Assembly: GCA_036785375.1 (NCBI GenBank)
Contig: JAWMAR010000788.1
Span: 1 to 64,000, forward strand
Reading direction: 5' to 3'
DNA from: Leucoraja ocellata
Taxonomy: Eukaryota
Length of the DNA stretch: 64,000 nucleotides
Numbering within the stretch: the stretch's first letter is position 1; each line of letters opens with the position of its first letter. The position numbers were made by a program, and so were the translations under genes. Of this stretch, positions 1 through 64,000 are shown piece by piece. Below the pieces are notes generated by a model. The model searched no databases. It was not told the origin of the DNA and saw nothing but the letters and a program-made list of their open reading frames with translations.

Positions 1-104
1 GAGGCAGATTTTCTACTGACATTTTGGATATTTTCCAGCATGTGAAACTTTCAGCATTGTAGGATTAGAAAGTGCACTGATGTATAGAGCACTCTACTGA
101 ATGT

Positions 105-375
105 TTCTTCTTACTTCTTAGGCCCCCTTCGGACATGGCTGACCATGGGTGTCTCCAGGGTGCTCCTCCCTATATGGAGGATGCCTGTGCGTGACTTTGT
201 TTGACGTGGGGAGACTGGTGCACAGACAGCCACCCCACGGTCCTTGACAGATCTGGGTCAGGATCTAGTGGGCATTGAGTCCAAGACAACCGGAGACCCT
301 TTTCTGCTGCAGCCTTCATCCGCTTTCCCAGCCGTTGTGACGCTCCACTAAGGTCAGCCATCGTCCTCCGCCTGT
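105..375 (-). mobile_element. Short RTE-derived non-autonomous retroelement
   Basis: AAG-type tail on the minus strand, 10-bp TSD tactgaatgt (95-104 and 376-385), and a 3' end shared with the element at 11313-11743. RTE assignment is from memory. Confidence 0.6.
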
Positions 376-420
376 TACTGAATGTAAACTGGATCAAATA
401 AAAAAACACATCCATTCCTG

Positions 421-655
421 TCACACAAAGTGTTGGAGTAGCTCACGTCAGGCGACATCTCTGGAGAACACAGAGAGGTGGATTTTTGAGCTGGGATCCT
501 TCTTTAGACTTCTGGGTCAGAACATGGGAGTTGAGCAGGAGCAGGAGGGTTCCAACCCGAAACGTCACCTATCCAAGTTCTCCAGAGATGCTGCTGAGTT
601 AATCCAGCATTTTGTGTCTGCCGATTTAAACCAGCATTTGTAGTTCCTCCCTACA
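421..655. mobile_element. Penelope-like pLTR inverted pair (degenerate)
   Basis: Two oppositely oriented copies of the pLTR motif (ctggagta..gcatctctggaga / cccgaaacgtcacc..tctccagagatgctg). Confidence 0.7.
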
Positions 656-729
656 CAATCACCCTTACAGACTGGGAGCGATTTACAGAAGCCAATTAGC
701 CTACAAACCTGCATGTCTTTGGACAGTAA

Positions 730-972
730 AGGGCCTGTCCCACTTACATGATTTTTTTTCGTCATCCCGCGACATGTCACCTGTATGGTCGTGAGTAGTC
801 GCCCAAAGAGTCGTACCTATTCCTGGTTGCTGCTGGATTTTCAACATGTTGAAATTTTTCAGCGACCTGCTACGACTGTGACAGGTGCCGGCCAGTCGCC
901 GAAAAAAATTAAGTAGGTGGGACAAGCCCTTTACAGTCCAAAGACTTGCAGGTTTGTAGTGGGACAGGTCCT
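730..972. mobile_element. PIF/Harbinger-type MITE with duplicated right TIR
   Basis: TIR AGGGCCTGTCCCACT, TAA at 727-729 and 973-975, internal palindrome TTTCAACATGTTGAAA at 839-854, and an additional TIR copy ending at 930. Confidence 0.75.
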
Positions 973-1565
973 TAATATACCCTGAAAGTTGTAAAGTTGA
1001 AGCAATCAAGAAACCACTCTGGTGGCCATGGCCATTTCTCAGTAAGAGATTCACACACTTTGAATCTCTCAAGCTATTATAAAAAGAGATAAAATAGAAA
1101 AGGAAAATCAAAGTGAAAAGGAAACAACAAACATGGCCGCCGGCACGACCTGCTGAGCATCTGTCTACAACTTATTGTGCCCCAAAACTGGTCTCTTAAA
1201 CCACAGTGGGTCACAGAAAGTGTTGTGACACTGTGCACGCACAACATAAAGAGAACATTCCCCCAGAGTTTATCCTTTATCTGTGCACTGTGGACAGCTT
1301 GATTGTATTCATCTATCGTATTTTCTTCAACTGGAAACAAAAGCTTTCTGTACTTTGGAATAAGTGACAAATAAAGGAAAGTAAAACAACTAAACCGTGA
1401 AGCTGACAATAGTGTAGATGGTTTGGTGACTGAACAATTAAAACCGTTGCTGAGACAGTGGCAGATCGTTTATTGTTTTGGTCACCCTGTTATATTAAGG
1501 ATGTGGAGGCCTGAAGAGGGTGCAGAAGAGATTTACCAGAATGTTGTTTGAATGAGAGGGTATTA

Positions 1566-2419
1566 AGCCCCCTGTCCCACTTAAGGGGTTGTCCCACTGT
1601 ACGAGGTAATTCAAGAGCTCTCCTGAGTTTAAAAAAAAATCAAACTCGTGGTAAGCACGTGGAATGTACGTAGCGGGTACATCGGAGCTCGGGACGTCTC
1701 TTAGCGGCTCGTAACGCTAACGGCAGCTACTCAGGAAACGCGGTAAGCTCGTGAAGATTTTTCAACATGTTGAAAAATGTCCACGAGAGCCCCGAGTACC
1801 TACAAGTGGCTAGTACCGTAATTCTCCGCGTTCGAATCGGGGATACTCGAGAGAACTCTTGAATTAGCTCGTACAGTGGGACAGCCCCTTTAGGCGATTT
1901 TCCCGGCGACTAGGTGACCTGTATGGTCGTGAGTCGTCTCCTCAAGTCGCCTAAAGAGTCGTAACGCTGGATTTTGAAACGTTGGATTTTGAAACGTTCA
2001 AAACTTTTCTGCAACTGTGGCCTTGACGTAGCTTGACTTCTTGCCAGGTGACGTAGGTTGTCGCCGGGTGCCGACTTCAGTGAATTCCATCGGCGACTAC
2101 CCACGCCAACCGGCGACAGGTACCGGCGACTGAATTGTCTTCAGTTGTCGCCGACAGGGTCGTAGCTTGTCGCGATTGTCGCGGGTTGACATATGTTGAC
2201 TTTGGTTGTCACCTGTGTGGACGTAGGTGTGGTCGTAGGTGGACGTCCTAATGGGTCGCCGGTTGTCGGTAGCTTGCAGTAGCTTGACGTCGACTAGTTG
2301 GTAGGTTGTTGTAGCTCGTCGTAGACATTGTGGTGGGGGGGGTCCAGTCGCCGAAAAAATCTACGAGTGTTACAGTCGCTGACAGTCACCGAAAAAGTCA
2401 CCTAAGTGGGACAGGCCCC
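1566..2419. mobile_element. PIF/Harbinger-type MITE (outer element, GTCG/CGAC-rich) inserted in a CR1 fragment
   Basis: TIR ..CCTGTCCCACTTAGG / CCTAAGTGGGACAGG.., TTA flanks. CR1 ORF2 sequence resumes after 2420. Confidence 0.75.
1584..1889. mobile_element. PIF/Harbinger-type MITE (inner element, 306 bp) nested in the left TIR of the outer element
   Basis: TTA TSD at 1581-1583 and 1890-1892, TIR AGGGGYTGTCCCACTGTACGAG, near-identical to 29661-29969. Confidence 0.85.
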
Positions 2420-3444
2420 TTAGAAATAAGAAGAGCGTGGATAAACTTGGGTAAGAAGGAACTGCAGATGCTGGTTCAAACCGAAGATAGACACAAAAAG
2501 CTTGAGTACCTCAGCTGGACAGGCAGCATCTCTGGAGAGAAGGAATGGGTGACGTTTCGGGTCAAGATCATATTGAATGGCGATGCTGGCTCGAAGGGCC
2601 GAATGGCCTACTCCTGCACCTGTTTTGTATGTCTATGTTTCTAAAACATGCCAAGATTGCTGGCTAAGCTCATGCGGAGCAGGCACAAGCTCCAGACAGC
2701 AAGGAGGTGGCTGAGGGGGACTGGAGCGAGGGGGGAGGGGGGCGGGGGGTGGAAGAGACCAGATCCTCAGCCTGATCTACATATTAAAGGCTTGCCAAAC
2801 ACCATCACCATAGGCCAGATGTCACCAACAGAGACGTCTCCATAGATCCCTGCGTCGGAGTTTAGCGGGTTGGCGGCAATGAAAAGAATGAGAAACTACA
2901 CAAAATGGAGCACCTCCCCCAGCCCTGTAAATACAGTGGGACCCAGACAGACCCCGTCATGCACGCAACGGCATCAATCCCTTCCCTCCCAACCCACACA
3001 GTCACACTCAATCCTACAGGAAAATCAGAAAGTTGGAAAGTAAAAGCATTCTGCTCCCGCTTGTTGCAGCAACGCTTGCTTTAATGCTGAAACACTTCAT
3101 TTCACAGGGAAAAGACAGAAGTTTCAATATCAGCATTGAAGGTGCACAACTATGCAAGTCCGTAAGAATGCTTTTCATCCAAACACACAACGCAGTCTGT
3201 AGTTTCATAGCCTTGGCATCAATCACGTGACCTGGCTATATATAAATAGCATATCAGTTTGTATTCCACCCAAATTGCTGCATATCTCACCAAAACAGAC
3301 ACTAATTAAATGATTTTACTGATTTAATCGAGGTGGTAATGCAATGCAGTCCTCAAACCTAAATTTCATTCCGCAGTTTTTTCACCTGTTAAATTAAATC
3401 AGAATCAAGTCTGCGTCACAAATGCTTAGATGAGTAGTTCATTG

Positions 3445-3682
3445 AGTCAATAGGCAATAGGCGCAGGAGTAGGCCATTCGGCCCTTCGAGCCAGCACCGC
3501 CATTCACTGTGATCATGGCTGATCATCCCCAATCAGTACCCCGTTCCTGCCTTCTCCCCATATCCCCCGACTCCGTTATCTTGAAGAGCTCTATATAGCT
3601 CTTGGAAGTATCCAGAGAACCGGCCTCCACCGCCCTCTGAGGCACAGAATTCCACAGACTCACAACTCTCTGTGTGAAAAAA
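3445..3682 (-). mobile_element. CR1 (HER1-like) LINE 3' fragment
   Basis: ORF2 C-terminal motif FFTQRVVSLWNSVPQRAVEAGSL and the conserved 3' stem-loop gggccgaatggcctactcctgc. Confidence 0.85.
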
Positions 3683-4013
3683 CAGGCCGAGTCCACACCA
3701 ACTACCAAAGGTTCACCCGCACCGATCCTTTTAGTTTCTTCCCATATTCCCATCAACTCCTCCCAGATCTGACAAGTCACACACACATACTAGAGGCAAC
3801 TCACGGTGGTCAATGGATCTACCAACCCACTCGTCTTTGGGATGTGGGAGAAAACCGAAGCGCCCGGAGGAAACCCACGGAGTCACAGAAAGAAAGTGAA
3901 AATTCCACTCAGCAACCGAGATCAGGATTGAGCCTGGGTTTCCAGCTTCATCAGCTTCACCACAATGCCACTGTAGCTCAGCTAATGTCTAGCAGTAAGA
4001 TGGTATCTAGACT

Positions 4014-4537
4014 TTACTTTAGAAATACAGCGTGGAAACAGGCCCTTCGACCCACTGAGTCCATGCCGACCAGCATCCCCACACACTAGCAATATCCTAG
4101 TTTTGTTTACTTTAGTTATTGTCAATTGTACCGAGGTATAGTGACATGCTTTTGTCACATGCTAACCAGTCAGTGGAAAGAATATATGATTACAATCGAG
4201 CCATTCAGAGTGTACAGATATAAGATAAAGGGAATAACGTTTAATGCAAGATAATGTCCGATCACAGATAGTCCGAGGGTCTCCAATGAGGTAGATAGTA
4301 GTTCAGGACTGCTCTCTAGTTGTCCTTACACACTAGGGACAATTGACAATGTTTACCAAAGCCAATTAACCTACAAACCTGCACATCTTTGGAGTGTGGG
4401 AGGAAACCAGAGCACCCAGAGAAAACCCACACGGTCACAGCGAGAACGTACAAACTGTATGCAGGCAGCACCCGTAGTCAGGATCAAACATGGGTCTCTG
4501 GCGCTGTAAGGCAGCAACTCTACCACTGTGCCACCAT
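4014..4537 (-). mobile_element. HE1-type V-SINE interrupted by a LINE-tail fragment (about 4100-4322)
   Basis: tRNA-like head, V core ggtttcctcccacactccaaaga and CR1-type tail, all on the minus strand. Confidence 0.8.
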
Positions 4538-4543
4538 CTAGGG

Positions 4544-4778
4544 CAAGGGTTCCCAAACTGTGGTAAATTTACCCCCAGGGGGTAAATCTCACCTACCCAG
4601 GGGGTAATTGTGTTGATTCCGGATTTGTACATATTTGTTCTCATTGACTGACTGTGTTTGGTTCTGGTATATTGGTATCTGTTCATCATTAGTTGTTCAT
4701 AAATAAGTGAAATAATATTGTTATGTGCTATTAAAAGATGCCAGGGGTAAACGGGACGAAAAAGGTTGGGAACCCCTG
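4544..4778. mobile_element. hAT-Charlie-type MITE
   Basis: TIR CARGGGTTCCCAA and 8-bp TSD atctaggg (4536-4543) / atctagtg (4779-4786), resembling the NTCTAGAN preference. Subterminal GGGGTAAA repeats. Confidence 0.85.
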
Positions 4779-5292
4779 ATCTAGTGGAAAAATTAGGGCA
4801 AGACGCTGAAATGCAAATGTAAAAAAATATATTTCTACCGAGTTAACTCCCCTCAAGTTATAAATAAATCAGGGTGCTCTGCTGTCAGATGTTAAGAGGA
4901 TCAGGATGAGGCAGTGGTCACCATTTGGCTCACACTCAAGCCCCGAACAGTCAGGAGGGGGAATGAAGGCATTAAATACTCCTGCAGGCAAAGCCCAGAG
5001 TGAGCAGTGGGCCCGAGGAAGGGAGAGGTGGGAGTTGGATAATCATCCCAGCACACACCTTCTCATGGGACACTCTGTCCCCGATGCAAGCTATCCTATT
5101 TACATAGTGCTTCTAGCTATCAATGTCAAATACATGTCTGTCGGAGTACATGCTGGGACCTGCTGGTGATGGTTCCACTCCGATCTCACCCATCAACATG
5201 TAGCGTATGGGCCCGTGCCCAACTAGCTCCACTCCAAGAGGGCTCTGTATATTCAACACCCTCATCCACTTGCTTCCCGTCACATCCCTTCC

Positions 5293-5480
5293 ACAAAGTG
5301 CTGGAGTAACTCAGCGGGACAGGCAGCATCTCTGGATAGAAGGAATAGGTGACGTTTTGGTTCGAGACCCTTCTCCACACCCATTCCTTCTCTCCTGAGA
5401 TGCTGCCTGTCCCGCTGAGTTACTCCAGCATTTTGTGTCCATCTTCGGTGTAAACCAGCATCTGCAGTTCCTTCCTACAC
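5293..5480. mobile_element. Penelope-like pLTR palindrome
   Basis: Inverted arms gctggagtaactcagcgggacaggcagcatctc / gagatgctgcctgtcccgctgagttactccagc. Confidence 0.8.
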
Positions 5481-5660
5481 ATGGCTTCCACAATTTCGTC
5501 CACTAATCTGACCCAACCCTTCCCTTGGAACTGTGACTAACAACTATGTTCTCGCTGTACGACACAAAAATGTTACCTCGTCACAGTCGCATTGTTTACA
5601 TTCTGGTGTGTACCAGCACTGACTTATTAAGGAGTATTTAGAGGAGTGCAGCGCGGAAAC

Positions 5661-5802
5661 TGACAGAGGTGTCCAGACAGAAATGTCCGAGAGTGGACTC
5701 AACTGGGGAGATCTCGAAAAAACTGCCCACAACCGAGTGAGGTGGAGCACACTTGTCAATGGCCTCTGCTCCCCAGAGGAGCAAAGGGCTTAAGAAGAAG
5801 AA
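5661..5802 (+). mobile_element. 5'-truncated RTE-clade LINE 3' end
   Basis: Reads RGVQTEMSESGLNWGDLEKTAHNRVRWSTLVNGLCSPEEQRA*, followed by an (AAG)n tail. 13-bp TSD gcagcgYggaaac at 5648-5660 and 5803-5815. Confidence 0.8.
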
Positions 5803-6608
5803 GCAGCGTGGAAACAGGCCATTTGGCCCAACACATCCATTCTATGCCCCATCTAAGCTATTTCGATTTGCGTTTGGCCCATAGTTACATCGTTGAGTTT
5901 GGCCCATAAGGTACATAAGCGGTAGAAGAGTACAGGTCAGCAACTGGCCCTTCGGCCCACAATCTTCATGCTGAACATGAAGCCACGTTAGACTAATCTC
6001 ATCTGCTTGCACTTGATCCATATCCCTCAATTCCTTGCATACCCATGTGCCGATCCAAAAGCCTCAAATGCCAATATTACATCTGCCTCCACCACCATCC
6101 CTAGCTGTGCCTACCAGTCACCCACCATTCTGTATGAAAACAAACAGCTGGAACACTGAGTGAGCAGTTTGCCTTATAACACAGTCGAGACCTCCATCTT
6201 AAACAATGGGTACCAGGGTGATGGAGGAGGGAGTTGTCCATCGACTTGCATTGCCTGGGCTCTGGTTGCATAGCAACAAAGGGCAGGTGGTCAGGGTGAA
6301 ACCTGCTCAGAAAGAAATCCTGCCCATTTATTCTTCATTCAATGTAGAAGTTTAAAGCAACTGATCCCATATCCCCCCCCCCCCCCCACATGCTGCTAAC
6401 TCTATAAACCACAGGCTCATTATAATTTTTTCCTCACCTGCCTGGTGTTGTAAAGCTTGTTGTTGCTAATTAGTGGTTTCCTCTTTAAATATAATATGCA
6501 TTTCCTGCCTTAGACGTGTGAACCAGTGAAGCAGGAGCAGTCGGCTGGTCTCCCGGAGAAATATTTATTCAACCGCTACACAGATGGCTCTCCACATCCT
6601 TTCTGGAC

Positions 6609-7030
6609 AGCAGTGGCGGTATTGCTGCCTTACAGCGCCAGAGACCTGGGTTCGATCCTGACTATGGGTGTTATCCGTACGGAGTTTGTACATCGTCCCC
6701 TTGACCCCGTGGGTTTTCTTCGGTTTCCGCCCACACTCCAAAGTTGTACAGGTTTGATAGACTAATTGGCTAATTGGTAAAATTGTAAATAGTCCCTAAT
6801 GCGTAGGATAGTATTAATGTGCGATTATCGCTGGTCGGCACGGACTCAGTGGGCCGAAGGGCCTGTTTCCGCGCTGTATCTCTAGAGTCTAAAGTCTTCC
6901 TTTGCCTGAAATCATTCTTTGTACATTGCCCTTGTGCATAGGGTAGTGTTAATGGTCAGAAATCGCTGGTCGGCACGGACTCGGTGGGGCCGAAGGACCT
7001 GTTTCCATGCTGTATCTCTGAACCAAACTA
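6609..7030 (+). mobile_element. HE1-type SINE with tandemly duplicated 3' tail
   Basis: B box ggttcgatcc, V core, and the tail cgctggtcggcacggactc..gggccgaagg present twice (about 6830 and about 6965). Confidence 0.8.
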
Positions 7031-7265
7031 AGAAAGCACCCAAGGTCAGGATTGAACCTGGGATGTGGAACTGTGAGCCATGCCTGGGTGAGCATGTCAC
7101 ATGACATCCGTTTGCCCTCCGAAGTCATTTTCCTGTCTTTTTTTGGAAATCATTTATCATGGCATAAAAACAGGTGGGAGGACAAGGCATAATGAGGATA
7201 CAAATTGTTTTACATTTTGATGGAGCATTTCTTTTAAAAAATAATTGACCCTAATGAGCAATTTA

Positions 7266-7520
7266 GAACTGCCTCAAACAGGCAGCCAGCATGATCAGAG
7301 ACCCATGCCAGCCCGACCACGCTCTCATTTCCCTCCTGCCATTGGCAAGTAGAGGAGCACGAAAACTGTAACTTCCAGGTTCAGGAGCAGCTTCTTTCCT
7401 ATAACCACCAGGCTATTAAACACTACAACCTCCAAATAGGCTCCAAACTACATAGACATGGGGACATTATTTTTGCATTGCTATTATCGTGTTATATGTC
7501 TGTTTGTTTATATATATTTA
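7266..7520 (+). mobile_element. Rex1/Babar LINE 3' fragment
   Basis: Degenerate CLKxAASxIxDPxxP..GxxRSxK..SRFRxSFF..RLLN motif. Confidence 0.65.
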
Positions 7521-8445
7521 GTGCTTTGCCTCCCCCAGGAGATCACGAGGTTCTTGGGGTGGAGAGGGGTGATAGCGGTATAAAGGGGAGGGTAGTGTCT
7601 TGTGTTCTGTGTCTTGTGTCTACTGTTTGTGGGTAAGTGTGTCTGTTTAGTGTTCAGCCATGAGCGAATGGCGGTGCGGGCTCGACGGACCTGGTGGTCT
7701 ACTCTCGCACCTACTTTCTATGTTTCTATGTTTCTATGTAGTGGTAAAATGGAGAGAATAAAGTTGGCTTAGATTAGTGTAAATGTGTGGTTCATGGCTA
7801 GTGTGGACTTGACCTTGAGTTAGAGATACGACATGATTAACATTTGGAATTCCCTACCCAAAGGGCTATAAGGGATCCATCTATATCCCCCTTGAACATA
7901 TTCAGGAACTTGGTCCCCTCCATCTCAGCGAATATATTTCTCCTCAGTAGGAAGCATCATACCCTATGTCCTGAAACTGATGCCCTGGTTCCATACCCTA
8001 TGGGCAGTAGAAGATATCCTCCCAACATCAATCTGTTTCTGAAGTCTGAAGAAGGATGTGAAGGGTCTCAAGTCTGAAGGAGGATCGTGACTGTCCATTG
8101 CCTCCGCAGATGCTGCCCGAGTTTCTTCAGCACTTTGTGTTTTGCTCAAGGTTCCAGCATCAGCAGTTGCTTGTCTCGCCCTTTCAGAAATGTCTACAAA
8201 TGACTAGATACCCTACAGCTCCTAATTCTTATGCTTTTTACCTAGAAAGTGCGTATGAAAACTCAGTCTCCAGTTACAACAAAGTACCAGCTTCAAAGTC
8301 GCCTTGTTGAGTCTCATTGTCAGTAACCCGTTTTCACCCAGCCCACGGCTAACAATGGCCCCTTTCCTTTATTACTTTTCTGCATATCTTTCATTCATTT
8401 GTTCTATATCAACATCTATATCTCTTGTTTCCCTTTCCCCTGACT

Positions 8446-8478
8446 GTCTGAAGAAGGATCTCAACCCGAAACGTCACC
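8446..8478 (+). ncRNA. Minimal hammerhead ribozyme motif in a Penelope pLTR (element about 8325-8580)
   Basis: CTGAAGA-aggatctcaaccc-GAAACGTC: core and GUC triplet intact, one mismatch in stem II. Confidence 0.55.
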
Positions 8479-9880
8479 TATTCCTTTCCTCCAAAGATGC
8501 TGCCTGTCCCGCTGAGTTACTCCAGCTTTTTGTGTCTATCTTCGGTTTAAACCAGCATCTGCAGTTCCAACCTACACATTAAATCAATCTCCGCTCAGTC
8601 TGCTACTTTTATTCCTCAGCAAGGGCCCCTTCAATGGTTCATTGGTACTATAATGTCACATGTAGTGATGATACATGTGAAATTCTTTGTTTTGTAAGAA
8701 ATATTCAAACATAAAAGGGTTGGCTGGTAGGCAAAGCACAGATGTAGCATGCCCATTGCCCAGTTACTTTGCTCAGCTGGCACATTGTATGATCTCAGTA
8801 TCTAGTTTGCATTACACATCAGTGAAATCATCCATGCCCCCACCCTACCCTCATTCTCACCGTCTCCTCCCTCCAGCCCCCGCAACGCAAACATGTCCAG
8901 TATATTCTCCCTCTCACCTTCTACATCCACTCCACTCCCCCTCCCACACACCCACTGAGACACTAAACTCAAAGCCAGCAAGCGTGTTGAGAATCTACCC
9001 TGCCCCAATCCCTTGGATCAGCCCTGCCCTGCCTTCATTAAGCCTGATAGGTGGCAGTTCTTGCAGGGCAGCTCCACATTGTCTAAACCACATTAGAGAC
9101 CTGGAGAGAAAGGCAGACTGTTGTAAAGTAGATCAGGCTCATTCATAGCCCACACCAAGTGCCTACCCTCTTGCAAGCCACCTACCGATGCTATCTGTTC
9201 AATAATACTTTTATTCCTGCAATTTGACAAAGGATTGCTGTTTCGAAGCCCTGGCAAATGTGTTGGTTACAGATCCGTAATAGTTTTCAACCCAGCCTGT
9301 GAAAGCTAACAAAGAGGACAGTGTCTCTTTAAGCACCTTGCTGCACATTGCACTGGGCTCCCAGCCCCCAATCGCCAGTTCCTATGGCGACGCAGCAGCG
9401 TATTTGTTCTCTGGGCTGTGGCTGCCGTTCACCAGGATCTCTCGAAAACAAAGTGGCCGATCACTTTGTAGACCTTCACTCTCCCCCTGGTGTTTCCCCC
9501 CCCCCCACCCCCCCCATGACTTCACCAAACCTGCCCCCCCCCCCCCTCCATTTCCAACCTCACTCCGCTGGGCAGATGAAGGGAAGAAAGCTTGGCAGGT
9601 GTGGGGTGGAGACGGGCGAGACATTTTCCATCCTAAGTGTTGATCAGAGGGTGGGACAATCTTCGCCTAAGGTGGACACGACATGCTTGAGTAACTCAGC
9701 TGGTCAGGCTGCATCTCTGAAGAACATGAACAGGCGACATTTCAGCTTGAAACCTTTCATAAATCTGAACGAGGGTCCAGACCCGAAATTACTCCAATCC
9801 GTGTTCTCCAGAGATGCTGCCTGACCCGCTGAGTTATTCCAGCATTTTGTGTCTCTCTCTGGTATCTGTAGTTCTTTGTT

Positions 9881-10150
9881 TAAAAAGGAATTGCAGATGC
9901 TGGAAAATCGAAGGTAGACAAAAATGCTGGAGAAACTCAGCGGGTGCAGCAGCATCTATGGAGCAAAGGAAATGGGCAACGTTTCGGGCTGAAACCCTTC
10001 TTCAGACTGATGTAAGGGTGGGGGGCGCAGGAAGAAGAAAGGAAGAGGAGGAGGCAGAGGGCTAGAGGGAGAGTTGAGAAGGGGAGGAGACAGTAAGGAC
10101 TACCTGAAATTGGAGAAGTCAATGTTCATACCGCTGGGGTGCAAACTGCA
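9881..10150 (-). mobile_element. Penelope-like element 3' end (GIY-YIG C-terminus + pLTR) with 17-bp TSD
   Basis: Minus strand encodes SLHPSGMNIDFSNFR*. Flanked by atctgtagttctttgtt at 9864-9880 and 10151-10167, and sits at the end of another pLTR palindrome (9674-9880). Confidence 0.85.
9975..10008 (-). ncRNA. Minimal hammerhead ribozyme motif, sense to the Notch pre-mRNA
   Basis: Minus strand agtCTGAAGAagggtttcagcccGAAACGTTgcc: intact core, stem II GGGU/GCCC, GUU triplet. Confidence 0.65.
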
Positions 10151-11312
10151 ATCTGTAGTTCTTTGTTATAAACGACCTTTCCCTATTAGAATCAACCCTG
10201 GAATCTCCGATCGATGTCCTCCCGAACAAGCGCAATGTCTTTCCTCACTTAACCCAACTTCACAGGGTATCCGAAGCATGATAGAAGCGCAAGTTATACA
10301 AGAAAGTACGATTGAGTTTCTCATAGGCCTACAGCACAGAAACAGGCCGTTCAGCCCATTGAGTCCATGCTGACCATCAAGCACACATTTACATCAATCG
10401 CACACTCATCCCAATTATTTTCCCCATATTCCCATCTAATCTTCCAGATTCCACCCAAGTTTACAGTTGCCAGCACAACTTTGGGATATGGGATGATATC
10501 GGAGCACCCAGGCGATGCTGTCCTGGTGCAGGTTTTCAGACCCAAAATGTTGACCACCCCTTTCGCTCCTCAGATGCTGCCTGACCTGCTGGGTTCCTTC
10601 AACAGCTAGTTTTGCTTTTGGCTACACTAGTCACAGCCTGTCAACCTGAAAACAACTCATTCATTCAGGCTCTTGGCTTTCTGTCCATTAATCAGTTTTC
10701 AATTGGTGTTGGTAGACTCCCTCAATTCCATGTGCACTAACCGGGTAGTGCTAACACCTCACAGCACTGGAGAGCCAGTTTGATTCAACCTCGAGTGCTG
10801 ACTGTGTGGAGTTTGCACGTTCTCTCTGTGACTGCGTGGGTTCCCTCTGGGTGCTCCGGCCTCCTCCCACATCCAAAAGACGTGCAGGTTTATAGGTGAA
10901 CTGGCCTCTGTTGTGCATGCAGTGGATGAGAAAGTGGGATAACATAAAACTAGTGCGAATGGTGATGGATGGTCAGCATGGACTTGGTGGGCCGAAGGGC
11001 CTGTTTCCACGTTGTATCTTTCAATTAATCAAACTTGCTGGCCAACATCATGTGTGGGAGTTTATAAAGGTCCGATTATCCGGTATGACTACACCACATT
11101 CACCGCTTCCCCTTATCTCCTCCACAAGTCTCAAAGAACACCAGTAGATCACAAGGTGACTTTCCCCATCATAAATCCACACAGGCTCTTCTCAATCCTA
11201 TTGTTCTTCCCAGGGCGTTTTGTTGGTACGTTAATCATTTTTGATTGCAGAATTCCCCCCCATTACTGACGTCAGGCTCAGCAGTTAGCAGTTCCCTGTT
11301 TTTGCTCCCCTA

Positions 11313-11743
11313 GTCGTAGTAGGCCCCCCTCGGTCATGACTGACCATGGGTGATGCATCCTAGTTTGCAGGTGATGTGTGGTCGGATGCAAGCCTGGGCG
11401 ATCGATGTCATATAGAGGACAGGCTGTTGCCCATGCAGCAGGTCCCCCCTCTCCACGTCCAAAGGAACAGCAGGGCCGTTACAGTTTGGCACCAGCACCG
11501 TCGCAGGAGCTGCCAGAGCGAGGTTGTAGACAACGACGAACTGCCTTAGGGGCTCTGACTCCGGATTTTCTCCAGGTTTACTCCAGGAGCCTTTTCCATG
11601 ACTGGATATGGCCACAAGGCAGTGGAGGTTTTAAATCAGAGTTTTCCCTCTCCTAGATGGACTGTCTTCCCAGGCTGACAAGACCCATCTGCCCGAGACT
11701 CATGGGGGCGGGAGCGTCTACCTTCCCGTGCAGGTCTATATGT
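11313..11743 (-). mobile_element. RTE-derived non-autonomous element (5' UTR-like part fused to a short tail)
   Basis: (TAC)n-like tail and ctccccta direct repeats (11305-11312, 11744-11751). The segment gggcagatgg..cctgggaag..ctaggagagggaaaactctgattt resembles RTE 5' UTRs as I recall them. Confidence 0.55.
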
Positions 11744-13134
11744 CTCCCCTAATGCTCATAAATAGCTCTGAACTATATAGGCTTGAGCACATTATTTTTG
11801 TCTTTGTTCTATAATGATGGTGTTTCCAGAGTACTATGTTAACACATCTATCAAGCTGTTGCACGTTATAATTTCATTGTTGCGTTTAGGTACATATGAC
11901 AATAAATCACTCCTGACTCTTGATCACAAATCCTAGCCTTCACTTCCCAGGACCAATGCCAGAATGTCGAGCATTTCAGAAAACAATAAGCAGTCAATCA
12001 ACTAACTGCACCTGTAAGAGTTTACACAAAGTGGTCGCCTGGATTTGAAAGAACGTTGAAAATACCACTGACAGCTTTTTGGGTACGTTCAATTGTGCGA
12101 TAATAATGATCTGAAAATCAGCCAACATCAGCTTAGATTTATGGAGAGCCTTCAAAGAAGTAAATTCCCACAAGATGAGACAAGAAATAATGAGCAGCAC
12201 AGAAAACTTTGGAAAAGAATAATAATTTTAAATAACTTTTTTTCTTATATATATATATATATATATTCACTCTCAGAATGTGGGGAGATAGCATCAAATG
12301 TCTCCCAGCCATTTCATAAGGCAATTAAGATTCCAACGTATTAACAAGTTTCGAATTATATTGCCTGATGAAGCAGATCCTCAAGGAACCAGATGGGCTT
12401 TTATGACAATCCGTCGGTTTTAGGGCCATCGTTACTGAAACAGCTTTTAAATCCAGATTCACTCCATATACACAGTGAGCCCAGCATTTTACCATTGTGC
12501 TGCCATCCTCATTTAACCATCGTGCTAACCCCCTCCCCCCCCACACAATTAAACAGAGTATGAGCTGGAGAATTGTGGTACAGATACCACAGAACCAGAC
12601 AAGATCATGGAACAAGATAGGGAGAAGCCATGAAAAACATCTGGAACCAAGCACTAAATCGGCCTTCAACGGCTGCCGATTGCACATCTGGAAACACTTG
12701 GCTTGAACCTCTGCCTTCAATCAGACAGGGACAGAGTAACACAGAGACATTCCTTCATTTCCGCATCAGTACGGGGGCAGTGAGTGGTTTATTTTTGTAC
12801 TCCTACGAGATGCACATTAGCCCTAAAAAGTACACATTTCTGCAAATCTCAAAATATAATTTTAACTCTTGGAGCACGGCAATGAGATTCATTTTGTTGT
12901 TTACTGCATTTCGTTGTCTCTGTACTGTACACTGACAATGACAATTAAAGTTGAATCTGAGTCTGAATCTGAATCATACTGGATAGTGCCCAGTCTAATC
13001 TCCTGCGGGGTTGAATTAACCTTGCAGTGATCGCAATCACCTTCCATATTCATGATTACACTCCCAATCACCTGGCACTGACATTAATAATGTTGCTAAA
13101 TTGAATTTAGGCAATTGTTTCTTCATTCTATAAA

Positions 13135-13420
13135 CTTTAGAGATACAGTGTAGAATCAGGCCCTTCAGCCCACTGAGTCCATGCCGACCCCGTACACTAG
13201 CACTGCCCTACACATCAGGGACAATTTTACAACTTACCAAAGTCAATTAAACTACAAACCGAAACGTCCTTGGAGTGTGGGAGGAAACCAGAGCACCCAG
13301 AGAAAACTCACAAGATCACAGGGAGACGTACAAACTCCTTGACAGACAGCACCCGTAGTCAGGGTCGAACCTGGGTCTCTGGCACTACAAGGCAACAAAT
13401 CAACGGCTGCGCCGCTGTGC
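13135..13420 (-). mobile_element. HE1-type SINE
   Basis: Complete head-core-tail order on the minus strand. Confidence 0.85.
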
Positions 13421-13597
13421 GGTTCCTAAATTCTGGGAAGGGACTGAGGCGGAGACCAGGGGGACCATGAAGGTCTGAGAGCAGAGATAACATGCCAGAG
13501 GTTCGCAGGTTTAACAAGCAGAGTTGCCAAGAGATAAAGTGGAGTTATAACGCAGGTGGATTTACAAAAGGCATTTGATAAAATAAGGTACAGCACA

Positions 13598-13958
13598 TAA
13601 AAACATAGAAACATAGAAAATAGGTGCAGGAGTAGGCCATTCGGCCCTTCGAGCCTGCACCGCCATTCGATATGATCATAGCTGATCATCCAACTCAGTA
13701 TCCCATCCCTGCCTTCTCTCCATTCCCCCTGATCCCTTTAGCCACAAGGGCCACATCTAACTCCCTCTTAAATATAGCCAATGAACTGGCCTCAACTACC
13801 TACTGTGGCAGAGAGTTCCAGAGATTCACCACTCTCTGTGTAAAAAATGATTTTCTCATCTCGGTCCTAAAAGACTTCCCTCTTATCCTTAAACTAGTTC
13901 TGGACTTCCCCAACATCGGGAATAATCTTCCTGCATCTAGCCTGTCCAACCCCTTAAA
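13598..13958 (-). mobile_element. CR1 LINE 3' fragment
   Basis: KGLDRLDAGRLFPMLGKSRT..FRTEMRKSFFTQRVVNLWNSLPQ and a (TTTCTATG)n tail. Confidence 0.9.
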
Positions 13959-14496
13959 ACAATTGGGAGGTATTGTTAAATGGATAGAGGAATAATTAAA
14001 GGACAGAATAGGAGGCAATTAATATTCATTAATGGTTTGTTAATTAAATTGATCAGCCCAAACGATGTATCACAGAATGATACAGCACCTGACATGACAC
14101 AGGTGGAACTTCCCTGTAATGTTTCCAATGAAGACCATACTGGCTCTGATGGACTGAACAACTATTGAGCTAGTATGGTCAATTAATTAATTTAATTAAC
14201 TATCCACTCTCTGGAGACTCTCTGATTATCTTTAATTGGATTTTATCTTGCACTGAACGCTATTGTGTTTATCTGTATGTATCGGTCATGTATCTGTATG
14301 CTATGGATAACTCGAATGTAATCATGTAGACTTTCCGCTGACTGGTTAGCACACAAAAGCTTTTAACTGCACCTCAGTATATGTGACAATAAACTAAACT
14401 TAAATTCCAAATCAGTTCTACTCCCCAATTCATTCCTAACAGATTTGTATATTTTTTGAAATATTGCTCTAATTCCCTTTTGAAAGTTCTCAATAA

Positions 14497-14911
14497 AGGG
14501 CCTGTCCTACTTTCACGACTTAATTCAAAACCTCTGCAGAGTTTAAAGGACCTAAAAAAAAAAATCAAGACGGTGGTAATGTACAAACTAACTACGACCT
14601 GCCACGACTATGTTCACGAACTCCTTCGAGTATGTCCACAAATTCCCACGGCTATTTCGATGCCATCCTTACTAGTAAAAAGTTGCAATTTCTTTCATCC
14701 TGACCATTTTTTTAAACTCGTGGACATTTTTTATCGGGCTGGAATAAACGTCCCGACTTACCCGATGCCCCGAGTACCTACGGTTCGCATAACGAGCCGC
14801 TACGATATTTCTACGAACTCCTACAGCCTCGTTACGAACATTCTGCGAGTTTGAATCAAGGGGAAAAGTCGGGAGAATTCATGAATAACTATTGAAAGTG
14901 GGTCAGGCTCT
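14497..14911. mobile_element. PIF/Harbinger-type MITE (ACGA-repeat-rich)
   Basis: TAA TSD (14494-14496, 14912-14914) and degenerate TIR AGGGCCTGTCC(T)ACTTTCA / TGAAAGTGGGTCAGGCTCT. Confidence 0.75.
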
Positions 14912-15431
14912 TAAATCTGCTTCCACCATCCTGTTCATTCCAACCCATCATGTAAAGAAACTTATCCTTCTTGGAACCCTGGTATTCGTTGATTATTGTC
15001 ACGAGCAATACAGAGGAAAAGTACAGAGAAAAGGTTTTGTTTGCACGCTGTTCTATTGAATCAGATAATACTGTACACGAGTGCAGCAATGTAGCTTTGA
15101 AGCTCCAGAGAAAAAAAACCAATGCCTGTAACAAGATAGGTTGAAGGATTGGGTCTCCAGCCTAGTTTATGGGCCGAGGGGCCTGTTTCTATGGTGTATC
15201 TTCAAAACTTAAAAAAAAAACTTTATTACTTTAACCAGTTTTCTTTCAGCCGACATTAAACTCTAGTCACTAGAGTGGAAAAGCATTACGTGACATTTCA
15301 TTTCAACTGCGTGCTATTTTCTATCCCATGGAGTTATCTGTAGGGAAAGCTTTCCCTTCTGGTTGAAACGGCTGAATGTGAGAGAGTGAGGCCTCAGGGA
15401 CATGGTTTTGCTGATTATGGCCTCCCGCACA

Positions 15432-15448
15432 GTGGGAAATGGTGGGAA
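15432..15448 (+). promoter_or_regulatory. Tandem CSL/RBPJ core motifs (GTGGGAA x2)
   Basis: agtgggaaatggtgggaaat: two GTGGGAA cores 10 bp apart in a repeat-free island of intron 2. Confidence 0.35.
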
Positions 15449-15560
15449 ATTTCAGCAGCCTGTAATTTACTCCAGCTGCACGGTTCTTCATCTGACCCCA
15501 TCCTCCGCCTCAAGCCTCTCGAGATATTTTTTTTAAATGACAGCTCCGAAAGACGTGGGA

Positions 15561-16850
15561 CAGCCCCACGCTGCCAGGCCCCTCACTGCTCCACGCTGCC
15601 AGGCCCCTCACTGCTCCACGCTGCCAGGCCCCACTGCCCCACGCTGCCAGGCCCCTCACTGCTCCACACTGTCAGGCCCCACGCTGCCAGGCTCCTCACT
15701 GCCAGGCCCCTCACTGCTCCACGCTGCCAGGCCCCACTGCCTCACGCTGCCAGGCCCCACTGCCCCACACTGCCAGGCCCCACTGCCTCACGCTGCCAGG
15801 CCCCATTGCCCCACACTGCCCGGCCCCACTGCCTCACGCTGCCCGGCCCCACTGCCTCACGCTGCCCGGCCCCACTGCCTCACGCTGCCAGGCCCCATTG
15901 CCCCACACTGCCAGGCCCCACCGCCTCACGCTGCCAGGCCCCACTGCCCCACACTGCCAGGCCCCACTGCCTCACGCTGCCAGGCCCCTCACTGCCCCAC
16001 GCTGCCAGGCCCCTCACTGCCCCACGCTGCCAGGCCCCTCACTGCCCCACGCTGCCAGGCCCCACTGCCCCACGCTGCCAGGCCCCTCACTGCCCCACGC
16101 TGCCAGGCTCCTCACTGCTCCACACTGCCAGGCCCCTCACTGCTCCACACTGCCAGGCCCCTCACTGCTCCACACTGCCAGGCCCCACGCTGCCAGGCCC
16201 CTCACTGCCAGGCCCCTCACTGCCCCACGCTGCCAGGCCCCACTGCCTCGCACTGCCAGGCCCCTCACTGCCCCACGCTCCTCACTGCCAGGCCCCACTG
16301 CCTCACGCTGCCAGGCCCCTCACTGCCCCACGCTGCCAGGCCCCACTGCCTCGCACTGCCAGGCCCCTCACTGCCCCACGCTGCCAGGCCCCTCACTGTC
16401 CCACGCTCCTCACTGCCAGGCCCCACTGCCTCACGCTGCCAGGCCCCACTGCCCCACACTGCCAGGCCCCTCACTGCCAGGCCCCACTGCCTCACGCTGC
16501 CAGGCCCTTCACTGCCCCACGCTGCCAGGCCCCACTGCCTCGCACTGCCAGGCCCCTCACTGCCCCACGCTCCTCACTGCCAGGCCCCACTGCCCCACGC
16601 TGCCAGGCCCCACTGCCCCACGCTGCCAGGCCCCTCACTGCTCCACACTGCCAGGCCCCTCACAGCCCCACGCTGCCAGGCCCCACTGCCTCACACTGCC
16701 AGGCCCCTCACTACTCCACGCTCCTCACTGCCAGGCCCCTCACTGCTCCACACTGCCAGGCCCCTCACTGCTCCACAATGCCAGGCCCCTCACTGCCCCA
16801 CGCTGCCAGGCCCCACTGCCTCACGCTGCCAGGCCCCTCACTGCTTCACT
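15561..16850. repeat. GC-rich minisatellite, 23-25-bp units (cactgcYYcacRctgccaggcccc[tc])
   Basis: About 1.3 kb, roughly 50-55 units by length. It accounts for the three overlapping 345-505 aa ORFs in the track. Confidence 0.95.
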
Positions 16851-17107
16851 CACAGACTCTAAGGACATCAGTAAGCTGGAAAGAGCGCAGAGAAGATTCA
16901 TGAGGATGTTGCCAGGACCTGTTGGCCTGAGCTAAAGGTTGTACAGCAGCTGAGTTGCTGCCTCACAGCACTGGAGACCCGGGTTCGATCGCGACTATGG
17001 GTTCTGTCTGTGTGGAGTTTGCACGTTCTTCCCGTAATCACGTGCGTTTTCTCCGAGGTCTTCGGTTTCCTCCCACACTCCAAAGACAGACTGGTTTGTA
17101 AGTTGTG

Positions 17108-17300
17108 GGAGAAAGAACTGCAGATGTTGGTTTAAATCGAAGGTACACACAAAATGCTGAGTAACTCAGCGGGACAAGCAACATCTCTGGAGAGAAGGAA
17201 TGGGTGACATTTCGGGTCTCGACCTGAAACATCACCCATTCCTTCTCTCCAGAGATGCTGCCTGTCCCGCTGAGTCACTCCGGCATTTTGTGTCTACCCT
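17108..17300. mobile_element. Penelope-like pLTR palindrome abutting a partial HE1 SINE (16937-17103)
   Basis: Inverted arms meeting at ttcgggtctcgacctgaaac. Confidence 0.8.
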
Positions 17301-18429
17301 CTAGTATGTGACATTTTCTCTGTAAAAAAGGTTCTGATTGTCTACCTTATCTATGCCTCTCATAATTTATATACTTCCATCAGTTGTCCGACCGACCTTT
17401 TGTCGCTGGTTGTGGTGGGACTAGAACTCGATGTAGGCCTGCCTCATGCTAACACGGTCTTGTGTATAAATTATTCTGGGCATCATATGTTGGGCATCTC
17501 CCAAAGCCATTAGCGAAATGTTCACGCACACTCACCATTGTGAACACAAAGTCTAATGTGTGGACATGCTGAATCACAAAATAAGACTCCTAATGCAGCC
17601 ACATACTGTATACAGAAACATGAAACCTTCAAAATAAATACAGACGCATATACACACATGCACAAGAGTGCAGGACCACCCTGGAAAAGTTTCAATCGCT
17701 CGACTACCCTCTCAAGCATTCACAAAAAGATCTTGATAAAAATCCAACCCTTCATTCAGAATTATCTGCTCCCCGCCCCTGGTTTCTGGAGGGCGAGGTC
17801 AGTCCAAGTTTCTGCTATGACTCAAGCCCACAGTGTGAGACAGGCAGGCTCCTTGATAGCTCGGAGTGGGAGGATATGCCATGCTAGATTGTTTTTGTAG
17901 TAAGGCAGAGCAAGTTAGTGAAGCATGTGTTTGTTCAAATCGAAGATAGACACAAAATGCTGGGGTAACTCAGTGGGACAGGCAGCATCTCTGGAGAGAA
18001 GGAATAGGTGACATTTCGGATTGAGATCTCTTCCTCTTGCCAGAAAGGTGAATTTTTGTAAACTGACCTTCATGAGGTAAAACGTTTAAAATCACCTTAG
18101 ATTTTCTTCATGCTCACAGTGATGCAAAGTACTTTTTTTGCAATCATTGTTTATATAAGATGAATACCACAAAAGGCAGTACTTAAGCTGGAGAACATGC
18201 AGTTTGACAATCGAGACTGTTCATTGTAATTTAGTTTCGAGATGCAGCATGGAAACAAATCTTTCGATGCACAGAATCCATTATAGGTCATTTCACTTTC
18301 TCATTCACTCCCTACAGACTCAGGACATTCCAGACTATATTATTTACACAAAAAATAGTTCTAGAACCATTTCATTTCTGTAATTTCCTTAAAGCAATTT
18401 TAATTTGTCAGAATTTTGAATTTTATGTT

Positions 18430-19258
18430 TAGTTCAGTTTTGGAATTGTTTAGTGATACAGTGTGGCCTTTCGGCCCATTCAGTCCACACTGACCATTGA
18501 TCACCCGTGTCACACAAGCTCTGTGTGGTCCCACTTTTGCATTCACTCAGTGGACGATGGACCTACAGACCGGCACGTCTTTGGATGTGTGAGGAAACCA
18601 GAGCAGGGTGTACGTGCAAACTCCGTGCAAACAGCACCCGAGGTGAAGATTGAACTTGGGTCTCGAGTGTTGTGGGGCAGCAGCTTAACCAGCTGCGCCA
18701 CTATGTCTCATGCAAGCCCTCAGCCTGAAAGGTCCCTACCCGATAAAAAATGTTGTGATCTTCATCTCCAACAACCTAGGTTCAATTGAGACCTCTGAGA
18801 GCTAGCAGAGATTTGATGGACTGCAAGGTGGCACAGCGGTAGAGTTGCTGCCTTACATCATTTGCAGTGTCAGAGACCCAGGTTCGATCCCGACCATGGA
18901 TGCTGTCTGTACGGAGTTTGTACGTTCTCCCTGTGACCGCATGGGTTTTCTCCGAGATCTTCGGTTTCCTCCCACACTCCAAAGATGTACAGGTCTGTAG
19001 GTTATTTGTCTCGGTAATACAATTACAATACCGTTTATTTGTCATTTGAACCTCATATGAAATTCAAACAAAATTTGGTTTCTGCAGTCATACAACAAGA
19101 AAAGAACACCGACACAATTTACACAAGCATCTGGTATAAGTGTAAACTGTCCGTAGTGTGTAGGAAAGTGTTAGTGTGCGGGGGCTGCTGGTTTGTACAG
19201 ACTCGGTGTGCCGAATGGCCTGTTCCCGCTCTGTATCTCCAAAACTAAACTAGACTAA
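18430..19258. mobile_element. Head-to-head HE1-type SINEs (minus 18430-18705; plus 18827-19258 with a LINE-tail insert)
   Basis: SINE head, core and tail motifs in opposite orientations. Confidence 0.75.
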
Positions 19259-19730
19259 ATGGCCTCCTTTAAATAAGGAGTTAAGCTTGTGAAAATGTAC
19301 ATAGTTTCCCTAACAAGCATCTCAATTCCATGGCAATTTCTGTTGGGCTATTAACTTCAGCCTAGCCAGCAGCCACCCAACCCTGTGAATCAGTTTAAAC
19401 AAAAGCAATGCTTTGGTCTGTTTTTCTTAATAAGTCTAGCGTTTCATTACAAATAATGTCTGTCGAGTGTCGAGTGTTATACAGAGGAAGTGGAACTGTA
19501 ATGGTCCAGCCAACAATCCCAGTGCAATCAACTCCCCCCTCAGGGTGACGGAGAAGAACACTGGCAAATGGAGACAGGCTCTCCGCCGTTTCAGACACAT
19601 TTTTGATCTTTACACAAGTACAGTGGAATGTGCCTGTCTGCCTTTTGGGAAAGTCTAGAGCTGCAAAGGTGAAGTGCCAGTACTCCCAAGGGCTGCCAAG
19701 AAAGTAGATAATGCATTCTTGATGGTGGAC

Positions 19731-19908
19731 CAAAAATGCTGGAGAAACTCAGCGGGCGAGGCAGCATCTATGGAGCAAAGGAAATAGGCAACGTTTCGTC
19801 CCGAAACGTTGCCTATTTCCTTTGCTCCATAGATGCTGCCTCACCCGCTGAGTTTCTCCAGCATTTTTGTCTACCTTCGATTTTCCAGCATCTGCAGTTC
19901 CTTCTTAA
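19731..19908. mobile_element. Penelope-like pLTR near-perfect palindrome
   Basis: 68-bp arms (19731-19798 and 19802-19869), one mismatch, 3-nt spacer. Confidence 0.9.
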
Positions 19909-19913
19909 AGAGT

Positions 19914-20225
19914 TGACGTGGAAAAGCTTTTCCCACTGGGAGTAGGGAAGATTCAAACAAGGGGACATGACTTGAGAATTAAGGGACTGAAGTTTAGGGG
20001 TAACATGAGGGGGAACTTCTTTACTCAGAGAGTGGTGGCTGTGTGGAATGAGCTTCCAGTGAAGGTGGTGGAGGCAGGTTCGTTTTTATCATTTAAAAAT
20101 AAATTGGATAGTTATATGGATGGGAAGGGAATGGAGGGTTATGGTCTGAGCGCAGGTATATGGGACTAGGGGAGATTATGTGTTCGGCATGGACTAGAAG
20201 GGTCGAGATGGCCTGTTTCCGTGCT
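19914..20225 (+). mobile_element. CR1 LINE 3' fragment
   Basis: EKLFPLGVGKIQTRGHDLRIKG..FFTQRVVAVWNELP..FKNKLDSYM. Confidence 0.9.
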
Positions 20226-20879
20226 GTAATTGTTATATGGTTATACAAAATACATTTTTGATCACAGTTTGGTGTTCATAAGGTCATAAGGAACAGGAGT
20301 AGAATTAGGCCATTCGGCCCATCAAATCTTCTACGCCATTCAATCATGGCTGATCGATCTCTCCATCCTAACCTCATTCTCCTGCCTTCTCCCCGTAACC
20401 TCGGACATCTGTATTCTAAAACAAATAATGCAGTCCCGCTTCAATGAAATATAAACGCTAGAGTCCTCACAATGTAGCTGCAGTGAGTTGGGCTTACATG
20501 GCATTAGGGGTTACCAACACTGGGTGAATTCCTCCAGCTTGCATCGCGACCTCTCACCTATAACTGAAGATGGGAGGTCAGGAATATGATGAAGGCAGGT
20601 CAGTATCTCGACTTTCTAACAGACTGTCTGGGGAATTCTCTGCCTCAGAGGGCGGTGGAGGCCGGTTCTCTGGATGCTTTCAAGAGAGAGCTAGATAGGG
20701 CTCTTAAAAATAGCGGAGTCAGGGGACATGGGGAGAAGGCAGGAAAGGGGTACTGATTGGGGATGATCAGCCATGATCGTATTGAATGGCAGTGCTGGCT
20801 CGAAGGGCCAAATGGCCTACTCCTGCACCTATTGTCTATTGAAAGAGAATTAGCATTTCGCCAAATACACCAACAAACC

Positions 20880-21182
20880 TTCACAGATATAGTGTAGGAG
20901 GTGTCCTGAACAGTTGCATCACGGCTGGTACAGCAATTCTAATGTACGAGGACGCTGAGTGTGGTGAATTCCGCAAAGACCATCGCACCCACCATTGAAG
21001 ATATCTACAGGAGACGCTGCTTCAAGGTGACGGCATCTATCGCCAAAGACTCCAACCATCCGGCCCAAGCCCTCTTCTCGTCGGGCAGGAGGCATAGAAG
21101 CATCAAGTCCCACATCACATGGTTCAGGCACTGCTGCTTTTCTACAACCATTGGGTTCTTCAACCAACCTGCACAACCAGTA
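20880..21182 (+). mobile_element. Rex1/Babar LINE RT C-terminal fragment
   Basis: IEDIYRRRCFKVTASIAKDSNHPAQALFSSGRRHRSIK. Confidence 0.75.
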
Positions 21183-21185
21183 ACA

Positions 21186-21507
21186 TGGTGACGCAAGGGT
21201 AGAGTTGCTGCCTTACAGCGCCAGACCACGTGGGTTTTCCCTGGGTGCTCCGGTTTCCTCCCACACTCCAAAGACATACAGAAGGGTTTCGGCCCAAAAC
21301 GTTGCCCATTTCCTTCGCTCCATAGATGCTGCTGCACCCGCTGAGTTTCTCCAGCACTTTTGTCTACCTACAGGTTTGTACAATTTGGCTTTGGTAAAAA
21401 ATGTAAATTGGTCCTAGTGTGTAGGATAGTGTTAATGTACAGGGATTGCTGGTCAGCACGGACTTGGTGGGCCGAAGGGCTGTATCTCTGCACTAAACTA
21501 AACTAAC
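21186..21507 (+). mobile_element. HE1-type SINE containing a Penelope pLTR fragment (21282-21368)
   Basis: The SINE core is interrupted and tacag is duplicated on both sides of the insert. Confidence 0.8.
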
Positions 21508-21855
21508 CCTAATCCTACCTTAGCAATGAAACACTATGGACCTCCTCTTGCTACCATAAACTTGTTTTTAAACTGTGTTGTGCTGGTTTAATGCAGTGTC
21601 ATAGTCTATGTGCCCTTGATGCTGCTGCAAGCATGATTTTCAGTGCACTTGTATCTCACCGGACTCACACAGATGACAATAAACTTGACTTGACTTGAAA
21701 TTCTCCGCCCCCAGTATTGATTCATCCTTCTGACAAACTGCCTTCAAGGCTAATGAGTAAAGCAACAAATTAGGCCACCTTAATGTCAATCCACACTGCC
21801 ATGTAACTGTGGGACACGGGAATAACAAGGAAAAAAAAAGGTAAAAAGGGGCCTT

Positions 21856-22148
21856 TTTAGTTCAGTTTAGGGATACAGCGCGGAAACAGGCCCTTCGGCC
21901 CACGTCCCCACCTATCAGCAATCTCCGCACATTAACACTATCCTACACACACTAGGGATAAGTTACAATTATTACCAAGCCTATTAATGTGTACGTCTTT
22001 GGAGTGTGGGACGAAACCAGAGAAAACCCACGCAGGTCACGGGTATAAAGTATTGACTCCATACAGATAGCACCCGTAGTCAGGATCGAACCCGGATCCT
22101 TGGAGCTGTAAGGCAGTGACTGAGCTGCTGCGCCACTGTGCCGCACCA
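21856..22148 (-). mobile_element. HE1-type SINE
   Basis: Full head-core-tail on the minus strand. Confidence 0.85.
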
Positions 22149-22519
22149 AGCTTAGTACACAATGTCAACACGTTCAAATCAACCACTTACAAGGCAATAG
22201 GAAGCTTGAGTAAATACAGGCTGCTGCGGAGCAGGTTCCTAATTGCTGGGAGATAATTCTGGGACGTACAAGCCAAGTCTCTTTCCTTAGGAGGCCAGAG
22301 GCAGAACAGGTCTTCCCTCAGCCACTGAGGCCTCCCCCCTTCCCCAAACCCTTGTCTGCCCCATGCATCGACTCCAATCAGAATTTGCCTCTATACCCAA
22401 GTTTGACTTATTGCATTCATGTATAGTATTTCTGATCTGTTGGGATAGCATGCAAAATAAAGCCCTTTGTATTGTACATTGGTTCACACGACAATAATAA
22501 ACCTAAATCTAATATGTTG

Positions 22520-22875
22520 AGAGAAGTATGTAGAATCACGAGAGGCAACAACAGGGTAGACAGTCAAAACGTTTTTCCAGGGTGGAAATGTCAAAGGCTC
22601 GAGGGCATGGCTTTACGGTGAGGGCAACAAAGTTCAAAGGAGATGTACGAGGCAGGAATGTTCCCCCCCCCCCCAAGAGTGGTGGGAGCCTGGGACACAC
22701 TGCCATGGGCAGCAGTGGAGGCACATATGACAGAGGCAGTGAAGAGGCTTTTAGATAATTCAATACACAGGGAAAGGAGGAGCATGGATCACAAGTAGAC
22801 AGATTAGATTAGTTTACTATGACATTAGGTTCGGCACAGACATTGTGGGCTGAGGGCCTGCTCCTGTGTTGTAGG
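22520..22875 (+). mobile_element. CR1 LINE 3' fragment (degenerate)
   Basis: Similar to other CR1 ends in the window (agagtggtgggagcctgg, gcagtggaggca, gggcctg tail). Confidence 0.7.
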
Positions 22876-25113
22876 ACTGGAGATCCTTTGAGGGATCTGG
22901 GGTTCCTTGGACCAAGATGAGTACAGTTAAGAGAGAAGGAAGAAAGCTCAGCAACCAGGAGATATTTTGGCAACTGACGGAAACTTTAGACAGGATTGAG
23001 GACATTATTTTTCACCTAAATTGCAGTGGGGGGATGGAACGCAGATTAGAGGGCAGTGGAGGCAGAAACCTTGGGCACATCTAAGAAGTATCTAGATTTT
23101 TAATTTTTTTTTTTTAAATCTAGATGAACACTGAAATTGCCGCTAACCTACCAAACTGTGGAAAGAGAGGTTAAATCAACATGGATATAAGAGACCAAAT
23201 AGACTCCTTTTGTAATGTAAATTCCTATGATCCATCATTCGTACCCTGCCAACTAAAACCCTACCAGTCTGATGCCACCTTAATTGTCCTCTAAATTGCT
23301 TCTATTTTGCTGGGAGTCAGTGCGAACATGTTTTAAAATAGTAGCGTGAATGGATGATCAATGATCGGAGAGGACTTTGTGGACCTATTTCCATACCGTT
23401 GAATCAAAATGTTCTCATATTAATAGAATCGGAGACTCAAATTCATCAAGCATACATTTCAATGCTTTATATCACTGGAGGACATTGGTAGAATCAATTA
23501 GCAGTTGCGTAATTAATTATCAGTTCTGTTTCAAATCTCTTTCGGAGCTTAGATATTCCTGTGCCATCGATTTTGGTTGTTCCCTCAAAAATAACAACTT
23601 CAAGGACTGGGAACTGTTATAAGTCAGGCACTACAACCCCACACTGCACACCCATCCTCCCGACAATGATAACACCAGCGGTCAAGATAAGGTGAATCCC
23701 AATAGCATCGAGAGAGAAAGCAGGCCAGGGACTGAGATCTTTGTGCGTGGGCAACTAGATCTTCTTGTGACCAAGTTCAAGTTCAAGTTCACATTTATTG
23801 TCACATGCACCAATTGGTACCGTGGGATTTGGGTTACCATCCAGCCATATGAACAAATAAAGACACGACACACGATAGAATTTAACATAAACATCCCCAC
23901 ACAGCGGAATCAACGTTTCCCACGGTGGGGGAAGGCAACAAAGTTCAGTCATCCTCCTCTTCATTGTTCACCCGTGGTCGGGGCCTCCGGAGCCCTCCAC
24001 AGTCGCCGCTACGGGCAGCCCGATCCTCAGGGCCTCCGGCCGGGGTGATGGACCAGCACGTCAACCCCACCTCCCAGCCAGCAATTTCTGCCTTCACATC
24101 TGCTTTAGGTCAGCGGGGATTAAAAAATAACATCAGCGGCGACAAAGAACAACACAGCAAGAGGAGAGAAAGTGAAAGTGAGAGAGAAAATACAGGAAGT
24201 TTGGGAGAGAATGAGGGAAAGAAGAAGGAAGTCAAATGTGCATCCTGTGCCGTCTTTCACAAACGCAGAACAACTAGAACGCAAATAGGGTCACGACGAA
24301 TTTCTTCCGAATCAGAGGCTTGGAATTCCTATGAGCGACAAGTGTTGAATTGTCTTATGTACAGACAATATACGGAACCATGATATTCCCACTTGTGGAG
24401 GCATAACAGTCCTAATAAATGGAAGATGCAGATAATATACAGGAAATACTTTCAATAAATTAATAGCCAGGCTACTAGCGTGAAAAAAAACGCCTAAAAT
24501 CTTAGTCCAACCAAAGACAGTCCATGGAAATTTATAGTATAGGTCAGTGTTGTAAACTGGAAGACAGCGAATGTTTTGTCACCAATACAGTATATTCAAG
24601 AGTGAGATTTCTCGACGTTAAAAAAGACTTGAGGAACAAAATCGCCGTAATTTAATGGAGCATGTTTGAAGGGCTGAATGATTGACTCCTGCCTCTTTAT
24701 TTTCTTCTTTGCTCTATCTAATGCACTTGAGTCTGAACTGATTGCATCTATGTATAGTATGTCTGGTCTGCTTAGTATACAAAATAAGGCTTCTCACTTA
24801 CATCGATGCAAGTGACAATATTAAACCCAAACACAATGTTTAAGAAGGAATTGCAGATGCCGGAAAATTCGAAGGTAGACAAAAATGCTGGAAGAACTCA
24901 GTGGGTGATGCTAAACCTAAACACAAGGCAATTTTACCCATCAAAATTCTCCTAATCTAAATGGTCACTCTTTAATAATGTGACATTTTGTGAAGGAAAT
25001 ATTTCCATTTCCAAATATCCCTCTCTCCTTCCTCCTGTAGTACAGGCGACAATAGTGAACCTGAACCGTTATCACACCAATGGAAAATCTGCCATTATTT
25101 TCTTTTGCAATTA

Positions 25114-25613
25114 AAGTAACCCCTTGTAATAACGGACCTCGGAGGGGGACGAGGTGGGGAGGATGATGCCGTCTGTCCGTTATAACCGAGCAAGGGGGGG
25201 GATTAAATATTAACTAATTTATATTAGTGATATTATATATTTATATTAGTGATATTATATTATAATATTAATATAATATATTATATTATATTAATTTATA
25301 TTATCGATATTATTAACTCAAGGTCGAGAGGAAAGGAACATGGCTTTGCGGGGGGGGGGGGGGGGGGGGGTTTAAGCTAGGGGGAATTAATGGGCCTGGG
25401 AGCAACAGAACCCCCAGCCTCACACGCAATGCACCAGGGATGGGCCCTGTCCTCACACCCCCTTTATGCTGCTCTCTCCCTCCTCTCCAGTGACCAGTAG
25501 CTCCTGCCATGTGGTGGCAGCTCAGTGGAAGCGGGGTGGGGGGACAACGGGAGTCTCTGTCCACTATAACCAAAATCTGCTGTAGAGAGGTCCTTTATTG
25601 TGAGGGTTTACTG
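25114..25613. mobile_element. Tc1/mariner (Tigger/pogo-like) MITE with an internal AT-rich tract and poly-G
   Basis: TA flanks; degenerate 25-bp TIRs aagtaaccccttgtaataacggacc versus (reverse complement) cagtaaaccctcacaataaaggacc. Confidence 0.65.
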
Positions 25614-27530
25614 TATTTATCTCTAAGCTTTATGCAAACGGGGGGGGGGGGGGGGTGTGGGGGGGGGGGGGGAAGAATCACAGCGCTCGCAAAGTATGGG
25701 GTCAGTCATTCAATGGGAAGATAATAAATATTCTCTCTCTCTCTCTCTCTCTTTCTAAGGCTCAATTGTAAAGGCTCAATAATTAAATGTATTCAAGGCA
25801 GAGATTAATAACTTTTAAGGGAATTAGGGGATGGGGATTAGCACCAGAAAGTGTTGCTGAGGTGTTGAAGAGCCATGATATTATTGAGCGGAGGAGCAGG
25901 CATGAGGGGCTGAATGGCCTTTTCCTCCTTCTATTTCATGTTACATTCTTCTATGACTAAAGGAGATGCGATATAGCCAAGCATCCTCCCCTAATCGCGG
26001 CATCTGTGCACCACGACTGATAAAACAATTGGCCATTTATCCCGGTCGGGTTTACAACCTTCAGATGAAGTCGTCGAGCTCCTGTTTTTTGAAAAAGGCC
26101 TGGAGGCCAGTCAGAAGAGAGAGCGCTTTCTTCGTTTCCCTTTGCAACTAAAGATGGAAGTAACACGAGTAAAAGCCTTTTAAAACGTCCCCACAAAGTC
26201 GATCATTGTGAGCCGAACGTGGACAAAGACACCGACTATTTGCAGTCTTTTTGACTCAGGCCGCGGTCTGCAGTTCTGCGGAGAGACAAACAACCTCTTC
26301 AAACGCAGGTGGCTGCTCCAACCACAATGCAAAGCTGCACTCCTCATACACAATCCACCACAGAGAGGTTCCCCCAACAAAGAAAGAACTGCATTTCCAT
26401 AGCGCCTTTTGCACACCTGTTGACATCCCAAGGCTGGTGCAATGAAAACAAATTTCTTCACCAAAACAGTGAATATTGGGGGGGGGGGGAAAATGGCACA
26501 AAGTTCTGGAGTCACTAGCGGATCAGGCAGCATCTTTGGAGAGTGTGGCTAGATGATCTTTTAGGATGGGAGTTAGATTTAGCTCTTAGGGCTAAAGGAA
26601 TCGAGGGATATGGGGAAAGCCAGGAACGGGGTACTGATTTTAGATGATCAGCCATGATCATATTGAAAGGCGGCACTCGCTCGAAGGGGCCGAATGGCCT
26701 ACTCCTGCACCTATTTTTCCATGTTTACCATGGTATATGGACACACTGATCTGTTCTGTATTCATGCCTTCTATATTGTGTTGTGCTGAAACAAAGCAAG
26801 AATTTCATTGTCCTATCTGGGACACTTAACAATAAACTCTCTTGAATCTTGAATCTTCAGTCTGAAGGGTCTTTTTTCTATGGATGAGACCTAATTAGGT
26901 GACCACAAACAGACCAGAAGCAACAGAGAAGGCTCTCCAGATAGTCAAACAGCACTCAGCTCAGTGGACTGGATCTGACAATAGATGTTCCCACAACATA
27001 GTTCTGCTGGCATGTGATAATGCACAATAGCATTGTGGAGCATCTTGTGTCTTAGTGCAACACTGATTCTCCTTACTCAACTTTTGCATAAACATCCACA
27101 ATATGTTGATAGATGATGAGCCGAGATCCCCTTTTCTTTTTGCACGCAAGGCTTACGCAACATCAAAACATGATCTAATCATGAGTCAAAAAGCCAGCCA
27201 ACTTAACTGTTCAAATACCGTTTCTCGTGAGTTTTAAGTGACAATGAAAAGGATTTGGGTTTGAATTGTTTAAGAAAGAACTGCAGATGCTGGAAAAATC
27301 GGAGGTAGACAAAAATGCAGCGGGTGAGGCAGCATCTATGGAGCAAAGGAAAGGGTGCCGTTTCGGGTCGAGACCCTTCTTCAAACTTGTCAGATTCGCA
27401 CAGCACTTCACAGCCAATTAAATGTAGTCATTGACGAAAGTATTTGAGTAACTCAACAGGTCAGACAGTATCTGTGGAGGGAATGGACAGATGATGGTTT
27501 GGGTTGGGACCCTTCTTCAGATACTTGTGC

Positions 27531-27720
27531 CTCCAAGTTAAGTCACTGTCATAACATTGAACATTTCTGCGGCCAATCTGTGGACAACGAGCTCCCACAA
27601 TCATTGTGCTTAAGAGCAAGTAATCTGTTTTGTTAATGTTGCCCGAGGGATATTTGTTAAACTTGAAGAATAACTCGCTGCTTTTTTTAAAAAAAAGATT
27701 GCCTCAGGGATCTTTTAACC
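27531..27720 (-). mobile_element. Ancient Deu-domain SINE relic (SacSINE1/AmnSINE-like)
   Basis: Minus strand reads taaaagatccc..atccctc..aaaacagatta..ttgtgggagct..attggc..acagtgact, in the order I recall for the Deu core. Confidence 0.6.
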
Positions 27721-28759
27721 GTGGTAGACTTTAGATTTTAGAAATACAGCGCAGAAACAGGCCCTTTGGCCCACAGAATCCGTGCCGACCCTATACACTA
27801 ACCTATACACATACACACACAATTTTACAACTTACCGAAGCCAATTAACCTAGAACCTTGTATGTCTTTGGAGTGTGGTACGGAGCAATATTCTCTCAAT
27901 ATTCACTGTTATGCATTTAGTACAGCATAGCTCAATATTCACCCCAAAGTAATGAGACTGCCTTAATACACATGGTCTCTGCAGAAATATAAAACACTAC
28001 AGGTCTCTATTCCCTTTTCCATTATGAGTACCTATGCGACCTTATCTTCTCCCATCCTGCTTCACAATACTCCGTGCCATGATCATATTGAATGGCGGTG
28101 CAGGCTCGAAAGGCCGAATGGCCTACTCCTGCACCTAATTTCTATGTTTCTATGTGCCATGGTGTAATACAATGTTAAATTGAAGTTAAGAGATTTATGT
28201 AGACATAAGGAACTGCAATGTTGGTTTACACAAAAAAGTTACAAAGTGCTGGAGTAACTCAGTGGATCAGGCAACATCTCTGGGGAACATGGTTATTTCC
28301 AGTCAGGGCCATTCTTCAGACTGGTTTCAGAGGTTTATGCACCCTTCTGCTTCAGTAGAAGGCTTGTAAAGCCTTTTAAGTGTAGATTGGTGAATGGCAT
28401 TATAAATGAGATCACCTCATTTGTTTTGGGAAAAAAAAGCTAAGGTGTGCTGATTCCCTCTGGCGCTTGCTCTCATTAATCCTCACCGGGTTTACGCAAA
28501 GGTTTTCTTTCATCAAATAGTCTGGTTCTTCTGCCTTGTTGATCAGTCAGCGAGCAGCATTCACTCAGGTGACATGGAGACCAGTTAGTCCAGTTATAGA
28601 CCACCAAGCACCCAGCCCCCAGCTCCTCCCGCACCACACCCTGGGGCCCAGGACCCCCTGCTCACACCAACAACGTTCTGCCTCTTCAAAGCAGCTTTGC
28701 TATAGCAGTACGGTGCGTTAAAGAAATAAGATAAGTTATTTACAATGAAGGTCTGGAGA

Positions 28760-29262
28760 AGGTTCTCAATCCGAAATGTCACCTATCCATGTTCTCCAGA
28801 GAAGCTGCCTGCTCCGCTGAGTTACTCCAGCACTTTGTGTCTTCTTTTTTTAAACCAGCATCTGCAGTTCCATATGTGCAGGAAGGAACTGCAGATGTTG
28901 GTTTAAACCGAAGATTGACACAAAATGCTGGAGTAACTTCAGACTGGGCTTCAGACCCTTCCGAAGGGTCCCGACCCAAAACATCACCCAGAGATGCTGC
29001 CTGTCCTGCTGAATTACTCCAACACTTTGTGTGTATCTACAGTTCCTAATCGCTCTCAACACTTGCCAGGCTTTGTCCCACCCCCACCTCTGCTTTCCAG
29101 CATTCTTCCCACTACTGCATGCGGAGATATTAAGATGGTCTGAAGAAGGATCTCGACACCCATTCCTTCTCTCCAGAGATGCTGCCTGGCCCGCTGAGTT
29201 CCCCCGGCATTTGGTGTCTGTGTTCAGTTTAAAAAAGCATCTGCAGTTACTTGCTACACACA
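28760..29262. mobile_element. Compound array of Penelope-like pLTR fragments in alternating orientation
   Basis: At least four pLTR pieces, including a tail-to-tail junction at about 28870-28885. Confidence 0.75.
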
Positions 29263-29660
29263 CTGAGCCCTCAACCTTAGGCCTATGAGCAATATGGGAT
29301 CACAAAGATGAAATGAAAATAGGGTCACAATAAGAATTAATTTATTCTTTAGATTACTTTATTGTAACACTCAGAGAGATGCAGAACCGTAGCACTGTAG
29401 TGTGGTGGTGAAGCTGCTGGACAAGCAATCTTTGATCCAGAGACACGTTTAAAATGGGAAATTTAAGTAATGATATAACCTGGAATTGAAACACTTAAGT
29501 TAGCCTGACTAACGGAAGCCGTGAGATTGCTGCAAATAAACTGCTGTTTCACTGCTATTTGTCAAGGAAGGAACCGTCTTGTTCTGACTTAGTGTGGACC
29601 AGATGTGACTTCAGATAATGGGGTTGACTTTAAAATGCCTCCTTATTCAGGGATTGGTTA

Positions 29661-29969
29661 AGGGCCTGTCCCACTGTACAAGCTAATTCAAGAGCTCTCC
29701 CGAGTTAAAACAAAAAAATCAAACTCGTGGTAAGCACGTAGAATGTACGGAGCGGGTACATCGGAGCTCGGGACGTCTCTTAGCGGCTCGTAACGCTACC
29801 AGCAGGTACTCGGGAAACGCGGGAAGCTCGGGAAGAATTTTCAACATGTTGAAAAATGTCCACGAGAGCCACGAGTACCTACGAGTGGCTATTACCGTAA
29901 TTCTCCGAGTTCGAATCAGGGGAAACTCGGGAGAACTCTTGAATTAGCTCGTACAGTGGGACAGCCCCA
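29661..29969. mobile_element. PIF/Harbinger-type MITE (same family as 1584-1889) inserted in an old SINE-like repeat (about 29400-30025)
   Basis: TIR AGGGCCTGTCCCACTGTAC / GTACAGTGGGACAGCCCCA, TTA/TAA flanks, palindrome TTTTCAACATGTTGAAAA at 29838-29855. Confidence 0.85.
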
Positions 29970-30612
29970 TAACAAATGCAGATACCTCTCCACCGGTGAG
30001 CAATGCCCATCCCGTGAATCAATGTATCAAAGGGTAACTGATTTTCTTTCAGAATAACAGCGTTGATCAATGAAGTTTTTAGATGCTGTATATTTATGCG
30101 TTAAAGTCAATAATCAGATATTGAAATACATTCTGCGCACCATTTTAAGATGAGAAGAAATCTCAGTTAAAAAGCTTGAGGATTACTTGAGATAGGGTGG
30201 AAGAAGGTTTATGAGCAGCATGAACCATGGCATGGTACAAATAGCATGTTCCTGTGCTGAAAATTCAATGCATGTCTGTTCCACTATCCAGTCCAGGCCT
30301 TTGCATAGACTGACTCAACAGGTTGTTTCACGTACACAGAGATCACAGACTTGTTGTGTTCCCAAGCTTTACTCATGAGCTTAATACCATCCACCTGCCC
30401 GAGAAAATTCCAGCACAGATGGAATTTCACCTGCTCCACATACCTGTCAAGTTATCTGAATCGAAGATTCAAAACACAGTCAGGTTCAAGGCTTCTAATC
30501 AGAGGGAAACATCTCAAGCCCACCACATCTCTCCATAACACATATCTACAGTGCCAAACTTTCTGTGTTTGATCTTACCAACAGGTATTGTACTGCAACT
30601 TGCATTTCTCCT

Positions 30613-31167
30613 TCTTAGACATTTAGAGATAGTGTGGAAACAGGACCTTCTGGCAATAGAGTCCGCACCGACCAGTAATCACCCTATACAATAGTTCTAT
30701 CCTACACATTAAGAACGATTTACAATTTTACAGAAACTATTTACCATTAGGTACACTTTACCGTTAGGCATTAGGGACAATTTACCATTTGATCAAAGGC
30801 AATTATCCTACGACTTGTAAGTCTTTGGAGTGTGGGAGGAAACCCGAGAACATGGAGAAAACTCACGCAGGTCATGGGAAGAACATACAAACTCCGTAGA
30901 GGCAGCACCCGCAGTCAGGATCGAAACCAGATCCTGACCACCAATGCTGTCGAAATGGAGTTTGTACATTTTGTCCGTGACCTGCGTGGGTTTTCTCCGG
31001 GTGTCCCAGTTTCCTCCCACACTCCAAAGGCGTACAGGTCATGGTAAATTGTATACCATCTGGTACAATTGTGTAAATTGTCCCTAGTGTGTGTAGGACA
31101 GTGTTAGTGTGCGGGGATCGGTCTTGGCGGGTCTGTTTTCTCGCTGTATCTCGAAACTAAACTAAAA
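30613..31167. mobile_element. Fused inverted pair of headless HE1-type SINEs
   Basis: Minus copy 30613-30928 is joined directly to plus copy 30929-31167 at the B-box GATC region. Confidence 0.8.
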
Positions 31168-33699
31168 CATTTTCAATGCACTGAATATTGGCACTTATTC
31201 CCAAAGGACTGACCGCCTCCAGATTAACCCCCATTTCACACATTCCCAGAGCACAGCTGTCTTGGATTCGGACTGTCATGTGGCATTGAATATAGAGGAT
31301 TGCCTGTGGCATGTCAAAGAATCTGCACACACAATGAAGCTGACCCCCCCCCTCCCCCCTCCTTCCTAATATCCTTAACGGTCAACCATTTATAGATGTG
31401 CATCACAAAATCGCACGGGTGGCCCCATTCTTGGTCACGTGTGTGACCCAAAAAGATGAACAATTGTGCAATACGTCTCTTCTAATTGCGAAAGCATTAC
31501 AGGCATATTGTTTTGTACTGCATATTTGATTCATATTGTTTTTTTCGGTTGATCAAGTGAAATGTTTATACATTATGCTGACAATGTTTGTTAAGGGCAG
31601 GAGGTCAAATAAGATTGGCCACGTGTGTGACACCACACAGAAGCATTTTGCAAACTCTACGAATTTAAAAAAAGCTAGAAATGTTCATAACTTTAGCAGA
31701 CATGCATTATGGTTCTGCAGGCAGGAAAATAGCAATGAATAAGATTAACCACTTACAAGAACGTTTTAATGTATGGCACCATTTTGGCACCCTTACTCCA
31801 CAAAATAACAACCAGTTCATTTTGTGCAGCTTACAACAAGCTTGTTGATCATTAAATTCTCCAATTTTTGGTAACAACTCATCCCCCCCCCCCCCCCCCC
31901 CACACACACACTCACCCGACCTCCCTCATTCTTCCCTCCCTAGCCCTGCCTGGATGCATGCCCATTTTTCCCCACTACCCAGCCACTTCCTCTTTATTCC
32001 TTCCAGTTTCACAATTCACGCCTTCTCTCCTTATATTACAGCCTTTTGCATTCTTCTCATCTCTGGTTTTTGTCTATCCATCTGCCAATAACATCCCCTT
32101 CCCCCGCCCCACCTTCATTTGTATCCATCTATCACTCGCCAGCCCTTGTCCTGCCCCCACTCGTATCTCAGCTTTCTCCCCCCACCACCATAAATAGACT
32201 TCGACAAGGCACCTGAACCAAAACGTCGCCTGCCCATGTCTTCCAGAGATGCTGCCTAAGAGATAGCGCGGAAACAGGCACTTCAGCCCAACAAGTCCAC
32301 GCTGACCAGCGAACACCCCGTACACTAACACTATCCTAGTCACTCGAAACAATTTACTTTTTTTTAACCGAAGCAAATTACCTACAAACCTGTACTATCT
32401 TTCAATGTAGGCATTCAGTTCCTCGTGTCGGACTAGTTATTCCATCATCAATACTGATCAAAGACTTCTTTAAAATCTCGAATTGCCCAAGACAAGACAA
32501 AAGCATCAACTAATTCCTATCACTGACCAGACAAGAACAAGCTGTTTGTTAAAATATGTGCTTTGCTCCTGAAATCAGTGACAGCTCGGTGACCTAAACT
32601 TTGTTGACTTTGCAGCATTCCCTTGCCTCATGTTAGTCACTAGAGTGGAGATAAAGACGCTGATAACAGCCGGGAATAATCGCCATATGCATCTTACTGT
32701 GATAAACAGCCAAAAGGCTTGCATTGCAAATGTGCTCTCCAGAACGTTTCAAAATCCTCACATCAACTTGCATTCATGTGCTTTTGTTTTGATGTGTCCC
32801 AATGTCATTCAGCATGTATACCGACAGGTCCATCAACTCAAGTCTCCAGCCATTTATACCAATCATGCACAAATCCCATTATATTCTACCCACATTCCCT
32901 TCAACTGCTCCCAGCCCTCCACTCAATCATATTCTACCAGTCAACTGAACACTGAGAGCCATTTCCAGCGAGTGATTAACCTACCAACCCGCACGTCTTT
33001 GGGAGGTGAGAGGACACCGGAGCACCAGTGCAAATGGGAGAACATGCAAACTCCACACAGAAGCTGGACTGCATGTGCTGTGTGGCAGCAGCTCTATTAG
33101 ATGCACCACTGTGCCACTCTCTAGCATATTGAAACAGCAAGCATCATCATTGCACCCATGCAATGTCCATCCAGCAAAGTGAAAAACGTGCTTATTCTTG
33201 GAACTCCTAACCTCTGCTGTTCATCTCTGGGGTGGAACGGTGGTAGAGCTGCTGCCTCACAGCGCTAGCGACCCCGGTTCTAACCGGACTATGGGTACTG
33301 TCTGTACGCAGTTTGTATGTTCTCCCTGTGACCTGTGTGGGTTTTCTCCGGGTGCTCCGGTTTCCTCCCACATTCGTATTCGTGCCTACTATGTTCTGTG
33401 TGCTGAAGCAAAGCAAGAATTTCATTGTCCCATCAGGGACACATGACAATAAACTCTCTTGACTTGACTTGACTTCTTGACTGCAAAGACGCACCGGTTT
33501 GTAAGTTAATCGGCTTCGGTAAGAATTGCAAAAGCAGCCGCCCCCGGTTTTCCGCGAGTAAAATTCTATTTTCCGTGCTGCGGAACATTGTGGGGAAGTA
33601 CTTGTGGGCAGACGGGGCACAATACAACACACACCGATGAAATGCATATACAGGCATCCAAACATGTCTAATGGTCTCCGATTAAAACGGGCAACTTAC

Positions 33700-33781
33700 A
33701 GACACGACGCATCCCCGTGTAGGCTCCTGATACACTGCCCGCTGTTCTCACATGGACGGTGATTATCCTGGCACTGCAGAG
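33700..33781 (-). CDS. NOTCH3: Notch receptor, coding exon 2 (first EGF-like repeat, (A)LQCQDNHRPCENSGQCIRSLHGDASCL)
   Basis: 82-nt exon with polypyrimidine acceptor (gtgactcccctcgctcttccctccacag|) and perfect donor |gtaagt, phase 1 to phase 2. Four Cys with EGF spacing C-x6-C-x5-C-x9-C match the Notch exon-2 architecture. It lacks the NGTGYC motif I recall for NOTCH2 and ends ASCL, like NOTCH3 AACL. Confidence 0.88.
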
Positions 33782-35164
33782 CTGTGGAGGGAAGAGCGAG
33801 GGGAGTCACTGTATGTGCGTGAGCTTCAATATAACGAGCAAATGAACAGGCAAATAAACAGCGGCAACCCGAGTTTCAAGAACGTTTGAAGTATTATTCC
33901 TGCAGGAATGCAGGAGGCTTTGGCAAACTACCCATAGAAACATAGAAAATAGGTGCAGAGGTAGGCCATTTGGCCCTTCGATCCATTCAATATGATCATG
34001 GCCAATCATCCAAAATCAATACCCCTTTCCAGCTTTCTTCCCATATCCCTTGATTCCCTTAGCCCTCAGAGCTATATCTAACTTCCTCTTGACACAGCAA
34101 GATCCCACAAACATATGATTGTGACCAGATAATCTTACTTGTTTTAATTGCAGTTATTTGCAGTAAAAGGATGCAATTTTAGTTTATGGTTAAACCATTG
34201 GCTTGGAAACTGCACATAACTCACTTTCTCTTCACCCAACAGTGCTGTGGGGATCCACAGTGGAATGGAAAGACAGAAGTGGAATGGAATGAGATGGGGG
34301 GGGGGGGGGGGGAGAAGGGGGAAAGAGGAAAAGAAAGGGAGAGTACGAGGGAAGAGAAAAAGAGAAACAAGACAGAAAAAAGTTCACAATTGATTGAACT
34401 GACAATCCTAACCATGATAATGTTAAATGAACATTTCACTTTAAATATACAAGCTTCCCAGTTGTGATCTGCATCAGAAAGAGCTTCATCAGTAAATCTG
34501 TAGAAGGGTTTCAGCCCGAAACATTGCCTATTTCCTTCGCTCCATAGCTGCTGCCCCACCCGCTGAGTTTCTCCAGCATTTTTATCTACCTCAGTAAATC
34601 TAATTACTTTCATTTAAAACCCACGGGGAATGCATCTTGCTCTTGAGAAAACTTTGTAATACACACACACATGGAATCATTGAATTTTACAATGCAGAGA
34701 GGTCAATCACCGTGATGTGTTTGCACTGGCTCAGAACAGGGGGTCAAATTCGATCCCACGCTCCGACATCCCCCGCTTAACCCTGCAATTTATATGTACG
34801 CAATTGCTCTCTAAACATTCTTACAGAGTCTGCTTCCACTTTTTGGGTAGTGTGTTCCAGATGTCTGTGTGTGAAAAATATTTCCCTTCATTTCCTGTCT
34901 ATTCCTAAAGCTACTGGAAGATGCTGTGAAACATGCAACCACCTAGAAATGATGCAGCATAGGCATCGCGCGCAAATCACGCGTCACCATGCGCCAGCAC
35001 AGCTGTCTGGTACGTGTGATGTCATTAGAATGCCCTGCTTCCCTATTCTGCATCATGACAATCATGGAAGGACTACAGATTTTATTCGTACAGCAACAGA
35101 GACTTCTGTTAGCAGCAGCCCTCATTCTTACAGATCAGCCAGGCAGGAGTACAACAAGAAAAGC

Positions 35165-35458
35165 TAGCACGAAACCCAGGAAGAGGTCCGTGTGGACGAG
35201 GTTAGGAGTTACATGACACGTAAAAGGCGGGCCGACTGCGTATGCACGTCACATGTTTACGGACGTTGACGCACGGTGACGTAACCACGCGTCAGCACAC
35301 GATACAGCGCGACGCCAATGCGTCAGCGTGTGTAGCCAATGCGCGCCACTGCATGCGATTCCACGCCTCACCATGCGCAATGCGTACGTCACGCGTGGAC
35401 CTATTTTACATATGACGCGTAAATGAGATGCAAATGACGGCCAAGTGGGACAGGCCCT
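35165..35458. mobile_element. Partial PIF/Harbinger-type element (ACGCG-rich, right TIR only)
   Basis: Ends AAGTGGGACAGGCCCT, with CpG-rich short internal repeats and related sequence at about 34960-35025. Left TIR not found. Confidence 0.6.
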
Positions 35459-36944
35459 TCAGAGCCATGCAGCATGGAAACAGGCCCTTCGGCCCACCTT
35501 GTCCGTGCCAACCAAGTTGCCATACTGGTCCCATTTGCCTCACATCCCTCAATGCCCTTCCTACCCATATATCTGGCCAAATGTCTCTTAACATCATAAA
35601 TGTCATAACCAACCCTTCTCTAGGTTCCCCGAAGCCAAAGATTCCTTCTCTAATTGTGTTGCCACCATCAGTTCTATCCATTCCATCTCATCTTCTTCCT
35701 TCATGCCATCCGGAGTCTTTAAAATTGTGTCCAGAACCGATTCATAATGTATCATCAAAAACACTAGAGGTCTTAATAATAACTTATGGACACACCTATA
35801 TATATGTGTGTGTTTGAGTGGGAGTGTATTGTGTGTGTGTGTGAGTGTGCATGTATATATCTATCTATCTATATTATAAAATTACTAGCATGATTTGATG
35901 GCTATTGTATGTATATATATACACCTCGGTACACGTGACAATAAACTAAACTCAACTACACCTCAGGAAATAGGTCTTAGAGCAGGTTCAAAATGAGTAA
36001 CGTCGTTTCTGGAAAGAGAGCTTTCAGCCACAAGGTTGACAAGAAGCAGATCAGAGTTGTTCTCGTTGGAACAAACCAGGCCGAGTTGAAACTCAAGAGA
36101 ATGCAGGTGCTGGAACCTTGAATAAAGCGCAGAGTGCTGGAGTAACAGCGGTTTCGGCAGCATCTGTGAAGAGAATAGATAGGTGCTGTTTTTGAAGAAG
36201 GGTCCCAATCTGAAACATGCCTTTCCATTCCTTCCACAGATGAAGCGCTGAGAGGAGATGCGAAAGAGTTGTGCAAGATCAAACTGAGTGCTGATCGGGC
36301 ATATAGTGTGAGTCTGCTCCATCAGTGAACAGTTCATAGACCTTAGAGTACAGATTGAAAGTTTGGGGCAAAAGATGTGGTGGCAGATGGATGAGTGGGA
36401 TGGAGGAAAACCTTTCTTCTGGACAGTGCAGGTACATTCGTGTCTGAAGTTCACTGGAAACCGAGACAATTAGAACTTTCAAAGGGAATTGGATAAGCAT
36501 AAGATTAGTCAAGATTTGGAGAAAGAGCAGAACTTGAGGGTGATTGGATTGCACTGCTAAGTGTCAGAAAACTGATGACCAGTTTCCTATTCTTTTAGAT
36601 TCTCTCAGAATAACCCAGGATGCCTCCCACACAAACCAGCTAATTTGGCGACTTTGTGCATGTTGCCAACCTTGTGCACTCATCCTCTTTACTTTGTGTA
36701 TACTCAATGTTACTAAAGCCTCCTCATTCCTAGTGACACTGCCAGCATCTAATTTCCTATCTAATGCCTGAAACCTTTCCACCAGAATAAGTAATTTTGA
36801 TCCCATCCTTAAAACCGCTGTCCTTTCACTTGTAACTCCCCTTCTTGTTAGCAACAAATTCTTTGCCTACTCTCTCTAATTGACATTTCTTGTACCCTGC
36901 ATTTAGCTTGCTTGTCTCGTATACAAGTCGTATAGATTTCATAT

Positions 36945-37230
36945 AGAGGACATAGGTTTAAGGTGTAGGGGAGAAGATTTAATAGGAATCCGAGGGGTAA
37001 CGTTTTCACATAAAGGGCGGTGGGTGTATGGATCGAGCCGCCAGAGGAGGTAGTTGAGGCCAGGACTATCGCAATGTTTAAGAAACAAGAAGACAGGTAC
37101 ATGGATAGGACAGGTTTAGTGGGATATTGGCCAAATGCAGGCTGGTGCGACTAGTGTAGCTGGGACATGTTGGCCGGCGTGGGCAAGATGGGCCAAAGAG
37201 TTTCCATGCTATATGACTCTATGACTCTAA
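36945..37230 (+). mobile_element. CR1 LINE 3' fragment
   Basis: RGHRFKV..F..R.VGVW..LPEEVVEA motif and an (ATGACTCT)n tail. Confidence 0.8.
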
Positions 37231-38239
37231 GGCAGATTGTAATGTCCACATCACTCAAGTTTACATCTGAAACAAGCAGGCAATGGTGGCGGAGGTAACC
37301 CAGAATGGTTGGAGGGATGCAGTAGAAAGTGGCTTAACAGCAAGTCGGAATGTAAGCAGTGCTTACCCTTAAGAACACATGCTGCAGAAAGTGCTCTATA
37401 TGCAGCTGGACACCACTGAGACAGTTAATTCAGCAAGTTATTTTAGGCAGGGGATGAGGATTTCGACTTGCATACAATCTGACTTGTATAAGAGTTCATG
37501 GAACTCAACCCTTACATAAGTCAAGGAATGCCTGTATAGCCTTTCATACCTTCAACATACGAAAATATATCAGCCTCACTGAAATGTCAATATATACTGC
37601 TAGGCTGTGCCATATATATCAAATCTCACTGATGGACATAACACATATGACACAAAAAGCTGGGGTATCTCAGCGGGACAGGCAGCATCTCTGGAGAGAA
37701 GGAAAGGGTGATGTTTCGGGTTGAGACCCTTTCTTTGAAACGTCACCCATTCCTTATATCCGGAGATGTTTTTTGTCCCGCTGAGTTACTCCAACTTTTT
37801 GTGTCTATCTTTGATTGAAACCAGCATCTGCAGTTCCTTCCTGCACATATAGCAGCAACTCACTGACACACAATACATCAGCCATTAACTCACTCCTGTA
37901 CAACATATCTCCCAGTAACCCAGTGGGTCAGGCAGCATCTCTGGAGAGAAGGAATGCACATATCTCCCAGTAATATCACTGATACTCGTCAATATATGTA
38001 TCAGTAATCACACTGTTGTACACATTCTAGCACACCCACCAGTAATCTCAATGATACTCATGTCAACATATCTGCCAGTGATATCACCAATGGATACTAA
38101 TAAATCAGTCTGAAGAAGGGTTTCGGCCCAAACCGTTGCCTATTTCCTTCGCTCCATAGATGCTGTCACACCCACTGAGTTTCTCCAGCATTTTTGTCTA
38201 CCTTTGATTTTCCAACATCTGCAGTTCCTTCTTGAACAA

Positions 38240-38558
38240 TAAATCAAGAGAATCAGGAATGTTTTATTGTGATATCTCCTGAAGCGGAACAATGTGATTC
38301 TAACTCGCACCAGCACAACAGGTTTGTAAACACAATACTCAACAAAAACGTTCAATACATAAAAAGCCCAATGCTGTATAGTGCAAAAACAAAACAAAGC
38401 CCAAAGTCCCTCGTGCAAACAAGGCGTTTTGTGGTTTAGTTGGAGTTCAGTGTTCAATAGTCCCATGGTTATTTGGTAAGAAGCTGTTCCTGAACCTGGA
38501 CAATACAGTTTGCAGACTCCGATACCTTCTCTCTCTCCGATGGCAGGAGTGAGATAAA
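38240..38558 (-). mobile_element. Rex1/Babar LINE 3' fragment
   Basis: RRYRSLQTVLSRFRNSFLP plus a 3' UTR ending in aataaa. Confidence 0.7.
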
Positions 38559-38623
38559 ATATATACCAGTAATCTCACTAACACACAACCTATTAACCAA
38601 CAATTTACTGATATACACTCTAA

Positions 38624-38852
38624 AGGGCCTGACCCACTTGGTGATTTTTTTTCGGCGACTGGCAATGTCATTGACTGACGTATCAGGGTCGCCAAAAGAT
38701 TTTGAACATTTCAAAATCCAGCGGCAACAAATGCAAATGTTGCGACACTTGAGAAACACCACGCATCAACACGTCGTCATGCCACGACTGTTTCCGTGAC
38801 CATCAATGATGCCGGCATTCGCTGAACAAAATCGCCAATTAGGACATGCCCT
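38624..38852. mobile_element. PIF/Harbinger-type MITE (degenerate)
   Basis: TAA TSD (38621-38623, 38853-38855), TIR AGGGCCTGACCCACTTGG, internal near-palindrome gattttgaacatttcaaaatc. Confidence 0.7.
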
Positions 38853-40939
38853 TAACATATCCATCAGTTGTTTCACTGGATGTATGATACCATATTACCA
38901 CATCATAGTGAAATAACTGCCAGCAATATCAGTCTGAAGAAGGGTCTCAACCCTTCGTCACCCAATCCTTCTCTCCAGAGATGCTGCTTGTCCCGCTGAG
39001 TTACTCCAGCATTGTGTGTGTGTACCTGCACTGATGTGAAGCACTTTGGTCAACGTGAGTTGTTTTTAAACATGCTATACAAATAAATGTATTATTATAA
39101 TTATTTTGCAGTATATTTTAGAATATGTAGAGATTGCTATAAATCTTCTGGAGAACCAGCCAATTGTCAAGACAGCAACAACACTGGTGTTGGGGGTTAT
39201 GATGATCAAAGAACAGCTCTCTTGGTGAAAGCAGAGGACTGGCTACGTACTAAAGCAAATTGTCTTAAAAAGTGAGCATGTCATAATAAAATGGTATATA
39301 TAAGGAAACCGGATTGAGTAGAATAAGAGAACAGATAGAAATGAAGTGTGTGAAAGGTTGATAGAGCTCAGCGTACGTCAGCATGTCTGGATGGGATGCA
39401 TCCTTGTCTCAACAAGATGATAAGAACGATGACACTGTTCATTTATCAGTTGTGTGGGGCCCATATCATTGGGCCGGAGACTTGCAAATGATGCATCCTT
39501 GTTTGGTAAGCAAAGTGCTGGAGGAACTCAGCAGGTCAGGCAGGCATCTGTTGTGGAGGGAATGGATGGACAATGTTGCGGGTTTGGACAGGCAATACAA
39601 TCAGTCTGAAGAAGATTCTCGACCACAAACATCGTCTGCCCCGTTCGATACACAGATATCGCCTGATCTGCCGACTTCCTCCAGCACTTTGTATTTTTCT
39701 CACGATTGCAGCATCTGTAGTTAATTGTGTCACTAACTCTAGTCAATGGAGGAGAAATGTGTGACAAGAATTGCTTCTCAAAAGCAGCTGTCATTTTGAA
39801 AAATATATCAAAGAAGCAGGTACATTTATCAATCCAGATTTTATTAACATGAACATATTATTTTATAACTTGGCCTCATGTTTGGCACACACATTGTGGG
39901 CCAAAGAGTCAATTCCTGTTCTGTATTGTTCTATGTTTTGACACTCAATAAAAGAGCTACTGGAAAACTCATTGATTCACGTCCCAGGTCATGTCTATTC
40001 CATCTAGCCTTTCTCCAATATATATTCAGATATTTAAAATTCTTAATTATTATTAAGATGTTGGTTTAATATTCTTCTGAAATTTCCCCCAACAATATTG
40101 CTGTCCACGATATATAACCAGTGCTTTACCAAATGCATGAGCCCTCAAGGTTCAAGACTGTGATAGTACTTTTGATGAATACTGGTACTATTATAGAATT
40201 AATAATACTTAATACTAATAGTACAATTTCTTCCACTTCACTATTGCTGTGAAGAAACAGCAGGCAGTTAAGCTGAAATTGCCACTTCTGTCATGCTAGC
40301 CCTTGTGTGAACAAGATTTCCAACATCACCTCAAGATCTTGCGGTAACTTACACCTTCACCTCAGAAACCTCATTGATCAAGCTGTCGTTTACAATCTAT
40401 TACCTGCAAGGCTTTGTCCTGCCTCTCCTCTCTTCTAGCTTTCTCAACTTGCTATCCTCCCCTCCCCCACAACCCATCCTTCTCCCACAATCAGTCTGAA
40501 GAAGGGTCCCAACTGGAAACGTCATCTATCCATGTTCTCTAGATGCCGCATGACTCTGAGTTACTCCAGCACTTTGTGTCTTTTTTTGTAGATCAGCATC
40601 TGCAGTTCTTGTAATCCAATTATCATTTACATACAAGGATTGTAATCTCAATTTACCCCGGTTACCACGGCTCTCCTGTCTAATCCATCCCGATTCTGGA
40701 TTAGCCTTTACTTTAACAGAGTTCTTCCATCCCAACCCATGTTGTCTCTCCTCTCCGAGTAAGTTACCAAATAGATGAACCCTTAAGGTTTATGGCTGCC
40801 AGGTCACTCCTCCAGGATCCATCCATTCCCTCTGGTAGTTTAGCCCCTGTCCCACAGGTAAATGCAGACATGCAACAAAGGCTTTTCCCCGTACCATGGT
40901 ACAGGTGACAATAAACAATAAACTAACCAAAAACACATT

Positions 40940-41206
40940 GGGTAGGCCATTTTGGACTGAGATGAGGAAAAAAAATTTCACCCAGAGAGTTGTGAATCTG
41001 TGGAATTCTCTGCCGCAGGAGGCCAATTCACTGGATGTCTTCAAGAGAGGGTTAGATTTAGCTCTTAGGACTAAAGGAACCAAGGGATATGGGGGAAAAC
41101 CAGGAGTGGGGTACTGATTTTAGAGGATCAGCCATGATCATATTGAATGGCAGTGCTGGCTCGAAGGGCCGAATGGCCTATTCTTGCACCTATTTTTCTA
41201 TGTTTC
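40940..41206 (+). mobile_element. CR1 LINE 3' fragment
   Basis: GRPFWTEMRKKNFTQRVVNLWNSLPQEANSLDVFKRGLD and the 3' stem-loop. Confidence 0.9.
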
Positions 41207-42675
41207 TAGATCACCAAAGCCACTGTTAAACTGAACAATGTACACACCAGCAAACGTATAATGAAACTCAAGATAGACACAAAATGCTGGAGCAACTCAG
41301 CAGGACAGGCAACATCTCTGAATAGAAGGAATGGGTGATGTTTTGGGTCGAGACCCTTCTTCAGACTGAGAGTCATAGGAAAGGGAGACAAATAGATATA
41401 ATAATTAAACTTGCTGGTACAACATGGCCTTCACACCTACCAGAAAAGCAACTATAAACACCCCAAAAAACTGCAGTAACGTTACTGAATAGGTCATCCA
41501 TAAAAGGCAAACTCAAACTACAACTGTGGTAAATTAGGAATTAGGAATTTTAATTCAGTTGAAACTCATTATTGGTGAAATGTTACGTTATTCTTCAATT
41601 GGAGAATGGCTTCTGCCATCCATGCCAGGTCAAACGTATAGAGACTACAATCCCACCAGCACCAGCTCCGAATCATAGTCAGTACATATATGAAAGGCAA
41701 TGGATTTGCAGCATCGATGGGGCAACAAAGGTTTTGGGGACAGTGCCAGTAATGTCCACATCCTGAAAAAGAATGCTTGAAGACAGCGTTGAATCTGCCC
41801 GACATCTCACTGAAACACTGTTGGCTGTACATTATCAAAATATTTTGATCAGCTTCATTCTGGTGTTTTAGATTGGGTTGTGTAGATGGAAGCTCAGAAA
41901 CAGGCCCTTCAGGCCATGATGTGTGTGCCAAACATGATGCCAAGATAAAATAATCTCCTCTGCCTGCAGTGATCTATACGCCTCCATTCCCTGCATAACT
42001 TGTGCCTATCTAAAAGCCTCTTAAATGCCACTATTGTATCTGCCCCCACCACCACCACCTGTGGCAATGGCCAGGCACCCACCACCCTGTGTAAAAGTCC
42101 TGCCCTGCCCACCTGCTTAAAACTTTGCCACTCTTACCTTAAAGCAATGCCCTCTAGTCTTTAACACTTCCATCTTGTGGAAAAAGAGCTTCTGACCGCC
42201 CACCCTAATGTGCCGCTCTTAATGTTATATACAAATCTCCCCTCAGCCTCTGACAATCAAGAGAAAACAAATCCAAATTTGTCAAATCTCGTCTTGTAAC
42301 TAATACTATTTAATCCATTCAACATTCTCAAACAAGTCTGAAGAAGGGTCTCGACCCGAAACATCGCCTGTTCCTTCTCTCCATAGATGCTGCCTCACCC
42401 GCTGAGTTTTTCCAGCATTTTTCGTCTACCTTCAATTGTTCCAGCTAAGTGCTGGAGGAACTCAGCAGGTCAGGCAGGCATCTGTTGTGGAGGGAATGGA
42501 TAGACAATGTTGCGGGTTCGGATAGGCAATACAATCAGCCTGAAGAAGATTCTCGACCGCAAACATCGTCTGCCCGTTCGCTACACAGATATTGCCTGAT
42601 CTGCCAACTTCCTCCAGCACTACACCTTGTATACTATTTCCCATTCCACAATTTTGTTTTTAAATGAATAGCTTA

Positions 42676-42915
42676 AGGGCTTGTCATATGATGCGAGTTC
42701 ACGCAAGAGCTCTCCCGAGTTTAAAAAAAAATCAAACTCGTGGTAAGTACGTAGAATGTACGTAGCGGCTAAGTCGGAGCTCGTGGATGTCTCGTAGCGG
42801 CTTGTAATGCTAACGGCAGGTACTCAGGAAACGCGGAAACTCGTGAACTTTTTCAACAGTGTGAAAAATTTCCAAGAGTAAAAATACACTCGTGATGAGG
42901 TACCACGAGTTTGAT
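42676..42915. mobile_element. PIF/Harbinger-type MITE (family of 54122-54418, opposite orientation), right end replaced by a SINE tail
   Basis: TTA|AGGGCTTGTC start; sequence switches at GAT(C) into the HE1 3' tail (42913-42980). Confidence 0.75.
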
Positions 42916-45900
42916 CGCTGGTCGGCGCGGACTCGGTAGACCAAAGGGCCCATTTCCATGCTGTATCTCTAAACTAAACAAGCTGGTACAAGATGCCGAG
43001 TTATCGGTTACAAAGCAGGCAGGTGGTCACCTGGACATTTCTTTCATTAAGTTACAATTTGGGATGGGGGCAAGGAAGAAGTAGGAAGGTTGGGGAGGTG
43101 GGCCAAGGGGATGGGTAATGGAAAAATACTGGACAACACAGGGAAGCAACATCAACTAACTAGAATGATGGATGGATGGATATCCTTGGCTTCCTTTTGT
43201 ACTGGAAGTCAGTCCCATTCTTCTGCTGGACAGGCCAAGGTTAATAGTTGTGGACAAAGCAAGGTTAAATTCTTCTGCAATCACTACTGCTAATTAAATA
43301 GTTTTGCAATCTTCATTGCCAAGTGCCCAAGTTTGGATTGGCATCCTCTGTGCCTCTAGCCTCTCCACGTTAATTAAATCCCCAAATCTTGGTCCCAATC
43401 CAATGATAAATTTCTCTTCCAATTTCTGCAAAACAGCCATTGCTCTGAAAGTGCAATGCCCAAAACCGAACACCAGGCACATGGTACCCGAACAAAGACT
43501 TATAAAGAAGATTCAAGGAACTGTAACCTTGAACAAAAACAAAGCGCTCAGCAGGTTATGCAACGTTTGTGGAGGAATGGACAAGTGACATTCGGGTCGG
43601 GACCCTTCTTCACACTGGTGTATATCGAGGATCAATTTATACAGTTTCAGCATTACACCTGAATTATCTGCCTCGTTTATAAATATATATATTTTTTTAA
43701 TTGGTTTATCTTATCCAGTGATAAGACACAAAATGCTGGAGTAACTCAGCGGGCCAGGTAGCGTCTCTGGTGAAAGGGAATGTGATGTTTCAGGTCAAAA
43801 CTCTTTATCAGACTCTTATCCAGTCATCTTTAAAGACGTGTGTGTCCACACACACACTATCTGGTCTCTTCAAAATTGTACTTTTCAGTTCATATTTCTT
43901 CCCATTTGTCCTGCCCAAAGTCTTTGCTTCACAGTTGCATCATTCCATGCGAGTTGCTAATGAACCGCAGAGTGAGTTTCCCAGTGGATGCAAAGGGAGG
44001 GGGAGAATGAGCCCAGAGCATTTGACCACAGATTTCTTCCAGTTTTTGAAGACACAAAGTGATGGAGTAACTCAACGGGTCAGGCAACGTCTTAGAAAAA
44101 TGCAGATACCAATGCAAAAGATGTTTCAGGTCTTCAGACTGCATTGTATTTCTTCCAGTTTACATACAGTTAAAACTCCAAGCGAATTGTGAAAGATGTC
44201 CTTGGCATAAGGCAGTACAACTCCGACAATCTGGCACCTTTGGTGGAGCAGGATTAGCAGAGTTTCCGGACTTTTGGACGTGACTTGGTATTGAGACCCC
44301 AACACGTTATTATTTTGCTTTGTTTGTTTAAACATGTTACAAAGATGATATAGTGAATTTAAAGGTAGTAGGAAATATGCAACGCTCCTGACCCCCCCCA
44401 TTCCATCTACAAACTAACCACGTCCCTGAACCCCGGTGTTCCAGACCACCAGCTACACACCTAGACTACAGTCCAGACCACAGCTCCAGCCACAGATCCC
44501 GCTTGCTCTCTGGACCCTGCCTCTCGATGTTGTAGACCAGTTCAAATGAATCCTGAATCACTGTCGGTTCCCTTGATAACCCATGTAGAGCAAACCATTA
44601 CAGAGCGTTAAGCAGAAGATGTGGCACATCATGTTCCACACAGCAAAGGGGAGAGGAAGAGTGAACTCATTCACCCTGTTGACGCTAATACCACAAGATT
44701 ACCACAAAGCAGGAAGGAGCACTTGACAAGAGCTGTTTGCTTTTTGATAACAACTTATGTTAATGTAGCATCTCGAATGCAGTTAAGTATTTTCAGTTCA
44801 TACGTTTTTGGAGCAGAATTAGGCCATTCAGCCCATCGAGTCTACTCCTCCATTCAATCATGGCTGATCGATCTTTCCCTCTCAACCCCATTCTCCTGCC
44901 TCCTCCCCATAACCCCAGACACCCGTATTAATCAAGAATCTATCAATCTCTGCCAATGTCCATTGACTTGGCCTCCACAGCCTTCTGTGACAATAGATTC
45001 CACCAGTTGAGTTAAAGATCTGTTGCCAAACAAAATCTGAGCCCATGCTAACTAACTCTGATCCCAAAGACGTGCGAGTATACAAGTTAATCAGCCCCTG
45101 TAAATTATCCCTGGTGTGTGGTAGAATGGGAGGATCTGGGGGAGTTGACGAGAATGTGGGGAGAATTACATTTGATGAGATTAGTGTAGGATTAGCGTGA
45201 ATGCATGGTTGATTGTTGGTGGTGGAGTCGATGGGCTGAAGGGCCTGTTCCGGTGCTGTATCTCTCTTTCCTGACTCTGTGAATGAATCTGCTTCCACTG
45301 TCCTTTCAGCCAGGGAACTCTGGCCCGGGAGTATTTGCAGTGCGATAAAAGTTTTGCTCTTATCAACCCCGAGTTCTTTAGCTAATCACTGAATCTATGT
45401 AAAGCACAAGGGACGGCAGCTTGTGTGGAGGCAACTCTTTTTGGGTCAGAATCCTTCTTCACACTGATTGTAGTAGGGGGAAAGAAAGCTGGAAAAGAGG
45501 TGGGGATGGGACAAAGCTTAACAAGCAATAGGTGGATACAGGTGAAAAGGGATGATTGGCGGATCTGTAGAGTAAGTGACAAAGGCTAGAGATAAAAAGG
45601 TGTCTAAAGATTGTCAGATAAGCAGAAGAGTGAAACAGAGCCAGAGGAAGGAATCTCAATGGAAGTGGACAAAAAAGCTGGGGGGGGGTGGACTATGGAA
45701 CAGTGGGAGAAATGGTGAGCACAGGAAAGGAGGAGAGTTGTGGAACAGAAAAGAGAGATTTTAGGTATATGCTCATTATTGTTACATGTACCGAGGTACA
45801 ATAAAAAAGCTTTCCAATCAGATCAGGTAACACGATACATAATTACAATCAAGTCAAATTCAAGTGGAATAAGTAGAGCAAAGGGGAAGATACAGAGTGC

Positions 45901-48104
45901 ATAGTTCTCAGCATTGTAACATACCAGATCAATGTCCACAATGGGGTAGTGGTGAATCAGATGGTACCCCTAGCCCTTGAAGGGGAAGGGGGAAGGGGGA
46001 AGGGTGTGTTACTTAAAATTGGAAAATTCAATGGTCACACACAAGGTGCTGTTGTGTCGGAAGGAACTGCAGATGCTGATTTCCATTGAAGATAGACACA
46101 AAATGCTGGAGTAACTCAGCTGGTAAGGACTTTTCCCGAAACGTCACCAAATCCTTTTCTCCAGAGATGCTGCCTGATCCACTGAGTTACCCCAGCATTT
46201 GGGTGTCTATCTACCAGGTGCTGTTCTTCACTCTGGCGATGGAGGCCCAGGACAAAATTGCCGGTATGAGAATGGGAAGGAGAATTAAAATGGTGAGCTT
46301 CTGTGGCTCCCAACTCACCGGCTTGTGTTTAGAACGAAGGCGAGACAGTGGGCCAGGACAGAGACCCAGAGACGGGGAGGGGGGAGAAGACCATTGAATA
46401 TACACCCCGTCTCTGTTTGTCTCCTTCCCAGCAGATGTTGAGAAGAAGGCGAAATGTCATTTCTCAAGAGCTCCTCCAGCATTCAGCAACTGATACTGGG
46501 CCAGTCAATGGGTGCACAGACACAAAGCTTCATGTTAATTTAGAGAGGGGCAGCGGGGGGGGGGGGCGGGGGGAGGGGAGAGGAGTTGGGGGGGGGGGGG
46601 AGGGGAGGGGGGTTGGTGGAGGGACCTTGGGCACCAAGTTCAGAAGTCAGATTACAACTAAAGTAAAAGACTATAATCACCCCTTCCAAACAGAAATAAA
46701 TTATTACACTGCAGATATTGCTTTGTGGCAAGGGATAGAGGGGAAAAAATAATAATAATAATTTTGAGCAAAAAAAAAGTGATCCTTGCAGGAGTGAGTT
46801 GGAAGGAACTGTAAATGCTGGGTTACACAGAAGGTACACACAAAATGCTGGAGTAACTCAGCGGGTCAGGCAGCATCTCTGGAGAGAAGGAAGATGCTGC
46901 CTGTCCTGCTGAGTTGCTCCAGCGTTTTGTGTATATCTTGCAGGAACGAGCTGTATTGGCAGCCTGTGCCTCAGACAATGGAGCGAGTCAGTGGGCCTGA
47001 ATATCACTGAGTGAGTAACGAGGATCTCGTCTTGTCGAGGCTAAGCAACAATGCAAGTCACTCTAGCATTTTGTGTCTACCTTCCATGCCAAGTGGGACT
47101 GTGGACATGGCCACACCCTGGTCACATTATCATTGGGCTTGTCCCAGCCCCTACAATAGACCTGGGCGCTCTCTTCACCATTCCATTCTGTCTGCCTTCA
47201 ACTCGTGGGTTCCCAAGGAGACTGAGTTGTGAAGGATTACCCGGCCGTAAACCAAATCTCCACAACCCACCCTCCCTCCCTCCTCTACCCCCGACCGTAT
47301 AACCTCCTTCCATCGCGAACACTCGACTTATTGGAAGGGAGGTCTGTGCCTGAATTCACTGCCAGAATTCACTGAACTCCCTTGACCAACTTGGATGAAG
47401 GGCATGTGTGGAAAAAAAACTTAAAAGTGGGATCAAGTATTTCTCCAGGGGAGGAGGGAATGGATTATTTCTTTAGCCTTGTGTTGCTGCGGTTGTGTTA
47501 GCATCATCATATGACGGGCAGCTGCTGTAATCTGCACCTTTTGGAGTTCAAAGCCAAATTCAACAACAAAAATCATCCCGCGAATGGGATGATTTGCAAA
47601 TTTTCCAGCACACAGGAGAGGTTCCAGAATGGGATTCATCGCCTCTTTTTCAACGTTTGATGCAAGTTTACATTAAAGTGTGTGTGTGTGTGTGTGTGAG
47701 AGAGAGTGTGAGTGTGAAACACCCGGCGCCGCAAATGCAAAGGGATTTTGGGGGCAATATTGCGGTCAATCTGCGGGCTTTTGTCTTTCAATGGCCCCAT
47801 TAAACTGCACAACAAATGACCCACTGTATGGCTGAAAGCCGGTGAATTTGGTGAGCGACGCTCAGCAAACACTGGGGCTTTTCTGTACACTTTGAAATCC
47901 GTCTCCTTAAAAAAAAAACCCACACGAGATAAAAATCTGCTGTTTTCGACACAGCCGTTTGCAAGTCAGAAATATAAAGTTTCCCAGATCTTGCAGCTGG
48001 GATCACAAAATTAATTTCGTTCAGTTCAAACACAAAGGGGTTCTTGGAGAATGAAGAGTCGCAGTTAACTGTGAAATGCAGTGATTTGCAACCAACTAAA
48101 ACCA

Positions 48105-48112
48105 TTCCCACG
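48105..48112 (-). promoter_or_regulatory. Candidate CSL/RBPJ site CGTGGGAA in proximal intron 1
   Basis: Exact high-affinity consensus about 140 bp inside intron 1, in unique sequence. Confidence 0.4.
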
Positions 48113-48252
48113 ATCATTCAGCAACACATTATTTTACACAAACATGCCACCTGATACTATGCAGAAAACCCCATCGCAAATCCTGATTTTTTTCCCCCCT
48201 GTATTGTACAAATACTTCTTGCAAATAAAGTTTTCCTTAAATCAAACCGTAC

Positions 48253-48313
48253 CTTCACAAAGCGCCGTCAAACAGACTCCCCAAAGTAAATTCCAGAGTT
48301 TTAAATCCCCCAT
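48253..48313 (-). CDS. NOTCH3: Notch receptor, coding exon 1 (signal peptide MGDLKLWNLLWGVCLTALCE + 1 nt); probably NOTCH3
   Basis: ATG at 48313 in strong Kozak context (gcaATGG), 61 nt encoding a hydrophobic signal peptide, then phase-1 donor G|GTACGG. It lies next to a CpG-rich repeat-free block and splices in frame to the EGF exon at 33700-33781. Notch family assignment is strong; the paralog is inferred from memory of fish Notch3 N-termini. Confidence 0.8.
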
Positions 48314-48780
48314 TGCTCGCAGTTTTAAAGTTCCGAGATTTTCTCCGATTCCTCGTTTAACTTATACATCCGTCCAAACGTGGAGCCCAGGATTTCTTCG
48401 TGTTCATGGGGAAAGGAGGGGGAGGAATTTTATACACTTTTTTGTTTTAAAAGACAAAGCGCCGGGAGAACCCTCGGTTCGAACCCCCGATCCCGCGCCT
48501 CCAAACTTCAGAGCAAACTTTTTGAAAAGTTCATCACCGCTGGCAGCCTGGAGTAGCGCAGCGGACTGTATCCCTCCGCGCCGCACGGGGGTTGTGCTCC
48601 GGCGGGAGGTGTCCCAATTGACTGGGTCCACTACACACCCGGGCCGCCGCTGCTCGGAAACTCCCAGGCTACAGCCCCCCAGTGTGTTCCGTCCCCTTTA
48701 GCACTCCCTCTTGCTTCAACTGGGAGAGGGAGAGGGGAAACACAATCTGCTTGAACTACTTCCTAGAGGCAGAAAGTTAC
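48314..48780 (-). promoter_or_regulatory. CpG-rich promoter / 5' UTR of the Notch gene
   Basis: Repeat-free, GC- and CpG-rich block (about 48460-48700) immediately upstream of the ATG, with TATAAAA on the minus strand at 48428-48434. The TSS cannot be determined from sequence. Confidence 0.65.
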
Positions 48781-49054
48781 CATTAACAATCATTGAAAAG
48801 TTTGCTGTATAGTTAACTTCAGTGTTAGGCTTTTTTGTTAACTCTAGAATGACTCAACGAAGGATTGAGAAATGGTGAGGAAGTTTGGGCCAAGGGGAAG
48901 TATACTTGATATTGGAACATTTTGATGCATCAGGGGAAAAATTGTTATTCATAGAGCATTCAGTCTTCCCTTGGTCTGTTGCCTGTAGTTAAACATTATG
49001 ATAAACCTTTTACTGAAAGTGGTTTGTGGCTTGTTTTTGCTTTCCTGAAGTTGA

Positions 49055-49193
49055 NNNNNNNNNNNNNNNNNNNNNNNNNNNNNNNNNNNNNNNNNNNNNN
49101 NNNNNNNNNNNNNNNNNNNNNNNNNNNNNNNNNNNNNNNNNNNNNNNNNNNNNNNNNNNNNNNNNNNNNNNNNNNNNNNNNNNNNNNNNNNNN
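49055..49193. other. Run of 139 N (assembly gap or masking)
   Basis: Direct. Confidence 0.98.
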
Positions 49194-49412
49194 AAGGATT
49201 TAAAATATGTTGACTTCAGAAAGGCTAAAACATGCCTCAATGTCGAGACACTTCTCAGAAGTCTTTAGGTAAAAAAATTATCATAATTCTCAATATTTTA
49301 CACATATCTGTCTATAAATGGATGTATATATGTTTTTTTTATTGTATATGTAAATTCGTATATACATATTTGTATGATATGGATATAAATATGAATAGAA
49401 GAATTTACAACA

Positions 49413-49548
49413 NNNNNNNNNNNNNNNNNNNNNNNNNNNNNNNNNNNNNNNNNNNNNNNNNNNNNNNNNNNNNNNNNNNNNNNNNNNNNNNNNNNNNNNN
49501 NNNNNNNNNNNNNNNNNNNNNNNNNNNNNNNNNNNNNNNNNNNNNNNN
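49413..49548. other. Run of 136 N (assembly gap or masking)
   Basis: Direct; flanked by TA/CA low-complexity sequence. Confidence 0.98.
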
Positions 49549-49799
49549 TATACACACACACATATTGTTATGTATTGAAACACAGCACAATACAACAGTG
49601 GGATAACCAGTGTAAACAGATGATCGGTGTGGACTCAGTGGGCCGAAGTACTGTTTCCACTTTGTGTCTTCAAACTAAACTAAAGCACAGGAACAGGCTC
49701 CTCGGCCCACAAGGTCTGTGCGGAACGTGATGCCAAGATAAACTAATCCTTGCCTGCATGTGACGCATATCCCTCCATCCCCCTGCATATCCACGTGCC

Positions 49800-50465
49800 T
49801 GTCTAAATGTGGGGCGATGGTTCCCTTAAGAAAGGAGGTGAGGGAGCCTTCTGAGATATCACTTTAAAACAATGAGATGGGGCTCCTTTAAATGTGGGGG
49901 AGGGTCACTTTTATTATGGGAGGAGGACCCATAAAAACTGTGGTGAGGGTCATAGAAACATAGAAAATAGGTACAGGGGTAGGCCATTCGGCCTTCCGAG
50001 CCATCACTGTCATTCAATATGATCATCCAAAATCAGTAGTACCCCATTCCTGCTTTTTCCCCCATATCCCTTGATTCCCTTAGCCATAAGAGCTAAATGC
50101 AACTCACACTCTCTCTTTGTAAAACTTTGTAAGAGGGAAAAGGACTGCCTTAAAATTGGGAAGGGGGGTACAAAGTGCGGAAGGAGTCACTTTGAATTCC
50201 GACAGGGCGTCCTTTAGAAGTGGGAAGTAAGCGAGGACTATGGTCTCTATAAAAGTGACATCTTAAAAAGTGGGGGGGAGTGGTCCCTTAAAAGTGGGGA
50301 GCAGGTCTTTGTAAACGTGGGCTGGATACCCCCTTGGCAAAGTTGGAAGTGTGTCCCATAAAGTGTGGGGAAAGGTTACTTTAAGATTGGATCAGTATTC
50401 CTTACAAAAAATGGACAGGGGGATCACTTAAAAGTGGTGAGAGGGTCTTTTAGAAAATAGGGGAT
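49800..50465. repeat. Decayed ~21-bp tandem array (ggtcccttaaaagtggggag-like), split by a CR1 fragment (about 49953-50105)
   Basis: Repeated TTAAAA-GTGGGG cores, clearest at 50262-50305. Confidence 0.65.
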
Positions 50466-53404
50466 AGATTTTGTTATATTGTTGCATGTTACAACCCAGT
50501 TTCAATTGCAACAATATTGCTATATTATATTGTGTAGGAAGGAACTGCAGATGCTGGTTTAAAAGGAAGACAGGCGCAAAATGCTGGAGTAACTCAGCGG
50601 GACAGGCAGCATCTCTGGAGAGAAGGGATAGACAACGTTTCGGGAACGGTCTCGACCCGAAACGTCACCCATTCCTTCTCTCCAGAGACGCTGACTGCCC
50701 CGCTGAGTTACGCCTGCAATTTATGCCTTATCTTTTGCAATATTACATTGTTGCCATTGAAACTTTGTTGGAAGGAACATGCAACGATGTAACAGACTCA
50801 GATGAAAGTGGGGAGTGGACTCGTTTGATACTGCGGGAAAGTGCCACTTTAAAGCTCCTCTAGGATCTTTGCTTTAAAGAGTTTGTGATGCCGACGTCGG
50901 AGGTATTCCTTCAACGGTGGAGCGGATAAATCAAGTTACCGCAGCGGCATGGCGCTACAGCTCCCCTTGTCTGATACACCGGGGTCGTGTCACCCAAGGG
51001 GGGCAAAGCTTTACCCAAAGACCGTCAGAGAGAAAGAAATAACGAGCAATATGACAAAGAGTTTGCAGAAAAGTTTTCGAAACAGTTTCTTGCTGCGATC
51101 CACCAGTGAAATGAATCTCCTGTTCTTGTTCACTACGTTAATTATAAACTTTTTTAAAAACTTGTGCTCCTTCTTGACTTTATCACCCCCAACCCCCACC
51201 CAAGTTTATAGAAGAAAACGAGTTATAAGAGTAGGGATGTATCAAGTAAGGTCCTAAGAAACAGCGGCAGCTAGCTTAATCCTTGATATTAAATTAAATC
51301 TCTTAGAAACATAGAAAATAGGTGCAGGAGGAGGCCATTCGGCCCTTCGAGCCAGCACCGCCATTCATTGTGATCATGACTTCCTGGGATATGTCCGCCA
51401 GCATAGACCCAGATTCCCAACCTGGGCTCAAAAGCTGATCCTGCCCAGATCCACAGGAGGGTAAGGAAAACAAAGAAGCTGTCAGGTTGCCTATAACTGG
51501 ACTACACAAATCCTCCACAGAAGCTGCCAGGCCCACTGAGTTCCTACAGCACATTATGTTTTGTAAAAGTTGTAGTTGGACTATGATGTTCTCACATGAT
51601 GGACCATGGTGGTGCAGCTGTAGAGTTCCCGCCTTACAGTGCGAGAGGCCCAGGTTCGATCCTGACTAAGGGTGCACATTCTCCCCATGACCGTGTGGGG
51701 TTTCTCTGGGTGCTCTGGCTGTAAAAATTATAAATTGCCCCTATTGTGTGGGATAGTGCTAGTGTAAGAGAATTGCTGGTCGGCACGGACTCGGTGGGCC
51801 GAAGGGCCTGTATCTCTAAACTAAACTAAACCATGCATTACTAAGGGTGAACATGGCAGAATATTGGAGCTATATTAATGCTATCGGAACAACCTCCATT
51901 GACTTGGTTTTGGGGAGCAACGCCAAAAAGAAGAGCACCTTTCAATTCAATGATTCTTTTGTGCCATGTCTTGCGATGCTTGCTGTGGATAGTTCCATAT
52001 CAGAGGCTCATAGAAGGGTACAATTTACCAATAAACCATCATAAGATACTTCCAAAACACAAAGTACTGAGTAACTCACTTTGTGTAACTCCAGCATTTG
52101 GTGTTTTGCTCAAGATTTCAGCACATGCAGTTCCTTGTGTCTCCATATTGTCCTTGCACTTCACAGTCTGTCACAATAACCAATGTCCCTCCTGGGATAA
52201 ATAAAGTTCTATCGTATCATAACATGTCAATAGGTAGCTCAGACCAGGTGACTTAATTGTGGAGAAATATAATCCTCTTTATCCCATTTTCTTTGCAGGT
52301 GTCAGTCAGTCCAACCCGAATATTGTTGTCCGAGTCTCTATTCTCTCTGTGTCAATGCATGATTAACATTTACCTTCTGCCATTTGTCTTCCTGATGTTT
52401 ACAACATCTGGCTGTGTGAAGACCTGGCTGTGTGAAGACCTCCTTGATTTGCAGAAGTATGTTTTTCAGGATACTAATGTCAGGAGAAGCAATAAATAAA
52501 TAGTTAGTGCTATGCGGTACAAAGCACATCAGAACCATTATATCCTGGTATTATGTTAAACAAATATATTAAAGGATAAGAGATTGAGCCAGATGAATGG
52601 AATTGGGTTAAATATCAAACAAAATATAATTGATTCTGAAGTGTATGAAGCCATAATGGTGTCTTGTTTATCTTGTACATTGTCTTGTGGTTATTTCTCA
52701 TTTTGTATCGGTGGTCTATTCCATAATTACTAGTCTTGTTATGATTCAGAATGAGGCCGTTCAGCCAATCGGGTACATGCTAGCTCACAGCTGAACAATT
52801 CCAGATGAATAAGGCCATTCCCCACTTTTTTTTTCTGTAGTCCAAAAAACTATTCTCTTACACACCTATCAATTCTTCTTTGATTCTCTTTCCAGGATAA
52901 ACATTTACCAGACACATAGTGCTGGAGTAACCCAGTGGATTCGGCAGCATCTCTGGAGAACATAGATAGATTAATGTTTTGGATCAGGATCAGAAGAGTC
53001 TCAACTGTCTCAATAGAAACTAATTACTAGTCAGAGGGTGGTGAATCTGTGCAATTAATTGCCACAAAAGGCTGCGGAGATCATCAATGGATATTTTTAA
53101 GGTGAAGATTGATAGATTCTTGTTTAGTAAGGGTGTCAGGTCAGGGTGTAAGGAGAAGGCATGAGAATTGGGTTGAGAAGGAACGATAGATCAGCCATGA
53201 TTGAATGATGGAGTAGACTTGATGGGCCAAATGGCCTAATTCTGCTCCAATAACTTGTGAACCTATAGGATCATAGTGATACAGTGTGGAAACAAGCCCC
53301 TCAGCCCAACTTGCCCACAGCAGCCAACATGTCCCAGCTACAGGTAGATAAAAATGCTGGAGAAACTCAGCGGGTGCAGCAGCATCTATGGAGCGAAGGA
53401 GATA

Positions 53405-53437
53405 GGCAACGTTTCGGGCCGAACCCCTTCTTCAGAT
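53405..53437 (-). ncRNA. Minimal hammerhead ribozyme motif in a Penelope pLTR fragment (53342-53437)
   Basis: Minus strand CTGAAGAaggggttcggcccGAAACGTTgcc: catalytic core intact. Confidence 0.55.
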
Positions 53438-53865
53438 TTTGGCATGTGGGAGTAAACTAAGCATCCTGTGGAAACCATCTTGCTCATGGGAAGAATATGC
53501 AAACTCTCCTTAGAGAGTACCTGAGCGTTGGATAAAGTCTGATTTTGGACCTACGAGGCTGTAGCACAAAATTCCCCACCACCGTGAGGTTTAGCCCTTT
53601 ACTGAAACATGGGGATCCCAATAGATGAGTAATTTTCTGTCTCTGGAATAGACAGCCTATATGGATCCATGCAGGTTTTGTTGATTATCACACAATTAAG
53701 CTATTGCATTTAACATCATCACCCTTTCGTAAGGAGTGTGGTGTATGAACATATAAAAATCTATCGGCATTCCCACTCTCGATTGTCACTGCAACGACAT
53801 TCTGGCACCTGCTGCCTCCAGGAATACAAACCTCACTCTGTCAACTTATCCACAAAATCCTCATT

Positions 53866-54085
53866 GGCACCGAGGGAGTATTGCTGTTTAACTGAGCGCC
53901 TACATTTCCTCTTAACAAGAGTTAAAAGATCCCATGGTACTATTTCGGAAAGGTTCTCAGTGAAGTGCTGTACAATATTAACCTGCCAACATTCACATGT
54001 GACTTCATGCTGCATGTGTAAGCACCAGATGTATTCCACTGACTGTAAGATGCAACCTCTTAGAGAAAGCAGCAAGTCATTTAGA
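53866..54085 (+). mobile_element. Ancient Deu-domain SINE relic
   Basis: gagggagtattgc..taaaagatcccatggtactatttcggaa motif, as recalled for the Deu core. Confidence 0.55.
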
Positions 54086-54089
54086 ATGG

Positions 54090-54646
54090 CATGGTGGTGC
54101 AGCGGTAGAGTTGCTGCCTTAAGGGCCTGTCCCATGAAGCGAGTTCACCCAAGAGCTCTTCCGAGTTTAAAAGAAAATCAAACTCGTGGTACCTCATCAC
54201 GAGTATTTTTTTACTCTTGGAAATATTTCACACTGTTGAAAAAACTTTACGAGTTTCCGCGTTTCCCGAGTACCTGCCGTTAGCATTACGAGCTGCTACG
54301 GGACATCCACGAATTCCGAATTACCCGCTACATACATTCTACGTACTTACCACAAGTTAGATTTTTTTTTTAAACTCGGGAGAGCTCTTGGGTAAATGCG
54401 CATCGTGGGACAGGCCCTTTACAGCATCAGAGACCCGGGTTCAATCCTGACCACGGGTGCTGTCTGGACGGAGTTTGCACGTTCTCCCCATGACCTGCGT
54501 GGGTTTTCTCTGGGTGCACCGGTTTCCTCCCACACTCCAAAGACTTATAGGTTTGTAGGCTAATTGGGTTCGGTAAAATTGTAAATTGACTCAATGGGCC
54601 GAAGGGCCTGTTTTCTCGCTGCATCGCTAAACTGAACTAAAACTAA
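54090..54646 (+). mobile_element. HE1-type SINE interrupted in its tRNA-like head by a MITE
   Basis: gcagcggtagagttgctgccTTA[MITE]TTAcagcatcagagacccgggttcaatcc. Confidence 0.9.
54122..54418. mobile_element. PIF/Harbinger-type MITE (297 bp, ~70-bp imperfect TIRs)
   Basis: TTA TSD at 54119-54121 and 54419-54421; termini AGGGCCTGTCCCA / TGGGACAGGCCCT. Confidence 0.9.
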
Positions 54647-56581
54647 ATGGAAATGAGATAATATCTCTTAATACAAGAGGGTGGTGAATGTTAGGAGTTA
54701 TGGAACAGTACAGCATAGGAACAGGCCCTTCAGCCCACAATGTTGTGCCGAACATCATGTTAGTTAAAACAAATCTCCTCTGCCTGCATGTGGTCCATAC
54801 CCCCTCATATTCATGTGCCTATCCAAATTATTTTAAGCACCACTATCGTATCTGGCTCCACCACCACCCCTGGCAACGTGTTCCAGGCACCCATCACTCT
54901 CTACGTAAAGAACTAGCCCTGCTCATTAAATCTATTAAATCTTTCCCCTCTCACCCTAAAGCTATGGCCTCATGCCTGGATACATGAAAGGCACTATACA
55001 AATGCAGATACGAGAGACTGCAGATAGACACAAACTGCTGGACTAACTCAACGGGACAGGCAGCATCCTCAGCGTAATCCAGCATCTGCAGTTCCTTCCT
55101 ACACATTTCGAAAGAACAAAGTGCTGGAGGAACTCAGTGGGTCAGGCAGCATCCGTGGAGGGAAATTGACAAGACGACGTTTCGGGTTGGGACCATTCTT
55201 TGGGTGGTAGAGGGAGATCAAGAAAGCGACTGTCGACAACTGAATGAATGCTGGAAAGTTTATGCATTTTAGGGACCAGACTGGGAATCGAGAGCACCGC
55301 AAATCTCTGAGGGTACCTTTGGTTAAAACCTATCTCTCTGGCGTGGGTTAGTGGATGCATTTCCCGGGACCCCCCCCCCCCCCCCCCTCTAGACCATTCC
55401 CTGCACATTCCACAGCTCCCCACTTGGATAAAGGGAAAAAGGTCCACTGGGGCACCATCTCCATTAAGAGGTTTCCGCGGTATCTTAGCAACCTTATTGT
55501 TGACCTATGCATTAGTAACACACTGAGAATGCAGCTAAAATAAGGGAGACGTAGAATGCCCCATTGGAGTGAAGGCCCTCATTGTTTCACCATCCCCCTA
55601 TACATGGGTATGGAGATGGGGAGGGGGGTTGGGGAGGGGGGGGCATAAACACTGCACCGTGCAGTGCAAACATTTCAAGCAAAAGTTATCTAAGCATGTA
55701 GCAATGCAACAACCATAGTTACAGCACAAACAGGACAGAGATATAACTGGATCATCTTTTAGTGGTGCTGTGCTGCATCAAGACAAAATCCTGTCTCACC
55801 TTTAGTCCTCCTACCCTTCCATGAATTACAGTAACGCTGGTCTCTATAAGACAAACCAGCAAATTAAAGTGCAAGTGGCTCTACCACAGGGAACGAGAGA
55901 ATAAATAAATAATGAGTGATGGTCAATTTGTTTTTCTAGTGTTAGTTTAGAGATAGAACGTTACAGGCCCTTCGGCCCACTCAGTCCATGCCAACCATCC
56001 TTCACCCACTCACATGAGTGCTACAGTACTTTATCCCACTTTCTCATCCACTCCCTGCACATTAGGAGCAATTTTTAGAGGCCGGTTAGTGTACAAACCT
56101 ACATGTCTTTGAGATGTGGGAGGAAACCGAAGCACCTGGAGGAAGCCCATTCAGTCAGAGGGAGAAAGTGCAAACTCCACACAGACAGGACCCGAGGTCA
56201 GATTCGAGCTGCTCTGGTGAGGCAGCAATTGTTTGTCCTTACAGTCAGATTTCCTCTAGATACAATCTGGGAATATCCTTTCAGTTCTCCTCACTTATGG
56301 CTCCCGGTATAATATATCCCCTTCACACATCCACAGAAGTATTCATCACTCCACCTCCAACACTTGTTTGCAAAAACTACATATAGTAGAGTCAAGAGTC
56401 AAGATGATAGTGGAGTCTGTGGGCCAAAGGGGCTGTTTCTGCACTGTATGTCTAAAGTCTAAAGTCCACAATAAGGTACAAGTAAAATGAAAATCTTGCT
56501 TGCAGCAACATCACAGGCGCATGGACTCAGCCAAATGCACAAAAACACAAATTATACATACATTATTCATAAATTTGACAG

Positions 56582-57052
56582 TCATGGTGGCGCAGCGGTA
56601 GAGTTGCTGCCTAATGCCCCTGTCCCACTTAGGAAAGGTTCCCGGAGGTTTTTGTCAGTCTCCCTACTTGCTTCCACTACCTGCAATCTCTGGGAACCGC
56701 ACGGAAACCTTGGGTGGGGCGAAAAGTCTCCAGAGGTTTCCGTTCAGGTTTCCTAAGTGGGACAGGGGCATTAAGTGAATGCAGCACCAGAGACCCGGGT
56801 TCGATCCCGAATACGGGTGCTGTCTGTAAGGAGTTTGTACGTTCTCCCCGTGACCTGCGTGGGTTTTCTCCATGACCTCCGGTTTCCTCCCACATTCCAA
56901 AGACGTACAGAGTTGTAGGTTAATTGGCTTGGTAAATGCAAAAATTATCCCTAGTGGGTGTAGGATAGTGTTAATGTGCGGGGATCGCTGGTCGGCGCGG
57001 ACCCGGTGGGCCGAAGAGCTGTTTCCGTGCTGTATCTCTAAACTAAACTAAA
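56582..57052 (+). mobile_element. HE1-type SINE interrupted in its tRNA-like head by a MITE
   Basis: gcagcggtagagttgctgccTAA[MITE]TTAagtgaatgcagcaccagagacccgggttcgatccc. Confidence 0.9.
56615..56770. mobile_element. PIF/Harbinger-type MITE (156 bp)
   Basis: Perfect 22-bp TIR TGCCCCTGTCCCACTTAGGAAA, TWA flanks, internal GGAAACC/GGTTTCC repeats. Confidence 0.88.
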
Positions 57053-58469
57053 TTCCTCAAAATAAAAATATACGTAATACAAGTCATTAATCTCTCTTTT
57101 TTGTTCTATATAAGAATCTATGATGTGGAAAGTTAATTGTTTTTTCCTCCACTGATGTTGCCTGTCTTGTTGAATGTTTCCAATCATTCCAATCTAATCT
57201 ACACTGTCAGGATTCGGATCCAGTGGCCATTTTGAGGTGCATGCCTCATATGAATAAGGTTCAACCTGCCATAGACATCTTTCAGGCGAGAGATTTAAAT
57301 CCAACACACAGAGAGTGTTTACATCTCAACCAGACTGGCGCGGAACTAACCCCCTCATTCCAAGAAACAAAAGGCCATTTTAGGAAGACACCGTATAAAG
57401 CAGTCTAAATTGTTTTCCTTCTTGTGTTAGAGCTCCATAAAACCTGTGAATAACTTGCCAAAGAAATTTCACCGGTTTTGGGATTTCTATAAACTGCAGT
57501 CAGAAAAAATTTACACAGCTCTTTCATTCATTCCAAACACAAACAGAAACAGCTGAACAAAAGCAGACCTTGCAGAGAACCAATGTCGTGCTGCGCTCCA
57601 CCCCAACAAGGAGCTTTCAAAAACCCTCATGTAATGTAAGCAGAGGATTGGAGAATATTTGAGGCAGCAATCTGAAGTTCACTGCATGGAGAATTTATGG
57701 GACATGGCTTCCTGCACCGGGATTAAATGCTTGGATTAAGTACATTTGATGTGGAGGAGGCTGTAATGTATCCACTAAATTATCTTGAGTAAGTGAGATG
57801 TGGATTTTTTTTTCATTCACAACCTTTGATATTTAAGCAACCATACAAAATATTTTGCTGAGCTTTGTTAAGATTTAATCCTTGCCTGTTTTAAATTTCC
57901 TGATTAATTGGCTAAGAGAAGGGGGGGGGGGGGGGGGGAGGGGGCGGGTGCGGAATTGCATAACCCATCTCAGTGATTAACGGTGTTGATCCAAGTGTTG
58001 GGAGAAAAGTAATTGGAAAGGAGTCAGATTGACGGCACAACTTTGTCATGTTTTTTGATATGATGGACATAAAATGCTGGAGTAACTCAACAGGTCAGAC
58101 AGTCTGATGAAGGGTCTCGACCCGAATCCAACATCTATTCCTTTTCCCCAGAGATGCTGCCTGACCTGCTGAGTTACTCCAGTTACTCCAGCTATTTGAG
58201 TCTATCTTTGGTATAAACCAGCATCTGCAGTTCCTTCTCACACATTTTTTTGCAGCTCCAGTGATCCTGATTGCTGGTGCTGGATATATGGAGCATGCCA
58301 CACTCTCTTCCCACTCCCAGTCCATTCACTCATCACACCTGAGCTCATCATGTCCATTTGAAACTCTCAATACCATGACTCACCCTCCTCATCTCTGAAT
58401 GTTCTCCAGCCCCCAAAGCTATTTGCATCTCTTCCTATCATTACCAGTTTTGGCTGCTTCACCTTCACA

Positions 58470-58838
58470 AGCTCGCTGCCTCAAAAAGGCTGCCAGCATC
58501 ATCAAGGATCCACACCATCCTGGCAACTCCCCGCTACCTTCAGGTAGAAGGTACAGGAGCCTGAAATCTGCAACATCCAGGTTCAGGAACAGCACTTCCC
58601 CACAGCCATCAGGCTATTAAACTCAACTCAAACAAAACTATGAACACTAATAATAGCCCATTGCACTGTATCTGATTATTTATGTGTGTATATATATATA
58701 TTCAATGGTATATGGACATACTGATCTGCTCTGTATTTATTTATGCCTATTATATTCTGTTGTGCTGAAGCAAAGCAAGAATTTCATTGTCCTATCTGGG
58801 ACACATGACAATAAACTCTCTTGAATCGTGAATCTTGA
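58470..58838 (+). mobile_element. Rex1/Babar LINE 3' end with 3' UTR
   Basis: RCLKKAASIIKDPHHPG..LPSGRRYRSLKSATSRFRNS. The same 3' UTR (aagcaagaatttcattgtcc..caataaactctcttgaatc) recurs at about 26730-26860 and 33375-33480. Confidence 0.8.
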
Positions 58839-59838
58839 GGGTGAGAAATTGGCCATTCTTACTCATTTGGTTTATGTGTGTCTCCAAACCCACTGTGCTT
58901 AATTTCAACCCGAAACGTCACCCCTTTCTCCAGAGATGCTGTCTGACCCGCTGAGTTACTCCAGCTTTTCCTGTCTATCCATTGCCGTTTAGGATCAGTT
59001 TTAACTGCACTCTGAAATGGCTTGAGGGCATCGTTGGATGTAAGCATTCCCTGTGATATTCACAATGGTTAATAAGTAAACAGGTATCTCCTGATGTGGC
59101 TCAGTGACAAATTTTATTTGCTAAAACTCCAGTGAAATACCAAGCGATATTTTACGATCACTGCAAGGAATTAAATTATGCCCCGGAGCTCATAGCTGTT
59201 GCATATTTTCTAAAAGAGACATAACTTGAATAAACTGTGCTTGCCAAATGGAATGCCTTGGAGAATATAAAGCTGGGATGAAAGATTCCTCTCCCACACC
59301 GAGTAAACACAATCCAATAATTAAACTAGATGGAAAGGCAGGAAATTCATTCCCATTGCTTTCTATCTTTGTGCTTGAGGCTGTTAAGGAACCCAAGGGA
59401 AATGGTCAAGAGAAGTGAGAGCCACAATGTATCTCTTCAAAAACGAACATGATCAAATAGCCATCCAACAACTTGGACTTATATGGTGCTTTAAAGTTTC
59501 CACAGCTGCTTTATAGAAGCGTTATCAAAGTCTGACAGCAACTCGCTGGAGGAGATATTAGGATGGAGGATGGTATGTCTGAAACAACCCTTTAATGGAA
59601 GAAATAGAGAAATGGAGATGCAGTGAAGTTTTGGAGAGAGAGATTTCTGGACCTTGGGTACAGATAACGGTGCGATTTAAATCAGGGATGAGCAAGAAGC
59701 CAGAATGGGTGAAGCATAGTACTTCACCCATTCTTAGAAGCATAGTACTTTTGAAGAATGTTGCAGATACAACAAGGAGAAAGGGGATCATGGGAAGGAT
59801 TTGTTGCCTGGGAACTCAACCAGGAATGTATCTATAGT

Positions 59839-60191
59839 TGTGTTTAAGAAGGAACTGCAGATGCTGGAAAATCGAAGGTACACAAAAATGCTGGAGAAAC
59901 TCAGCGGGTGCAGCAGCATCTATGGAGCGAAGGAAATAGGCAGCGTTTCGGGCCGAAACCCTTCTTCAGATGTAGGGTGGGGAAAGGAGGGGGGGGGGGG
60001 GGGGAGAAGAAGAAAGGAAGAGGAGGAGCCAGAGGGCTGAGGGAGAGCTGAGAAGGGGAGGAGACAGTGAGGACTACCTGAAATTGGAGAAGTCAATGTT
60101 CGTGCCGCTGGGGTATAAACTGCCCAAGCGAAATATGAGGTGCTGCTCTTCCAATTTCCGGTGGTCCTCATTCTGGCCATGAAGGAGGACC
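59839..60191 (-). mobile_element. Penelope-like element (Neptune-type) 3' end: GIY-YIG C-terminus + pLTR
   Basis: Minus 60190-60074 translates VLLHGQNEDHRKLEEQHLIFRLGSLYPSGTNIDFSNFR*, the R..E..LI..LG...P.G.N end of PLE endonucleases. A hammerhead-like motif lies about 100 nt downstream of the stop. Confidence 0.88.
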
Positions 60192-61214
60192 ATAAGAATA
60201 TATGATGCGATTATTTAATTGAACACAGCTTTGTTTGCAAATGATAACAAGTTATTTTTATTACAAATATTTGAAATATATGGAATATTTTACTGGCATT
60301 CTCACACCTCCGAGCAGTTTAACCCTGAAAGTAGTCATCTGCATAACCCGATACCATCAGCAAACCTTGCCTACAATTGACAGTGTGGGAAAATTCCACC
60401 CAATTCTGGAGCAATTGCCACTCGCATCAAACAATTGTGTTTCTAGATTGTTCAAAGGAAAAGAAATGGGTGTTTCTTTTCGGGCAAAAAGTCATGCAAA
60501 GCCAACCTCCATTGAAGCAGGCAGTGACAGGACGAGGGAGTGTTTATAAATACATGTGGAATAAAAGAACTTGTAATCTCTATATTGAATATCCTCCCTC
60601 ACCTGTGTCTACAATGAGTTTTGTTGCTACAGGTATTTTTGTAAAGATAATGATAGCCTATTAAATAAATGGATCAAACAAAAAATAAGAAATGATGTTG
60701 TCATTCTGGCATTAAAATTCTACTTTGATCATGCACACATGTAGATCTTCAAGCAATATGTGGCTGGCATATTTCCAACATGCCTACAGGGCACTATGTC
60801 TATTATGCCTGGAGGGCAAGAAACCTGCTGAGTGCTTTAACCTTCACTAGCAGTAACGAAGGGTTGTCAACTTTTGTTATGTATTCCAGAGATTTCAGCA
60901 CCTGCCGACACCCGCACTCCAATATTGGTTACTTAACCCAGCCGTTCCCAATTTATCATTCAGCCAGGCTTTGTCCCACCCGTACCTCTTTCCCAAATTT
61001 GTTCGCCCACCCCCACTACAATCTGTGTGAAGGAGGATCCCCACCCGAAACTTTGCCTATCCATGTCATAGAACATGAAAAATTGAACAGTACAGTACAG
61101 GAACAGTCCCTTTGTCCCAGCGTCTGTGCTGAACCGCATGCCAAGGAAAAATGATCTCTTCTTGCTGTACATGATCCACATCTCTCTATTTGTTGCAGTT
61201 CCATGTGCTTATCA

Positions 61215-61546
61215 GTCACGGTGGCGCAGCGGTAGAGTTGCTGCCTTACAGCGAATGCTGCGCTGGAGATCCCGGGTTCGATCCCGACTACGGGTGCTGT
61301 CTGTACAGAGTTTGTACGTTCTCCCCGTGACCTGCGTGGGTTTTCTCCGAGATCCTCGGTTTCCTCCCACACTCCAGAGACGTACAGGTATGTAGGTTAA
61401 TTGGCTTGGTAAATGTAAAAATTGGCCCTGGTGGGTGTAGGATGGTGTTGATGTGCGGGGATCGCTGGTCGGCACGGACCCGATGGGCCGAAGGGCCTGT
61501 TTCCTTGCTGTATCTCTAAAAACTAAACTAATAAATTAAACTAAAA
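61215..61546 (+). mobile_element. Full-length HE1-type V-SINE
   Basis: A box TGGCGCAGCGG (61222-61232), B box GGTTCGATCCC (61275-61285), V core, CR1-type tail gggccgaagggcctgtttcc and (CTAAA)n. Further copies at about 33230, 51606, 55940(-), 62725 and 63783(-). Confidence 0.92.
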
Positions 61547-63114
61547 CCTCTGAAATGCCACTATTGTATCTGCCTCCATCACCACCCCTGACAATGCATT
61601 CCAGATTTTTCACCTGTGTTTCATTAGATAGGGAGATGTAGACTTTAATTCTGAGTGATTTCAAATTATCCCTGGAGGATAAGGTGGAAAAAAATATGTT
61701 TATGTTCTGTTTGATAGGCATTTACTAATTAAACATTCATTGCCCTGCACCATGGGTACACTGTGTGCGCTGTCTACAAAATACACTGCCATTACTCTAC
61801 TAAGGTACTCAGGCAGCACCCAGCAGTCTCCCCAAGTCTAACGAAGTGGCCCGACTCAAAACATTGCATATCCACGTTCTCCAGAGATGCTGCCTGACCC
61901 GCTGAGTTACTTTGCCGCTTTGTGTCTTTTTTTGTTTTAAAACCAACTTTTGCTGTTTGTAAAGGCTGAACGTTAAGGAAAGGACAACTTCAAACACGCA
62001 ACGTATGTCACAGTTCTGTACATTTGCAAAGAAGACACAATTCTACTCGTGAGGGAGTGAGAGGAAGAAAGATACTCTGAAGATTTTTTCGTCGCAACTG
62101 AGGGACGACTGGGAAAGGTTTTGAGAGGGATTCAGATAATGTCACCTGTTGCTGCATCCCGGAGAACAATTGTGAGATGGCATTGGACCAGTAACCCAGC
62201 TTACACGGAGATGTTCCCATCCTGATAAAAAATAAACAACTCTGGTTGTAAGGGGGAAGCAGGCACTGAGAGGGCTGCAGTTTTGACACAAAGGATGTAT
62301 GAAAATCCAGAGTACACTGAGTTGGCAGCGTGACTCTCTTTCCTGAGATCGTTCCTCTCTCCTGCCCAATGGGTGGTCAAATGAGGGGAAGATTCCAAAG
62401 GGATGGGAGGGACTGAATCTGAGATTACCACGAATAAAATGAAATTACATTGGAATAGAATGAAAGCCTGGGAAAATGTCCCTATAAACAGTTAGTTTCT
62501 GCTAACTAGGCACAGCTGGATTCTATTTAATAACTGCAAAATTAACTGTAAAACTGATTGCATTCCTAGCCGCTCTGGGATTCCTTAAACAAGGCTTCAA
62601 GTTTCCATTTACTATTTCTTCTCTCTTTTTCTAGAGAGCAGACAGACACCCTGTCTCCTTAGGCGGAGGTCGGCTTGAGTAGGCAAATTATAAAATATAC
62701 CGAGAGATGAGACCGAGTTTTTAGCTGACCACGGGTGCTGTCTGTATGGAGTTTGCATGTTCTCCCCATGACCTGCGTGGGCTTTCTCCAGTTTCCACAC
62801 TCCAAAGATGTACAGGTTTGCAGGCTAATTGATTTGGGAAAATTGTTAATTGTCCCTAGTGTACATAGGATAGCATTAGTGTGCGGGGATCGCTGGTCGG
62901 TTCGGACTCAGGGCAGAGGGGCCTATTTCCGCGCTGTATCTCAAAACTAAACTAGATCGTTGCAGGTCTGTGCAAAACTGATTGTGATGGCCCGGGGGGG
63001 TGTACTGATCAGCATCTATATGTAGGATTTCATATTTAGATTTTAGAGTCATAGCCATAAAGCGCGGGAACTGGCCCTTCAGCCCAACTTGCCCACACTG
63101 TCCACCCCTCCTAG

Positions 63115-63300
63115 GGACATTGAGTATAAGAGTCAGGAACTCATGATGTAGCTTAATAAGACTTTAATTCCGCCACATTTGGAGTATACCGTGCAGTTCT
63201 GGTCACCCCATTACAGGAAAGATGTGGAGGCTTTGGACAGGGTGCAGGTGAGGTTTACCCGAATGCTGCCTGGATTACAGGGAAGGTTGGCCAAACTTGT
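63115..63300 (+). mobile_element. CR1 ORF2 internal fragment
   Basis: KTLIPPHLEYTVQFWSPHYRKDVEALDRVQVRFTRMLPGL. Confidence 0.8.
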
Positions 63301-64000
63301 TTATGTCTTATTATCATTAATGTCTTATTATTATTAATGCTTAGTGTTTTCTGAGTCATTCGTAACTGTCACTGTATGTCATGTTGTTACTTGTGGGTGG
63401 AGCACCAAGGCAAATTCCTTGTATGTGAATACATGGCCAATAAACTTAGTTATTTACTTACTTCCTCTGGAACATCAGAGGTTACAGTAGCCAAGGGGAA
63501 AGACTAGGCAAGCTGGTGTTGCTCTTCTAATAGGAGTGGTTGCAAGAAAATCTGTCTTTTAAAATCATGAACGATACAAGCAGAGAAGATAGAGAGAAAA
63601 TGGGTCCATTGGTGGAGACTGAGAATCAAGGGACATACTGTAGGAATAAGGTGACAAGCAAAATAAACAAAATGTACCAAGGTCGACTTTTCTTTGCCCA
63701 GCAAGGTGTTAGGGTCTGAGCTACCCTTGCAGGGGAAGAGTGGAGGGACATTTTATTGTAGTGATCGATGGGGGTCTGGATAGGTTTAGAGATACAGTGT
63801 GGAAACAGGCCCTTCAGCCCATCAAGTCCGCACCAACCAACGGTTGCCCGTCCACCAGTTCTATGTAATCCCAGTTTCACATCCTGCACAACATGGGCAA
63901 TTTACAGAGAGCAATTAACCTACAAACTCGCACGGGTTTGGGATGTGGGAGGAAACCGGAGCACCCGGAGGAAACCCACGCAGTCACAGGGAGAAGGTGC

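What the first reader, a model, noticed from the sequence alone, without database searches (positions are those of the whole stretch)
54090..57052. Different Harbinger MITE families insert at the identical TTA in the HE1 SINE tRNA-like head
Seen: a 297-bp MITE (54122-54418) and an unrelated 156-bp MITE (56615-56770) both interrupt separate SINE copies at gagttgctgcc^TTA^cagc, between the Pol III A and B boxes. The MITE at 730 also has a TTAcag-type flank attached to SINE sequence. That is 2-3 of about 10 Harbinger-type elements in the window. Known: Harbinger elements duplicate TWA and some have extended target consensus sequences. Inference: a DNA-transposon guild using a high-copy SINE as a safe-harbour target, through sequence match or TFIIIC/Pol III tethering, and disabling SINE promoters as it does so. 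I am not aware of this being described in chondrichthyans.
Basis: partly seen in the sequence, partly recalled or inferred. Interest (0 to 1): 0.7.

Follow-up and report, generated by a model that had tools for sequence, protein, structure and literature searches.

The report
Transposon sequence hotspot inside a SINE
Small jumping-DNA elements sit at one exact spot of a very common repeat about 40 times more often than at an average permitted site, most likely because that spot happens to match the short DNA sequence their enzyme prefers rather than because they seek out the repeat's promoter; about a quarter of the insertions also show an unexplained one-letter mismatch between the two copies of the target site.

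Summary
The hotspot is real; the proposed safe-harbour/Pol III tethering is not supported. Genome-wide, 2,090 of 93,873 TTA-type SINE heads (2.2%) carry a PIF/Harbinger MITE at this TTA, against 0.059% for an average TWA (38-50x). The insertions are independent: many families, both orientations, no clade. But only about 3-4% of these MITEs sit there. Occupancy follows local sequence: heads with a perfect A box 2.26%, perfect B box 3.4% (vs 2.9%), TCA-type heads 0.12%, two other TWA sites in the same SINE 0.02-0.03%, a distal SINE site 1.3%, an unrelated repeat 0.55%. The two half-sites measured outside the SINE multiply to about 20x; a 2-2.6x remainder is unexplained but not special to the head. 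This is the known extended target preference of PIF/Harbinger meeting a 100,000-copy template. The window's third case (730) is not at this site. Side finding: the SINE fixes the pre-insertion triplet as TTA, yet the left copy reads TAA in 22-28 of 100 insertions and the right in 4 of 73, independent of age; likely donor-flank carry-over at insertion. The scan's notes held no earlier report of either.

The parts
54087..54118 (+). V-SINE copy 1, 5' part of tRNA-like head with A-box-like motif (54095-54105)
   Evidence: sequence; box consensus recalled
54119..54121 (+). left target-site triplet TTA
54122..54418 (.). 297-bp PIF/Harbinger MITE, about 70-bp TIRs; same family as the element at 29661-29969 (80% over 207 nt); holds T7 and T10 runs
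54419..54421 (+). right target-site triplet TTA
54422..54647 (+). V-SINE copy 1, rest of head with B-box-like motif (54438-54447), V domain, tail
56583..56611 (+). V-SINE copy 2, 5' part of head with A-box-like motif (56588-56598)
56612..56614 (+). left triplet TAA, does not match the right triplet
56615..56770 (.). 156-bp internally deleted copy of the 226-bp TGCC-ended MITE family (21,238 exact ends genome-wide)
56771..56773 (+). right triplet TTA
56774..57052 (+). V-SINE copy 2, rest of head with B-box-like motif (56798-56807), V domain, tail; holds the control TWA sites near 56920 and 56972
730..930 (.).
35051..35458 (+). deletion derivative of the autonomous element: transposase N-terminus (81-88% to L277/L286) next to a TIR ending at 35458

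Best explanation
Several PIF/Harbinger MITE families have inserted independently, about 2,000 times, at one TTA in the head of a high-copy V-SINE, most likely because their transposase reads about six bases on each side of the TWA and this site scores in the top half-percent. Shown: the enrichment, the independence, the extended preference (C>G at -1, G at -3, A at -4, G at -5/-6, symmetric), the loss of insertions when the local sequence changes, and no gain from intact promoter boxes. Inferred: the transposase (DDE_Tnp_4 ORF plus a MADF-like partner, found inside the same TIRs) does the reading; retrotransposition of a TTA-bearing SINE subfamily multiplied one good target about 100,000 times, so a soft preference looks like targeting. 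Inferred: the insertion would silence that SINE copy (boxes pushed 150-300 bp apart, internal T runs), which fits the lack of composite amplification. A 2-2.6x excess over the sequence model remains and likely reflects shared genomic neighbourhoods and non-additive readout.
For: Head 2,090/93,873 = 2.2%; average TWA 0.059%. Matrix from 182 non-repeat half-sites predicts head 17x (95% 7-35), distal body site 12x, two poor SINE sites 0.25x and 0.38x, second repeat 3x; observed 38x, 22x, 0.36x, 0.49x, 9x. Half-sites outside the SINE: 53/16,178 (5.6x) and 77/32,161 (4.1x), product 22.6x. TCA heads 63/53,717 = 0.12%. -1 C to A/T heads 70/7,310 = 0.96%. Perfect A box 220/9,746 = 2.26%, P 0.83. Perfect B box 73/2,121 = 3.4%, CI 2.7-4.3, vs 2.9%. 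35 distinct head insertions fall in 12 clusters; 17 TGCC-family copies at the head are unclustered among 54 (15 changes vs 14.5 shuffled), 8 and 9 per orientation. Extended preference is a described trait of the superfamily (PMC2836001, passages).
Against: Observed 38-50x exceeds the half-site product (19-23x) by 1.7-2.6x and lies just above the matrix's 95% bound; the matrix over-predicts the non-SINE left control (10x vs 5.6x). Controls hold some degenerate SINE heads (2 of 30 and 4 of 20 loci read). If TTA-type SINE copies are younger than some MITE families, the true excess is larger. The -1 mutation drops occupancy 2.3x, not the 5x predicted (explained if about 30% of those mutations postdate insertion; inferred). 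The B-box subset is 1.2x higher. Real tRNA genes were not examined. All counts are exact-pattern counts in an assembly that holds duplicated stretches.
Confidence: 0.85

Rival explanations
1. TFIIIC/Pol III tethering or Pol III-opened chromatin brings the transposase to SINE heads, and local sequence only picks the exact base.
For: A 1.7-2.6x excess over the sequence model; B-box-perfect copies 3.4% vs 2.9%; the site lies between the boxes.
Against: No A-box effect (P 0.83); B-box interval overlaps and its pattern asks fewer TIR bases; 53,717 TCA-type heads hold 63 insertions, 10 of 17 readable ones with TTA on the other side; TWA sites about 140 bp downstream are below average while one about 180 bp downstream is 22x; a repeat without a visible tRNA head shows a larger excess, 3.1x. 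The site itself would be covered by bound factor (inference).
Confidence: 0.08
2. A few SINE+MITE composites were multiplied by retrotransposition or duplication.
For: Near-identical paralog pairs exist (17 pairs among 320 elements); one MITE family makes up 44 of 100 listed head insertions.
Against: After removing duplicates: 12 MITE clusters, both orientations, several SINE subtypes, no clade; the same family is 32% of both non-SINE half-site controls (17/53, 25/77; hand counts).
Confidence: 0.03
3. Selection: insertions in SINEs are tolerated or favoured (safe harbour, SINE silencing), so they accumulate there.
For: All SINE sites run 1.3-2.2x above the model.
Against: A 100-fold range among sites of the same SINE copies cannot come from tolerance; only about 3-4% of insertions and 2-3% of heads are involved.
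Confidence: 0.04

Closest known systems
PIF/Harbinger elements and Tourist-like MITEs (maize PIF, rice mPing, zebrafish Harbinger3_DR); PMC2836001, passages
   Same: 3-bp TWA target, TIRs, DDE transposase of PF13359, extended target preference (9 bp in plants, 15 bp in vertebrates per the paper; here a 15-bp window with signal at +/-1 to +/-6).
   Different: Here the preference is soft, and its best high-copy match lies in a SINE; about 30% of elements have non-matching triplets with a 3:1 bias, whereas the papers read treat free insertions as having matching TSDs.
Dada DNA transposons targeting tRNA and snRNA genes; PMC8869645, passages, (PMC3706591 seen as search listing only)
   Same: DNA transposon inserted inside a tRNA-like Pol III unit; the paper attributes targeting to sequence; one-sided replacement of target bases is reported there too.
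   Different: Dada is target-specific with 6-7-bp TSDs and, at anticodon sites, a fixed orientation; here about 96% of copies lie elsewhere, TSD 3 bp, both orientations, other superfamily.
Pol III-tethered retrotransposons (yeast Ty1/Ty3, Dictyostelium TRE); PMC5911963 and PMC5006619 seen as search listings, mechanism recalled
   Same: Association with Pol III promoters.
   Different: Those depend on bound Pol III factors; here occupancy does not track promoter integrity and needs the local sequence.
piggyBac and mPing donor-flank overhangs; PMC7351741 (passages), PMC11254759 (passages), PMC4561436 (abstract, passages, one part of the main section)
   Same: Excised elements carry TSD-derived overhangs; mPing brings donor TTA/TAA into Cas9 breaks.
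   Different: In yeast, free insertions of mPing from TCA/TCA donors showed TCA in 1 of 46, so frequent carry-over in free transposition is not described; the asymmetry seen here is not reported in those papers.
V-SINEs (Ac1, DANA, HE1); PMC4824008 passages, PMC6887750 passages and supplement hits
   Same: V domain and homologous head.
   Different: The published Ac1 head shown has TCA at this position; the TTA that makes the target is likely a subfamily-level change.

Membership tests
PIF/Harbinger MITE | TIRs flanked by 3-bp TWA | tested here: met
   134,661 exact TWA+TIR ends, reversed control 272; 147 distinct elements with TWA on both sides, 103 of them matching
PIF/Harbinger MITE | cognate element with Harbinger-type DDE transposase inside the same TIRs | tested here: met
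   L277, L281, L284, L286 of 20 loci fetched; PF13359 E 1e-21 to 8e-35
PIF/Harbinger MITE | second ORF with Myb/SANT-like domain | tested here: inconclusive
   broken convergent ORF in L277, PF10545 E 0.0011, 19.8 bits, under the 22-bit cut-off
PIF/Harbinger MITE | extended target preference | tested here: met
   chi2 115, 37, 31, 15, 17 at -1, -3, -4, -5, -6; n = 182
PIF/Harbinger MITE | precise excision | not testable with these tools
   needs activity assay or population data
V-SINE | V domain | tested here: met
   compared by eye with Ac1, MER6 and Pyad sequences in the supplement of PMC6887750; no alignment run
V-SINE | tRNA-derived head with A and B boxes | tested here: inconclusive
   boxes seen by eye against recalled consensus; ARAGORN 0 genes, Rfam no tRNA hit, no cloverleaf
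HE1 SINE | identity to the HE1 consensus and partner-LINE tail | not testable with these tools
Dada-like target-specific transposon | most copies in the target | tested here: not met
   2,090 of about 67,000 elements (3.1%); 9 of 212 unselected ends
Dada-like target-specific transposon | 6-7-bp TSD, fixed orientation | tested here: not met
   3-bp TSD; orientations 8 and 9
Pol III-tethered element | insertion depends on intact A/B boxes | tested here: not met
   A box 2.26% vs 2.23%; B box 3.4% vs 2.9%, intervals overlap
Pol III-tethered element | insertions at real tRNA genes | not tested

The most novel reading that the evidence does not exclude
The SINE acts as 100,000 natural reporter targets and shows that a vertebrate PIF/Harbinger 'target-site duplication' is often not a duplication: at about one insertion in four the element installs its own 5'-TAA at one junction, as expected if the excised element brings a donor-derived 3-nt overhang that is joined piggyBac-style and resolved with a bias between A:A and T:T mismatches. 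This would be in-genome evidence for synthesis-free integration in this superfamily.
Probability: 0.4. Interest if true: 0.6.

Novelty: new member of a known kind. Interest (0 to 1): 0.35.

Why it matters
As found: a measured example of how a soft transposase preference plus a high-copy template yields an apparent 'targeting', and a warning for reading nested-repeat hotspots as tethering. It gives a first target profile for these Harbinger families and dates them after the TTA-type SINE spread. If the side finding holds, it bears on how PIF/Harbinger joins its ends (relevant to mPing-based engineering) and on annotation tools that demand identical TSDs, which would miss about 30% of these elements.

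Tried and rejected
Composite retrotransposition: rejected. Pol III tethering: A-box, B-box, TCA-head and neighbouring-site tests gave no support. The 730 element as third case: rejected. Mapping the TTA on a tRNA cloverleaf failed, so its place in the anticodon loop is not shown. Hairpin-driven conversion after insertion as cause of mismatched TSDs: no support from TIR symmetry (P 0.75), flank palindrome length (P 0.09), age (P 0.91) or paralog pairs (0 of 17 switched TTA/TAA; one further pair, L006/L007, does differ); not excluded. Inheritance of TSD class along the MITE tree: none seen, tree poorly resolved. Hammerhead identity of the second repeat: no Rfam hammerhead hit in 17100-18100. Solved-structure search with the transposase: no hit. 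First 30 transposase loci at +/-1.5 kb showed no enclosing TIR pair; 10-kb stretches did. Literature: searches listed no paper on Harbinger/MITE hotspots in SINE heads or in cartilaginous fish; 59 and 91 none on natural mismatched TWA TSDs; the library lacks most subscription journals, two wanted papers (Harbinger3_DR reconstruction; piggyBac non-canonical sites) were not held, and Repbase Reports could not be seen. Supplements of the mPing papers (insertion-junction lists) were not read and may bear on the side finding.

Full report
Observation. They share only about 10 terminal bases. The first has TTA/TTA; the second has TAA on the left and TTA on the right. The element at 730 lies in an inverted duplication of SINE body and is not a third case.

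Identity of the MITEs. In the own genome (3.44 Gb) there are 134,661 exact TWA+terminus ends, control 272. Of 20 transposase loci fetched at 10 kb, four (L277, L281, L284, L286) have a PF13359 ORF between such TIRs; L277 also has a broken MADF-like frame, under cut-off. The window holds a deletion derivative at 35051-35458. They are PIF/Harbinger MITEs.

Enrichment. 2,090 exact head junctions among 93,873 head sites give 2.2%; against 69,372 empty sites with intact CAG 2.9%. An average TWA half-site has 0.059% (57,359 half-sites in 864 kb). Enrichment 38-50x. Yet this is 3.1% of elements by exact count and 9 of 212 unselected ends.

Independence. 35 distinct head insertions form 12 clusters, 23 in the TGCC family. 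In a tree of 54 TGCC copies the 17 head copies need 15 label changes against 14.5 shuffled, and lie 8 and 9 in the two orientations (star-like tree, rough support). Composite amplification is rejected. Both window MITEs hold T runs of 5-10 on the SINE sense strand, which would likely stop Pol III (established knowledge; inferred here).

Why this site. 182 half-sites outside the three repeat hotspots show preference at -1 (C 2.5x, G 1.4x), -3 (G 1.8x), -4 (A 1.5x), -5 and -6 (G 1.5x), none beyond. The head site is in the top 0.5% of 28,696 TWA sites. Predicted versus observed: head 17x (7-35) vs 38x; SINE body site 12x vs 22x (534/41,344); two poor sites of the same SINE 0.25x and 0.38x vs 0.36x and 0.49x (22 and 30 of 104,487, hand split); a second repeat 3x vs 9x (787/143,001). 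Body and second-repeat denominators ask three more bases than the 93,873, so they compare best with 2.9%. Directly measured outside the SINE, the left hexamer gives 5.6x and the right 4.1x: product 22.6x, about 19x after trimming for degenerate SINE heads in the control (4 of 20 loci read; 2 of 30 for the left). A 1.7-2.6x remainder stands against a pure additive model, but the poor sites run 1.3-1.4x and the second repeat 3.1x above model, so it is not special to the Pol III head.

Tethering tests. Perfect A-box copies 220/9,746 = 2.26% vs 2.23%, P 0.83. Perfect B-box copies 73/2,121 = 3.4% (2.7-4.3) vs 2.9%; the patterns ask fewer TIR bases, which raises them slightly. TCA-type heads 63/53,717 = 0.12%, 19-fold lower; of 17 distinct readable ones 10 have TTA on the right, 5 TCA, 2 other. 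Heads with -1 C changed to A/T 70/7,310 = 0.96%, a smaller drop than the 5x predicted. Real tRNA genes were not examined.

Mechanism. Shown: sequence-dependent hotspot, independent events. Inferred: the transposase complex reads about 15 bp; a TTA-bearing V-SINE subfamily (the published Ac1 head shown has TCA) spread one good target about 100,000 times. An extended preference of 9 bp in plants and 15 bp in vertebrates is described for the superfamily (PMC2836001). Dada elements are the true tRNA-targeting DNA transposons (PMC8869645); this system fails their features.

Side finding. Empty heads read TTA in 100/100, 98/100 and 99/100 listed. Filled heads have left TAA in 22/100 and 28/100 (hand counts; the lists overlap) and right TAA in 4/73, P 0.002 and 0.0001. 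The body site agrees (left TAA 27/100 vs 6/100 empty; right 3/25) and the second repeat mirrors it (left TTA 6/100, right TTA 4/16). Among 147 distinct elements 103 match, 33 are TAA/TTA, 11 TTA/TAA (P 0.001; sample partly flank-selected). Only the middle base changes: GCC is intact in 7 of 7. No link to TIR symmetry, age, or tree position; 0 of 17 paralog pairs switch, though L006/L007 differ. This points to origin at insertion. mPing excises with TSD-derived overhangs (PMC4561436) and brings donor TTA/TAA into Cas9 breaks (PMC11254759), as piggyBac carries TTAA (PMC7351741). Against: mPing from TCA donors left TCA at 1 of 46 free insertions in yeast, and plain carry-over predicts symmetry unless A:A and T:T mismatches are resolved differently. 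A short template switch at the hairpin base that tolerates T:T remains the rival. I put carry-over at 0.4.

Novelty and verdict. The named searches listed no report of this hotspot or of the TSD asymmetry, within a library that lacks most subscription journals. The scan's notes held nothing on it. The hotspot is a real, well-measured, ordinary consequence of a known trait: new member of a known kind, interest 0.35, most of it from the TSD asymmetry.

Noticed in passing
genome-wide; window 56612-56773, 29658-29972, 727-933: About 30% of these MITEs have non-matching TWA triplets, TAA/TTA three times as often as TTA/TAA.
   Followed up: yes
L151-L180; window SINE site near 56972: Second hotspot in the same SINE body, GTG-TTA-RTG, 1.3% filled.
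   Followed up: yes
   Followed up: partly
L355, L360, L361: A likely further MITE site in the SINE tail just before the CTAAA repeats (3 of 20 control loci).
   Followed up: no
window 701-975: MITE flanked by a 30-bp inverted duplication of SINE body, followed by a lone extra TIR end: a transposition-linked rearrangement.
   Followed up: partly
window 1567-2419: Nested or fused Harbinger MITEs with three to four TIR ends.
   Followed up: no
window 35051-35458: Deletion derivative keeping the transposase N-terminus beside a TIR; left end not found.
   Followed up: partly
L277:4038-8803; L281:3525-6398; L284:3822-6329; L286:4123-6428: Near-complete autonomous Harbinger copies; L277 has a 451-residue open transposase frame, a CR1-like insertion and a broken MADF-like ORF.
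   Followed up: partly
L382, L388, L396, L399, L409: Five insertions with TCA/TCA: these MITEs occasionally use a TCA target.
   Followed up: partly
G000:C1 1-13 Mb versus 18-26 Mb: TGCC-family MITEs and well-preserved SINE heads are both far denser in the same region, a source of regional covariation.
   Followed up: no
window 15563-16849: GC-rich 23/25-bp minisatellite of about 1.3 kb giving long spurious open frames.
   Followed up: no
G000:C1, e.g. 289272/289473, 1590080/1590291: CAGGCTGCCTTA occurs in inverted pairs about 200 bp apart: another short inverted-repeat family.
   Followed up: no
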